From contig NC_043014.1 in NCBI RefSeq assembly GCF_006345805.1, positions 30,008,001 through 30,072,000 of the forward strand: a stretch of 64,000 nucleotides of DNA, read 5' to 3'. The stretch is from Octopus sinensis. Its lineage: Eukaryota. Both the position numbers and the translations under genes were made by a program. Shown here piece after piece: positions 1 to 64,000 of this stretch. The notes beneath the pieces were generated by a model. It was not told where the DNA came from. It worked only from the letters and a program-made list of their open reading frames with translations, and did no database searches. Positions within the stretch are counted from its first letter, which is position 1, and each line of letters opens with the position of its first letter.

Positions 1-328
1 ATACTTATTCTATCGGCCTCTTTGGCTGAATCGCTAAATTATGGGTTGTCAAGCGGTGGTGGAAGAAAGGACAGACACAAAGACACACACACACACACGT
101 ATGTATGTATGTTTGTATGTATGTATGTATGTATGTTTGTATGTATGTATGTATGCATGTATGTATGTGCATGCTCGATAGGCTTCTTTCAGTTTCCGTC
201 TACCAAATCCACTCATAAAGCTTTGGTTGGCCTGAGGCTATGGTAGAAGACAATTGCCCAAGGTGCCCCGCGGTGGGACTGAACTTGGAACCATGTGGTT
301 GGGAAGCAAACTTCTTACCATACAGCCA
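1..328 (-). mobile_element. tRNA-derived CORE-type SINE (main family A), 3' end cut by window edge
   Basis: Reverse complement reads tggctgtatggtaagaagtttgcttcccaaccacatggttccaagttcagtcccacc...ccttgggcaattgtcttctacc. It has a central (TATG)/(CA) microsatellite and matches the full copies at 4374 and 11227. Confidence 0.9.
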
Positions 329-3082
329 GGTTATTTTTATTTACTCATCATCTGTTATTAAAGTTTACTTTAAATATTTTCCAAACTTGGAGCAATATCG
401 TTATGTATATTTAAAAACTGTTTGGTGTTGTTATTTGTCTAAGTTAGGGGGACAACTTAGGATCTCAGAACGAAATCTGTTTGTTCTGTATGTTCTGTTA
501 TTCATTTGTCACCAATTCGTTTAACACGATGGAATCTTTTAAATCAAACACCTGTATCTGATCGTTGTTGTTTTCCATAATTGGAGAACACCTCCTCCTT
601 TTAGAGTCTAAAATTTAGATGATGAGTGATAACACGTGATTCACCAGTGTAAGGGAACTTTGATAAAAAACAGTGTTTTGAGCTCGTGAATTATCTGTTT
701 GGTAGGCATTGGTATGCATCAACAAATAATTTGTTCATTGATTCTTGTAAACAAGAGTTTGTACTCTTCTTATATTTGCCACTGGATGTTTGTCTTCGCT
801 CGAATTGAACTGGTCAATGAAGATATATTTCCTTGGCTGCATTTATAATAACTGATGCAAACTTGCAAACATTTAACTGTAATGTTTATTGCTGGACATA
901 AAGATATTTGGTGTTGGCAAATTACAATGAACAATATTAATAACTGCTGACTGGGAGAGAGAGAGAAAAGCCATGCTACATCTATAGAAGTTGCTTATGA
1001 GACATAGTGTAAATGTTCCGAAAGGGTCTATCTGAGAATCTGGAGTTGTCTGTGTAACCGTCTGCATGGCAAGGCTTTAGGCGCGTGAAGTAGTCAGCCA
1101 CCTTCAACACTGCCATTAATTGAGCACCAAGAACTTTTTATTGGAGATGAGAGGTTTTATTTGAGAACAATTGAGAAAACTATATTATGCCACAGTCTCA
1201 CACTGATTGATCAATTTAGAGACCGATCACGTGAAACTATGGTGGTTCACTCGTGGTGTCTGACTTAGTGTCTAGCGGTTTCGAATCACCAATACAAATA
1301 GCTTCATCACAGTTCTTTACGTAAAAGCATAAAGAATGAAATAATAAAATAAAGAATTTACATAGAAATACGTGCCAACATAAATCCAAAAAGAACAACA
1401 AAAAGAAAACATGCATTGAATTCAGAATAAATACTGAAAGAATGTCTAAATAACAATAAGTTCGTAAAATATACAAATTTCTGTATTTCTTTTACATTTT
1501 TTTCTTTGGAAATATAAAAAAGAAAAAATTTTCTTGGTGTAGAAAAATGTTAAAAATGCTTTGCATTCTCGATATGCACACAGGCTGAAAAACATTGATG
1601 TGAGAAAGGATATATATCCACAGCAAACTGTGAAATACAATCAAGGTATTGGGTGTCTTTTAAGGAGTATTTTTATCTGTGTTGGATAATATTGCATAAG
1701 TTTATGGTGTATGCTCATTATAACTGGTGAAAGTTCCTACTTCCAAGAAATGGTGTAAATGCTTGACTGACAAATAAGCTGCTGTTTTCCCATGTTTGAG
1801 TAACCAATTTGAAAGAATATAGTTGAATGAAATGATTGAATGATTTCTTAAAGTCCTTCAGCCATGAGAATCTGAGTGCACAGAATTGAGGTCATTGACA
1901 TTGCACGAGTCTGTCTGTCTGAATTTTGTCTTCAGTTGTCTCATAAAAAAATCACTTAGTTCAGAGGAAATAGAAGAGGAAATATCCATAATACCTTGTG
2001 AAGTTGCCATATTTAGATACAAGTAACTTGGAATTACTCATATGAAGAGGATATGAAAAGATTAAATGCTGATTATTAGTGCAAACTCAAGAGGTTTCTG
2101 GATAAAATTCACTCCGGAAGCATTCATTCAAAGGAAGACAGAACTTTTCTCGGAGTTGAAAGTTGGTTTTGACGGTTATTTCACACAGATGAAAAATACG
2201 GTTAAGCCGTTAATAGCCACGCTAACAACTTTATAACTTCATAAAAGGTAGGGGTTGCAGTGGTAAAAGTAATGAGCTGCGGCATCTTTCCCTCCTAGTT
2301 TTTTCACCTCCTGTCATTTTCATGAGACTGATAAGTCAAGTGGATTTTGATGGCTTTTTCCTGAGTCAAACCTCACCTAATGTCGAGAAGATGAATATTG
2401 GTAGTCACCATTTTTGGCGATTCTTACTGGCCTTTTCTTGAGTTGAGGGTCACCAATATCAATGGTTGTTTGCTTGGCGTAAGTGGAGGTACGAGCCAGC
2501 CAGCTGCCTTTAACACTCTGTAATAATTAAAGTGCCAAAAATGTTTTTTATAGAAGACGAGAAGCTTATTCTAGAATAATCAAGAAAACCATATCACACC
2601 ACAGTTTCAGGTTGATTGGTCGTTTTATAGACCGATCATGTGAAACTATGGTGGTTCGCTCATGGTGTCTGACTGAATATCCATCGATTAGATTTCAGAT
2701 CACCACTACCGGTCTAGCGAGGTAGGTTTGACTGAGAAAACACAATGAGGTTGAATCACCTCATTGTGTCTCAGTGTACCCTTACAATATCTCAAAGTAC
2801 CCTTAAACCAGTGAATCACTTGTTATAAACATATCATCTAAAGAGAAGAGGTGTCCTAAAATGACGTAAAATAACAAGTCAGATATTCATGTTCGAATCT
2901 GCCAGAACATATTAAGAATGAACCGATACAATATTGTTTGGATTCTTGCACCCCATGTGAGCACCCTATGAATTAGTATTCTTTTACTGGTTTCACTGGT
3001 TTCAGTCATCACTGTCTCTGCTTGTCTGACTCTCTGTCTGTCTGTCTATCTATCAGTCTATCTGTCTGTCTGTCTCTGTCTG

Positions 3083-3118
<36 letters not shown>

Positions 3119-3325
3119 CTCTGCAATCCTCTGCAGTGTATTTCCTGTACATCTTGATTTATAACATTGATTTCTTGTGAAGCTGCATAGAGTCTTCCAT
3201 TTCTCTTAACACCAACGCAAATGCACCAAAACAACTATTGGCTAAAATATGGGTTAAAACAACTGATAAGAATCGTCACCGCCAAATATGGAAACTGATA
3301 TGCTGTGGCCCTTTTCTTGTTACAG

Positions 3326-3443
3326 AATTGAGAGGGTTTTGAATGCTAAGTACTACAACACTTTCAAGGATCTAATCAGCCATATCGATGATGTGCTTAA
3401 TTCTAAGTCCAGCAATTATTTTAAGGAACATTTTTTTCTCTAA
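3326..3443 (+). CDS. candidate terminal exon or degenerate mariner C-terminus (IERVLNAKYYNTFKDLISHIDDVLNSKSSNYFKEHFFL*)
   Basis: Strong acceptor ccttttcttgttacag, then a 38-codon open frame to TAA. The product is not recognised and has only loose resemblance to mariner C-termini. Confidence 0.22.
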
Positions 3444-3757
3444 GTTACAGTGTGTAAATATAAACATATTATGCACACACGCACGCACACACACATACTT
3501 ACATACATACATACACGCATGCATGCATACACATACACATACATACATACATACATACATTCATATACACACATATGCGTGTGCACGCACACACAGGTTC
3601 ACACACACGCACATATAAATGCATGACCACACATAATACTGTTGACTTCTACAGAGTTTTCAGTAACCAATTTCATTGATCAACTCAAGGTTATAAAAGA
3701 AAGATGTACCCAAGGTACCAAGCAGTAGCAATGAAATGAAAGACGTGTAAATTGTAA

Positions 3758-3976
3758 CCCTTTCGTTACCGTATTTATTTTGAGATGCTCTGTGTTTCTT
3801 TTAATTACTTTAAATATAACAAAAAATTTAGTAAAATAACTTAGTTATCATTAAGCTAGTATTAGGAACAAATTGTGACTAAGGTTTGGTGGAAGATTTT
3901 AATTCAGAACTTTTAAAAACAAGACATTTGTATTACAAAGCCAGAGGCGGTTTCAGCCGGGTTGGTAATGAAAGGG
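3758..3976. mobile_element. piggyBac-type MITE
   Basis: TIRs ccctttcgttacc / ggtaatgaaaggg (12/13 match). TTAA on the right and gtaa (mutated TTAA) on the left. Confidence 0.8.
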
Positions 3977-4373
3977 TTAAGCATTTCAATTTTTAACTCA
4001 CACACACACACACACACAAAATGGTTAAAAAGCAAACCGCAAGGTTTTTGCCTGGTAAAAATCCCTTTTGAGACATAGTGTGCCAAAGAAACACAATATA
4101 CTGCAGAGCTAGATGAAACTAATCACACTAGAAGTGACCACATGAGCAACAGGCACATATTTTGCTGCTCTTGTGGTTCTTAATGTCACATATTTATGTC
4201 ACTTCCAAAATGAAATCAAATTACTATCTCCGTATATTTTAGACTAGCTGATTTGATTTCGTTTGGGAAATGACACGGAAGTCACACCAACAATGATTTC
4301 AGTTTGCTTATTCCTGAGATATATCGTGTCTTTTAACATAATAAAGGGATCTTTCCTATATATACATATACCA

Positions 4374-4775
4374 AGGAGTGGCTGTGTGGTAAGTAGCTTG
4401 CTAACCAACCACATGGTTCCGGGTTCAGTCCCACTGCCTGGCATCTTGGGCAAGTGTCTTCTGCTATAGCCCCAGGTCGACCAATGCCTTGTGAGTGGAT
4501 TTGGTAGACGGAAACTGAAAGAAGCCTGTCGTATATATGTATATATATATATATTGTGTGTGTGTGTGTGTTTGTGTTTGTCCCCCTAGCATTGCTTGAC
4601 AACCGATGCTGGTGTGTTTACATCCCCGTCACTTAGCGGTTCGGCAAAAGAGACCGATAGAATAAGTACTGGGCTTACAAAGAATAAGTCCCGGGGTTGT
4701 TTTGCTCGACTAAAGGCGGTGCTCCAGCATGGCCACAGTCAAATGACTGAAACAAGTAAAAAGAGAAAAGAGAGA
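4374..4775 (+). mobile_element. SINE family A, full length
   Basis: tRNA-like head ggagtggctgtgtggtaagtagcttgct...ggttcagtccc, CORE-like cttgggcaagtg, internal (TA)n(TG)n, and tail atgactgaaacaagtaaaaagagaaaagagag. Confidence 0.93.
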
Positions 4776-4777
4776 TA

Positions 4778-5296
4778 CCGTAAATCCTCAAGTATAATCC
4801 GCACTTTTTCCCCAACATTTAAAGGTCAAAATCCCTAGTGCGTACTATATACAAGGTTAAAAATGAAAATTATTTTCTAAGCAATGTCCGAGTCTCTATT
4901 TGCTGTCCGGCAATGTTTATTCAGACGCATTTTGTGATGTCAGGCGTGAAAATACCTTAAGCTAAGCCTGAAAGCAATGAAGTCATAAAAGAATCATCTG
5001 TAACTTGCTGTAAGCAACATTTATCAAACGTTATTACTCTTATTACTGTTATTTCTTTATTTTCTGCAAACAAAATGCACAAAAAAGCTACATGTTTGCA
5101 TTGTTATATATACAAAAATAATAAAGGATGTTACCGTATACATTTTTACAAACCAAGGATGTTATATGGACCTCCTTGACTCAAGTTAGAGAAAGGGTGT
5201 GTATTATACACAAGGTTTAGGTTTTTCAGAGGTACAACCCGCTAAAAATCCCCTGCGTATTATACTCAAGGGCAAACTATACTCGAGGATTTATGG
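4778..5296. mobile_element. Tc1/mariner-superfamily (Tc2/Kanga-like) non-autonomous element
   Basis: TIRs ccgtaaatcctcaagtata / tatactcgaggatttatgg, with TA on both sides (4776-77, 5297-98). Confidence 0.8.
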
Positions 5297-5309
5297 TATA
5301 TGATATACT

Positions 5310-5592
5310 TTCCTGTCGAAGACGACGTGTGAGCGTTCAGCTTCTGCTGAGCGACCTACACAAATGATTAGTATATAGTGATCAAATGTTCATGCCACAC
5401 ATTAGCTCACTCTCTCCATCAAATCAGCATTGTCTGAACAGGTGCACTGTGTGTCATGCGTCAGGTGTTGAAGGGATCACAGAGCAACGTGAGATGAAGT
5501 GTTTTGCTCAAGAAAGCAACGCAGCACCCAGTCTAGCAATTGAAATGACGATCACTAGATCGGGAGTGTAACACCTTAACCACTAGGCTATT
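5310..5592 (-). mobile_element. tRNA-derived SINE (second family)
   Basis: Minus strand begins gaggatgcaatagcctagtggttaaggtgttacactcccgatc (A-box-like), followed by CORE-like ttgagcaaaacacttcatctcacgttgctc. Confidence 0.75.
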
Positions 5593-5865
5593 GCATCCTC
5601 ATATATTGTTACCACCATCTTTATCTTCTTTTCAGGTACTCCGACTAACCCCCATGCAATGTAGTTAGTCATGTATCTCCTGTATAGCAAGAGACACCTG
5701 TCCTTGTCCTGCTATTATATTTCAACCTCTCAACATCTGGTATACGGTCACTTCCCTCTCTATTACAAGCCCACTCACTGAAAGGTTTTTTTTATTTGTT
5801 TTGCATGTCATATGGCAGCTTCACTTGTGTCAGTGTCACAATAAAAGTATGCAGTATACTCTGTG

Positions 5866-5988
5866 GAGTGGTTGGTGTTCGGAAAGGCAACCAACCATAG
5901 AGACTATGCCAAAGCAGACATCATGACTTGATGCAATCCTCCAGCTCATTAGAATACCAGCATGAAGTACGGATTTTAAATGATGATC
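5866..5988 (+). mobile_element. RTE-family 3' tail fragment
   Basis: gagtggttggtgttcggaaaggcaaccaacc...ggattttaaatgatgat is a diverged version of the tail seen at 40047 and 61694. Confidence 0.65.
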
Positions 5989-6390
5989 TCGATGTATGTG
6001 TGTGTGTGTGTGTGTGTAGATTGTTGTCTGATATTGGCACCAGTGAAGTTCCCTAGTAGCTTGCAAGACAAGGAAAGAGAAGAAGCCTCCTTAATGGGCT
6101 TGTAGTAGAGAGCAAGGTGTCTTTATAGCAGATGTTGAGAGCCTAAAGTATGATAGAGGGCCAGGCACAGAAGAAATTCATGACTACCTGGCTTTGCATA
6201 AAGTTCAGTGAGAGTAGGTGGAATGAAGGATGGTGGTGACGAGGTATCAGAGCATACTCTGAAAGTACAAGGCAGTGAGTTTAACAGTTAACTTTATGTT
6301 TATATTACACACACACACACACACATGCACACACACACACAAGCACACACATATTCACACACACATTAATTAATATATATACATATACAT

Positions 6391-7018
6391 ATTCCTGTCG
6401 AATTTTATCCGTTATTTTTGTGGTTTATAGAACCTAGCTGTTCTCTCTAATGTGTTGAATCTCACACTAAGTGGATTCCTTATGTGTATAAATATGCACT
6501 ATATCGTATAACTAATATATAGTCTTCTTGACTAATTTTTTTTGCACGTTAGACCACTGGATATGTAAATTTTGATTGAATATTTTAAATTTATTTAAAT
6601 TTCATTTCCCTTTGATATGATTAAACATTATAACTTTTTGGATAATTTTCGGTTAAAGTTGGCGTTTTTTTATTGTAGCCAATGATAGGACTGCGATTGT
6701 GCAGAAAAATTTGAAAAGTTACTTTGTATAAACACGAGACAAGTAGCGGTGCTTGTCTTCTGTCTTATATGTTTAACCCTAGGTTGGACCTCGCCGAAGA
6801 AGATCAGACCATGCGAGTTCCCCCGACTTGCTAAAAGAAGATCAGAAACCAATTTGGTCCGAGGTACTAGATGGTAAATGTTTTTCATTTCCAAATTTAT
6901 TCCTGTCGAATTTTATCCGTTATTTTTGTGGTTTTTAGAACCTAGCTGTTCTCTCTAATGTGTTGAATCTCACACTAAGTGGATTCCTTATGTGTATAAA
7001 TATGCACTATATCGTATA
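6391..7018 (+). mobile_element. Penelope-type terminal repeat / retrozyme-like partial tandem (508-bp unit plus 120-bp repeat)
   Basis: 120-bp direct repeats at 6391-6510 and 6899-7018 (1 mismatch) enclose a hammerhead fold. Confidence 0.65.
6788..6865 (+). ncRNA. type I hammerhead ribozyme-like motif (U4C core variant)
   Basis: Helix I acctcg/cgaggt (6 bp), core CCGAAGA, helix II gatc/gatc with inner hairpin gcgagt/acttgc, GAAA, helix III cca/tgg, and cleavage triplet GTC at 6857-6859. Confidence 0.6.
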
Positions 7019-7049
7019 CATATACATATAAATATGCGTCTATCCTTTA

Positions 7050-8900
7050 AGTTTGTTTACAGGATGGGCTTGAGGCTTTCCCTGTCTTCATATCCTTCGT
7101 CTATTCGGATTGCTGGTTCTTCTGTTGGATCAACATTAGGCAGACTCTCTTTCTCCCATGAGTTCTCTACATATAGTAGCCTTTCATAATTGCATTTCTG
7201 AGCCTCTTTCTTTGCAGAGTCACTAACTGCAAGTGAACCATCATCCATGCAAACACACTTCTCTCCCACATCACAATTTTTCTTGGCAAACCAAAACACT
7301 TCAACATTGGCAAACTTCTTATTTTCTGCTTCACCTCTGGCTAAGTATTACCTAGTGGAGGCACATGGCCTAGTGGTTAGAGTAGTGAACTCGTGGTCGA
7401 GGGATCATGGGTTCAAATCTCAGACCGGGTGGTGTGTGTGTTTATGAGTGAAACACCTAAGCTCCACACAACTCCAGCAGAAGGTAATGGCGAACTTCTG
7501 CTGACTCTTTCGCCACAACTTTTTCCCACTCTTTCCTCCTGCATCTTGCAGCTTACCTATGACAGACCGGCGTCCCGTCCAGGTGGGAAACCTATACGCC
7601 AAGGAAACCAGGAAACCAGCCCTTATGAGCCGGGCATGGCTTGAGAAGGAACAAACAAATATTACCTGCTTCTTAGCTTCCATTCTAGCTGCCTGATACA
7701 GCTACTTCCAGTTCTTTCAAGTCTGTTTCTTTGCTCTAATGGCCTGTCAACTACATTGTTCCACTACCATGTCACCTTAGGTCTGGTTGGGACTTTGTAC
7801 AATCCACAAATTTGGTCTGTGGCCCTCAGTAAATTGTCTCTTAGGAACTTCCAGTTATTCTCTATATTGCAACTCTGTGACCCCTTCTTCTCATCAAATG
7901 CTTCAGTTAGGAGTCCCTAAACCTCTGACTTTTCAAAGGATCCTTAAGCTTTCAGATAATTTTTTTCCAAACTGGCTTGCTTCTTGGAATCATTTGTGCC
8001 TGCAGTTTGAAGTCACTAATAAGTAACCTATGCTGGGGGTACAATCTTCACCAGAGAAAGACTTCGCATTCAAGAGCAACCATGAATCCCTTTTTCTGGT
8101 GAGAATGTAGTCGATCTGGTTAGTAGGGTCACCAGATTTATAGGTTATCAGGAGACTGGCTGGTTTATTGAAGTTGGTGTTGCATATCATTAGGTCATAT
8201 CACAGAACTCCAGCAACCTTGTTCCCTCCTCATTTTGAGAGACAATTCCATGGCCACCATGTATCCCCAGGAAGACACCTGAGTGCTGCCCAACATGCCC
8301 ATTGACATCACCATCCATGAAGATGAGGTCACTGTCACTTGTCTTCAATGTAGCTTGCAAAAGTGTCGTAAAAACAGTCCTTTCGTTAATTTGGCAAGCC
8401 TGGTTGTGGGGCTGAGGCAGAGATGATTGTTGCTGTGTTATTCTGCAAAATCGTCTGGGCGTAAGGTCACATACTCTGACTACCTCAATCCCCATACTTA
8501 ACTATTTCTCTGCTAGAAGTATATCAACACCTCCCACCCTGTTACAGTTGCCCTCCCAAAAGAGCGTATAACTATGCCTTTTGCTTGGCTGAAGCTCCCC
8601 TCCAACGAACTTCTTGGATGCAGCACACATCAACATGTCTCCTTCCAAGCATCTCAACAATCTCACCGGACCTACCTTTCAATGTGACTACTTTGACAAT
8701 ACCAACTCTGAGGGAATGTAAAGGGAGGCAAGAGGTAACATGGAGAGGGGGAACTGCGAATTTTGGCATCTGAAAAGAAGATTGTGATGAGCATCGGCCA
8801 ACAGACATGTAATAGCAGTTGTCCTTGCATTATTCCACCTTCAATTATGCTATCCTTGCCACTTCCTCTGGATGTGGGTGTAATACTAGCATTAGTATAA
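7050..8900 (-). mobile_element. RTE-clade LINE remnant: APE endonuclease and linker, degenerate
   Basis: Translated pieces LKGRSGEIVEMLGRRHVDVCCIQEVRWRG, GDVNGHVG...NEEGTRLLEFCD, ICNTNF...QIDYILTRK and YERLLYVENSWEKESLP are RTE ORF motifs. Frameshifted and interrupted by the SINE at 7354. Confidence 0.9.
7354..7659 (+). mobile_element. tRNA-derived SINE with V-domain-like 3' part, inserted in the RTE
   Basis: Head gtggaggcacatggcctagtggttagag...gggttcaaatctc, motif gaccggcgtcccgtccagg, tail aacaaacaaa. Exact 8-bp TSD tattacct at 7346-7353 and 7660-7667. Confidence 0.9.
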
Positions 8901-9389
8901 GCAATGTTAGTACAAGTAGAAATGAAGACATACACAGATTAAGACATATACAGGTTAGTTATTGTCACTGCATTGGTGAAAGGTGCGATATATATTAGTG
9001 TTAGTACAAAGTGATGTTAGAACAAATACAGGTAAGTAAGTTACATAAATAGATAGGATAGGGGTAGTTAATTTGTTATATGTATCAAATAAGAATAATT
9101 GATGCATAGTCACACCTGTATTGCTGCAATGTGAATGGAAGAGACAGGATTGGGGTAAAGGAGAGTGTTTGTATTTCTGCAGAATAGATACAATTAACGG
9201 AAGTATCTGTGAGGCGTTCGCGGTACCAATGAGAGCATTCTGGTATTGGTGTTGCGGCCAGGTAAGTGTGAGTGCAAAACTGATAAGGAAACATCAGGAA
9301 ATAAGAGCATAGTAGATGGTAGCCATAACACGACACTTGAGTAGGCAAGCTTTAATAGATGAGAAAATGGAATTATGGCAGTAGAAGTG

Positions 9390-9553
9390 GAGATACTGGT
9401 GTGTTTTCATCCCCGTAACTTAGTGGTTCGGCAAAACGAGACCAATACAATAAGTACTAGGCTTACAAAGAATAAGTTCTGGGGTCGATTTCCTTGATCA
9501 AAGGCGGTGCTCTAGCATGGCTGCAGTAAAATGACTGAAACAAGTAAAAGAAG
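9390..9553 (+). mobile_element. SINE family A, 3' half
   Basis: ccccgtaacttagtggttcggcaaaa...atgactgaaacaagtaaaag. Confidence 0.85.
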
Positions 9554-9619
9554 CACCAACAGGGTATTTTTGTATGTATGTATGCATATTTGCAGATTTG
9601 TATGTTTTGTTTTATGTAT

Positions 9620-9871
9620 GTATTTTCATGCATATAGTTGCATGTCTAGACATGCTCATATATATATTTAAATAATAAACTTCTGGAAAGTTTTACAGAC
9701 TTTTACAGTTCCAGTGATGGTTTAAATCTGTAGTCTTCAAATCAGCTTTCTCCTTTTTGGTTTTGAGAAGCCTAATTTCTCAAGACTGGTATTTAGGCAG
9801 TGTGTTAGATATCCCTGAGCCCCAATAATTACAGGTATAACCCTGAACTTGTAATCTGGATAGAGCAGCTG
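9620..9871 (-). mobile_element. 3' end of a restriction-like-endonuclease non-LTR retrotransposon (R4/Dong/NeSL-like)
   Basis: QLLYPDYKFRVIPVIIGAQGYL...LEKLGF...ITGTVKVCKTFQKF resembles the C-terminus of RLE-type LINE ORFs. Clade assignment is from memory of the motif. Confidence 0.65.
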
Positions 9872-11226
9872 TATGTATGTATGTATGTATGTATGTATGT
9901 ATGTATGTATGTATGTATGTATGTATGTATGCATGCATGCATGAATGAATGCATTTTTACCTCAAGCCATGCATGAATGCATTTTTACCTCATGCATGCA
10001 TGAATGCATTTTTACCTTAAGCCATTTTTGCTAAAATGGTTTCTGCTTGTAGGATTATGTCAATACTAGAATAAGTGTATACTTATTTTTTGTCCATTAA
10101 ACGATAAAAATTTTAATAATGTATGTATTTGAGCTAAACTTGTACCAGTGCAGGTTTGTTGAATGTATAAAAAGCCAACTAGCTTAAAGCAGGAGAAAGA
10201 AGGAGAAGAGAAGAATGAAAAGAGAAAGAAAAAGGTATGGAATCTTCAAAGACATGTGGAATGAGATTTCCCTTACTTGAGAAATAGGTAAAGGTCATTG
10301 GTAGGAGGGGTATCTAATTGAAAGCAATGCCTCAATAACATATTCATCTAACCCATGCTAACATAGAAGAACAGGCATAAAACAAACAAATGTGTGTGTG
10401 TGTAAGTGTAATATAAGAGAGAAAGAAAAATGATGCCTAGAATAACTTTAGGAGAAATATCAAAGAAAATTTGAAACATTTGTGAAGATTACCAATCTTT
10501 GATCTGACCAATTGATTTGCTGGTCATAATTCAGGAATCAGATTGATTTTATTGATTACATCACTTGTTTCTTCATACTTTTCTAGTGTGACCTATTTCT
10601 GATAGAAATAGTCTCATTTGTAGCATCCTAGGCAACAAGCATTCTTTTCTATTTTTTTTTTAGAATGTTTTTCCAGTATGAGGAAACAGGGCAATGTTTG
10701 TGGGCTCTAGCGGGAGTGTGTAGTTATGACAGTTGATGTTTAGTTAGAATTTCTGTAGGTTGTGGATCAATCAAATTTACAAGCAAAAGAGTTCCAGCTA
10801 TGACTCTCATATCCTTTTATATTTCGGGGTATGTAGTGTCTAATAAATCCTTCTTTATTTCAAACAGCGGATTGCGATTTGAAGGAAAATTAGCTGTCGT
10901 TTCTTGCAAGTCAAACAACTGCAATGAAATTCCAGAAAAGAAGGTGGCATTACAGGGGTTTATTATTCTAGACTAGAAGAACTGGTAGACCATTAAGTCT
11001 CAGTCACTGAACCTACAAAGGGTTAAAGTTGTGTTGCCGAACTGGAGTAATATGCATAAACTGAAGTAATGTAGGCTAAATGAGGTAATGTATTATAAAC
11101 TGAGGTAATGCAGATGAACTGAGACAAGGCTACAGTATCCTAGTGTCACTTCAGACTCTTCCTGTCTGATGATGTAGGGCTTTACTCTAAAAATATTCAC
11201 AATATCATATAAATTATATTCATCCA

Positions 11227-11625
11227 GGCGCAGGAGTGGCTGTGTGGTAAGTAGCTTGCTAACCAACCACATGGTTCCGGGTTCAGTCCCACTGCGTGGC
11301 ATCTTGGGCAAGTGTCTTCTGCTATAGTCTCAGGCCGACCGAAGCCTTGTGAGTGGATTTGGTAGACGGAAACTGAAAGAAGCCTGTCGTATATATGTAT
11401 ATATATATATGTATGTGTGTGTATATGTTTGTGTGTCTGTGTTTGTCCCTCTAGCATTGCTTGACAACCGATGCTGATGTGTCACTTAGCGGTTTGGCAA
11501 AAGAGACTGACAGAATAAGTACTGGGCTTACAAAGAATAAGTCCCGGGGTCGATTTGCTCGACTAAAGGTGGTGCTCCAGCATGGCCGCAGTCAAATGAC
11601 TGAAACAAGTAAAAGAGTAAAAGAG
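11227..11625 (+). mobile_element. SINE family A, full length
   Basis: Same head, core, internal microsatellite and tail as 4374-4775. Confidence 0.93.
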
Positions 11626-12262
11626 ATCCAAGACTGGATTAACCATTAGGCAGAATAAGCACATGCTTAGGGCATCAAAGGAAGTGGGAACACCACAGAA
11701 ATACTAAATGGTTTACAACACAAAAGAAATAACTTTAAACTTGCTAAAATAATATTTGGGATACCTTATCTCTACTCAGTACAGAAGCAGATATGTAAGA
11801 TAAATTTTGAGGAAGGGGGACACCAGAGAAATGGTAACTGGTTTACAGCACAAAAGAAATTACTTTAAACTTGCTAAAATAAAATTTGAAGTGGCTTATA
11901 TGATCAGAAATCTAATTTTGAAGTGTTCATGGTGTCATAGTGGGGATCTGATCAAAAGACTTTGCAATTTAAAATAAATAGGAGAAAACTTTTCAAAGTG
12001 AAGTATACAAAAATAAATACTTTCCACCTTTCTGTTAGTCTTGTTTCATTTTTTTGAGAAAAAAAAAATTATTTTATGGTTTTGTATTGTATATATTTTG
12101 AATTACATATATGTCTTGCAAACAACTTGCACATGCAAGTGCTACCAGTCAAAAACTGCGTATACTGGAAACTAGCAAGTGTATGGGGTCATCAGGATAG
12201 AATGCACACCGTTTCGGGGCCTACCACTCAATGGCATCAATGCGCATTGGCCCCCCTCACTG

Positions 12263-12267
12263 ATATA

Positions 12268-12307
<40 letters not shown>

Positions 12308-12345
12308 TGTATATATATTATATGTATATGTATATATATATATAA

Positions 12346-12377
<32 letters not shown>

Positions 12378-12424
12378 GTATTGTATATATATTATATGTA
12401 TATGTATATATATATATATGTATG

Positions 12425-12458
<34 letters not shown>

Positions 12459-12487
12459 ATATTATATACTCGTATATTGTATATATA

Positions 12488-12546
<59 letters not shown>
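12263..12546. repeat. compound (TA)n microsatellite
   Basis: About 280 bp of TA with periodic TG and TT interruptions. Confidence 0.95.
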
Positions 12547-12548
<2 letters not shown>

Positions 12549-12917
12549 ACCCCCACCACAACTTCTTTTTCCTTTTTCTCATTGGAAAATGAGGTGAAAA
12601 AGGTAGCAGTATAACAATAGTAGTCATTCATAGATCCTCTTCAATCAAGAAGGGTCATATCCTAACACTAAGAGTTAGGAAGTGGAGTACAATACTATTA
12701 GTATGTTTATTAATCCTATGAACACTACATAACTTAATAACTGCACTTTTAAAATTTATAAGTTTAAATTATTTAAATAATTTTTTGAATTTTAACTTTT
12801 ATATTTTTAAATGTATTTTATGTATTGGCTTATGTTTTTCACTGTTTGATTTGCCTAATAGTGGTTTTATCTCTAATTTAATATAATATAATATTATATA
12901 TATATATATATATATAT

Positions 12918-13324
12918 CATCATCATCATCATCATCATTTAGCGTCCGTTTTCCATGCTAGCATGGGTTGGACGGTTCAACTGGGGTCTGTGAAGCTGGA
13001 AGGCTTCATCAGGCCCAATCAGATCTGGCAGTGTTTCTACGGCTGGATGCCCTTCCTAACGCCAACCACTCCGTGAGTGTAGTGGGTGCTTTTTATGTGC
13101 CACCCGCTCAGGTGCCAGACAGAGCTGGCAAACGGCCACGAACGGATGGTGCTTTTACGTGTCACCGGCACGGGGGCCAGGCGAGGCTGGCAACGGACAT
13201 GAACGGATGGTGCTTTTACGTGCCACCAACACAGGGGCCAGACTGAGCTGGCAAACGGCCACGAAATTGATGGTGCTTTTACGTGTCACCGGCACGGGGG
13301 CCAGGCGAGGCTGGCAACGGACAC

Positions 13325-13327
<3 letters not shown>
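12918..13327 (-). mobile_element. RTE-family 3' region with ~59-bp internal subrepeats and (ATG)n tail
   Basis: catcatcat tail, ttagcgtccgttttccatgctagcatgggttggacgg, and four gcttttacgtg..accggcac...ggcaa(a)cgg units. Flanked on both sides by (TA)n. Confidence 0.88.
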
Positions 13328-13358
<31 letters not shown>

Positions 13359-13366
<8 letters not shown>

Positions 13367-13583
13367 AAAGGGCTTAGTAAAATAAATTACTTTGCCGCAT
13401 ACTGAACTCGTTAGAAATAGCAGCTAAAAAAACTATTTCTAACACTTAAAGAAAACCTCTCTCATATGTATGAGATATGAGAGAGGTTTTCTTTAAGTGT
13501 TAGAAATAGTTTTTTTAGCTGCTATTTCTAACGAGTTCAGTATGCGGCAAAGTAATTTATTTTACTAAGCCCTTTTATATAAT
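13359..13583. mobile_element. perfect palindromic MITE / foldback element
   Basis: Arms 13359-13467 and 13475-13583 are exact reverse complements (109 bp) around the loop gtatgag. Confidence 0.85.
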
Positions 13584-13687
13584 GTAATAATTTGAATTTG
13601 CCTTAAATGGTCCCTTTGCATACTGAATACTTGGTGAAATTGATTAATTAATTAATTAATTTTACCCTCAATTGTTGAAATTATATA

Positions 13688-13720
<33 letters not shown>

Positions 13721-13726
<6 letters not shown>

Positions 13727-14530
13727 CCTATATATATGGGGACACCAAAATCTTTTAAATGCTTAGGTCTCTATTGGTCTTAATCTGGCCCTGTATTCAT
13801 CCGATGTATACAAGCTCAGAATGCCAGGAGAATCAGGTTGTGTTTCTAGGTTTCCACAATCTTGATTACTGAACAAAAATAACGACATTTTTACCATTTC
13901 CAATTCAGAATTAAGTATATTGTCTAGAAATGACACATATGACTCAACAAAACAACAGAAGCACATGGACCTCATGACTGGATAAGTTGAGAAGAGTTCA
14001 TTTTACCTCAATACAAATATGAATAAGATTGATCCACCCCCACCACAACTTCTTTTTCCTTTTCCTCAATAGAAATGAGGTGAAAAAGATAGCAGTATAA
14101 CAATAGTAGTCATTCATAGATCCTCTCAATCAAGAAGGGTCATATCCTAACACTTAGAGTTAGGAAGTTGAGTACAATACTATTAGTATGTTTATTAATC
14201 CTATGAACTCTACATAACTTAATAACTGCACTTTTCTCTTTCTCTCCCTCTCTCTCTCCATTTTCCTTTTTCTCCCCCCTCCTCTCTCTCCACACCACTT
14301 AGTAGCATATCTCTACTACTACAAATATATCACAATGATGAAAACAACCACCATCACCATATGCCCCTGCACTAACTTTTGCTGCTGAAAAGATGGTTTT
14401 CGTGGTGGTTGGGAAGAAATATAACATTGCCAACAACAATCAATTTTACTGTTGCCACAAACACTTCCTAGAACGCTCCTTCTATAATATATTGACATAT
14501 ATGTATATACATATACATATACACACAGGC

Positions 14531-14569
<39 letters not shown>

Positions 14570-15419
14570 TATATATACATACATACATACATATATATAT
14601 ATATAATATACATACCTATATATATGGGGACACCAAAATCTTTTAAATGCTTAGGTCTCTATTGGTCTTAATCTGGCCCTGTATTCATCCGATGTATACA
14701 AGCTCAGAATGCCAGGAGAATCAGGTTGTGTTTCTAGGTTCCACAATCTTGATTACTGAACAAAAATAACGACATTTTTACCATTTCCAATTCAGAATTA
14801 AGTATATTGTCTAGAAATGACACATATGACTCAACAAAACAACAGAAGCACATGGACCTCATGACTGGATAAGTTGAGAAGAGTTCATTTTACCTCAATA
14901 CAAATATGAATAAGATTGATCCACCCCCACCACAACTTCTTTTTCCTTTTCCTCAATAGAAATGAGGTGAAAAAGATAGCAGTATAACAATAGTAGTCAT
15001 TCATAGATCCTCTTCAATCAAGAAGGGTCATATCCTAACACTTAGAGTTAGGAAGTTGAGTACAATACTATTAGTATGTTTATTAATCCTATGAACTCTA
15101 CATAACTTAATAACTGCACTTTTCTCTTTCTCTCCCTCTCTCTCTCCATTTTCCTTTTTCTCCCCCCTCCTCTCTCTCCACACCACTTAGTAGCATATCT
15201 CTACTACTACAAATATATCACAATGATGAAAACAACCACCATCACCATATGCCCCTGCACTAACTTTTGCTGCTGAAAAGATGGTTTTCGTGGTGGTTGG
15301 GAAGAAATATAACATTGCCAACAACAATCAATTTTACTGTTGCCACAAACACTTCCTAGAACGCTCCTTCTATAATATATTTGACATGTATGTATATACA
15401 TATACATATACACACAGGC

Positions 15420-15456
<37 letters not shown>

Positions 15457-15500
15457 TATATATACATACATACATACATACATATATATATATATATACA
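13721..15500 (+). repeat. near-identical tandem duplication, period 888 bp
   Basis: ggggacaccaaaatc at 13738 and 14626. The copies differ by only a few single-base changes or indels and microsatellite lengths. An internal ~200-bp part also occurs, more diverged, at 12546-12750. Confidence 0.92.
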
Positions 15501-15528
15501 TACATACATACATACATACATACATACA

Positions 15529-15592
<64 letters not shown>

Positions 15593-15619
15593 AACACATA
15601 TAAGCACATCCATATATAT

Positions 15620-16500
15620 AGGTTAAGTGGAAAGTAACTGGGCATTAGAAATTGCTTACAGAATTTTAAGCAACACTAAAGTCATGACAAAAACATTTTT
15701 TAAACAGACAACACTAATGAGGATTTTTTATTTTTTTATTGTCTTATTTCTTGTTTCTTATTTGCCAGATGTCTGGTCGGTTGCTCGACTGTTCAGGAGG
15801 GAGCTAAGATAACCGCATGTGGAATTCCATTGCTTTGGTTCAGAGATGTATGCTTGGAAAAGTAGGCATGCAACACTACATCTGGAGACAATAAAAAGTT
15901 GTCATGCAAAGCTGATGACCACAGGCTCTGTGAATGATTCAAGAAGTGGCTGTCCAACCACATTCCAATCAGCAGAGAATGTGGCAACAGTGTAGGAAAT
16001 GTTTAATCACAGCCTGCAAAAATCAACACATCAAGCAGCTTGTGAAGGTGGGCTAACAAGACACACTATACATACAGTGTTGCATAAGGAATTGTATTTT
16101 CATCCATGGAAACTCCATTACATGCAGGAGCTAAAATCTGAAGATTGTCTCTGCAGAAGTCCAGAAGTACAGAAGCCCAAGAAATCCAGATCTCACTCCA
16201 TGTGATTTTTAACTGTGGGGTTACACAAAAGAAGTGTACAAGACAAAACCTCGCACACTAGAGGGCTTGGAGAATGGATTCAAGAGGTTTTCAATGATAT
16301 ATGTCAGATGATGGCCTTCAGAAGGTTGTTCATTCCATCCCAGGCTATTTGAGGAAACTGTTTAACACCACCAGTGTTTACATTGAAATATGAAGATTCA
16401 CTTTCATTTTCCCATGTAATAAAGAACATATATAATTTGTTTCAATAAATTTGTATAAGAAATATGGATTTTATTACCAATTTTTAATGCCTATTTACTT
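15620..16500 (+). mobile_element. internally deleted maT/DD37D-like Tc1/mariner element
   Basis: TGSVNDSRSGCP...HKELYFHPWKLHYMQEL is joined directly to PRNPDLTPCDF*LWGY, so the catalytic middle is missing. Partial terminal inverted match ggcattagaaattg / caatttttaatgcc. Confidence 0.8.
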
Positions 16501-16519
16501 AAAGATTAAGACAGGTGTA

Positions 16520-18050
16520 TGAACAAGCAGGTGTATTAGACTGATGCTTGGGGAAGTGAGAAAGTCTTTTATGTTTTGAGCCTACACTCTTCAACAGAAA
16601 GGAATAAGAGAAAATAAACAGGAGAATTTAAAAAAAACTTGTGGATTTAGTGGTCAAGCATGTCGACTGGTTGGGGGAAAAAAGGTTTGAGAGGAGAGGT
16701 AGAAAGAAGGGAAGATAATAAAGTATTAATGATACCAAAACGAAGGTGTGCATGCATGTGTGTGTAAGTGAGAATGTGTGAGTGTGTATGTGTGAATAGG
16801 GGCTAGTGGGATGTGTGCATGTGTGTGTGTCTCTAATGTGTGAGTGCATGGATGATGGTGTGTGCATTTGTGGATGATGTTATGTGGTGTGGGTACTGGG
16901 AAGTGGTCAGTGCTAGTGAGTGTGGAGTGGTGTGGGGTAGTGTGATGTGGTGTGGGATGGAGGTGGGGTAGGGAGAGTGAGGTGTGGGTTGACAGGGGTA
17001 TCATTGAAAAGAGAAGGTGCATGGAAGTGAAGAGAGAAATTAGGTGTCAGATGAAGACAGGAGAGGAGAAGAGTTGAGCCCATGTGGTGCAAAGGAGCGA
17101 AGACAGAAGTTTAATTTCTGTTCATGGCAAAGGCGGGAGTCCAGATGGCTCCTATGCAGAGACAATCCGAACACAGACAGTTGTTGTAGTGAATGACCAG
17201 TAGAGTGGAAATGGCATGAAACTGGGGTGTCATTGCTGAGTCCTGATGTCTCAGAGGTGCTCCATGAACTGGTCAGTCAAGCAGCATCCCATTTGACCAA
17301 TGTACAGAGAAGGGCAGAAAGAACAGGAGATGCAGTAAATGACATTGCTAGAAGTGCAGGTAAAGGAGTTAGTGACATGATAGGGATGATGATGGATGCC
17401 AGTAAGGATGGTGGTGTTGGAGAGGTAGGGGCAAGTGCGGCAGCGTGGGTGAGAGCAGGGGAATGAATCAGGTTGGGAGGTGGGGTTAGGGAAGAAACTG
17501 TGGACCAGGAGGTCATGCAGGTTGTGGGTTCATTGAAGGAGGAAAGGTGTAGGTTGGGGAAAATGTGTGAGGTAGGGGGTTTGGACTGGAGTCGCCAGAA
17601 GGCTTGGAGAATGATATATTGGAGGGGCAAGATGGAAGTGTGGTAGGTGAGGTGAAATGGGAGATGGGCAATGGTGGGGTGGGTGCATGGAGAGAGAGCA
17701 GAGACACAGTCCACAGAACATGCTTTGGCAAGGGCTGTGTGGATACTGGTGAGGAGATATCCATGAAGGATGAAGTGGTGAGCCATGAGTTGAGACTGAG
17801 TCTCAAAATCATGGTTTTGTTACTGCAGAGCCTGCGCAGATGGAGGAATTGGGAGTAGGGTATGGAGAGCTTGGTATGGGTAGGGTGGGAGGAGGAGAAG
17901 TTACAGTATGAGTGTGAGTCGGTGTGTTTGTAGTGGATGGAGGTAATGAGAGCGGAGTGGTGTATGTTGAGAAATAGTGCAGGTGAATTCAAGGGCAGGA
18001 TGGAAGGATTGGACAAAAGAGAGGAAGGAGTCTAGTTGTTTGCAGGAGAG
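16520..18050 (-). mobile_element. 5'-truncated Penelope-like element (RT C-terminus, GIY-YIG, 3' terminal repeat)
   Basis: HYKHTDSHSYCNFSSSHPTHTKLSIPYSQFLHLRRLCS; FTCTSSNVIYCISCSFCPSLYIGQ...EHL; HFHSTGHS...EQKL...GLN. The 3' terminal repeat carries a decayed hammerhead-like motif at 16565-16602. Confidence 0.9.
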
Positions 18051-18149
18051 TGATGTTGCACTGATACAGTCATTAATGTAACAACTTTATAGTTCGGGAG
18101 TGAGACCGGTGAATCGTGAGAATATTTGGGCTTCGATGTAGCCAATAAA

Positions 18150-18930
18150 CAGGTTCACATAGTTGAAGAAATGCCATGAGCAAACCCACTCCCTTTACAT
18201 AACTTTTATAGACTTAACCAAAGCCTTCAATACCATTAGCTGTGATGTTTTGTGGGAAATCCTGACAAAATTTGGCTACCCACCAAATTTTCTTGCCATT
18301 CTGAAGGACTTCCACAATAGAATGATCACCAAAGCCATCTATAATGGCGCCCAGTCTGACTTCTTCCCAGTTCAAGTCGGTGTCAAGCAAGGATGCATCT
18401 TCAACTTCTACATGGCAGCCATAGCCCGCCACACCAGGTATTCATTCAAGCTAAAAGATGCAATAACTGCCAGATGGCAGTATTTTCAATCTGAGGTCCC
18501 TGAAATCAGTAACAAAGATGTCACCTCAATACATCTTTGAGTTGCAATATGCAGATGATATGGCACTTGTCAGCCATAGCTCTGCTAGCCTTCAAAGGTT
18601 CTTGGACCACATGTCAGATGCATACAGCCATGCTGGCCTAGTCCATCAATACCAAGAAGACGGAAATTCCCCGACAATCTATGCTCTTTCCATGTTGAAG
18701 ATGCGACAGTTGCTAATGTTAACAAATTCACGTACCTTGACACAGTCCTCAATAACACCCTCAATCTGACAGACGATATTCAGCGCCGTATTCGTCTTGC
18801 CTCTGCCACATTTGGTCAGATAAGTACTTGTGTCCTTCTCAACAAAAACATCAATATCAGAACAAGAGTGGCTGTCTACAATGCTGTTTGTGTCACAATC
18901 CTGTTATATGGTTGTGAGTTTTGGGTACTA
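18150..18930 (+). mobile_element. RTE (BovB-like) reverse transcriptase fragment
   Basis: FIDLTKAFNTI...LWEILTKFGYP...GVKQGC, LQYADDMALV, FTYL...DIQRRIRLASATFG, ILLYGCEFW. Frameshifted. Confidence 0.9.
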
Positions 18931-19362
18931 GATTATCCAATTCTGGATTGTCCATTTATCTAATGTTCTTTGTAGAGGTAAGACGAAATTTTAATGTTTG
19001 CTGCACACACACATCTTTGCCAATATATAAACAGTGAAGCTTAACTATAACATCATAAGTTTATTGACTGCTATTTCCAGTAAACAAATGAGTTCCATAT
19101 GCAAACAATGAGAGAAACAAATGGAAAACAGGACAAGTATGTATATATGCATATATGTGTGTATGTATGTATGTATGTTTGCGTGTATGTATACATGTAT
19201 GTATGTTTGCATGTATGTATGTATGTATGTGTGTGTGTGTGTATGCATGTAGATAGATAAATAGATACAGATATGAATATCCATACATACATACATACAT
19301 ACATACTTACATACATACATATGGAACAATCCATCAAGAGACTCCTTTCCTCTTTTTTTCCT

Positions 19363-19490
19363 TGGCACCTGTGTCGGTGGCACATAAAAACACCATCCGA
19401 GTGTGGCCGTCTGCCAGCCTCGTCTGGCACCTGTGTCGGTGGCACATAAAAAACACCATCCGAGCGTGGCCGTTTGCCAGCCTCATCTGG
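19363..19490 (+). repeat. two isolated ~59-bp RTE 3'-region subrepeats
   Basis: ggcacctgtgtcggtggcacataaaaacaccatccgag...gccagcctc occurs twice and is homologous to the subrepeats at 13100-13320. Confidence 0.8.
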
Positions 19491-19974
19491 TGATTGTGGG
19501 AAGAAGCCATGAGTCAAATATATATGTGCATGAGTATGTGAAAGAGAAGGAGTGAGTGAAGACAAAGAAGATAAGGAAGTCATGTGACTGTTTATACAAG
19601 AGAGTGAGAGTTAAAGAGAGGGCGAGACAGAGAGAAAGCTGGTGAGAGATTTATGAGTAGATGAGGGAAGTGGAATTAAAGAGGTTAAATAAAAGAGTAT
19701 AAAAAGAGTGAGAGTGAGATTGAATCAAAATTTCTTTTCCAGAGCTTAGAGGAAAAGCTACCATAACCATTTTCAGATCCTCTCAGATTGACAGATAAAT
19801 GTGAGGAAGTTATCTTCAGACAAGTAGCTTTGCCCCCAATCAAATATTTGTTACAGACTGGATTCTGCTTAGGGCATACACTAGGGCCAGACTGAGGTGT
19901 TAAACTGAGTAACAGATTAAGTGGTGCCACTTTAGCATACAGTCTACCTGACCATTTACAATTTAGCATGCAGT

Positions 19975-20052
19975 CTAACCCTAATTCTAAGTCTAACCCT
20001 AAACCCTAATCCTAAACCCACTACCCTAAACCCACTACTCTAATCCTAACCC
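19975..20052. repeat. degenerate telomere-like (CCCTAA) tract
   Basis: taaccctaattctaagtctaaccctaaaccctaatcctaaaccc...taatcctaaccc. Confidence 0.6.
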
Positions 20053-20704
20053 AGGTCAGGTTACTTCACAGATACTGCTGCAAACCACGCTTTAAAACAG
20101 CACTAGTTAAGCTACCACCAAAAAACAGGAATGATCTCTTTGATGCAGTTCCTGTTTACTCTGAAATAAGACACTGGCTCAAAAAGTTTTACACAATGTG
20201 ATCAAACCTTAAACTACATAGTTATTTCTGTGTCCACTTTGTAAATATTTTCAGTAGCTTCATCAGGGACTCTGAAATTTTAATAGACTTTTATATACTT
20301 TTATTGTTCCTTATCCATCCAAATCAGGCAACTAACCTGGACCAGTAGATCATACTAGTCTTTCGCAAGCTGAAATATCTCATCTTTGCATGTCACAGCT
20401 ACAGATGGTAGTGGTAGTTTGTTAACTGAACTGGTTGATCCTAACCATTGACAGTTTGTTGTCTGTTCATCTGCACAGCATCTAGTGATACTTACCATTA
20501 ATTTAATTAGTTCATCTGCCAAAATAATTTACAATCACCATGCAGCATCCCATGATTTCAATGTACCTCAGGTGGAACCTTGATAGGTGCTACTTCTCTG
20601 GGTCAGAGTAGACCTGGGAACAACAGAGGCTAAGAGGTGCTTCCACATTCCTCAAAACCCAGGAACTCTCAAACAAGGGCCTCTCTACTGGATGCAGTTT
20701 AAAG

Positions 20705-20923
20705 TAGTGCTTTTCAAACTTTTTGCTGGAGCGGAACCCCAAGGAAACATTTCACTGGCTCGAGGAACCCCTGAGCAATAGTTTAATAGTCTTATGAACA
20801 CATATCTGCACAGGAGAATTAGAAATTACTGCTGATTTTAGCAGTTTTGTAACTTCTTGCGGAACCCCTGGACTGTACTGGCGGAACCTTAAGGTTCCTC
20901 GGAACCCTGGTTGAAAACCACTG
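20705..20923. mobile_element. hAT (Charlie-like) MITE
   Basis: Ends tagtgcttttcaa / ttgaaaaccactg, subterminal ggaaccc repeats, and exact 8-bp TSD gtttaaag (20697-20704, 20924-20931). Confidence 0.9.
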
Positions 20924-21399
20924 GTTTAAAGTCACACTGGTTTCAATGATTGGGTTATCTCCATCCTGAAGCACTGCCTTCAAGGGTTTTTAATGGATCT
21001 TATTAACATCAGTACTTATTTCAAACTGTTACTTTTTTTCATTGAACTCTATTTATTGAAGTACCAAGTCAAATATATGATATAAAGAGAAGCAATGCTG
21101 GTTTGCACTAGTAAACAGAAACACAGACAAGGATATAAACATATACATGCATACACACATATGTATATATATATATACACACATGGATATATGTATCATC
21201 ATTATCATCTACAATTCCATGCTTGTGTGGGTTGGGCAAATTTGTGGAAGCAGCTTTTTACCGACCGTCACCTATTTCTAAGCATAGTAATATTTCTCCA
21301 AAGCCAGACATGTTTTTCACAGACAGAAGACTTGTATGACAGGGACGCTTATTTGTAAAAAACATGTGATGTCTAGATAGGGATATACACAAACATATA

Positions 21400-21705
21400 A
21401 AGGGTAAAGACCCCCTTCAGTCATGAATGAAGCATGGTATTGCAACTCCGAGGTACAAGTCAGGGCAATGTTGTTTATGGAAGACCAGCAGTCGCCCATG
21501 CATACCAGCCTCCCTTCTCCACACTACCAATGTTATCCAAGGGAAAGGCAAAGGCTGATACAGCTTGGCACCAGTGATGTTGCAACTCATTTCTACAGCT
21601 GAGTGAATTGGAGCAATGTGAAATAAAGTTTCTTCCTCAAGAATGCAACAAGCAACCCAGTCCAGGAATCAAACTCACTACATCCTGATTGTGAGCCCAA
21701 CATAA
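21400..21705 (-). mobile_element. tRNA-derived SINE (further family)
   Basis: Minus strand gggctcacaatcaggatgtagtgagtttgattcctggactgg...ttgaggaagaaactttatttcacattgctcc...cagctgtagaaatgagttgc. Confidence 0.7.
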
Positions 21706-21873
21706 ACACATATACACATATACACACATGCATTCATATATATCTCCATTTTCTTTCCTCTTACCCTTTCTGTCAAAGAGCATTGGCTCAAAACGGACGT
21801 CGAAGACTTTTCCATTCTTCCTGAGCATCAAACTAATACACCCGCTTTGTCTTTTGTTTTTAGTACATTTGAA

Positions 21874-21912
<39 letters not shown>

Positions 21913-22009
21913 CATATATATATATGTGTGTGTGTGTATATATATATTATAAAATTCTTATAATTATGAGTATAATTATAATTAGGGTTCAGCAAAGAAA
22001 TTTGCTTCA

Positions 22010-22082
22010 CCACATTATAGCATCGGGCTGACAAAAGCCTTGTGAGTGGATTTGGTTAGCAGAAACTGAAAAGAAGCCTGTC

Positions 22083-22142
<60 letters not shown>

Positions 22143-22352
22143 ATGTCTTTGTGCCTGTGTTTGTCCCCCCCTCCCCATTGCCGCTTGACAACCAGTGTCG
22201 GTGTATTTAAGTGCTTGTAACTTAGCAGTTCAGCAAAAGAGACCATTAGGATAAGTATTAGACTTCAAAAAAAAGTCATGTGGCCAATTTGTTTGACTAA
22301 AACCCTTTAAGGTCGTGCTCCAGCATGGCTGAAACAAATAAAAGGATAAAAG
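22010..22352 (+). mobile_element. SINE family A, 5'-truncated and diverged
   Basis: gccttgtgagtggatttgg...internal (TG)n...ccagcatggctgaaacaaataaaag. Confidence 0.8.
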
Positions 22353-22397
22353 AATACACTCACACACACACATTCGCACACAATATATATATATACA

Positions 22398-22802
22398 CTT
22401 TTCTCTTTTACTTGTTTCAGTCATTTGACTGTGGCCATGCTGGAGCACCACCTTTCGGATGAGCAAATCAACCCCAAGACTTATTCTTTGTAAGCCTAGT
22501 ACTTATTCTATCGGTCTCTTTCGCTGAACCGCTAAGTTACAGGGACATAAACACACCAGCATCGGTTGTCAGGCGATGTTAGGGTGACAAGCACATACAC
22601 ACATACATATACACACACATATATACATATACAAATATATGACAGGCTTCTTTCAGTTTTCATCTGCCAAATCCACTCACAAGGCTTTCGTTAGCCTGAA
22701 GCTATAGTAAAGGACACTTTCCCAAGGTGCCATGCAGTGGGACTGAACCCGGAACCATGTGGTTGGTAAGCAAGCTACTTACTACACAGCCACTCCTACG
22801 CC
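22398..22802 (-). mobile_element. SINE family A, full length
   Basis: Reverse complement of the family consensus, lying tail-to-tail with the preceding copy. Confidence 0.9.
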
Positions 22803-24262
22803 TACATATATATATAGTAATAAGAATAAAATGAATGGGTATTTTGGGGTATTACTACATTTGTTTCTGTTGTGATTTTATTCAGAACATGGGTTCATTA
22901 TACAGCTTGACATGTAATATTATATAACATCACTATGTGACGTTTGCAAGTTCACATTTTCATAAAGTGCCACTTCTTTAGGCAAAACACTTTAGAATAT
23001 TTTCTAAGCGATATGCTACCAAATATCTAGTGACATATGACAATTGAATGAAAGGATTAGATATATACAAAATAGTGAACTGCAGGAACTTAAGAACAGT
23101 GGCAGTTTATATTTAAATGAGCAAATTGTTATGTATGCTTAATATCCAACAGATATAAGAGACAGTAAGTGATGAGTGCTGTGGTGTGGTAAGTTGTTGG
23201 ATAGGGATCAAATTATTATGTAAATATAGACTGCAGAAGGATGGGTTCCCCCGCAGATTAAATTGATGTTGATGATACAATAGGATGATAAAATGCTCCA
23301 TGATCTCAAGGGTTACAGAACATCCATTCCATTTTGATAAACTTTGACAATGAAATCGTGAAAGGGAAAGAGATAGATAGAGAGAGAGAGAGAGAGGGGG
23401 GAGTGAAATGACAAACAGAGTTTGAGTAAAAATCTAAAAACACAGAAACTTGAGTGAGGCTGGTGACAAAGTAAGAGCTTGAGTGAAGTTGTGACAAAAA
23501 TAAGAGAGCTTGAGTGAGGTTGAGAGAGTAAATGAGGACAGAAAAAAGTTTGGAAAGTTAAAATGAGAAAGAAGGAAAGAGAGGGAAAGGAAATAGATGG
23601 AGAGAGAGAAAGAGAGAGGAAGTGGGAGAAGATGTGATTGAAGTGGAAGGAGAGAAAAGTATTTTTAGATTAAACAATGGTTTGTTATTGTTGTCACTGT
23701 AATTGCTACTGTTGTTGTTTTGGTTGTCGCTTGTTATCATGTAATAATAGCAGTTGTTATAGTAGTAGTAGTAGTAGTAGTAATAATAATAATAATAATG
23801 ATAACAGCAACAGCAACAACTATTATAAAAGTCTCTAAAATGATTTTAAAATGTAGGTACTTGACCTCATGTCACAAGTCTCAGGTCATTGACTCAGGAA
23901 TTTGTCTTAATCACATTTGAGTGACAAACAGACAGACAAGACCATACAGATAAATTAAGAGAAATGTTTGCTCCCTTTCAGGATCAATTTTATGCTCTTT
24001 CTGTCATATGAATTCTCTATTTCTTCATCATTGGCTTCTCTCTCTCTTTCTCTCTCTCTCTCTACCCATCTCCTTTCTCTTTCCCCATCCCCATCTCGCC
24101 CCACCCCTCCATATCTCTCTCTTATTTATTTTTCTTTCTATATCTCTTACCTCACCTACCATTTTCCTGTCTCTCTTTTTCTCTCCTTGTCTTTTCATGT
24201 GACTTCTATGACTATACCTTATTTCCACCCCCACCCAACCTTAATGCACACATTTCCAACAG

Positions 24263-24292
24263 CTAAACCTTACTTAGTCACCAACCAGACAG
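24263..24292 (+). CDS. candidate 30-nt internal exon (A)KPYLVTNQT, phase 1-1
   Basis: Acceptor catttccaacag after a long pyrimidine tract and perfect donor CAG|GTAAGT. Only the phase-1 frame is open, which is compatible with the exon at 28857. Confidence 0.35.
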
Positions 24293-24654
24293 GTAAGTAA
24301 AGTGAAATTACAGCTGCCAGTTAGAACTGAAACTGTGATTGCTACTCCATCTCAAACAAACAAGGTGAAGAATAGAAGTGATCCATAGACTGTAGTAACA
24401 GACTACTAGATGTAATAACTGCAACATTGGTAGTTCATATCTTGTTATAGACACAACACTGTCTATGATTAACACACACTTGGCCAGGTTCACCTAGATC
24501 TAAGTTATTGTCCTGTAGAATATGGTCATCCTTGATCAAACAGGCATATGATCCTAAGTGTTTTATCAATCGAGAATCATGAAATCTCCTTTTTGTTCAG
24601 GCATAGTGTATCTAAGACTAAATAAAATTCAATGTGTTCTTCCTTTGTAAGTAG

Positions 24655-24804
24655 ATAGAATGGTATTAAGAAGGGCATCCAGCCATAGAAACCATGCCAA
24701 ATCAGACTGGGACCTGGTGCAGCCTTCTGGCTTACCAGTTCCAGTCAAACTGTCTAACCCATGCTAGCTTGGAAAGGGGATGTTAAATAATGATGATGAT
24801 GATG
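24655..24804 (+). mobile_element. RTE-family 3' tail fragment
   Basis: aagaagggcatccagccatagaaacc...aacccatgctagc...ttaaataatgatgatgat. Confidence 0.85.
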
Positions 24805-25488
24805 TTTGAATGGAATTTGAGGGAAATTTGGCTGCTATTTTGGCAGAAAGAGTTGCCATTTAGAGTATCCATGCAACAGTAATATGTCTGCTTTTAGATA
24901 GTTGCTTGTTGCATTGACCTAAGTCAGCTATGGTCAAGCTGACCGATGATAAGCAGTAGTCGACCATTCAGCTGGGTTCTAAGGAGATGGTTCGAAAGAC
25001 AGAGTATTTATATTCCGTCAAACATCCAGCAGACCAGACAGCTAACACAGGAGAACAATTTTGAACATAATTTCTGTTGAGTTTGTTTTTTCCCTTGGTT
25101 TAGACTAAAATTAACATGCTGGTTTCAAAACTACTGTCAGTTTTCTTCAATCATTTCAAGTTTTTTTTTCTTCAGTTTACTCTCAGAATAAGCACAGTTG
25201 TATTGTCTGTTGTATTGTCTGTCTGTAAGTAATAGGACTGGTCAGCTGTTTTTATCATTTCATTGATAATACTGGGGAACATTTCTGAAGAAATTTTTAT
25301 TTGTCTTGCTTTTTACAATTAGTCCTACCTAATTTGATAGTGCTGGGTTCAGAAATGCCCTAAGAAATTTTCTATCGCATCAAGTTTTTTGATAAACAGG
25401 AATTCCTTTTTTACCTCCCACCCCCACCCCCAAATGTCAATTTTGTCATTAAATACAATACTGAAATAAGAAACTAACACAAACCACA

Positions 25489-25840
25489 TAGGAGTGGCTG
25501 TGTGGTAAGTAGCTTGCTTACCAACCACATGATTCCGGGTTCAGTCCCACTGCATGGCACTTTGGGCAAGTTTCTTCTACTATAGCCTCGAGCCGACCAA
25601 AGCCCGTCGTATATATATGTATATATATATGCGTGTGTGTGTTTGTGTGTCTGTGTTTGTCCTCCTAGCATTGCTTGACAACTGATGCTGGTGTGTTTAT
25701 GTCCCCGTCACTTAGCGGTTCGGCAAAAGAGATTGATAGAATAAGTACTGGGCTTACAAAGAATAAGTCCTGGGGTCGAGTTGCTCGACTAAAGGCGGTG
25801 CTCCAGCATGGCCGCAGTCAACTGACTGAAACAAGTAAAA
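25489..25840 (+). mobile_element. SINE family A with internal deletion
   Basis: Head and tail are intact; the ttgtgagtggatttggtagacggaaactgaaagaa segment is missing. Confidence 0.88.
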
Positions 25841-26558
25841 AAAAATTTTTTTTTAAAAAGTACTTTTTATTGTTTAACACAAAATGTTATTGCTACCTAC
25901 ATAAAGTGTAACATCAGCAAATATAGTATAAGACATCAGAGCTGTTTTTGCATTTTCTTCTCTCACAAATATAAAGCATTTATTCAAGCCAGTCATAAAG
26001 TAAGCAAATACAAAGTTCCATAAAGATTATACATACCTCAGCGGTGGTGCCCCAGCATGGCCGCGGCCTTCGGGCTAAAACATTTTAAAGGATTTTAAGG
26101 ATTTATACCATCAGGGCCAGCCTTAAGCCGAATGGACCAATTGCTCCCAATCGGGCCCCACGCTGAAGGGGCTCCGCGCTCAAGAGGGCCACATTCTATA
26201 CACCGACATTTCATAAAGGCGGTCTCCCTGGAGTCTTTTACAAAAATCTATATGGTCTTTCAAAAAAAAAAAAATGGAAAAAGAAAAAGAACCATACTTT
26301 CTACACTTTAGCAACACAAGATACCCAAAATTGTTTGGGTCAGCCACCGAATTTGAAGAAATTTATTGTGCTTTCAAGGGTTATGTAACATATTTTTACT
26401 GTAAGGGTTTGGGGATGTTTGGGTAAAATATTTGTGTGCCTATGAGGGTATGTGAGTGAATTATATGTATATATGTGTGCGTATGTTTGTGTGTGTCAGT
26501 TTCTATAAATATGTTTAATTTTGGGGAAACTTATTTACTTATTTATTTCAATAAAGTG

Positions 26559-26595
<37 letters not shown>

Positions 26596-26638
26596 CATGT
26601 ATGTAGTATGTATGTATGTAAATATGTATGTATGTATG

Positions 26639-26672
<34 letters not shown>

Positions 26673-26960
26673 TGTATGTAGTATGTATGTATGTATGTAT
26701 GTATGTATGTATGTACGTATTTATGTATGTATGTAGGTATATATATATGTATGTATTATTAAAGAAAGCAAAAAATTTATAAAATGATAAAAGGAAAAGG
26801 CTAAATGGATGTGTATGTGTAAAAAATTTCGGTACTCAGTATTTTGGCTACAATGATTAAAGGTTAAAAGTTCAGTTATTTTTGATACTGGTTTGGTCGA
26901 GGTTTTTGTATTTATGTGTATTATTGTATGTATATGTATTTTTATTTTGTGGGGAATTAG

Positions 26961-27358
26961 TCTTTTACTCTTTTACTTGTTTCAGTCATTTGACTTCAGC
27001 CATGCTGGAGAACCACCTTTAATAGAGCAAATCAACCCCAGGGCTTATTCTGTGTAAGCCTAGTACTTATTCTATCGGTCTCTTTTGCCGAACTGCTAAA
27101 TTACGGGGACCAGAATTGGTTGTCAAGCAATGTTTGGGGGACAAACACAGACACAAAAACATACACATATACATATATATACATATGCATATACACAATG
27201 GGCTTCTTTCAGTTTCCATCTACCGAATTCACTCACAAGGCTTTGGTTGGCCCGAGGCTATAGTAGAAGGCACTTGCCCAAGGTGCTACACAGTGGAACT
27301 GAACCCGGAACCATGTGGTTGGTAAGCAAGCTACTTACCACACAGCCACTCCTGCACC
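26961..27358 (-). mobile_element. SINE family A, full length
   Basis: Reverse complement of the consensus. Confidence 0.9.
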
Positions 27359-27677
27359 TATTGTATACATACGCACAAGCATGCACATATGTGTTTGTGT
27401 GTATAGTGAGAGAAGGAAAGATGAGGATGATGCGATAAAATTTCTTTTCTCTTTGCGGCATTTAAGGAGATCAGAATAGTGGCTGTTTCTTATGTCTAAT
27501 AACTGGTATTTCTAATATACTAAACAACCATATTGAGAACCAGCTACCTTTGAGTTTATTTAGAAGAGAGAGAAAATGCTTTACACCACAAATTCTGATG
27601 TAATCGTAATTGACACCATCTGAGACATGGATGTAGAAACTTTTAATTAACAAATTACCAATGTTTCAGAAAGTTAC

Positions 27678-27711
<34 letters not shown>

Positions 27712-27761
27712 TACACACACACAGATATATATATATATATATAATATATATATATATATAT

Positions 27762-27809
<48 letters not shown>

Positions 27810-27811
27810 GT

Positions 27812-28105
27812 GTGGAGGCGCAATGGCCTAGTGGTTAGGGCAGCGGACTTGCGGTCACGGTTTCGATTCCCAGACAGAGCGTTGTGAGTGTTTATTGAGC
27901 GAAAACACCTAAAAGCTCCACGATGCAGGGGGTGGTGATCCCTGCTGTACTCTTTCACCACTCTTTCTCCAACTCTTTCTTCTGTTGGCCTGCTCGCTTA
28001 GCCAGCGGGGTGGCGTCATTCGAAGGCTAAAACAATGCGAAGCGCATTGTGACCAGCGATGTGTAACAACATCTGATGGTCTGGCTGGTCACATGATCGA
28101 CGTGA
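27812..28105 (+). mobile_element. tRNA-derived SINE sharing its head with the 7354 SINE but with a different tail
   Basis: gtggaggcgcaatggcctagtggttagggcag...gcgaaaacacctaaaagctccac, then an unrelated 3' half (ccagcggggtggcgtcattcgaagg). Sits in (TA)n. Confidence 0.8.
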
Positions 28106-28133
28106 TATATATATATATATATATATATGTATA

Positions 28134-28395
28134 TCATCATCATCTTTTAACGTCCATTTTCTGTGCTGGCATGGGTTGGACGGTTTGACAGGGGCCAACA
28201 AGCCAGGGGCTACATCTAGCACCCATCTGGTTTGGTATGGTCTTGTAGCTGGATGCCCTTCCTCGTGCCACCACTTAGCATAGACTGAGTGTTTTTCCAT
28301 GGCACCACACAGGAGCATGGTTTTAAAGTCCTTCCTAACGCCACTACTTTGCAGTGTGGACTGAGTGCTTTTACGTGGCACTACACGGTAGCATA
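28134..28395 (-). mobile_element. RTE-family 3' tail
   Basis: catcatcat...ttaacgtccattttctgtgctggcatgggttggacgg. Confidence 0.8.
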
Positions 28396-28856
28396 GTTTC
28401 AATGGCTAGATACCTTGGAGCAAGTTGACTGGGAATCTGGGGCCCACCTAAATTGTTCCCAATTGGGCCCCACACCTCCAAAGGCAGGCCCTGAACACCA
28501 TGAAGTTCTTTCCACAGTTTTTAGATAACACTTGACAAAAAGTAACCTTGACCCATGTGACTTCACAATTAAAACATTAATCAAAATACCAATTTTCATA
28601 AGAAATAGTTAAAAATCTAACAAAATATGTCTCTTCTGGTTTGCAATAATAGCCACAGTATAGGCCTACTCACTGACAAATTCCACTATTATGAGATATG
28701 TATGATATCAAGGATCACAGAAGTGTGTTGTTTTTTAACATGTAATTGTATAAAGGACATTTAAAACTTGTTAGGTTGAAAATATTGAAAGTTACTCAAG
28801 TAACTTTTTATTTACTAAAGATACTTAAATCATGACTTTTGATTTCACCTTTGTAG

Positions 28857-28992
28857 TTGCATTTACTTTAAATAATATTGAAAGACTATATTTCAATATT
28901 ATGTCAAGCTCCATACATAGATCTGCATTTGATGAAGTCAAATCTATCCTTAGAAATGGTGACAATACTGGAAACATTGCAAAATGGAACAT
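28857..28992 (+). CDS. candidate host exon (V)AFTLNNIERLYFNIMSSSIHRSAFDEVKSILRNGDNTGNIAKWN, phase 1-2
   Basis: Acceptor tttgatttcacctttgtag and donor AT|GTGAGT. 136 nt with a single open frame in non-repetitive DNA. Protein not recognised. Confidence 0.45.
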
Positions 28993-29057
28993 GTGAGTCT
29001 GTGAAAAATCTGGGCATGACAGGGCAAAATGGATTTCATTTTGAAGTCAGCCCTACA

Positions 29058-29473
29058 CTCTCTTTACTCTTTTACTCTTTTACTTGTTTCAGTCATTTGA
29101 CTGTGGCCATGCTGGAGCACCGCCTTTAATCGAACAACTCGACCCTGGGACTTATTCTTTGTGAGCCCAGTACTTATTCTATTGGTCTCTTTTGCCGAAC
29201 TGCTAAGTGACGGGGACATAAACACACCAGCATCGGTTGTCAAGCAATGCTAGGGGGACAAACATAGACACACAAACATGCACACACACATATATATATA
29301 TACATATATACGACAGGCTTCTTTCAGTTTCCTTCTACCAAATCCACTCACAAGGCTTTGGTCGGCCCGAGGCTATAGTAGAAGACACTTGCCCAAGATG
29401 CCACGCAGTGGGACTGAACCCTGAACCATGTGGTTGGTAAACAAGCTACTTACCACACAGCCACTCCTGCACC
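29058..29473 (-). mobile_element. SINE family A, full length
   Basis: Reverse complement of the consensus. Confidence 0.9.
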
Positions 29474-29792
29474 CTTCCAAATTACTAGGAAACATGTTTC
29501 CAACACCAGACAACAAAAATCATTCCCCAGTGTAATCGATGCACACATTTTTTTGATCTGTGTGGTATGTAAGAAGTTTGCTATTATTGGATTGGCTTCC
29601 AGCCATGACCATCTCATTTTAATTTCTGGGCATTGATACCAGTAATTTTTGTTTGAAAGTAACTTGGATGGTATTGGGGATAGATAGAATAATTGCATCA
29701 AAGCTTCCTTGTTGGTTCAGGTTTACTTGGTAGCATGTATAATATAATTCATGCAGTAAATTGATGCTGTTTCCTACACTAGACATACATAC

Positions 29793-29850
<58 letters not shown>

Positions 29851-29948
29851 AATCCCAAAAAGAAGAACAACAAACACAAGAAAACAACAACGTGAAGATG
29901 TGGTACATGTAAAGTATTAGCAGATACTCAGGGAAGGAAAGAAAGATG

Positions 29949-29983
29949 GTTTAACGTTTCGAGCAACGCTTTTCTTCAGAAAC
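29949..29983 (-). ncRNA. minimal type I hammerhead-like motif in a Penelope-type terminal fragment (about 29850-30050)
   Basis: Minus strand GTTT-CTGAAGA-A-AAGC-GTT-GCTC-GAAACGT-T-AAAC: canonical core, helix I gttt/aaac, palindromic ACGT helix III. Confidence 0.55.
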
Positions 29984-30232
29984 AGAGGAAAGTCCAATAG
30001 AAAGGAAGAAAATCACCAACGATTCACATGTGGCTACATTTTGAAATGACCACATGAGACAGTCATGCAAGCAGGAAAAACAGAACTCAGAATATAAATA
30101 TCTATATTTTTATTAATATTTAACAGAAGCAATACCATCACAGTCATTACTGTGATGTGTGGTTGAGCACCCCACCACTTATTCTGGGATATGTGGATCA
30201 TCAACCCTCCTTGTTCATCATCTGCTCCTTAA

Positions 30233-30452
30233 CCCTTTAGCATTTAATCTGGCCATATATGGCCCAAATATTCTACATGTTTTATGTTCATAATAGCAAG
30301 AACTGGCTGCTCACATCTCCCCTACAATATCATTCCAAAAACTGATGATCACATCATTGAAATCTCAAAGCTACAACATAACACAGAATGAATTCAAAAT
30401 GATGTGAATAAATTAACATTAGATTTAATAAAGTAACCTGGATGCTAAAAGG
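30233..30452. mobile_element. piggyBac-type MITE
   Basis: TTAA on both sides; TIRs ccctttagcat / atgctaaaagg. Confidence 0.82.
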
Positions 30453-30650
30453 TTAATCCTTCCTACACCATGTTTCCTTTTCTTTCTTATTTTTCTTCTT
30501 TCCTGTTTCTTTCTAACGAAATAAGAATTTTTCAAGTTCAACATCAAGTTGCATTTCTGTCCCTCCTCATTACTTCTACCACTACTGTAATGGCCTCTAC
30601 TTCCTTTCACTTGTTAATTTTATGCTTTTATCATCTTTTATTGCCTTTTT

Positions 30651-30787
30651 AGATACGGGTGTAGTAAGAAGCTTACTTCTCAGCCACATGGTTCCAGGTT
30701 CAGTCACACTGTATGGCTCCTTGGGCAAGAGTCTTCTGCTATAGCTTTGTGAGTAGATTTGGTAGACAGAAACTGAAAGAAGCCCAT
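30651..30787 (+). mobile_element. SINE family A, 5' half
   Basis: gtagtaagaagcttacttctcagccacatggttccaggttcagtc...gaaactgaaagaagccc, running into (TA)n. Confidence 0.8.
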
Positions 30788-30789
30788 CA

Positions 30790-30864
<75 letters not shown>

Positions 30865-30907
30865 CATAGCCACTTTAACATGGCTGTCAGTTCGAACAGA
30901 CCCTACT

Positions 30908-31298
30908 ACTCTCTCTTTTACTCTTTTACTTGTTTCAGTCATTTGACTGCGGCCATGCTGGAGCACCGCCTTTAGTCGAGCAAATCGACCCCGGGGCTTA
31001 TTCTTTGTAAGCCCAGTACTTATTCTATCGGTCTCTTTTTGCCGATCTGCTAAGTGACGGGGATGTAAACACACCAGCATCAGTTGTCAAGCAATGCTAG
31101 AGGGACAAACACAGACACACAAACACATACATATATATATATATACGACGGGCTTCTTTCAGTTTCCATCTACCAAATCCACTCACATGGCTTTGGTCGG
31201 CCCGGGGTTATAGCAGAAGACACTTGCCCAAGATGCCATGCAGTGGGAATGAACCCGGAACCATGTGGTTGGTAAACAAGCTACTTACCACACAGCCA
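30908..31298 (-). mobile_element. SINE family A flanked by a 50-bp direct repeat
   Basis: Full reverse-complement copy. Flanks 30858-30907 and 31299-31348 are 48/50 identical. Confidence 0.9.
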
Positions 31299-31502
31299 TA
31301 ATATTCATAGCCACTTTAACATGGCTGTCAGTTTGAACAGACTCTACTGTGATTTTTTAACCCCAAGAGGACATCTCATTTAGCTGGTTAACAACACAGA
31401 GCTGCATCGTTAACCAGCTAGAGGAGATGTCCTCTTGGGGTTAAAAAATTGCAGTAGAGCCTGTTTGAACAGACAGCCATGTTAAAGTGGCTACAAATAT
31501 TA
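31299..31502. mobile_element. hairpin MITE with ~94-bp imperfect inverted arms
   Basis: taatattcatagccactttaacatggctgtc...ctggttaac / gttaaccagc...gacagccatgttaaagtggctacaaatatta. Confidence 0.85.
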
Positions 31503-31818
31503 CTTGTCAGTACAACTACTGCATTGATCTCTTAGAGAGATTTTTAGAACCAGCATTTTTGCTTGTTATATATATATATATATATAGATATATGTATATA
31601 TTTATGTGTGTGTGTGTCTGTGTTTGTTCCCCTGACATCATAAACAAAAATACCCCCACAAACTTGGAGGAGGTTCAGTTAAATTACATTGACTCCAGAA
31701 GAATAAAAGGCAAAGTTGACTTTAGTGACATCTGAACACCAAATTAAACAGTTAACCCTTCTGCATTCAGACTACTCTGTCAAATATAAAGCTTATTTAT
31801 TCACATTCATTTTGATTT

Positions 31819-31990
31819 TTGGTGTGTTTATGACCTCTTAACTAAGCGGTTCCTCAAAAGAGACCAATAGAAGAAGTACTAAGTTTACAAAGTATAAGTC
31901 TTGGGGTCGATTTGTTTGACTAAAACCCTTCAAGACAGTGCTCCAGCATGGCTGCAGTCATATGAATGAAACAAGTAAAAGAATAAAAGA
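31819..31990 (+). mobile_element. SINE family A, 3' half
   Basis: agaccaatagaagaagtact...ctccagcatggctgcagtc...aaacaagtaaaagaataaaaga. Confidence 0.8.
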
Positions 31991-32294
31991 ATGAAAAATC
32001 ACCACCAGCTCAACCACAAATATCCCTACCATGACCCCCACAACCACCACTATGATGATGATGGTGATGATGTCCATGATGATGATGATGATTATCACCA
32101 TCATCATCATGATCATCACAACCACCACCATCACCTTTACAATACAAGTGTTACCACTACCAACACTACCATAACCACCAAACCAACCCTAACTTCCTCA
32201 TTTCTATGTTCTTTCTCCATCTTTCTGCATTTTCCCTACCATTCACTGTCTCTTCTCCTCTTTATCACTTCCTCACTTTCTTTAATCAGTTATA

Positions 32295-32480
32295 CTTCAC
32301 TTGTTTCAGTCATTGGACTGTGGCCATACTGGAGCATCATCTTGAAGGGATCAGTTGAACAGACCAAACCCAGTACATGTTTTTGTTTTTCCTAAAGTTT
32401 GGTACTTATTCTATTGGACTCTTTTGCTGAACAGCTAAGTTATGGGGATGTAAACAAACCAATACATGTTGTCAAATGGT
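32295..32480 (-). mobile_element. SINE family A, 3' half
   Basis: cttgtttcagtcattggactgtggccatactggagca...ggtacttattctattgg. Confidence 0.75.
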
Positions 32481-32629
32481 GGTGGAGAACCTTTCCCCAC
32501 CTCTTTCTCTCTTTTACTTTTCCACTTCCTCTCACCACCCCTCTTACATTTCTTTTCGCATCTTCTACCTCACCTAACACTCTTACTTTCCCTCTCTCTT
32601 ATTCTACCCCTTATCTTATTTCTTTATTG

Positions 32630-32847
32630 CCCACAAGGGGCTAAACATAGAAGGGATCAACAAGGACAGACAAATGGATTAAGTTGATTACATCAACCCC
32701 AGTGCATAACTGGTACTTAATTTATCTACCCTGAAAGGATGAAAGACAAAGTCGACCTCGGTGGAATTTGAACTCAGAACGTAACCACAGACGAAATACC
32801 ACTAAGCATTTCACCCGGCGTGCTAACATTTCAGCCAACTCGCTGCC
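32630..32847 (-). mobile_element. tRNA-derived SINE with Nin/Deu-like central domain
   Basis: Minus strand ggcagcgagttggctgaaatgttagcacgccggg...gagttcaaattcc...gtcgactttgtctttcatcctttcagggtagataaattaagtacc; the last part resembles the Nin/Deu domain. Confidence 0.75.
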
Positions 32848-33006
32848 TTTTCTACCCCTTATCTGCTTTGGCTCCTGGCCTTGCCAGTTCCTATCAAGTC
32901 ATCCAACCCATGCCAGCATGGAAAACGAACTTTAAATGTTGATGATGATGATGATGATGGTGGCCTCTCCTTCTACACCCAATCTCCTACCACTCCCATT
33001 ACGCAC

Positions 33007-33156
33007 ACTTATTGTCTGCTCAATCAATTTCTTGAAAACAAACTGATAAAAGGCAAGAATGTTGGCTTTTACAAATTCTTTAAATTTAACCAAACTTTTC
33101 AGGTGGCTGGAAGCCAACTTTTCACGTTTGAAAACATCATTCTCATTAAAACCAGG
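33007..33156 (-). CDS. candidate 150-nt exon PGFNENDVFKREKLASSHLKSLVKFKEFVKANILAFYQFVFKKLIEQTIS, phase 0-0
   Basis: Branch-like ctaac plus acceptor cctttgctttcag, donor |GTGCGT, exactly 50 open codons in unique DNA. Protein not recognised. Confidence 0.33.
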
Positions 33157-33199
33157 CTGAAAGCAAAGGTAGCTTTTATTCAGTTAGAAATCTCCAATA

Positions 33200-33520
33200 C
33201 AACTACTGCCACCACTGCTGCTGCTGCCACTGCTGCTGCCACTGCTGCTGCCACTGCTGCTGCCACTGCTGCTGCTGCCACTGCCACTGCCACTGCTGCT
33301 GCTGCTGCTGCCACTGCCATTACTGCTGCTGCCACTGCCACTGCTGCTGCCACTGCCACTGCTGCTGCCACTGCCACTGCTGCTGCCACTGCCACTGCTG
33401 CTACTGCTGCTGCCACTGCTATTATCAACATTAACATCATTACCTCTACCATCACAACTATCACAAACATCTGGCTGATTATCATCATCACTATTACTGC
33501 CCCCACAACCCCATCATCAT

Positions 33521-33569
<49 letters not shown>

Positions 33570-33684
33570 GGCAGCAACAGTTTTGTTACTACTTCAGCTG
33601 TTATTGTTGCAATGACTAATAAATAATATGAAGAATGATGTTGTTATTGAATTTAAATAAACTACTACTACTACTACCACCACC

Positions 33685-33722
<38 letters not shown>

Positions 33723-33725
33723 AGC
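33200..33725. repeat. compound trinucleotide tract (GCT/GCC/ACT, then CAT, CAG, CTA)
   Basis: actgctgctgcc(actgcc) units. The tract produces the spurious 244-aa Ala/Thr ORF. Confidence 0.9.
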
Positions 33726-34020
33726 TGAAGTAATAACAAAATTAGCAGCAATAATAGCAAGAGCAAGAACAGTGACAGCAAGTGAATAACATCTAAGTTT
33801 GAGCCAATGAGAGAATCTTTATGTGGTCATAGAAACAATAGCCAAATCTCATCATATCACTTGCAGACCATAGAAAAGGATACACTGGATTCTCTACATA
33901 TAAGTTAAAAATGAGATGTTCACAGAATGATTTTCATCATAGGTTTGCTCCAGTCAGGGCTGACCTAGGGCATGGCAACAGCTGCAATGATTTTTCTGCA
34001 TATTCTTGCTCCTTTTCTAA

Positions 34021-34428
34021 CAGGAGTGGTTGTGTGGTAAGTAGCTTGTTTACAAACCACATGGTTCCGGGTTCAGTCCCACTGCGTGGCACCTTGGGCA
34101 AGTGTCTTCTACTATAGCCTCGGGCCGACCAATGCCTTGTGAGTGGATTTGGTAGATGGAAACTGAAAGAAGCCCGTCGTATATTTGTATATGTATATAT
34201 GTGTGTGTATACGTATGTGTGTCTGTGCTTGTCCCCCTAACATCGCTTGACAACCGATACTGGTGTGTTTATGTCCCCGTTACTTAGCGGTTTGGCAAAA
34301 GGGACTGATAGAATAAGTACTGGGCTTACAAAAGAATAAGTCCTGGGGTCGAGTTGCTCGATTAAAGGCGGTGCTCCAGCATGGCCGCAGTCAAAAATGA
34401 CTGAAACAAGTAAAAGAGTAAAGAGAGT
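34021..34428 (+). mobile_element. SINE family A, full length
   Basis: Matches the consensus head, core and tail. Confidence 0.92.
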
Positions 34429-35099
34429 ATAGGATAAGGATATTTAGTTTTTAGTTTTAGCTAGTCAAGTTACCAAGTTATCATATAACAACTTCCTCCA
34501 TCACATAAACATACCACTTTTCTACTCTAGGTACAAGGCCTGAGATTTTGGGGAGGGAGCCAGAATAACAACAACAAACAACAGCAACAACAGCAGCAAC
34601 TGCATGACTGGAAGTAAAAGATGAGAAGAGTTGTGAGGGACTGGAAAGCAATCAATGAATGAAGAAAACTGCTTTTGTAGCAACACTCTTAAAACCCATG
34701 GTGACCCATAAAAGAAAGCATGAGGCACATTCTTGTGCATTTACTTGGCATGCAAGCCTACATTACAATAACCAAGTTCATGTTACCATGTCGTAGGTTA
34801 CTATGCAAGTCCCTTACAACATGTCTAACTCTTATAAATAGAGCGACAGCATGCACTCCTGATGGCTATTAATTTTGAAAAAAGAGATAAATGATTGTAA
34901 AAAGTTCATAGGCACAGGAGTGGCTGTGTGGTAAGTAGCTTGCTTACCAACCGCATGGTTCCGGGTTGAGTCCCACTATATGGCACCTTGGGCAAGTGTC
35001 TTCTACTATAGCCTCGGGCCGACCAAAACCTTGTGAGTGGATTTGGAAGACGGAAACTGAAAGAAGCCCGTCGTATATATGTATATATATATATATATA

Positions 35100-35265
35100 G
35101 GGAGAGTTCACGAAAAAACAAAAGACAAAGACAGGTGGTGTATAAAACAAACAGGAATTGAAAAAGTATTTTATGTTTCGAGCCTACGCTCTTCTACAGA
35201 AAGGGACACAGAAAAAAACAAGGAGAGTAAAAAAATTTGTGTAGTGGCTACTGATTTATCATGCA
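35100..35265 (-). mobile_element. Penelope-type terminal repeat with hammerhead-like motif at 35168-35203
   Basis: Minus strand ctttCTGTAGAagagcgtaggctcGAAAcataaaat; same family as 50230-50443 and 16520-16602. Confidence 0.65.
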
Positions 35266-35509
35266 TACATACATGTATGTATGTATGCATATATATATAT
35301 ATATATACGTATATATATATATATATAATATGTTCTCTTACTTTATTATTATTATCATCTTATAATCATCTCATAATAATGACTTTTATGACTCGTATTA
35401 CTACCTCAGTCAATCTAAATGTATATATTTGTCACTACCTGTCATACTGTCATAAATAGCCTTTTCTATCTGCAATATGCATTTTCGTTAATTTTTCATA
35501 TTTTACCCC

Positions 35510-35560
<51 letters not shown>

Positions 35561-35565
35561 CGTAG

Positions 35566-35634
<69 letters not shown>

Positions 35635-35830
35635 GGAGGACTTAAACGACATGCAAAGGTACATGAAGCCCAGTTACAACTACACCCAGCTATTACCAGT
35701 AAAGGTTTTAGTTGCCAATTCTGTACAAGACATTGTAGATCTTTAGCTGGGCTAAAAAGTCACATTCGATCATAGCACCAGTAACAGTTAAGCTTCGTGC
35801 AATGGCCATACTCGATAACGAGGAGGCAGC
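35635..35830 (+). mobile_element. RTE (BovB-like) 3' end with C2H2 finger
   Basis: GGLKRHAKVH...FSCQFCTRHCRSLAGLKSHIRS, then ggccatactcgataacgaggaggcagccataataata tail. Confidence 0.8.
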
Positions 35831-35833
35831 CAT

Positions 35834-35907
<74 letters not shown>

Positions 35908-37699
35908 GTATGTATGTATGTGTGTGTATATATTTGTGTGTCTGTGTTGTCTCCTCAACATCGCTTGACAAACGATGCTGGTGTGTTTACGTCCCCGTAA
36001 CTTAGCGGTTTGGCAAAAGTGACCAATAGAATAAGTACTAGGCTCGATTTGCTCGACTAAAAGGCGGTGCTCCAGCATTGGCCGCAGTCAAATGCCTGAA
36101 ACAAGTAAAAGAGTAAAAGAGTAAAAAGAGTAAAGGTATCTATCTCTCCTGTCAACAACAAATTCAAAGTAATTAATTGTCTTATCAAACAACTCTTTTT
36201 ACTATTCCAAGAAAAGTTCTTTGTATTGTTGTTTAATCTCTTCACATGCAAAAGTATTAAGGATATGATATTCACAGCATATATTAGTATATATTTATTA
36301 CTGAGAAGTTACATTTATTCCCACTTAAGGGTGGATGTTCTGTTAAAACAAATTATGTTGCAGTAGATACCACAAGAGAAACTCTCATTAGCTTTTGCTA
36401 ATTATGATAAATGTTATTAGAAAATGAAACTTTTGAACTTGGTTTTTGTAAATTTGACCAAAAGATAGGAAAAGAATAATTGAATCTTCATAAGACAGCT
36501 ATCCTTCCAATATTTCTGAGTAAAACTGAGTTCAGGATAATTTACAGTTGATTCTGAGTAGAGTATATTCTGGAGTTCTTAACAAAATATGGAGAGTCTT
36601 TTCATGACTTACAAACACTGAATGTATAAACAACAAACTTTAAACATGATGACTCTGAATCATAATTCTTTACCTGTTGAAATAAAGGTCAAACAAGTTC
36701 TCATCATGTTAGCTTTATTTGCCGTTCACTATCTTTACTATAACCATATTTCACCTCTGGATACAAGGAGTCCTGGTTAATAAATAACAGATGGCAGATT
36801 CTTCAGATTCAATTGGTTCAAAGGTCAAGAACAAAATCAGTTCTGTTGGTATCATAGTGTTTCAGTATGTTTCTATCAAACCCCTGGAACAATAAATTCT
36901 ATTAACTATCCTTCACACCTTCAAAATGGAATCAAGTTCCCCATTAGTCACTATTCAGAAATACTATTCACTACCCTTCATAAAATGATATACTTGAGGA
37001 TATACCTAAGTTTTTTCTGATCTTAGCTACATTCTCTGATCAAAATCAGGTCACTTAAAAATCAGCCTTTAACTGATTCAAGTAACTGGGACGATAGAAA
37101 ATTAAGAAAAAAGTCATTTAATATAGTTTGTAGAGTTGTCATTTTAGTAAGAAACTGATTTATAGAGCACTCATATCCTTGTAGTTGAACTCCCAAATGT
37201 CACATTGAAAGATTGCTACAGTTAAAAATATAGAATAATACTGGTATACTTTAAGGAAATTACTACCTGTGCAGTCACAAAAATGATAGTTTTCCTGGAA
37301 AGGGCCAAAAGTCTGCATTTATACATCTTATGCTGTGCTATGCTCCTGACAACAACTCTAATATCTTAAGAATAAGGATAAGAATGTGCACACCACATCA
37401 CTGTATGATAAATGTAAATGAATTAGAGGGCTATAAAACATTAATTATGGGTCTCTGTGTTTACTTTCTCACTATTTTATATTCTCCTCACAATTGTTTA
37501 TCAGTTTCTCTCCTCTTGCTTTCATTTTTATGTCTAGATTGCTTTTGTTCAGCACATTTTGTGACTTCTGTGCATTTTTTCACATTGGTATGCAGCAGGA
37601 GGTGGTGGAGCACCAAATCTTAGCATTTATTTTCTTTGAAATGCTTTTGCTTGATGGTCTTAATCTTTTCTAAAACTGAGCTGAGTAATATAAATTGAA

Positions 37700-37983
37700 C
37701 AGATGTAACATAGTGCTGTTATAAAATAAAACAGTATGTGGCATAGTGTTAGTATTAAATAGAGCGGCTTATGACATATATTAAGTAGTACAATATGTGA
37801 CATAGCATTAGTATTAAATAGAAGAGTATGTGACATAATGCTTGTATTATACAGAAATGTGTGTAACTTAGTATTAAATAAAACATTATGTGATATAGCA
37901 TTAGTATTAGATAGAGCAGAATGTGACATAGTATTAATATTAAGTAGAGCAGTATGTGACATAATGTTAGTATCAAATCGAAC
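37700..37983. repeat. degenerate ~33-bp minisatellite (~8 units)
   Basis: Unit tatgtgacatagcattagtattaaatagagcag. Confidence 0.8.
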
Positions 37984-38969
37984 TGTTAGCTGACCTATTT
38001 GTTAGTATTTAGCAGAATAGTTATGTCAATATTATATAAAGCGTGGAAAGAGGCAGTATTGTTAAGCTTTCATAAGAACTGGTTGAATCAGTTAAAAATA
38101 CTGTTTAGTTGTAATTTGTTTAGTATTTGTTAACATGGGATGACTCAGACACTGGAAATTTGACCCACACATGACATTTATCTGTAATTTGTGCATCCTT
38201 AAAATTCCAGGAAACATTCAGGTGACTATGAGGTGTGGTTACAATTCTTATGGTCAGTTCAACTAAGTGCCATTTTGATTTTGTTGATTGCAAGAGGTTA
38301 GCCTGTTATCATGAGTCTGGAATATTCCCCAAAGTATAAAAATAAATGTCCTAAAGTAAAAGTATAAGAAATACAGTAATAAAAACAAAAAGTCACAAGG
38401 AATAGTAAAGAAATCTTTCTCTCTCCCTCTCTCTCTCTCTCTCACTTTTACTCTGGCTCTCTGTAACTCTTGCTTTCTCCCTTCTTTTTTTCTCACTAAC
38501 ATATACGAGTTTATATATTTAAACCGGTGCATATACAGGTTTAAGTATATACTTTATTTCAACCTGCTTGAAGTCTTCTCTATTACTGGGTTATCTTAGG
38601 TAGAATATTAATTGCAGGGATGGTGTTAAATAATTGCCTTTGTATGTGCATGTTGGTGTATGTATGTATGTATGCATGTATGGATTCATGGATGTATGTA
38701 TGCATGTATGTATGTATGTATGTATGTATGTTTGTATGTATGTATGTGTATGTATGTGTATGTATATATATATATATATATTATATATATATAAAATATT
38801 ATTAGAGACAAAACCACTATTTTGCAAAACAAACAAGGAAAGACTTAATCAATACATAAAATTTTAATAAATAGTCAATAGTCAATAATAATATTTTACT
38901 ATAAAATTGGGTTTAATCCTAAATCTGATTTTTTTCCCTGTAAATTTGGATTTATTCCCTAATATTTAT

Positions 38970-39007
<38 letters not shown>

Positions 39008-39021
39008 AATATGTATATATC

Positions 39022-39055
<34 letters not shown>

Positions 39056-39118
39056 TGTATGTATGTATGTATGTATGTATGTATGTATGTATGTATATAT
39101 ATAATATGTATATATCTC

Positions 39119-39152
<34 letters not shown>

Positions 39153-40046
39153 TGTATGTATGTATGTATGTATGTACAAGGGATAAAAGAATGAAATATG
39201 TAAACAACGGGAAACATTTTTTTTTAAAAGAAGGGAGAGAGAAAAACACGTCCGTTCTTTTAAATATCCATGCAGGAAATGAATGATGGTCACATGAGGA
39301 AAATAAAGATGGATGATGGTCATGTGAGCAATGAGAGAGAGAGAAAGAGAAAAGGAGAAAGAGGGGAGAGAGAGAGGAGAGAGGGGAGAAAGGAAAGAGG
39401 AAGAAAACAGTATACAGTAGAGAGGCGCATCAAAAAGATGAAGATAAACTTACTTGGAAATGGATGTGCCACGTTCAATTAAATGATAAATAATAGTCTC
39501 TCTCACTTTCTCCCATCTTTCTCTTTCTCTCTCTCTCTCATTGCTCACGTGTGACCATCGTCCATCTTTCTTTTCTTGCATGGATGTTTAAAAGAACGGA
39601 TGTGTTTTTCTCTCTCCCTTCTATCTTTTCTCTTTTCAAAAAAAATATTTCTCCCAATATTCACTATTTTCCTCTTGTACTGGTCTAACAACCCTCCATG
39701 TTTGTTTGCATTTGGTTTCCTCGTATGTCTCCACTGTCATTTTTTTGTTCCTAACTTTGACCCTCCATAAATCCTAAATTTTAGTTTAGAATTTATAGGA
39801 GCAACTGTCTTTGAAAATTCATATTGTCCTTGAATGCTTGAAATGAGAAGTAGATAGACAGCCAACAACTGATGAAGGGTCTTTTCTCTGTGTTTACTTC
39901 TCCTGTTTCCTATTTTTCCGTTGTTTACGCATTCCATGTTATTTGAACCGTTGGTGATGTCCTGTACCCATATATGCATGTATATATATATGCATGTATA
40001 TATATATGCATGTATATATATATATTATATATATATATATATATAT

Positions 40047-40240
40047 GTGGCACGTAAAAAGCACCCAGTACACTCTCGGAGTGGTTGGCGTTAGGAAGGG
40101 CATCCAGCTGCAGAAACTTTGCCAGATAAGACCGGAGCCTGGTGCAGCCTCCTGGCTTCCCAGATCCTCGGTCGAACCGTCCAACCCATGCTAGCATGGA
40201 GAACGGACGTTAAACGATGATGATGATGATGATGATGATG
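40047..40240 (+). mobile_element. RTE-family 3' tail with (GAT)n
   Basis: gtggcacgtaaaaagcacc...ctagcatggagaacggacgttaaacgatgatgat. Flanked by (TA)n on both sides. Confidence 0.9.
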
Positions 40241-40333
40241 ATATATATATATAATATTTATTATTCATTATTTAATTAAACGTGACACATCCATTTCCAA
40301 GTAAGTATGTATGTGTGTATACCTATACATATA

Positions 40334-42029
<1,696 letters not shown>

Positions 42030-42084
42030 TATATGTGTGTGTTGTTTATGAATGTATGCATATATATATGTATGTATTTATGAA

Positions 42085-42225
<141 letters not shown>

Positions 42226-42538
42226 ATATATATATACATAAATATATATGCATGTATTTATGTATGAATCTCATTTACATGAATATTTGCTCATCGTCAT
42301 GGACTGGCGATTCAGTTTGCATCCAATTCGGTTCAGTACATGATGGTCATAAGCCACAAAAATGGTGTAACATCAATGTCCATCACTCCTGAATGGGATT
42401 CAGGTTGTTTTATCATATTTGTTCATGACTTTCAGGTGTTTTAACACTCAACACTCTGCTGGAATCATCTCCACTGCACCAAATTGCAGCCTACTCGCAA
42501 ACATGTGAGGTTAATACATTTAGTATGTGTGTTTAATA

Positions 42539-42602
<64 letters not shown>

Positions 42603-42651
42603 ATGCGCATGTGTGTGTGTGTTGTGTACGCGCGTGTGTGTGTGTGTGTAT

Positions 42652-42682
<31 letters not shown>

Positions 42683-42683
42683 T

Positions 42684-42722
<39 letters not shown>

Positions 42723-42944
42723 TAATAATAATAATATGATAATAATAATAAAAAGGAAATTCGTGGTACAGTAAAATATATTTGAAAAAATGAGTAGAGA
42801 TGGCTTTTGAGGAGATAATTTTTCTTTTAATGATAATGTTTACAGTTACTCTAATGAGTTTTGAGCTTTTCGATAGGTGTTTTTAAACTGAAAATCTGTG
42901 GTTTAGAAGGTTGTTTATATAGCAAAAGATTTTTTTTTACAGGC

Positions 42945-43138
42945 ATCATCATCATCATCATCATCATTTAGCGTCCGTTTTCCATGCTAGCATGGGTTGG
43001 ACGGTTCTACTGGGGTCTGTGAAGCCAGAAGGCTTCATCAGGCCCAGTCAAATCTGGCAGTGTTTCTACGGCTGGATGCCCTTCCTAACGCCAACCACTC
43101 CGTGAGTGTAGTGGGTGCTTTTTACGTGCCACCCGCAT
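42945..43138 (-). mobile_element. RTE-family 3' tail
   Basis: catcatcat ttagcgtccgttttccatgctagc...gcttttacgtgccacc. Confidence 0.9.
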
Positions 43139-43139
43139 G

Positions 43140-43500
43140 CAAATAAAAAATGAAAATATAAAGAGTATAAAAACTAATATAAAAATAATATAAGAAATAA
43201 TAAAAGAATACAAAAAGTAAGTAGAACAGCATGTGTGAAAACAGAAAAAAGGCAAAATGAAGAAGAAAATGGTGGAAGGTAAGAAAAAAAATTGTTTATA
43301 TAACAAAAGATTTTTTTTATTACAAGTACACAAATAAAAAATGAAAATTGAAAATAAAAGATAGAAGAAAATAAAGAGTATAAAAACTAATATAAATAAT
43401 AATAAAAGAATACAAAAAGTAAGTACAACAGCATGTGTGAAAAAAGAAGAAAGAAAAAGGAAAAGAGAAAAAGAAAAAGATGGAAGGTAAGAAGACAAAA
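43140..43500 (+). repeat. diverged A-rich tandem duplication, period ~213 bp
   Basis: aagagtataaaaactaatataaa...aagtaagta.aacagcatgtgtgaaaa at 43161 and 43374. Confidence 0.75.
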
Positions 43501-44499
43501 GTAGTTGAAATGGTAGTGAAAAGAGATTAGTCTATCAGGAATAAAGAAATGGAATATTTTAGGAGTGGTCAAAAATGGTGTTGAGTTCTTGAGGTCATTT
43601 CATCCATTTTTCACAATTGGTATGGTGTGCCCTTATTTAGTCACATACACACATACACACACAACCACACACATACATACACACATACATACACACATAC
43701 ATACACACATACATACATAATACATACATACATACATACATACATACATACATACATACATACATACATAATACATACATAAATACACATACATCCACAT
43801 ATCTACACATGCGTGTATACATACATCCACACACACACCTGCATCTATGTACACACATATATACACATACATTCACACATACACCCCACACACACAAGCA
43901 CATTCACATACATACACGTCTCCATCTGTATACATATACATAAATATCCATGCATACACACACACATAAACACACATATATATAAATACCCTCCACACAC
44001 ATATATACACACATACACATACATATACTCACACATACATATATATGTGTATACATGCATATGTGTTCACACATACACACATAAGAGGGTGTACATCCTT
44101 ACAAACTTATATCCCTATATTTTTATGTAAATATACATACCTGCACACACATACATACATATATACACACACATATAGATATTTCCATGCATATATGCAC
44201 ATGCATACATAAGATAGTACAAAAAAGAGGGTATACTCATATCAGGTAGATGTAAGTGTCATCAGAAAACAGAATTGGATCTCTTACTCTCAAGGGGCCC
44301 AGATGAATTTAACTTCACAGCAAGAAGTGCAAGAGAAGGCATCAGCGTCAGATTCTCTCATGCATTGAATGTCAAGTTCTAAGAAAAATTTTTTTAGCCA
44401 AGTAAAAAATGTGCATGCCATAAAATCAAATGGCTGTATCCCTGCATAGTCACAGTTCATGGGCTGAAACTAGTTCAATTTAATTCAATTCATATATAC

Positions 44500-47120
44500 T
44501 TTTCCTTATTCAGGCAGTATTTGGTTAGTGTCTTTCTGTGGATTGTTGAGACAGTAGTTCTGGTGTGCAATTATTTTTTTGTTCAGTTTTAGCTGATATT
44601 TTTGAATAAAATATTTTTCCTTGGCCTTATGAATATGTTCGTCTTCTGTCCACAATTTGAAGATAGGGAATATTTTAAATTTTCTTTTTCCTTTTTTTTC
44701 AAAATATTTGCTACAGGTTCTTTTTCTAATGGAGGGGTCATGGATCACTTGTTTGTGTATCCTTACTTTCTCATATAGTCTACATTTCAACAATGTAGTA
44801 TTCCTTGCTACATTGTTTTTTTTATGTTGGGTGCTTGCAGTCTGCTATAAATTATTTTGGAGTTTGTTATTAATCGGTTCATTCTTGATTAAGGCTGAAG
44901 GATTGGGAGGTATCATTTTGCAGTGTTGATGATGTGATTTCATGGGTTGTGGGTGATGACAAAAGGAATGCCTATGAGTTCATTTTTATATATATTTTTT
45001 GTGTGTTTCTTTTCCTCTGAGGGTTGTGGTTGGGATGATTTTTGCTTTGGTGATTGCTGTATCAGTTAAACTAGTGGGATATTTTTGTTCCTTTAGAAAT
45101 ATTTTTAATCCCTGTAATCTTGTGTCTCTTAATTCTGCATCTATTATCATCGTGCAAATTATTTTTGCCATATTAAAGGGTATCCTTTTGGTATATGAGG
45201 GATGGGAGGAATGAAATTTCAAATGTTGGTGTGTGTCTGTAGCTTTGTAGAAGAGATCTGTTTTTATAGTGTTATTTTCTTTAATTAGAAGTAAGTCCAA
45301 AAATGGTAATTCCTTTGTGTTTTGTTCCATGGCGAATTTTACTGAAGTGTGTAAGTTGTTTAAAAGTGAGTTAAATATTCTTAAGTCTTCTTAGTTTTGG
45401 GTCCAGAATATAAAGTAATCATCTAAATATTGTTTCCAATTGTTTTTTTTAGATATAAATGGAGAATTGTTCATTAACTGTTTCCGTTAGTTGGGAATAA
45501 AGTTTGACCTCTAAGAACCTCATAATGAGTGTTGCATATGTAGGGGATGCTTTTGTCCCCATTGCTGTTCCTTTTATTTGCAAGTAGAAGTTGTTATCGA
45601 AGAAGTGATTATTTTCCAGTATTAATTTTAATCCTTCTAAAATGAAGATTTTTGAGAATCTTTCCATGATATGGTTCGGGTGTTTTGTTAACCAGAAGTT
45701 TATAGCTTCAATTCCTACATCATGTGAGATGTTGGTGTATAGACTAGTTACATCGAAACCAACTAGAATTGTATCCTGGTAAACACTTTTAGGTATGTAG
45801 TTTAAAAAGTCCATATTGTCCTGGACAAAACTTGGTATCATTTTGCATAAAGGTTTTAGAACTTTATCTGTCAAGTTGCTTAAGTGTTGTGTACTGGATG
45901 ATGGTCCTGCAGTGATTGGGCCTAGTTTCAGGTCTCTAGGTTTCAGAATTTGGCATATGTTGAATTGTTTCTTTTATGTTGTCTTGGATTTCTTTTGATT
46001 TGTAGATTTTGGGTAATCCATAGAAGATACTGGTTTTGACTTCGAAATTGGTTAAATAATTAACCTCATTTTAAGTTAGGTTATCACGATATTTTGAGAC
46101 CAGTCTATGTATCTTGCACATGATATTTCTATCATCGTTTTGGTTTAGATTCTTGTAGCAGAAGTGGTGGTTATTGAGTTGTTCCATAAGTATATCTTTG
46201 TAATGGTTCTTGTCCATGACAACTATTGCTCCACCTTAGTCAGCTTCTTTGAAAATTATCGAAGAATCTTTTTTTAACGCTTCCAATTGATCTTTAGATA
46301 TGTTGGATTTACATTTCCTCTCTGTCATAGTAGGTTGAGTTGATCATCGTAGGAGGCTAGTATATTCTTCTAAATGTTTGTCTCTATTTGAGGAGAGTCT
46401 GAATCCTGTTCTCTTTTTGACCAGTGATTCATCTGTGTGTTCAGTATTTAGAAAGAATTCTTTCAAAAGTAAATTTTGGCAAAATTCTTCTGTGACTTTT
46501 ATAAGTTCAGCTTGGTTGGGTTTTGGAGTGGGTGTAAATTTCAGTCCATTTTCCAGGAATTTAATTTCTTCTTTAGATAATTTCTTAGTGCATAAATTTA
46601 TTATTTTCAGTTTGCTTATGTGCTTGTTTTCTAATGTTTTGGGAAGACTGGTGTTATTTTTTTCTTTTTTGGTGGAATATCTCATCTTAAAAAATGGTTT
46701 CTGTTGGAGTTGGGAGTGTTTATGTGGTAATTTTGCATTTTCTGTATGTGAATATTTGCGGTTGGTTATTCGTGGGTAAATAGGTTCTTACTTGTTGGAT
46801 TGGGGGGTTGAATCATTATTTTAATGTTGTTCCATCTGGTTTGTTTGGGTCTATGATTTGGTGTTGGAACAGTTCTATTTGTTCTTTGGTTGGGATTGTA
46901 AGTCCTCTTATTTCTTGTTACATCTGCATATGATTGTAAATTTGTGTTTCTTAGTCTGTTTTGTGGGAAAATTTCCTTTCTTTTAGTGGTGTTTTGAGGT
47001 CTTAATGGTTGGTGTTTAGGTTTTATCTGGTTTTTACCATAGTTGGTAAACCACAGAATTTCAGTTTGAAAATGGCTATCAAAAAGCTTGAAACTTATTA
47101 GAGTAACTGTAAATGTTATC
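44500..47120 (-). mobile_element. near full-length decayed Penelope-like element (N-terminal region, RT, GIY-YIG)
   Basis: IINLCTKKLSKEE...GLKFTPTPK; KEADxGGAIVVMD; FDVTSLYTNI...GTAMGT; YLDDY; LPFLD...KATDTHQHL..HSSHP; IPFVITHNP; CSKEYYIVE...VRIHKQ...KEKYFIQKYQLKLN. Multiple stops and frameshifts, and an apparent linker deletion. Confidence 0.92.
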
Positions 47121-47220
47121 ATTGAAATAAAAATGATTGCCCCAAAAGCCATCTTTACTCATTTTTTCAAATATATATATATATATATATATACATATCT
47201 ATCTATCTATCTATCTATCT

Positions 47221-47270
<50 letters not shown>

Positions 47271-47340
47271 AGATAAAGAGAGAGAGAGAGAAAGAGAGAA
47301 AGAGAGAGAATGTAAGATTCAAGGACTGAGGTGTATGAAG

Positions 47341-48149
47341 AACATGAGCTTCAAGCAATCCGTAGAAATATAAAAAAAAACAACTTTCAGGAACAATAGT
47401 GGGTTATTGGGTTGGAAGGTTGTGGGTTATTCTTCCATATTGAAGTACGATAAACTGAAAAAAATTATTTTATATTTCATGGTAGACAACCAGAGTTGCC
47501 AGGTATGTGAATAGTGAGGGGAACCTTGGAAGTTGTAAATATCCAAGCGAGGTGTAAAATGCAGGCTACTCTTCAATCATATATATACATATATGATTGG
47601 CTTGTTTCAGAACATGAGCTTCAAGCAATCCGTAGAAATATAAAAAAAAACAACTTTCAGGAACAATAGTGGGTTATTGGTTGGAAGGTTGTGGGTTATT
47701 CTTCCATATTGAAGTACGATAAACTGAAAAAAATTATTTTATATTTCATGGTAGACAACCAGAGTTGCCAGGTATGTGAATAGTGAGGGGAACCTTGGAA
47801 GTTGTAAATATCCAAGCGAGGTGTAAAATGCAGGCTACTCTTCAATCATATATATACATATATGATTGGCTTGTTTCAGAACATGAGCTTCAAGCAATCC
47901 GTAGAAATATAAAAAAAAACAACTTTCAGGAACAATAGTGGGTTATTGGGTTGGAAGGTTGTGGGTTATTCTTCCATATTGAAGTACGATAAACTGAAAA
48001 AAATTATTTTATATTTCATGGTAGACAACCAGAGTTGCCAGGTATGTGAATAGTGAGGGGAACCTTGGAAGTTGTAAATATTCAAGCGAGGTGTAAAATG
48101 CAGGCTACTCTTCAATCATATATATACATATATGATTGGCTTGTTTCAG
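47341..48149 (+). repeat. three near-identical tandem copies of a 270-bp unit
   Basis: Units start at 47341, 47611 and 47880 (aacatgagcttcaagc...ggcttgtttcag) and differ by only a few bases. Confidence 0.95.
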
Positions 48150-48656
48150 TTTCCAGCAACGAAATTCACTCACAAGGGTTAGTTGGCCCAGTGCTATAGT
48201 AGACAACACATGCCCAAGGTGCCCCCTTATGGGACTGAACCAAAAGCTAGATGGTTCGAAGGCAACCTTCTTAGCCAAACATTAGTTTATATTACCTATT
48301 GTCTTCATGTGTGTTTACTGGTTGTAAACAAAACCTCACTGTTCATACAAACAGTTGTGTTTGTTTGCAGTGTTCTCTCAACACATGTCCAAGCTTCATG
48401 ACATGTCTTGATATGTGGTGTATCTTTCTAAACAAGAAATTAATTCAAACAGTGTCATTTATTTCCAGTTCTTCTTTGCTGAACTATGCCTGGGCTGTTC
48501 ATTGTCTAATAGAGTAGGAGGTTATTAACTTGCTTGGAAACAGATAAGGGCTGGCATTAGAATGGGCCCCAATCCAAAGAAACTTTATCCAATGTAGGCT
48601 TGTCTGACTCATGTAAGCATTGAAAAGTAGACGTTAAATGATTTAGATAATGATAA

Positions 48657-48707
<51 letters not shown>

Positions 48708-48789
48708 TATATATATAGATATAGATATATATACACACACACAGACACATATATATATGCATACACACACACATACAGTGTAGCGACAT

Positions 48790-49068
48790 GTAACAGCACC
48801 CATGCAGTGTCATGTAAAAATGCCCATGTGGTGCCATGTAAAAGTGGCCATGCAGTGCCAAATAAAAGTGCTCATTTGGTACCACATAAAAGCATCCAGT
48901 ACACTCTGTAAAGTGGTTGGCATTAAGAAGGGCATCCAGCAGCAGAAACCATGCTAAATTAGACTGGAGTCTTGTGTAGCAACCCCTTCCCCACCAGCTT
49001 GCCAGCTCTGGTCACACTGCCCAAACCATGCCAAAATGGATAAAATAGCATTAAATGATGATGATGAT
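48790..49068 (+). mobile_element. RTE-family 3' tail with ~24-bp subrepeats
   Basis: catgcagtgtcatgtaaaaa-type units, then gtggttggcattaagaagggcatccagc...ttaaatgatgatgat. Confidence 0.8.
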
Positions 49069-49641
49069 ATCTATATAAATAGATCAAAAATGGATTGATT
49101 TACACCCACTGGATCAAGTACCACTTCTTGCTGCCTTGGATAGGCAATTTGAACACTTCATTCCATTTGTACTTCAAGCTTGATTTTTAGTGGTATTTTG
49201 TGATATTTTGCAGAGGGTAAAAGTGGCTCTTACTGTCTTGTTCTTGTTACCACTTTTACCCTCCACAAAATATCCCAAATTTTATTTAATTTGCTTTGTG
49301 GGAAGGACTGTTTCAATGAAGTTGTGTCATGTCCTTACCTTCGAAACGCTAAGTAGATGAAACAGGGACAACTGAAGAAGGGGAATATTCCTTGTGTTGT
49401 ATGTCTTGTACTCTGTGTTTTTCGTTGTTTGAAAAAAGATCGTTTCTGTGTTTTTGTTTTTATGTTTTCGTTTCTCATTGTGTTCAACGTTTTTTTGATG
49501 TCCTGTACCTATATATGCATGTATATATACATATATATGTAGGTATGTACATATATGTATGTATATATGCATATAATTATATATTATTTATATTATTTTA
49601 TGATCGAATGCCACGCATCCTTTTCCATGTAACTTTTATCT

Positions 49642-49677
<36 letters not shown>

Positions 49678-50176
49678 CATGTATATAATCAAAATAAGCA
49701 ACAGGATATCAAGTAGTGATGCAGTATGGTTGTTTCAAGCGGCTCCATTTGATTGTACAATGCAATCATTACATCAATTTAAATGCAGTTCCATCATCAG
49801 CTGTGCAAATGAATAAATAGAATTTTAACCAGTTGGACAGATTAATATAATTTTTCTTAAATACTTTAACAGAGCAAGAAGACGGAAGAAATTCATGCTG
49901 TCACAATTGTAGTGAAGAATAGACTACACTTCCAAGAATCGCATGAAGCCCATTGGGGTCATAGCTTGTAAAGGATTGTGATTCATTTCTAAGTCATTTA
50001 TCTCTTTATCAACTTCTCAATCTAACGCTAGAGGACTGTGTCTGTATAGAATAAAGGACAGGGGTGAGTTGCTTATTTTGATTTTATTCACCTTACTTTG
50101 AGGTGTGCAGATATTACCGGACTGACTTGGTGCTTCAACTTAAGTACGTAATTCGACTGAATCTCAATTGCATGTG

Positions 50177-50226
<50 letters not shown>

Positions 50227-50229
50227 TGT

Positions 50230-50443
50230 ATACCGCCATGTTGATTCGCTAGCTTCTGCACGCATTTTTTTTCTTCCTTGTTTCTCTCCATGTTTCTTTT
50301 CTATGTATCTTTCTGTTGAAGAGCGTAGGCTCGAAACGTAAAAGACTTGTTTTATTTATATTCCTGAGCGCCATACAAATACAATTGTTTGTTTGTATTC
50401 CACCTGCCTTCGTCTTTTGTTTATTTTCATAAAGCTTCCCGTT
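50230..50443 (+). mobile_element. Penelope-type terminal repeat in (TA)n
   Basis: Same family as the 3' end of the Penelope element at 16520-16602; contains the best-preserved hammerhead copy. Confidence 0.7.
50308..50345 (+). ncRNA. minimal type I hammerhead-like motif (A6U core variant)
   Basis: TCTTT-CTGTTGA-A-GAGC-GTAG-GCTC-GAAACGT-A-AAAGA: helix I 5 bp, helix II 4 bp, palindromic helix III. Confidence 0.55.
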
Positions 50444-50476
50444 ATATATATATATATATGTATATATATGTGTGTG

Positions 50477-50550
<74 letters not shown>

Positions 50551-50586
50551 ATAGAGAGAGAAAGATGGCTGTACTTGTTCAGCAAG

Positions 50587-52261
<1,675 letters not shown>

Positions 52262-52280
<19 letters not shown>

Positions 52281-52470
52281 CATTTCACGTCCATTTTCCA
52301 TGCTTGCATGGGCTGGAAAGTTTGACAAGTGCTGGTAAGGCTAGGAACTGCTTCAGGCTCCACTGTTTTGGCATGGTTTCTACTGCTGGGTACCCTTCCT
52401 AACAGCAACCACTTTACAACATGTACTGGTTGCTTTTTAGGTGGCACCAGCACTGACAGGGTCAGTAAAC
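52262..52470 (-). mobile_element. RTE-family 3' tail
   Basis: catcatttcacgtccattttccatgcttgcatggg...cccttcctaacagcaaccac. Confidence 0.8.
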
Positions 52471-53169
52471 AACTTGTAAAACAAATCTCCACAGTTTTGA
52501 GGCAGCGGTGGGTAGATGGGAGCAGTATAGAGGTGGTGGTGGTGGCTTTGTGCCAATTGAAAGATTAAAAGTACAAAGGAACAAGGATAGGCGCCTGAAG
52601 AAGGTATATGAATACTTCAGCTGGAAGAGAAAGGAAAACAAGTTAAAGAGTAAGACAGGGGATGAGTGAGAGAGTAAGATAAAGAGAGCAATAATGAGGG
52701 AGATGGTGACGATGATGTGTTGAGAAATATCTTCGAGGCACATTGGGGGTGGTGAGAATAAGTAAAGTGATACAGAGGTTTGGACTGGATGAGTAGGTAG
52801 GAAAGAGGTCACTGTAGCAAATGATGGAATGAAATACAAGTAAGGTCTGGGAGCAGGAATTGCAGAATATATGTGATAGCATTGAAGGTGATAGGATTAG
52901 GAAAAATACAGAGGCAAGAAAGCATGGAAAGATGGTCATTGGTAGAGACAGTAGGTGGGGAAGATAATGGGAAATGGAAGTAGTTCATGGGTGGAGGGGA
53001 GGAAAGTAACTGATAAAGAAGGGGTGGTGGAGTATGTACCTACTCTGTTCTCAGGTGATAGAGAAATGATGGGTGTTAGGGGATGAGGTATGGGGAGAAA
53101 AGGTAGACAGATTAGAGACGGTAGAGGCAGGGTTGGGACTGAGCCCCTCATGAACAAGCATTACCAAGG

Positions 53170-55960
53170 TGGTTTTAGGATATGAAGTGCTGTGGTGGAC
53201 AGGTCTTCTGGAGTACAGCAAGGTGCCAAATATCTCGGTCTTTTGCAATCTTCTTTGTAAGACTCATCATCTTGAGATCAACCTTGAATATTTCATCCCA
53301 TGTTTCCTGGGTCTCCTCCTTCCACAGGTTCCATTCACTTTAGATGATCAGTACTTCTTTATGCAACAGTCCTCATCCATATGCATCACATGACCAAACC
53401 AGCACTAATTCCTCTTACATCTAATTTTTCTTTCTATACATTAGTGCTTTGTTGCACATATACACATGTCCACTGACATTGCACATCCAGCAGAGCATAC
53501 TTACTTCATTTCTCTCTAGTCTTCACAGTTTCTCTGCATTTAGTGTGCATATCTCACTACTATGTAGCATTGCTGTTCATATACATGCATCATACAATCT
53601 TCCTTTCATGCAGAGAGAGAGAGAGAAACCCTTGGATTCCAACAAAAGTAAAAGTTCACTGAATTTTTTCTATCCTCTTTTTATTCTAGAAATTACACAT
53701 TCTGTACATCCTCACTCCTGATTAAATTCCTTAGATAGCAAAAATTATCCACTAGCTCTAGAGAGCCTCCAAAGCATTTGAGAAAATCAATGTACCTTGT
53801 ATCAGTAGACTTTGTGGCTCCTGTATTTCTTCCACATACGAACACTACTTTATCCATTAATCTTCCTATTATTCCATTGCACTTCTTGTGTGTCCATAGC
53901 TTACATTGCATACACTGTGTGGAATTCCTGCATACACCTTTCTTACATATCAAGCAGGGTCATTTATGTAAAGAATATAGGGTCCTGTCTGTTTTCTTGC
54001 TTACTAGAACCTTGGTTTTTGCTAAGTTAACCTCAAAACCCTTTCATTCCAGGTTTCGCTTCCTTGTCTGGAATTTCTTTTCTAGTTCTGTTACAGATTC
54101 TACTATGAGAGTAAGATCATCAGCATATAGCAGTTCACATGGCAACTGGTCTTGAATTCTTCTGTTATGGCCTGGAGGACAATTATGAATAGGAGGGAAC
54201 TGAGAACTGAGAACTGAAATCTGATGAATGCCCACTTGTACACTAAATTCATCACTATATTCATGGTTAACTCCTACTTTACTTAGACAGAAACCTCTCT
54301 ATATGGCCTGTACAGCTTTCACAAGACATTATCTATCCCTAGCTTCCTCAGAGCCCATCATATCACAGAGTGAGGTACACTGTCAAAGACTTTCTCCAAG
54401 TCAACAAACACTAGGTACAATGGTTTATTCTTAGCCAAATACCTCTCTAAGAGTTGTTTGACTAAAAAGATAGCATCAGTAGTGCTTTTCCCTAACACAA
54501 AACCAAACTGCACTTTATCTGATCTGGGTTTATTTCTTTATTAATTGAGATATAACACTTTCCATAACTGTCATGACCTGGTCTAGTAATTTGATGCCTT
54601 TAATTGCCATAGCTGACTATAATGCTGCTAAACCAGTAATTGGGGATGACATCTTCCTGAGTAACCTGATTAACTATACAGGTGACCAACTTATGTCCTA
54701 CTCTGTCAGATATTTTAAGCATCTCAGCAGTAACTTCCAATGACCAAGGGCTTTCCCTGTTTTCATATCTTTAATAGTCTTATCTATCATACTGCTCTCA
54801 CCTCGAATAGCTGGTCCCTCTGTTAGGTTCACATGGGAGAGGCTCTCTTTCTCCCTTCATTCTCCATATTTAATATCCTTTCATAGTAGCACTTCCTCAC
54901 CTCTTCCTTTTCAGAGTCACTAAATGCAAGCGTACCATTATCCATCCATACACATTCCTCTCCCACAACATCTCTATTCTCTCTGATACACTGTCTAGCA
55001 TACCAGAGCACTTCAAGTCTTAGATCTTCACACTGTAAGACATTGACAAACCTCTTCCTTTCTGCTTCTACTCTTGCTAGATAAACCTGTTGCCTAGTTT
55101 TCCTCTTAGATACTTGATATAGCTCTTTGCTACCTCCATTTCCCCAGTTTTCCAAGCCTGTCTCTTTATTCTTATGGTCCTATCTACCTCATTTTTCCAC
55201 CACCATGTTACTTTCTGGCAAAGACTTTGCCTCACCTACAGATTTTGTCTGTAGCCTTCAGAACATTGTCTTATAAGAGCTTCTGGTTGTCCTCTACATT
55301 ATATGTCGCTAGCTCCTCCTCTTTCTCATCGAATGCTTTAATCAGAATGTCTCTAAATCTCTGACTGTTTGATGGATCTTTGAGTTTCCATAATTTTCTT
55401 TTCCAAACTCGTTTGTATCTCTGCGTCCACCTAGCCCTAAGTCTGAAGTCATTAACCACTAACTCACTAACTTATGCTGAGTCATACATTCCTCACTGGG
55501 AAAGGACTTGGAATTTACAAACATCTGTCTATCCTTGTTTCTGGTGACAATATAGTTAATCTGGCTTGAGTACCTATCAGATTGATGAGTAATTAGGTGG
55601 CTGGTTGACTTCTTGAAGTTAGTGTTGCAGACCAGCAAGTCATTTGCATCACAGAACTTCAGGAGACTTGTTCCCGCCTCACTTCTAGTGCCAAAGCTGA
55701 AGCCTCCATACACGCCATAATAAAGTCATTGTCCTTCATTGTCAAGGTAGTGTCCAGAAGGGCCTAATAGTTCTGTCCATCTACTAGTACAGCATGTAGA
55801 GCATATACAGAGATAAATGTTATTGTTACATTATACAAGATTATTCTTAACTTGATTATCCTATCACAAACCCAGCAAACATCTGCATTTCTCCACTCAA
55901 GCATTTCAACAATCTCACTAAACCTACCTTTCATGGTACCAACATTGATCGTAGTTGTTC
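53170..55960 (-). mobile_element. decayed RTE-clade LINE ORF (APE, RT, Cys-rich finger, C-terminus)
   Basis: INVGTMKGRFSEIVEML; GTSLLKFCDANDLLVCNTNFKK; ELLYADDL; CKKGVCRNSTQCMQCKLWTHKKC...FVCGR; WFGHVMHMDEDC...GRRRPRK. Many lesions and deletions. Confidence 0.92.
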
Positions 55961-56147
55961 TAAGTTTGTGGATTTAAAAAGAGTGAAAGAGCATGCAAGG
56001 GACTGTGTTCAACATCTGTGAAGAGAAAGGCGAATACTTTTTGGAGCACTTACCTGGAGTCAGTGCATCCTTTAAGATGTGAATGAAAGCAGGAATAGGT
56101 ATATATGCATATGCTACTCAATATTCACAATCTCCCTCAAGTATGTA

Positions 56148-57407
56148 CAAGGGTGAGTCAAAAAGTAATGCCATTTTCTTTATTTCATGTGATTATATCA
56201 TTTATGTTCTGAAATATTTTATTTCTTACTTTTCAGGTTTTTAGACTGGTAAGGACAAAGACCAGTAGAGCAGTGATTGAATTTCTTGTTGCTGAGGGGG
56301 CAAACACCTGTGAACATTCACCAATGATTACAAAATGTCTTTGCAGGCAATACTTTAGATTATTGCAATGTATGCAGGTGGGTCCATCGTCTGAAAGATG
56401 AAAATGTGGGAACTGTAAGTGTAGCCAATAAACTCCGTTCTGGCCGGCCGTCTTCTTCTGTGAATCCTGCCAATAAAGCAAAAGCAGATGCTCTGATCAG
56501 AGAAGACAGGTGCATAACTCTTGATGAGTTGGCTGAAAACTTTGAAGTGAGTCACGGAAGTGCTTACAACATTGTCAAATCACTTGGCTTTTCAAAAGTG
56601 TGTGCTCGTTGGGTACTGAGAGAGCTGACTACCGAACACAAGACTGACAGGGTCAATGCCTGCACTGAACTTCTCGAACAAAGTCAAAGAGACAACACCT
56701 TCTTTTGAAGGCTCGTAACAGGTGATGAATCATGGATTTATTATTATGAACCAGAATCAAAGAGGCAGTCAGTGGAATGGCGCCACTCTATGTCACCACC
56801 ACCGAAAATGTTCAAGATGCAAATCAGCTGGAAAAATCATGGCAACTATCTTTTGAGATGCTCAAAGTGTCATTCTAGTCAATTTCTTGCCAAAAGGAAA
56901 AACAATAAACTCTGAGGCCTACGTTGAGACCCTGACGAGGTTCAGAGCAAGACTCCAACGAGTAAGACCCAACTTACCAATTGACAATGTCCTCCTTCTG
57001 CATGACAATGCTTGACCACACACAAGCATCAGGACAAAGGAGACAATCGCCTCATTCAGGTGGACAACTTTACTGCATCCTCCATACTCACCAGATTTAG
57101 CACCTTCAGACTATCATCTCTTCGGCCCCATGAAAGAAGGTTTGAGAGGCAAACATTATTCCAGTGACAATGAAGTGAAAACTGTAGTGAAGAAGTGGTT
57201 CAAAGAACAGTCAACAGAATTTTACAGGGCAGGGATATATACTCTCATTCAAAGGTAGAACATTGCTATTGAAAGAAATGGTGACTATGTTGAGAAGTAG
57301 AGATGTGATCCACAGAGGACCAGCTTTATTTTGATGTATGATACATGTTCCTGTGTTGGTAATTATACCTGTCCTAAACAAAATGGCATTACTTTTTACT
57401 CACCATC

Positions 57408-57408
<1 letters not shown>
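56148..57408 (+). mobile_element. full-length decayed mariner (DD34D)
   Basis: ~28-bp TIRs (ggtgagt[c]aaaaagtaatgccatttt) with TA on both sides. RSGRP, ARWVLREL, TGDESW, HDNA*PH, HPPYSPDLAPSDYHLF, with 34 residues between the last two Asp. Several stops and frameshifts. Confidence 0.95.
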
Positions 57409-57461
<53 letters not shown>

Positions 57462-57544
57462 CATACATACAAGTTGCAATGGTAAATTGTTGCCATTTTA
57501 TATTTTAATTTGCACATGTGCAGTGTTTGTTTTTGATTTTGTGT

Positions 57545-57865
57545 AACAGGACTCTGTACCATGCTACACAAGTAGAACCCAGTCATGGCTGTCAGACAAT
57601 TTCTGCAACCACATTATCTCTAGCATCTGGTCATCTAACCCCACACTGCAGCCCCCTTGATTATTATGTGTGGGGCACAGTTGAGCGAGAGACCAACAAA
57701 ACTTCTTGTAACACCAAAGATGAACTGGTTTATGGTAGCATTCACCAACTCAAACAATGAGACTGTGCAGAAGAGTTGCAGGGGATTCTGAAGTTGTCTG
57801 AAGGCCACGGTTGAAGCCAATGGCAATTTTATTGAATAAATTTACTCTTTAGTATTTCAAGATAT
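57545..57865 (+). mobile_element. maT/DD37D-like transposase C-terminal fragment
   Basis: QDSVPCYT..RTQSWLSDNF...PLDYYVWGTVERETNKTSCNTKDEL...VEANGNFIE. Confidence 0.8.
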
Positions 57866-58250
57866 CATCATCATCATCATCATCATCGTTTAATGTCCGT
57901 TTTCTATGCTGGCATAGGTTTGACGGTTTGACTGAGGTCTGGAGAGCCAGTGGCTGCACTAAGCTCCAATCTGGTCTAGCAATGTTTCTATAACTGTATG
58001 CCACAAACAAAATCTGTTTGCAATGTTAACCTCCCTATGATTCCACTGTATCTCTTGTGTGTCCATTGTTTACACAGGGTACACTATATGAAATTTTCAC
58101 ATATCAAACAGAGTCATTTTCCTGAAACTTTTAACATAGTGTCTGTTTCGATGCATACTAGGACATTAGCCTTTACTAAGTTAACTTTAAGGTCCTTTCA
58201 TTCCCGGTTTTGGTTCCAAACCAGGAATTCCTTTTCTAATTCTACAAACT
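57865..58250 (-). mobile_element. internally deleted RTE: post-RT/Cys-finger segment joined directly to the 3' tail
   Basis: LKVNLVKANVLV...SGK*LCLIC..CTLCKQWTHKRYSGI.GRL...FVCG abuts the ggacattaaacgatgatg tail. Confidence 0.8.
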
Positions 58251-58280
58251 CAGCTTTATTTATAATTCTTATATATACTT

Positions 58281-58312
<32 letters not shown>

Positions 58313-58380
58313 ACGCATGCACATAAATTCACACACACAGACATGTATTTATATGAATTTATATATAGCAATATATATTA

Positions 58381-58429
<49 letters not shown>

Positions 58430-58535
58430 AATAATATACATATATAAATATGTAAAAAATATGATTGTATACACATTTATATACATGGATATATATGTGT
58501 GTGCATGTAAGAATGTGTGAAAGTGAATGTATATA

Positions 58536-58770
58536 CAGTCATCTCTTCCCATATTGTGGTTCACCTATCACAGTTTACCTATGGCTGTCTATTATTTAAG
58601 CTTAAGTCGATCTCTCTGAAGTGTTATTTTGCATTTATGATAAAATAAATATATTCAAACTATAAAAATAATTAAAAATATATACAGTACAGTACTGTTT
58701 CTACTTCATGGATTTTCACCTATCGCAGGAGATTTTGGAATGTAACACCCGTGATAGTCAGTGATTATTG
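58536..58770. mobile_element. Tigger/pogo-like MITE
   Basis: ta|cagtcatctc...ttcacctatc ... ggaatgtaacacccgtgata...gattattg|tgta; Tigger-style ends. Confidence 0.6.
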
Positions 58771-59486
58771 TGTATATATATATGTATATGTAAAAAACAC
58801 AAACTGGGACAAGAATGCAAAACATTTAGAAGACGATACAAAATACACAGACAGGACATTCGAAGCCTCCAATCTTCAGTCAAGAACCGGATCATCCTCG
58901 CAATTTCGGCTGATTAATCTTGAGATTGCTCCGACCTGGCCAGCCCCAAAGGAAAATCTAAGCCAAGCACATTAGATTCCTTGGAAGAAAGCCTCGAATG
59001 TATACAAAACAAGGACAGGAACAAATAAGAATACAAAAATACGTAAAAATAATAATGATAACATGAGTAAGAATACGAAAATACGTAAAAACAATAATGA
59101 TAATAATAATAACAAAAACAGGACGTCACAGACAGGCGTCTTTTCAACAGTACAGGTGAACTTGAGCTGACACATTGGAAAAATACCTTGAGGCGAAGAG
59201 AGAAAAAAAATGTGTCTAGCCTAGACGGCTGCTGACCACGAAAAGGCAGGATAGCAGTCCAAAGTTAGTCACGTGTGAGGAGAAGAGAGAGGAGAAAAGA
59301 GGGACAGAGGAAGAGAGAAAAAAGGGAACAAGGAACAAAGGAGGAGGAGAAGAGAGAGAGAGAGAGAGAAAGAGACAGATCAAAGTGGAGTGTAACGTGT
59401 GAAAGGCAGAGAAATGTAGGAGATGGGGGAGAGAGAAAGACAGTATTATAGAGTTGTACCATGTTTATATATATATATATATATAT

Positions 59487-60208
59487 ATCATCATCATCAT
59501 CATCATCATCGTTTAGGGTCCGCTTTCCATGCTAGCATGGGTTGCACGGTTCAACTGGGGCCTGGGAAGCCAGAAGGCTGCATCAGGCCCAGTCTGATCT
59601 GGCAATGTTTCTATGGCTGGATGCCCTTCCTAACACCAACCACTCCGTGAGTGTAGTGGGTGCTTTTTATGTGCCACCAGCACAGGTGCCAGACAAGGCT
59701 GGCAAACGGCCACGATCGAATGGTACTTTTTACATGCCACCGGCACAGAGGCCAGGCAAGGCTGGCAATGGCCACGATTGGATGGTGCTTTTTACGTGCC
59801 ACCGGCAAAGAGGCCAGTTGGGGTTGGCAATGGTCACATCCGGATGGTTCTCTTACATGCCACCGGCACTGATATCACAGCTACAATTTCCATTGATGTT
59901 GATCGATTTCAATTTTGATTTTCACTTGCCTCAACAGGTCTTCGCAAGTAGAGTTTTGTGTCCCAAGAAGGAAAGGTATGCATAAGTGGACTGGCTACAT
60001 CCCAGATAGAGGCCACGGGTTAAGGTTGACGAGGCAAATACCGATAGGGCACAGAAAGTGTGTCAATAGCCAACTGGAGAAGATGTTCTCCTGGGGCTAC
60101 AAGCTACAGTAACATCCACCCTTAGTGGTTAGCCATATTTAGATGGCAAATATACTTCACATTGTCGTGCAGTTACTGTCTATACCTCGTTCAGGGATTT
60201 ATTATTGC
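59487..60208 (-). mobile_element. longest RTE-family non-coding element (~720 bp) with four ~59-bp subrepeats and (ATG)n tail
   Basis: Same tail subfamily as the U6-fused sequence; no ORF; (TA)n on both sides. Confidence 0.85.
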
Positions 60209-60235
60209 TATATATATATATACATACATATATAT

Positions 60236-60269
<34 letters not shown>

Positions 60270-60434
60270 ATATATATAGATAGATAGATAGATAGATAGA
60301 TAGATGATAGATAGATAGATAGAGATATATATGTATATACATATTCATATATATATCCATATGTTTACATATATCTATATAATGTACACACACATGCACA
60401 TACATGCACACACACACACACATACATACACAAA

Positions 60435-60470
<36 letters not shown>

Positions 60471-60881
60471 TGGGTTTTCAAGTGTTGCTACAATTGATTC
60501 ATTAGGCATATTTGTTTTGATATAAGCACCATACAATTATTTAGATTACACAACACACTATATAACTCTCAAACTCATCAGGCACTTGTGTAAACCAGTG
60601 AACAACAGCTTGTTGAGTAATCTATAGAATTATCAACAAATGAATTCCCACTTTGGAAAACCTGATATTTAAGAAGTTTAAGGTGGGTGTGTCTCAAAGA
60701 TATCAGTCAAGAAAAGTAGAAAGTGGGAAGAGGTTGTATATATATAATAACAGGTATGGACATTAAGATTTATTAAACATAGCAATTTGCACACAGACTA
60801 GAGAAGCTATTTGCTATTTTTAGATAGGATCAGCTTTCTGTAACCTTTGTGTATGTATATATAATTCTCTCCTCTCTCTCA

Positions 60882-60958
<77 letters not shown>

Positions 60959-60970
60959 ATATATATATAC

Positions 60971-61069
<99 letters not shown>

Positions 61070-61596
61070 TATTATTAATACATATGTCAAGAGGTGAACA
61101 AAAAGAACAAAGCCAAGAGAAAAATTAGACGAAAGTACAACAAACAAAAAAAAACAACAAAAATGCAACAAACAGAAAACTAGACAAAACATATGTGTGT
61201 ACATATATATGGTGTTTCAAAAGCATTGACATCATTTGAAATGTGAATATCTGAGTATCTACATGTCCAAGGCAAACAAAATTAAATAGACTTCATATTG
61301 AAAACATAAAAAATTTATTTATCAAAATTTGAACAAGAGATTCAGAGGGATGTAAATTTTATAACTGATTCACAAATGTTCAATATGCACACCACCTGTG
61401 ACACGACACATGTCAAATTAGTAGTCCAGCTCCTGTCAACCACACTGTAGCTTGTCTTGCTTAACATTCCCCAGTGCCTCAGTGATTATCTGCTTGAGTT
61501 CCTCTAGGTTTGTAAGAAGAGTGTGAGGCATATAGACCAGTTCTTTCACATAACCCCATAGAAAAAATCATCAGATGAATGTGGTGGCCATTTCAA

Positions 61597-61693
61597 GGCA
61601 GTACATATACTAAAATTGGAGCGATACAGAGAAGATTAGCATGGCCCCTGCACAAGGATGACATGCAAATTCGTGAAGTGTTCCATATTTTTT
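61597..61693 (+). pseudogene. U6: U6 snRNA retrocopy (U6 nt ~12 to the 3' U-tract), 5' part of a U6/RTE chimera
   Basis: ggcagtacatatactaaaattggagcgatacagagaagattagcatggcccctgcacaaggatgacatgcaaattcgtgaagtgttccatatttttt. Contains ACAGAGA, AGC and the ISL. About 5 changes from the canonical metazoan U6, 3 at CpG. Upstream is transposase sequence, with no PSE or TATA. Confidence 0.95.
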
Positions 61694-61964
61694 GGCCGTT
61701 GCCAGCATCGCCTGGCCCCCGTGCCAGTGGCACATAAAAAGCACCATCTGGTCGTGGCCGTTTGCCAACCTCGTCTGGCACCTGTGCCGGTGGCACGTAA
61801 AAAGCACCCACTACACTCATGGAGAGGTTGGCGTTAGGAAGGGCATCCAGCCGTAGAAACATTGCCAGATCAGACTGGGCCTGGTGCAGCCTTCTGGCTT
61901 CCCAGACCCCAGTTGAACCGTCCAACCCATGCTAGCATGGAAAGCAGACGCTAAACGATGATGA
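61694..61964 (+). mobile_element. RTE-family 3' ~270 nt fused directly behind U6
   Basis: Begins mid-subrepeat (ggccgttgccagc) immediately after the U6 T-run and ends ggaaagcagacgctaaacgatgatga. Confidence 0.92.
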
Positions 61965-63367
61965 ATGTCATTATCACTGACATGCTTTAGCCATCTCTCT
62001 TGTGAGATAAGCTTGCAAAGTTAGCTTCCAGTGAGATGGAGCCCCATCCTGTTGAAAAATGAAGCATTTATGTTTATTTGCAATGAGCTCATCAAATAAC
62101 CATTTTTGATGCATTTGCAAATAAACACAACCAGTCACATTTCTCTCAAAGAAAAATGGTCCATAAAGATGATTCTTGGAGATTGTACAGAACACATTCA
62201 CTTTCAATGAATTCCTTATGTGCATCAGGATTTTCTTCCTCACAAATACAAACATTATACTTACTGACTTAGCCATTCATATGAAATGTGGCCTCATCAC
62301 TGAAAACAAGATACTTTTCAAACTCCTTATCTTCAAGTTTTTCTTGTATAGTGACATAGAATTGCATGCACTTTTCCTTGTCATTGGTATTTAAGGCTTG
62401 AATGAGCTGCAGCTTATAGAGTGTCATTTGCAAGCATTTCCTTACTACACACCAAAGTGTTGGGATCTTTTCGGTTTGAATGGCAGTTTTTAACATAATT
62501 TCCAGGGAGCTAAAAAATTTTAAACTTCGTATACTGGTAGAATGTGTTTATAAAACATCATTTTCTCTTGCCTTTCTTGAGAAAATTCTATAGTTTGTAA
62601 CATATTTTGTCTTTAATTTCTTGCATTTTGGCAATTTTAACCAATCGCTGACCGTCCATTGAGGTGAAAGCATTCTGTGCGTCATCAATATGTCCCTCCT
62701 TTAAGAAACAGATTGGGTTTATTTACATTTGTGAAGAAAAAAAGATACCCTTCCCCCACCCTTAACCCTAACTAACCCTAAATCTAAAATAGATTGAAAT
62801 GCAATAGATGATACTCGGGTCATAATTATGGGTGACAATTTCATATGACACTGCTAGAAAAATCTTATTATAATAATGAGAAGCGCTTAGAAATGTTGTC
62901 AACTGAGAATAGTGAAAAGACACACAAATATTATAAATTAAATTTCAAAGAAACTCTTAGCTATAAAATATTTTCTCATTAAGTTTTTAGTAAGGGTAGA
63001 ATTTACTTATTTTTAAGTTCAAATAGATATCTAAAAAATTAGCTGTACTGTGATTGGTATCAACAGTTATTCTTAAAATATATAACTAAAAAGTTATGTG
63101 AGGTTTTTGTAAATCTGTTTAATTCGTGGCCACTCGTACTGTATTATTAATAACCCATCATCTCTGTAAAGCCTTCTTTTCAATGTATGGAAGTTGTTAG
63201 ATAAATAGTCTTGCATAATCATATGTCTTCACAGAAACATCTAATCATTTCAAGAGGTAATATTTATCCCCACTGAAACTTGGATGTTCTGTTAGTACAA
63301 ACTTTACTGCTGTAGATACCATGAGAGAAACTTTCATATTGGCTTTTGGTGTAAAAATTACTGTTGT

Positions 63368-63492
63368 ATATATCGCTAGTGGGGAGATAAATCCCCACCA
63401 GATCATGTGATTTCAATCTTCCTTGGTCTTGTCAGTGATGGACACTTGACCACTAGAGATAGCAGCAACACATTTCCCTGCTAGTGATATAT
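63368..63492. mobile_element. small MITE-like inverted-repeat element
   Basis: atatatcgctagtgggga / tccctgctagtgatatat (15/18 inverted match). Confidence 0.4.
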
Positions 63493-64000
63493 AGAATAAC
63501 TACCAGAACAGGTGCTGGTATCACGATTAGCCAGTGAGTTTGTTAAAAATATATATATTCATGATAGAGGCATTATTAATACCAAGAGGTAATATTTATC
63601 TCCACTTAAACATGGATATTCTATTAGAATAAAATATACTGCAGTAGATACCATGAGAAAACCCTCATATTGGCTTTTAGTGCAAAAAATACTCTTGTTT
63701 ATATCACTATTAAATAATTTGTTTTCATTTTTTGGCTACAAGTAGAAATGTAAAAGAAAAAAAAAGTATTTGTATGCATGCACATATGATTATTTTGATA
63801 TCAGAATCACTAACAAGCATAATGGTTTTGGTGAAGGCTAAGGTTTTAAGAAAGGATTAGTAATATGTATGTATGCATGTTTGTCCAACCTACGCCTCCG
63901 TGGAAAATGGGCATTGAATGATGATGATAATGTTGGTATGTGTTTATATACAAACATATGTGTGTGTGTGTAAGTGTGCATTTGTGTATGTATGCATATA

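What the first reader, a model, noticed from the sequence alone, without database searches (positions are those of the whole stretch)
61597..61964. U6 snRNA / RTE-LINE chimeric retrocopy inserted inside a DNA transposase
Seen: a near full-length U6 ending exactly at its U-tract (TTTTTT, 61688-61693) is joined in the same orientation, with no spacer, to the last ~270 nt of the RTE-family element. The whole unit splits a maT-like transposase between FQQDGAP and LKWPP. Removing it restores ...gac att cat gcc ttg aaa tgg... (DIHALKW) on the minus strand, so there is essentially no TSD. There is GGCA microhomology at the U6 5' junction (which would explain the missing first ~11 nt) and ATGA microhomology with the tail. 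Known: U6/L1 chimeras in mammals arise by RtcB ligation of U6's 2',3'-cyclic-phosphate end to LINE RNA or by template switching; I also recall reports of U6 fused to RTE or L2 in some vertebrates. Inference: the same U6-capture pathway operates in a cephalopod through an RTE enzyme. I know of no description in molluscs.
Basis: partly seen in the sequence, partly recalled or inferred. Interest (0 to 1): 0.85.

Follow-up and report, generated by a model that had tools for sequence, protein, structure and literature searches.

The report
U6–RTE chimeric retrocopy in octopus
A dead copy of the spliceosomal U6 RNA is fused directly to the tail end of an octopus RTE-type jumping gene and sits inside an older, decayed DNA transposon. 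This kind of retrocopy is already known from lizard, opossum and platypus and is seen here in a cephalopod.

Summary
The core observation is real. Window 61597-61693 is a 5'-truncated U6 copy (Rfam 101 bits) ending in TTTTTT. It abuts, with no spacer and in the same orientation, the last 271 nt of a repeat ending in a short (GAT)n run. O. vulgaris copies place this repeat as the 3'UTR directly behind a LINE ORF end. The RTE clade is inferred, not tested. Both halves are about 5% decayed, mostly at CpG, so they are equally old. The unit splits a decayed Tc1/mariner-type (DDE_3) transposase. The maT label is not supported.

Four related transposons read GACAATGTGCTGTTGAAATGG at the site. On the + strand the target was therefore CCATTTCAA-CAGCACAT-TGTC. 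That 8-mer equals U6 nt 14-21, which is exactly where the U6 copy begins (p about 5e-4 to 3e-3). There is no target-site duplication. The 5' join was probably guided by this homology.

The best reading is a single old chimeric retrocopy made by the RTE enzyme. Template switch and prior RNA ligation cannot be told apart. Whether this is a recurrent pathway or a U6-headed SINE family could not be tested, because no octopus genome was searchable by DNA. It is a new member of a known kind, of modest interest.

The parts
61597..61693 (+). 5'-truncated U6 snRNA retrocopy (U6 nt 12-107 with a 5-6 nt U-tract). It begins in the UUCG tetraloop of the U6 5' stem-loop. It has no 5' end and no upstream promoter, so it is a pseudogene.
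   Evidence: Rfam U6 at 101 bits. BLAST to human U6 covers nt 12-107 at 94.8%. Three of the 5 mismatches are CpG transitions (reading).
61599..61606 (+). CAGTACAT, which is U6 nt 14-21 (CAGCACAT in human U6). The same 8-mer stood in the target at this very spot in the closest related transposons. Its origin, target or U6, is therefore ambiguous, and it is the probable 5' joining homology. The preceding GG (61597-61598) is U6 nt 12-13 and is absent from the target.
   Evidence: Homologue alignment. Chance estimates of 5e-4 to 3e-3.
61688..61693 (+). U6 terminal T-tract (TTTTTT). The last T (61693) could equally be the first base of the RTE part, a 1-nt overlap.
   Evidence: Sequence. BLAST of the tail begins at 61693 ('unit' query position 194).
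61694..61816 (+). Two ~61-nt tandem units of the LINE 3'UTR minisatellite. Other copies carry 3-6 or more units.
   Evidence: Self-match 61693-61745 against 61755-61808 at 85%. Comparison with copies at 59503-59870 and 12929-13326. TRF finds nothing at only 2 copies.
61817..61955 (+). Unique 3'-terminal part of the LINE 3'UTR, shared by all 5'-truncated copies.
   Evidence: Consensus built from 37 copies. This copy is 5.5% diverged over the whole 272 aligned positions of the tail.
61956..61964 (+). Short terminal microsatellite CGATGATGA, about 2.7 GAT repeats. Other copies carry 1-12 repeats. This is the site of reverse-transcription priming. The boundary with the target is uncertain by 1-2 nt.
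61211..61596 (-). 3' part of the host Tc1/mariner-type (DDE_3 family) transposon remnant, from LKWPPHSSD to its end (...GAAACACC).
   Evidence: Translation. 81% nt identity to L006 through to the element end. Protein alignment.
61965..62720 (-). 5' part of the same transposon remnant, with several frameshifts and stops, ending ...FQQDGAPSHW...ERWLKHVSDND. The upper boundary is approximate, and no terminal inverted repeat was found.
   Evidence: Homologues carry Pfam DDE_3, HTH_32 and DUF4817.
59496..60026 (-). Reference copy of the same LINE 3'UTR in the window. It has the unique region behind the stop codon, 4 tandem units, the tail and (GAT)8, and it is inserted in (TA)n.
12922..13327 (-). 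Another copy of the same 3'UTR, with 5-6 tandem units, the tail and (GAT)7, lying between (TA)n runs.

Best explanation
This is a single, old, dead chimeric retrocopy.

1. An RTE-type LINE enzyme nicked the bottom strand of a Tc1/mariner-type transposon near 5'-GACAAT^GTG.
2. It primed on the (GAU)n end of an RTE 3'UTR RNA.
3. It copied 271 nt of that RNA.
4. It then continued on U6 snRNA, starting at the natural U-tract end of U6.
5. The cDNA reached at least U6 nt 12.
6. The cDNA was attached to the upstream target DNA where the target sequence CAGCACAT is identical to U6 nt 14-21. Two unpaired U6 bases (GG) were kept, and there is no target-site duplication.
7. The unit has since decayed by about 5%.

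Shown: the anatomy, both junctions, equal decay of the two halves, the adjacency of the flanks in homologues, and the position of the tail behind a LINE ORF end.

Inferred: the enzyme clade (RTE), the order of events, the role of the homology patch, and the flap-trimming origin of the GG.

Undecided: whether U6 was joined by RT template switching or by prior RNA ligation (RtcB type). The sequence fits both; the overlap is a single T.
For: - U6 identity and extent.
- Direct U-tract-to-tail junction with a 1-nt overlap.
- The tail is a LINE 3'UTR. L001 10830-10015 (-) shows the ORF end ...GRPRKTWDEVVKHDLQTLGLTKEMTRDRDLWKYAVREKTRQD*, followed by ~190 nt, tandem units, the tail and (GAT)n. A second, older copy has the same ORF end (L003).
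- Thirty-seven alignable copies show varied 5' truncation points, a shared 3' end and (GAT)1-12.
- Equal age: the tail differs at 15 of 272 positions (5.5%) from the consensus, and U6 at 5 of 96 (5.2%) from human U6. Both are dominated by CpG transitions.
- One interruption: the flanks are contiguous in 4 homologous transposons, with only 7-8 nt (CAGCACA/T) unaccounted for.
- That 8-mer equals U6 nt 14-21. The chance of such a match is 5.5e-4 (8/8) or 4.5e-4 (11/13). If octopus U6 natively has T at nt 17, the figure is 2.8e-3 (10/13).
- Only 1 of ~47 tails in 166 kb has a U6, and there are no other small RNAs.
- Precedent: U6 chimeras with RTE and L2 and their SINEs, with 5'-truncated U6 and small or no TSD (PMC4476161).
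- O. vulgaris RTE-2_OV has a ~600-nt 3'UTR made mostly of repeats (PMC9115989).
Against: - The ancestral target is inferred from transposons that are only 72-81% identical and come from other, unknown hosts. Only the two homologues most similar at the protein level (L006, L008) read CAGCACAT. No same-genome paralogue or orthologous empty site was available.
- The extra GG is not predicted by simple annealing and needs an ad hoc flap-trimming or bulge step.
- The native octopus U6 sequence is unknown (C or T at nt 17).
- The RTE clade was not tested by RT phylogeny. A search with the ORF-end peptide found nothing.
- This is a single locus, and raw reads were not seen.
Confidence: 0.8

Rival explanations
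1. The unit is one member of an amplified U6-headed, RTE-tailed SINE family. A master copy would be transcribed and mobilised repeatedly, so the U6-tail junction would be inherited rather than made at this locus.
For: The O. vulgaris repeat annotation lists one 'SINE/U' family (369 kb, 19 recent insertions averaging ~730 bp) without describing it. An snRNA head plus a full RTE 3'UTR would be about that length. My searches could not have seen such a family, because octopus DNA is nearly absent from the searchable collections.
Against: U6 uses an upstream (external) Pol III promoter, which a retrocopy does not carry (established knowledge; PMC4494074). This copy also lacks U6 nt 1-11. 'SINE/U' normally denotes U1/U2 heads. 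Forty-six of 47 tails in 166 kb lack any head; by Kojima's criterion this fits sporadic template switching. The 5' end coincides with a homology in this particular target, which points to local formation of at least the 5' join.
Confidence: 0.1
2. Integration was endonuclease-independent. A U6-RTE cDNA or RNA was captured at a pre-existing double-strand break in the transposon and joined by microhomology at both ends. This is a variant of the main explanation for the integration step only.
For: There is no TSD, 7-8 nt of target are replaced or merged, and there is a homology patch at the 5' join. The target is not a (TA)n run, unlike about half of the window's copies.
Against: The 3' junction looks ordinary for this family: (GAT)n followed by AT or GAA, with 2-3 repeats seen in other copies too. 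Small or absent TSDs are usual for RTE and L2 insertions (PMC4476161).
Confidence: 0.12
3. There were two independent events: a U6 pseudogene, and later or earlier a 5'-truncated RTE tail that happened to land exactly at its U-tract.
For: Tail copies are dense, about 1 per 3.5 kb.
Against: From that density, the chance that a tail's 5' end falls within +/-1 nt of a given point in the same orientation is about 4e-4 (my estimate). A stringent LINE cannot mobilise a bare U6, and no poly(A) or second set of junction marks exists. The two halves have the same decay, and the flanks are contiguous in homologues.
Confidence: 0.03
4. A co-transcript from a source locus was retrotransposed as one RNA. 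In that locus an RTE tail would lie immediately downstream of a U6 gene, with read-through past the T-tract.
For: None directly. It would give the same product.
Against: It needs an RTE copy truncated exactly at the U6 terminator, with zero gene-flank nucleotides between them, and Pol III reading through six T's.
Confidence: 0.03
5. The structure is an assembly or chimeric-read artefact.
For: The region is repeat-rich.
Against: Both junctions show coherent biology, and both halves carry old mutations. Misassembly would not place a U6 end-to-end with a tail inside a collinear ORF.
Confidence: 0.02

Closest known systems
U6-RTE and U6-RTE-SINE chimeras of vertebrates (Anolis RTEX-2; opossum RTE_Mdo and RTESINE1), Doucet et al. 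2015, PMC4476161
   Same: U6 lies in sense orientation 5' of the 3' end of an RTE-clade element. In opossum the U6 is 5'-truncated and there is no obvious TSD. These were interpreted as template switching by a 'stringent' LINE.
   Different: The host is a mollusc and the RTE family is different, with a minisatellite 3'UTR and a (GAT)n end. Here the target could be reconstructed from related transposons, and it shows an 8-nt identity with U6 at the 5' join. I found no mention of microhomology in that paper.
U6-L2 / U6-Mon-1 chimeras of platypus (same paper)
   Same: Almost all have a 5'-truncated U6 upstream of a short LINE or SINE 3' piece that ends in a simple repeat. TSDs are 1-9 bp or absent.
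   Different: The LINE clade is L2, not RTE, and about 40 loci are known there against one here.
U6/L1 chimeric pseudogenes of mammals (Buzdin 2002; Garcia-Perez 2007; Moldovan 2019, PMC6789731)
   Same: U6 ends at its U-tract and is fused directly to a 5'-truncated LINE 3' end in the same orientation. RtcB ligation or template switching has been proposed.
   Different: In L1 chimeras the U6 is consistently full length, the insert ends in poly(A), and it has 7-20 bp TSDs. Here U6 lacks nt 1-11, the end is (GAT)n, and there is no TSD.
SINEU (snRNA-headed SINEs; Kojima 2015, PMC4494074)
   Same: An snRNA-derived 5' part is joined to a retrotransposon-derived 3' part. Template switching has been proposed for their birth.
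   Different: SINEU heads are U1/U2, and the families are multi-copy with shared junctions. Here the head is U6 and a single copy is known.

Membership tests
U6/LINE chimeric retrocopy | The U6 sequence is recognisable and lies in sense orientation 5' of the LINE part. | tested here: met
   Rfam 101 bits on the + strand. The tail is on the + strand.
U6/LINE chimeric retrocopy | U6 ends at its natural 3' U-tract and is fused directly, without gene-flank or spacer sequence. | tested here: met
   TTTTTT 61688-61693 is followed at once by GGCCGTTGCC of the tail, with a 1-nt overlap.
U6/LINE chimeric retrocopy | The LINE part is 5'-truncated and includes the element's very 3' end with its terminal repeat. 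| tested here: met
   271 nt reaching CGATGATGA, aligned end to end with 37 copies.
U6/LINE chimeric retrocopy | The whole unit is one insertion: one pair of junctions, with flanks adjacent in the empty site. | tested here: met
   The flanks are adjacent, apart from 7-8 nt, in 4 homologous transposons. The halves are equally decayed. A true empty allele was not available.
U6/L1-type chimera (mammalian) | Full-length U6, a poly(A) end and 7-20 bp TSDs. | tested here: not met
   U6 starts at nt 12, the end is (GAT)n, and there is no TSD.
RTE clade LINE (parent of the tail) | The RT/APE ORF groups with RTE in a phylogeny. | not tested
   Only the last 45 codons of the ORF were recovered. The peptide search found nothing, and no full-length copy lay in 102 kb of O. 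vulgaris sequence.
RTE clade LINE (parent of the tail) | The 3' end consists of a short simple repeat, with a repeat-rich 3'UTR and abundant 5'-truncated copies. | tested here: met
   (GAT)1-12 ends, 61-nt tandem units and varied truncation points. This matches the published description of O. vulgaris RTE-2_OV.
U6-headed SINE family | Many copies share the same head-tail junction at different loci. | tested here: inconclusive
   No second junction appeared in 166 kb, in two ORF-library searches or in one metagenome scan. A control shows that these collections hold almost no octopus DNA.
maT (DD37D) transposase (host element) | 37 residues between the 2nd and 3rd catalytic aspartates. | tested here: not met
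   There are 46 residues between the D of QQDGAP and the D of CDFFLWG in 9 homologues. The assignment of these motifs is by analogy, so the result is tentative.
Tc1/mariner superfamily (host element) | A DDE_3 transposase domain with N-terminal HTH. | tested here: met
   Homologues at 59-67% identity hit Pfam DDE_3, HTH_32 and DUF4817. The decayed window copy alone gives no Pfam hit.

The most novel reading that the evidence does not exclude
U6 capture by RTE enzymes is a recurrent pathway in cephalopods, with many independent U6-RTE-tail loci. It may have seeded a mobilised U6-headed SINE, possibly the undescribed 'SINE/U' of O. vulgaris. In addition, the 5' joins of such chimeras would be systematically guided by homology between the target and the U6 5' stem. 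That would give a sequence-level handle on how stringent LINEs finish integration.
Probability: 0.15. Interest if true: 0.55.

Novelty: new member of a known kind. Interest (0 to 1): 0.3.

Why it matters
The finding extends the taxonomic range of U6/LINE chimeras from vertebrates, and the analogous fungal cases, to a lophotrochozoan. That supports the view that template switching or RNA-end joining onto U6 is a general property of non-LTR retrotransposition.

The locus is also unusually readable. Because the target is itself a transposon with relatives, the pre-insertion sequence can be inferred, and it shows an 8-nt identity with U6 exactly at the 5' join. The same approach could be applied genome-wide to study how RTE elements complete integration.

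On its own it is one decayed locus with no functional consequence.

Tried and rejected
1. Full-length U6, as the Rfam alignment (model 1-105) suggests. Rejected: the first 13 nt encode the conserved LKWPP of the transposase, and their likeness to U6 nt 1-11 is chance (p = 0.15).
2. Rejected using four homologous transposons.
3. The 5' region of the 59.5-60.2 kb copy as a SINE head or ORF. It has no ORF, no tRNA, and homology to other copies starts only at 60026.
4. Finding other U6-tail junctions through spurious ORFs. The antisense ORF search returned only O. vulgaris tail ORFs and mammalian-like U6 antisense ORFs. The sense-frame search of 1.84 billion representatives returned 1297 U6 ORFs; none of the 13 hits I read carried the tail. 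Both are uninformative, because octopus is barely represented.
5. A metagenome scan for the junction pattern gave 0 hits. A control scan for the tail alone gave only 4 contigs, none with real homology, so the negative result means little.
6. Recovering a full RTE ORF. The 842-aa gene next to a tail in L004 is a repetitive host protein. L003 holds only another ORF-end fragment. The peptide search found nothing.
7. Terminal inverted repeats of the host transposon: none were found.
8. TRF on the two tandem units found nothing at 1.9 copies.
9. Literature searches for invertebrate U6-LINE chimeras found none.

Full report
WHAT IS THERE. Rfam finds a single RNA gene-like match in the 64-kb window: U6 at 61584-61692 (+), 101 bits, E 4.6e-25. 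BLAST against human U6 aligns only nt 12-107 to 61597-61692 (94.8%, 5 mismatches). The 13 nt that Rfam adds on the 5' side are the transposase codons for PP-W-K-L-A. Their resemblance to U6 nt 1-11 is no better than at 15% of other GGCA sites in the window. U6 is therefore truncated at about nt 12, inside the UUCG tetraloop of its 5' stem-loop. The copy ends in TTTTTT (61688-61693). Three of the five differences from human U6 are CpG-to-TpG/CpA changes. One (C to T at nt 17) may be native to octopus, since that stem position covaries between animals (own knowledge).

THE TAIL. From 61693/61694 to 61964 the sequence is a repeat with at least nine further copies in the window. It consists of two ~61-nt tandem units, a ~145-nt unique 3' part and CGATGATGA. 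Other copies carry 3-6 or more units and (GAT)1-12, and are 5'-truncated at many different points.

I used spurious antisense ORFs to reach O. vulgaris genomic DNA. One copy, L001 10830-10015 (-), shows the repeat directly behind an ORF end...GRGRPRKTWDEVVKHDLQTLGLTKEMTRDRDLWKYAVREKTRQD*. About 190 nt of unique 3'UTR follow, then the tandem units, the tail and (GAT)n. L003 holds a second, older copy with the same ORF end. The tail is therefore the 3'UTR of a LINE, or of a non-autonomous derivative that shares it.

That the LINE is of the RTE clade is likely but was not tested here.
- The ORF-end motif is, to my knowledge, typical of RTE/BovB.
- The simple-repeat terminus is an RTE trait.
- O. 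vulgaris RTE-2_OV is described with a ~600-nt 3'UTR made mostly of repeats (PMC9115989).
- RTE is the most abundant LINE class in O. vulgaris.
- Against this, I recovered no RT domain.

ONE EVENT OR TWO. A consensus of 37 copies puts the chimeric tail at 5.5% divergence (15 of 272 positions), mostly CpG transitions, among the younger copies. The U6 part is at 5.2% (4.2% if nt 17 is native). The junction has no spacer, and a single T could belong to either side. Tail density is about 1 per 3.5 kb, so an independent landing within +/-1 nt in the same orientation has a chance of about 4e-4 (my estimate). A 'stringent' LINE cannot mobilise U6 without its own tail (PMC4476161). The flanks are contiguous in related transposons (see below). 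One event is by far the simplest reading.

THE HOST ELEMENT. On the minus strand the flanks encode a decayed transposase...FQQDGAPSHW...ERWLKHVSDND | LKWPPHSSDDFFLWGYVK...GGVHIEHL. It is 59-67% identical to proteins that carry Pfam DDE_3, HTH_32 and DUF4817. The spacing between the putative second and third catalytic aspartates is 46 residues in nine homologues. The 'maT-like' (DD37D) label is therefore not supported, and 'Tc1/mariner-type' is the safe name.

THE TARGET SITE (MAIN CORRECTION). I fetched the DNA of four homologous transposons: L006, 81% identical over 870 nt up to the element's end; L008; L007; and L009.

At the site they read as follows.
- L006 and L008: GACAATGTGCTGTTGAAATGG.
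- L007: the same with ATG in place of CTG.
- L009: GACAGTGTGTTGCTGAAATGG.
The window has GACA|TTCAT...insert...GCC|TTGAAATGG.

Local identity in the flanks is about 87%. They are insert sequence, not target.

The ancestral + strand target was CCATTTCAA-CAGCACAT-TGTCATTATC. The window reads CCATTTCAA-GG-CAGTACAT-ATACTAAAAT...(U6)...(tail)...CGATGATGA-ATGTCATTATC.

Three points follow.
(i) There is no target-site duplication, at most a 2-nt AT.
(ii) The 8 nt of target 'missing' from the flanks are identical to U6 nt 14-21, which lie exactly where the U6 copy begins. Including the TTC upstream, target and U6 match at 11 of 13 positions.
(iii) The two G's between CAA and CAG are U6 nt 12-13 and do not occur in the target.

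Sampling random 20-nt sites from the window gives a chance of 5.5e-4 for an 8/8 match and 4.5e-4 for an 11/13 match. If octopus U6 has T at nt 17, the figures are 0.03 (7/8) and 2.8e-3 (10/13).

At the 3' side, the predicted junction GATGATG|ATTGTC differs from the observed GATGATGAATGTC by one substitution. That implies priming by an ...AT-3' end on the AU of the (GAU)n tail. Many other copies are likewise followed by AT... or (AT)n.

MOST LIKELY MECHANISM. This is target-primed reverse transcription by the RTE enzyme on an RTE 3'UTR RNA. After 271 nt, within the tandem units, synthesis continued on U6 from its 3' U-tract. Either the RT switched templates (a 1-nt A:U overlap is available), or U6 had already been ligated to a 5'-OH RTE RNA fragment, as shown for U6/L1 with RtcB (PMC6789731). 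The sequence cannot separate these two.

The cDNA reached at least nt 12. Its segment complementary to U6 nt 14-21 could pair with the top-strand CAGCACAT of the target. Trimming the unpaired 3' flap two bases short of the homology, then ligating to the resected bottom strand (TTGAAATGG), would give the observed CAA-GG-CAG... after replication. This last step is my inference and is the weakest part. The coincidence of truncation in the tetraloop is noted but not explained.

An endonuclease-independent capture at a break is a possible variant, but the 3' junction looks ordinary for the family.

COMPARISON WITH WHAT IS KNOWN. Doucet et al. 2015 (PMC4476161) report several related cases.
- Three U6-RTEX-2 chimeras in Anolis.
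- 5'-truncated U6 joined to RTE_Mdo and to RTESINE1 in opossum, without an obvious TSD.
- About 40 mostly 5'-truncated U6-L2/Mon-1 chimeras in platypus, with TSDs of 1-9 bp or none.
They conclude that template switching to U6 is general among LINE clades. The present locus has that anatomy.

It differs from mammalian U6/L1 chimeras, which have full-length U6, poly(A) and long TSDs. snRNA-headed SINEs (SINEU) have U1/U2 heads and are multi-copy. I found no report from molluscs or other invertebrates. The O. vulgaris repeat annotation lists an undescribed 'SINE/U' family.

WHAT COULD NOT BE DONE. No tool searches an octopus genome by DNA. Two ORF-library searches across the junction returned nothing relevant: the antisense frame and the sense frame. 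A metagenome scan for the junction pattern also returned nothing. A control shows that those collections hold almost no octopus sequence. In the 166 kb of octopus sequence in hand, 1 of ~47 tails carries a U6, and no other small RNA adjoins a tail. By Kojima's argument this favours a sporadic chimera over a SINE family, but it is a small sample.

VERDICT. This is a genuine U6-RTE-type chimeric retrocopy, old and inert, inside a dead Tc1/mariner-type transposon. It is a new member of a known kind, apparently the first noted in a mollusc. Interest is 0.3.

Noticed in passing
L005 3680-4596 (-) (O. vulgaris OX597840.1): The last ~123 nt of the RTE tail plus (GAT)5 GACGATA is repeated six times head to tail, with a period of ~137 nt. 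This is a small satellite array born from a retrotransposon tail.
   Followed up: no
window 59480-59503, 12880-12929, 13327-13360, 40000-40047, 40223-40250, 28100-28133: Copies of this RTE family in the window sit preferentially in (TA)n microsatellites, with (GAT)n directly followed by (AT)n and often (TA)n on the 5' side as well. This suggests a target preference, or that the element seeds or extends TA repeats.
   Followed up: partly
window 60026; L001 7531; L003 10508; L004 3234: Four of ~16 longer 3'UTR copies start within 33 nt of the ORF stop codon (positions 113-146 of the L001 reference). This may indicate a non-autonomous '3'UTR-only' subfamily or a preferred RT stop.
   Followed up: no
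window 13360-13560: A near-perfect ~90-nt inverted repeat (palindrome) lies immediately upstream of the 12922-13327 tail copy. Its arms read ...GGCTTAGTAAAATAAATTACTTTGCCGCATACTGAACTCGTTAGAAATAGCAGCTAAAAAAACTATTTCTAACACTTAAAGAAAACCTCTCTCATAT....
   Followed up: no
window 40412-41637 (-), 56406-56708 (+): Two further, different mariner-type transposase remnants with HTH-containing ORFs.
   Followed up: no
window 8190-8495 (-), 18163-18540 (+), 44986-47152 (-), 54829-55155 (-): ORF fragments of other LINE or retroelement copies (endonuclease- and RT-like). None is contiguous with the tail family studied here.
   Followed up: no
L006 (TARA ocean metagenome scaffold), L008 and L009 (marine metagenomes): The closest DNA relatives of the host transposon (81% nt identity over 870 nt for L006) come from marine metagenome contigs of unknown host. 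This means either animal DNA in those samples or horizontal spread of the transposon family.
   Followed up: no
L004 7027-7103: A mir-9/mir-79 precursor (Rfam 62 bits) in the O. vulgaris locus that was fetched for a tail copy.
   Followed up: no
P0175 (protein library hit, host unknown): An ORF that contains two U6 sense-frame translations, each followed by the same ~70-aa sequence (NNLKWPGHTFAILPVGKASRR...). It is either a tandem U6 gene array or a U6-headed repeat in some other organism.
   Followed up: no
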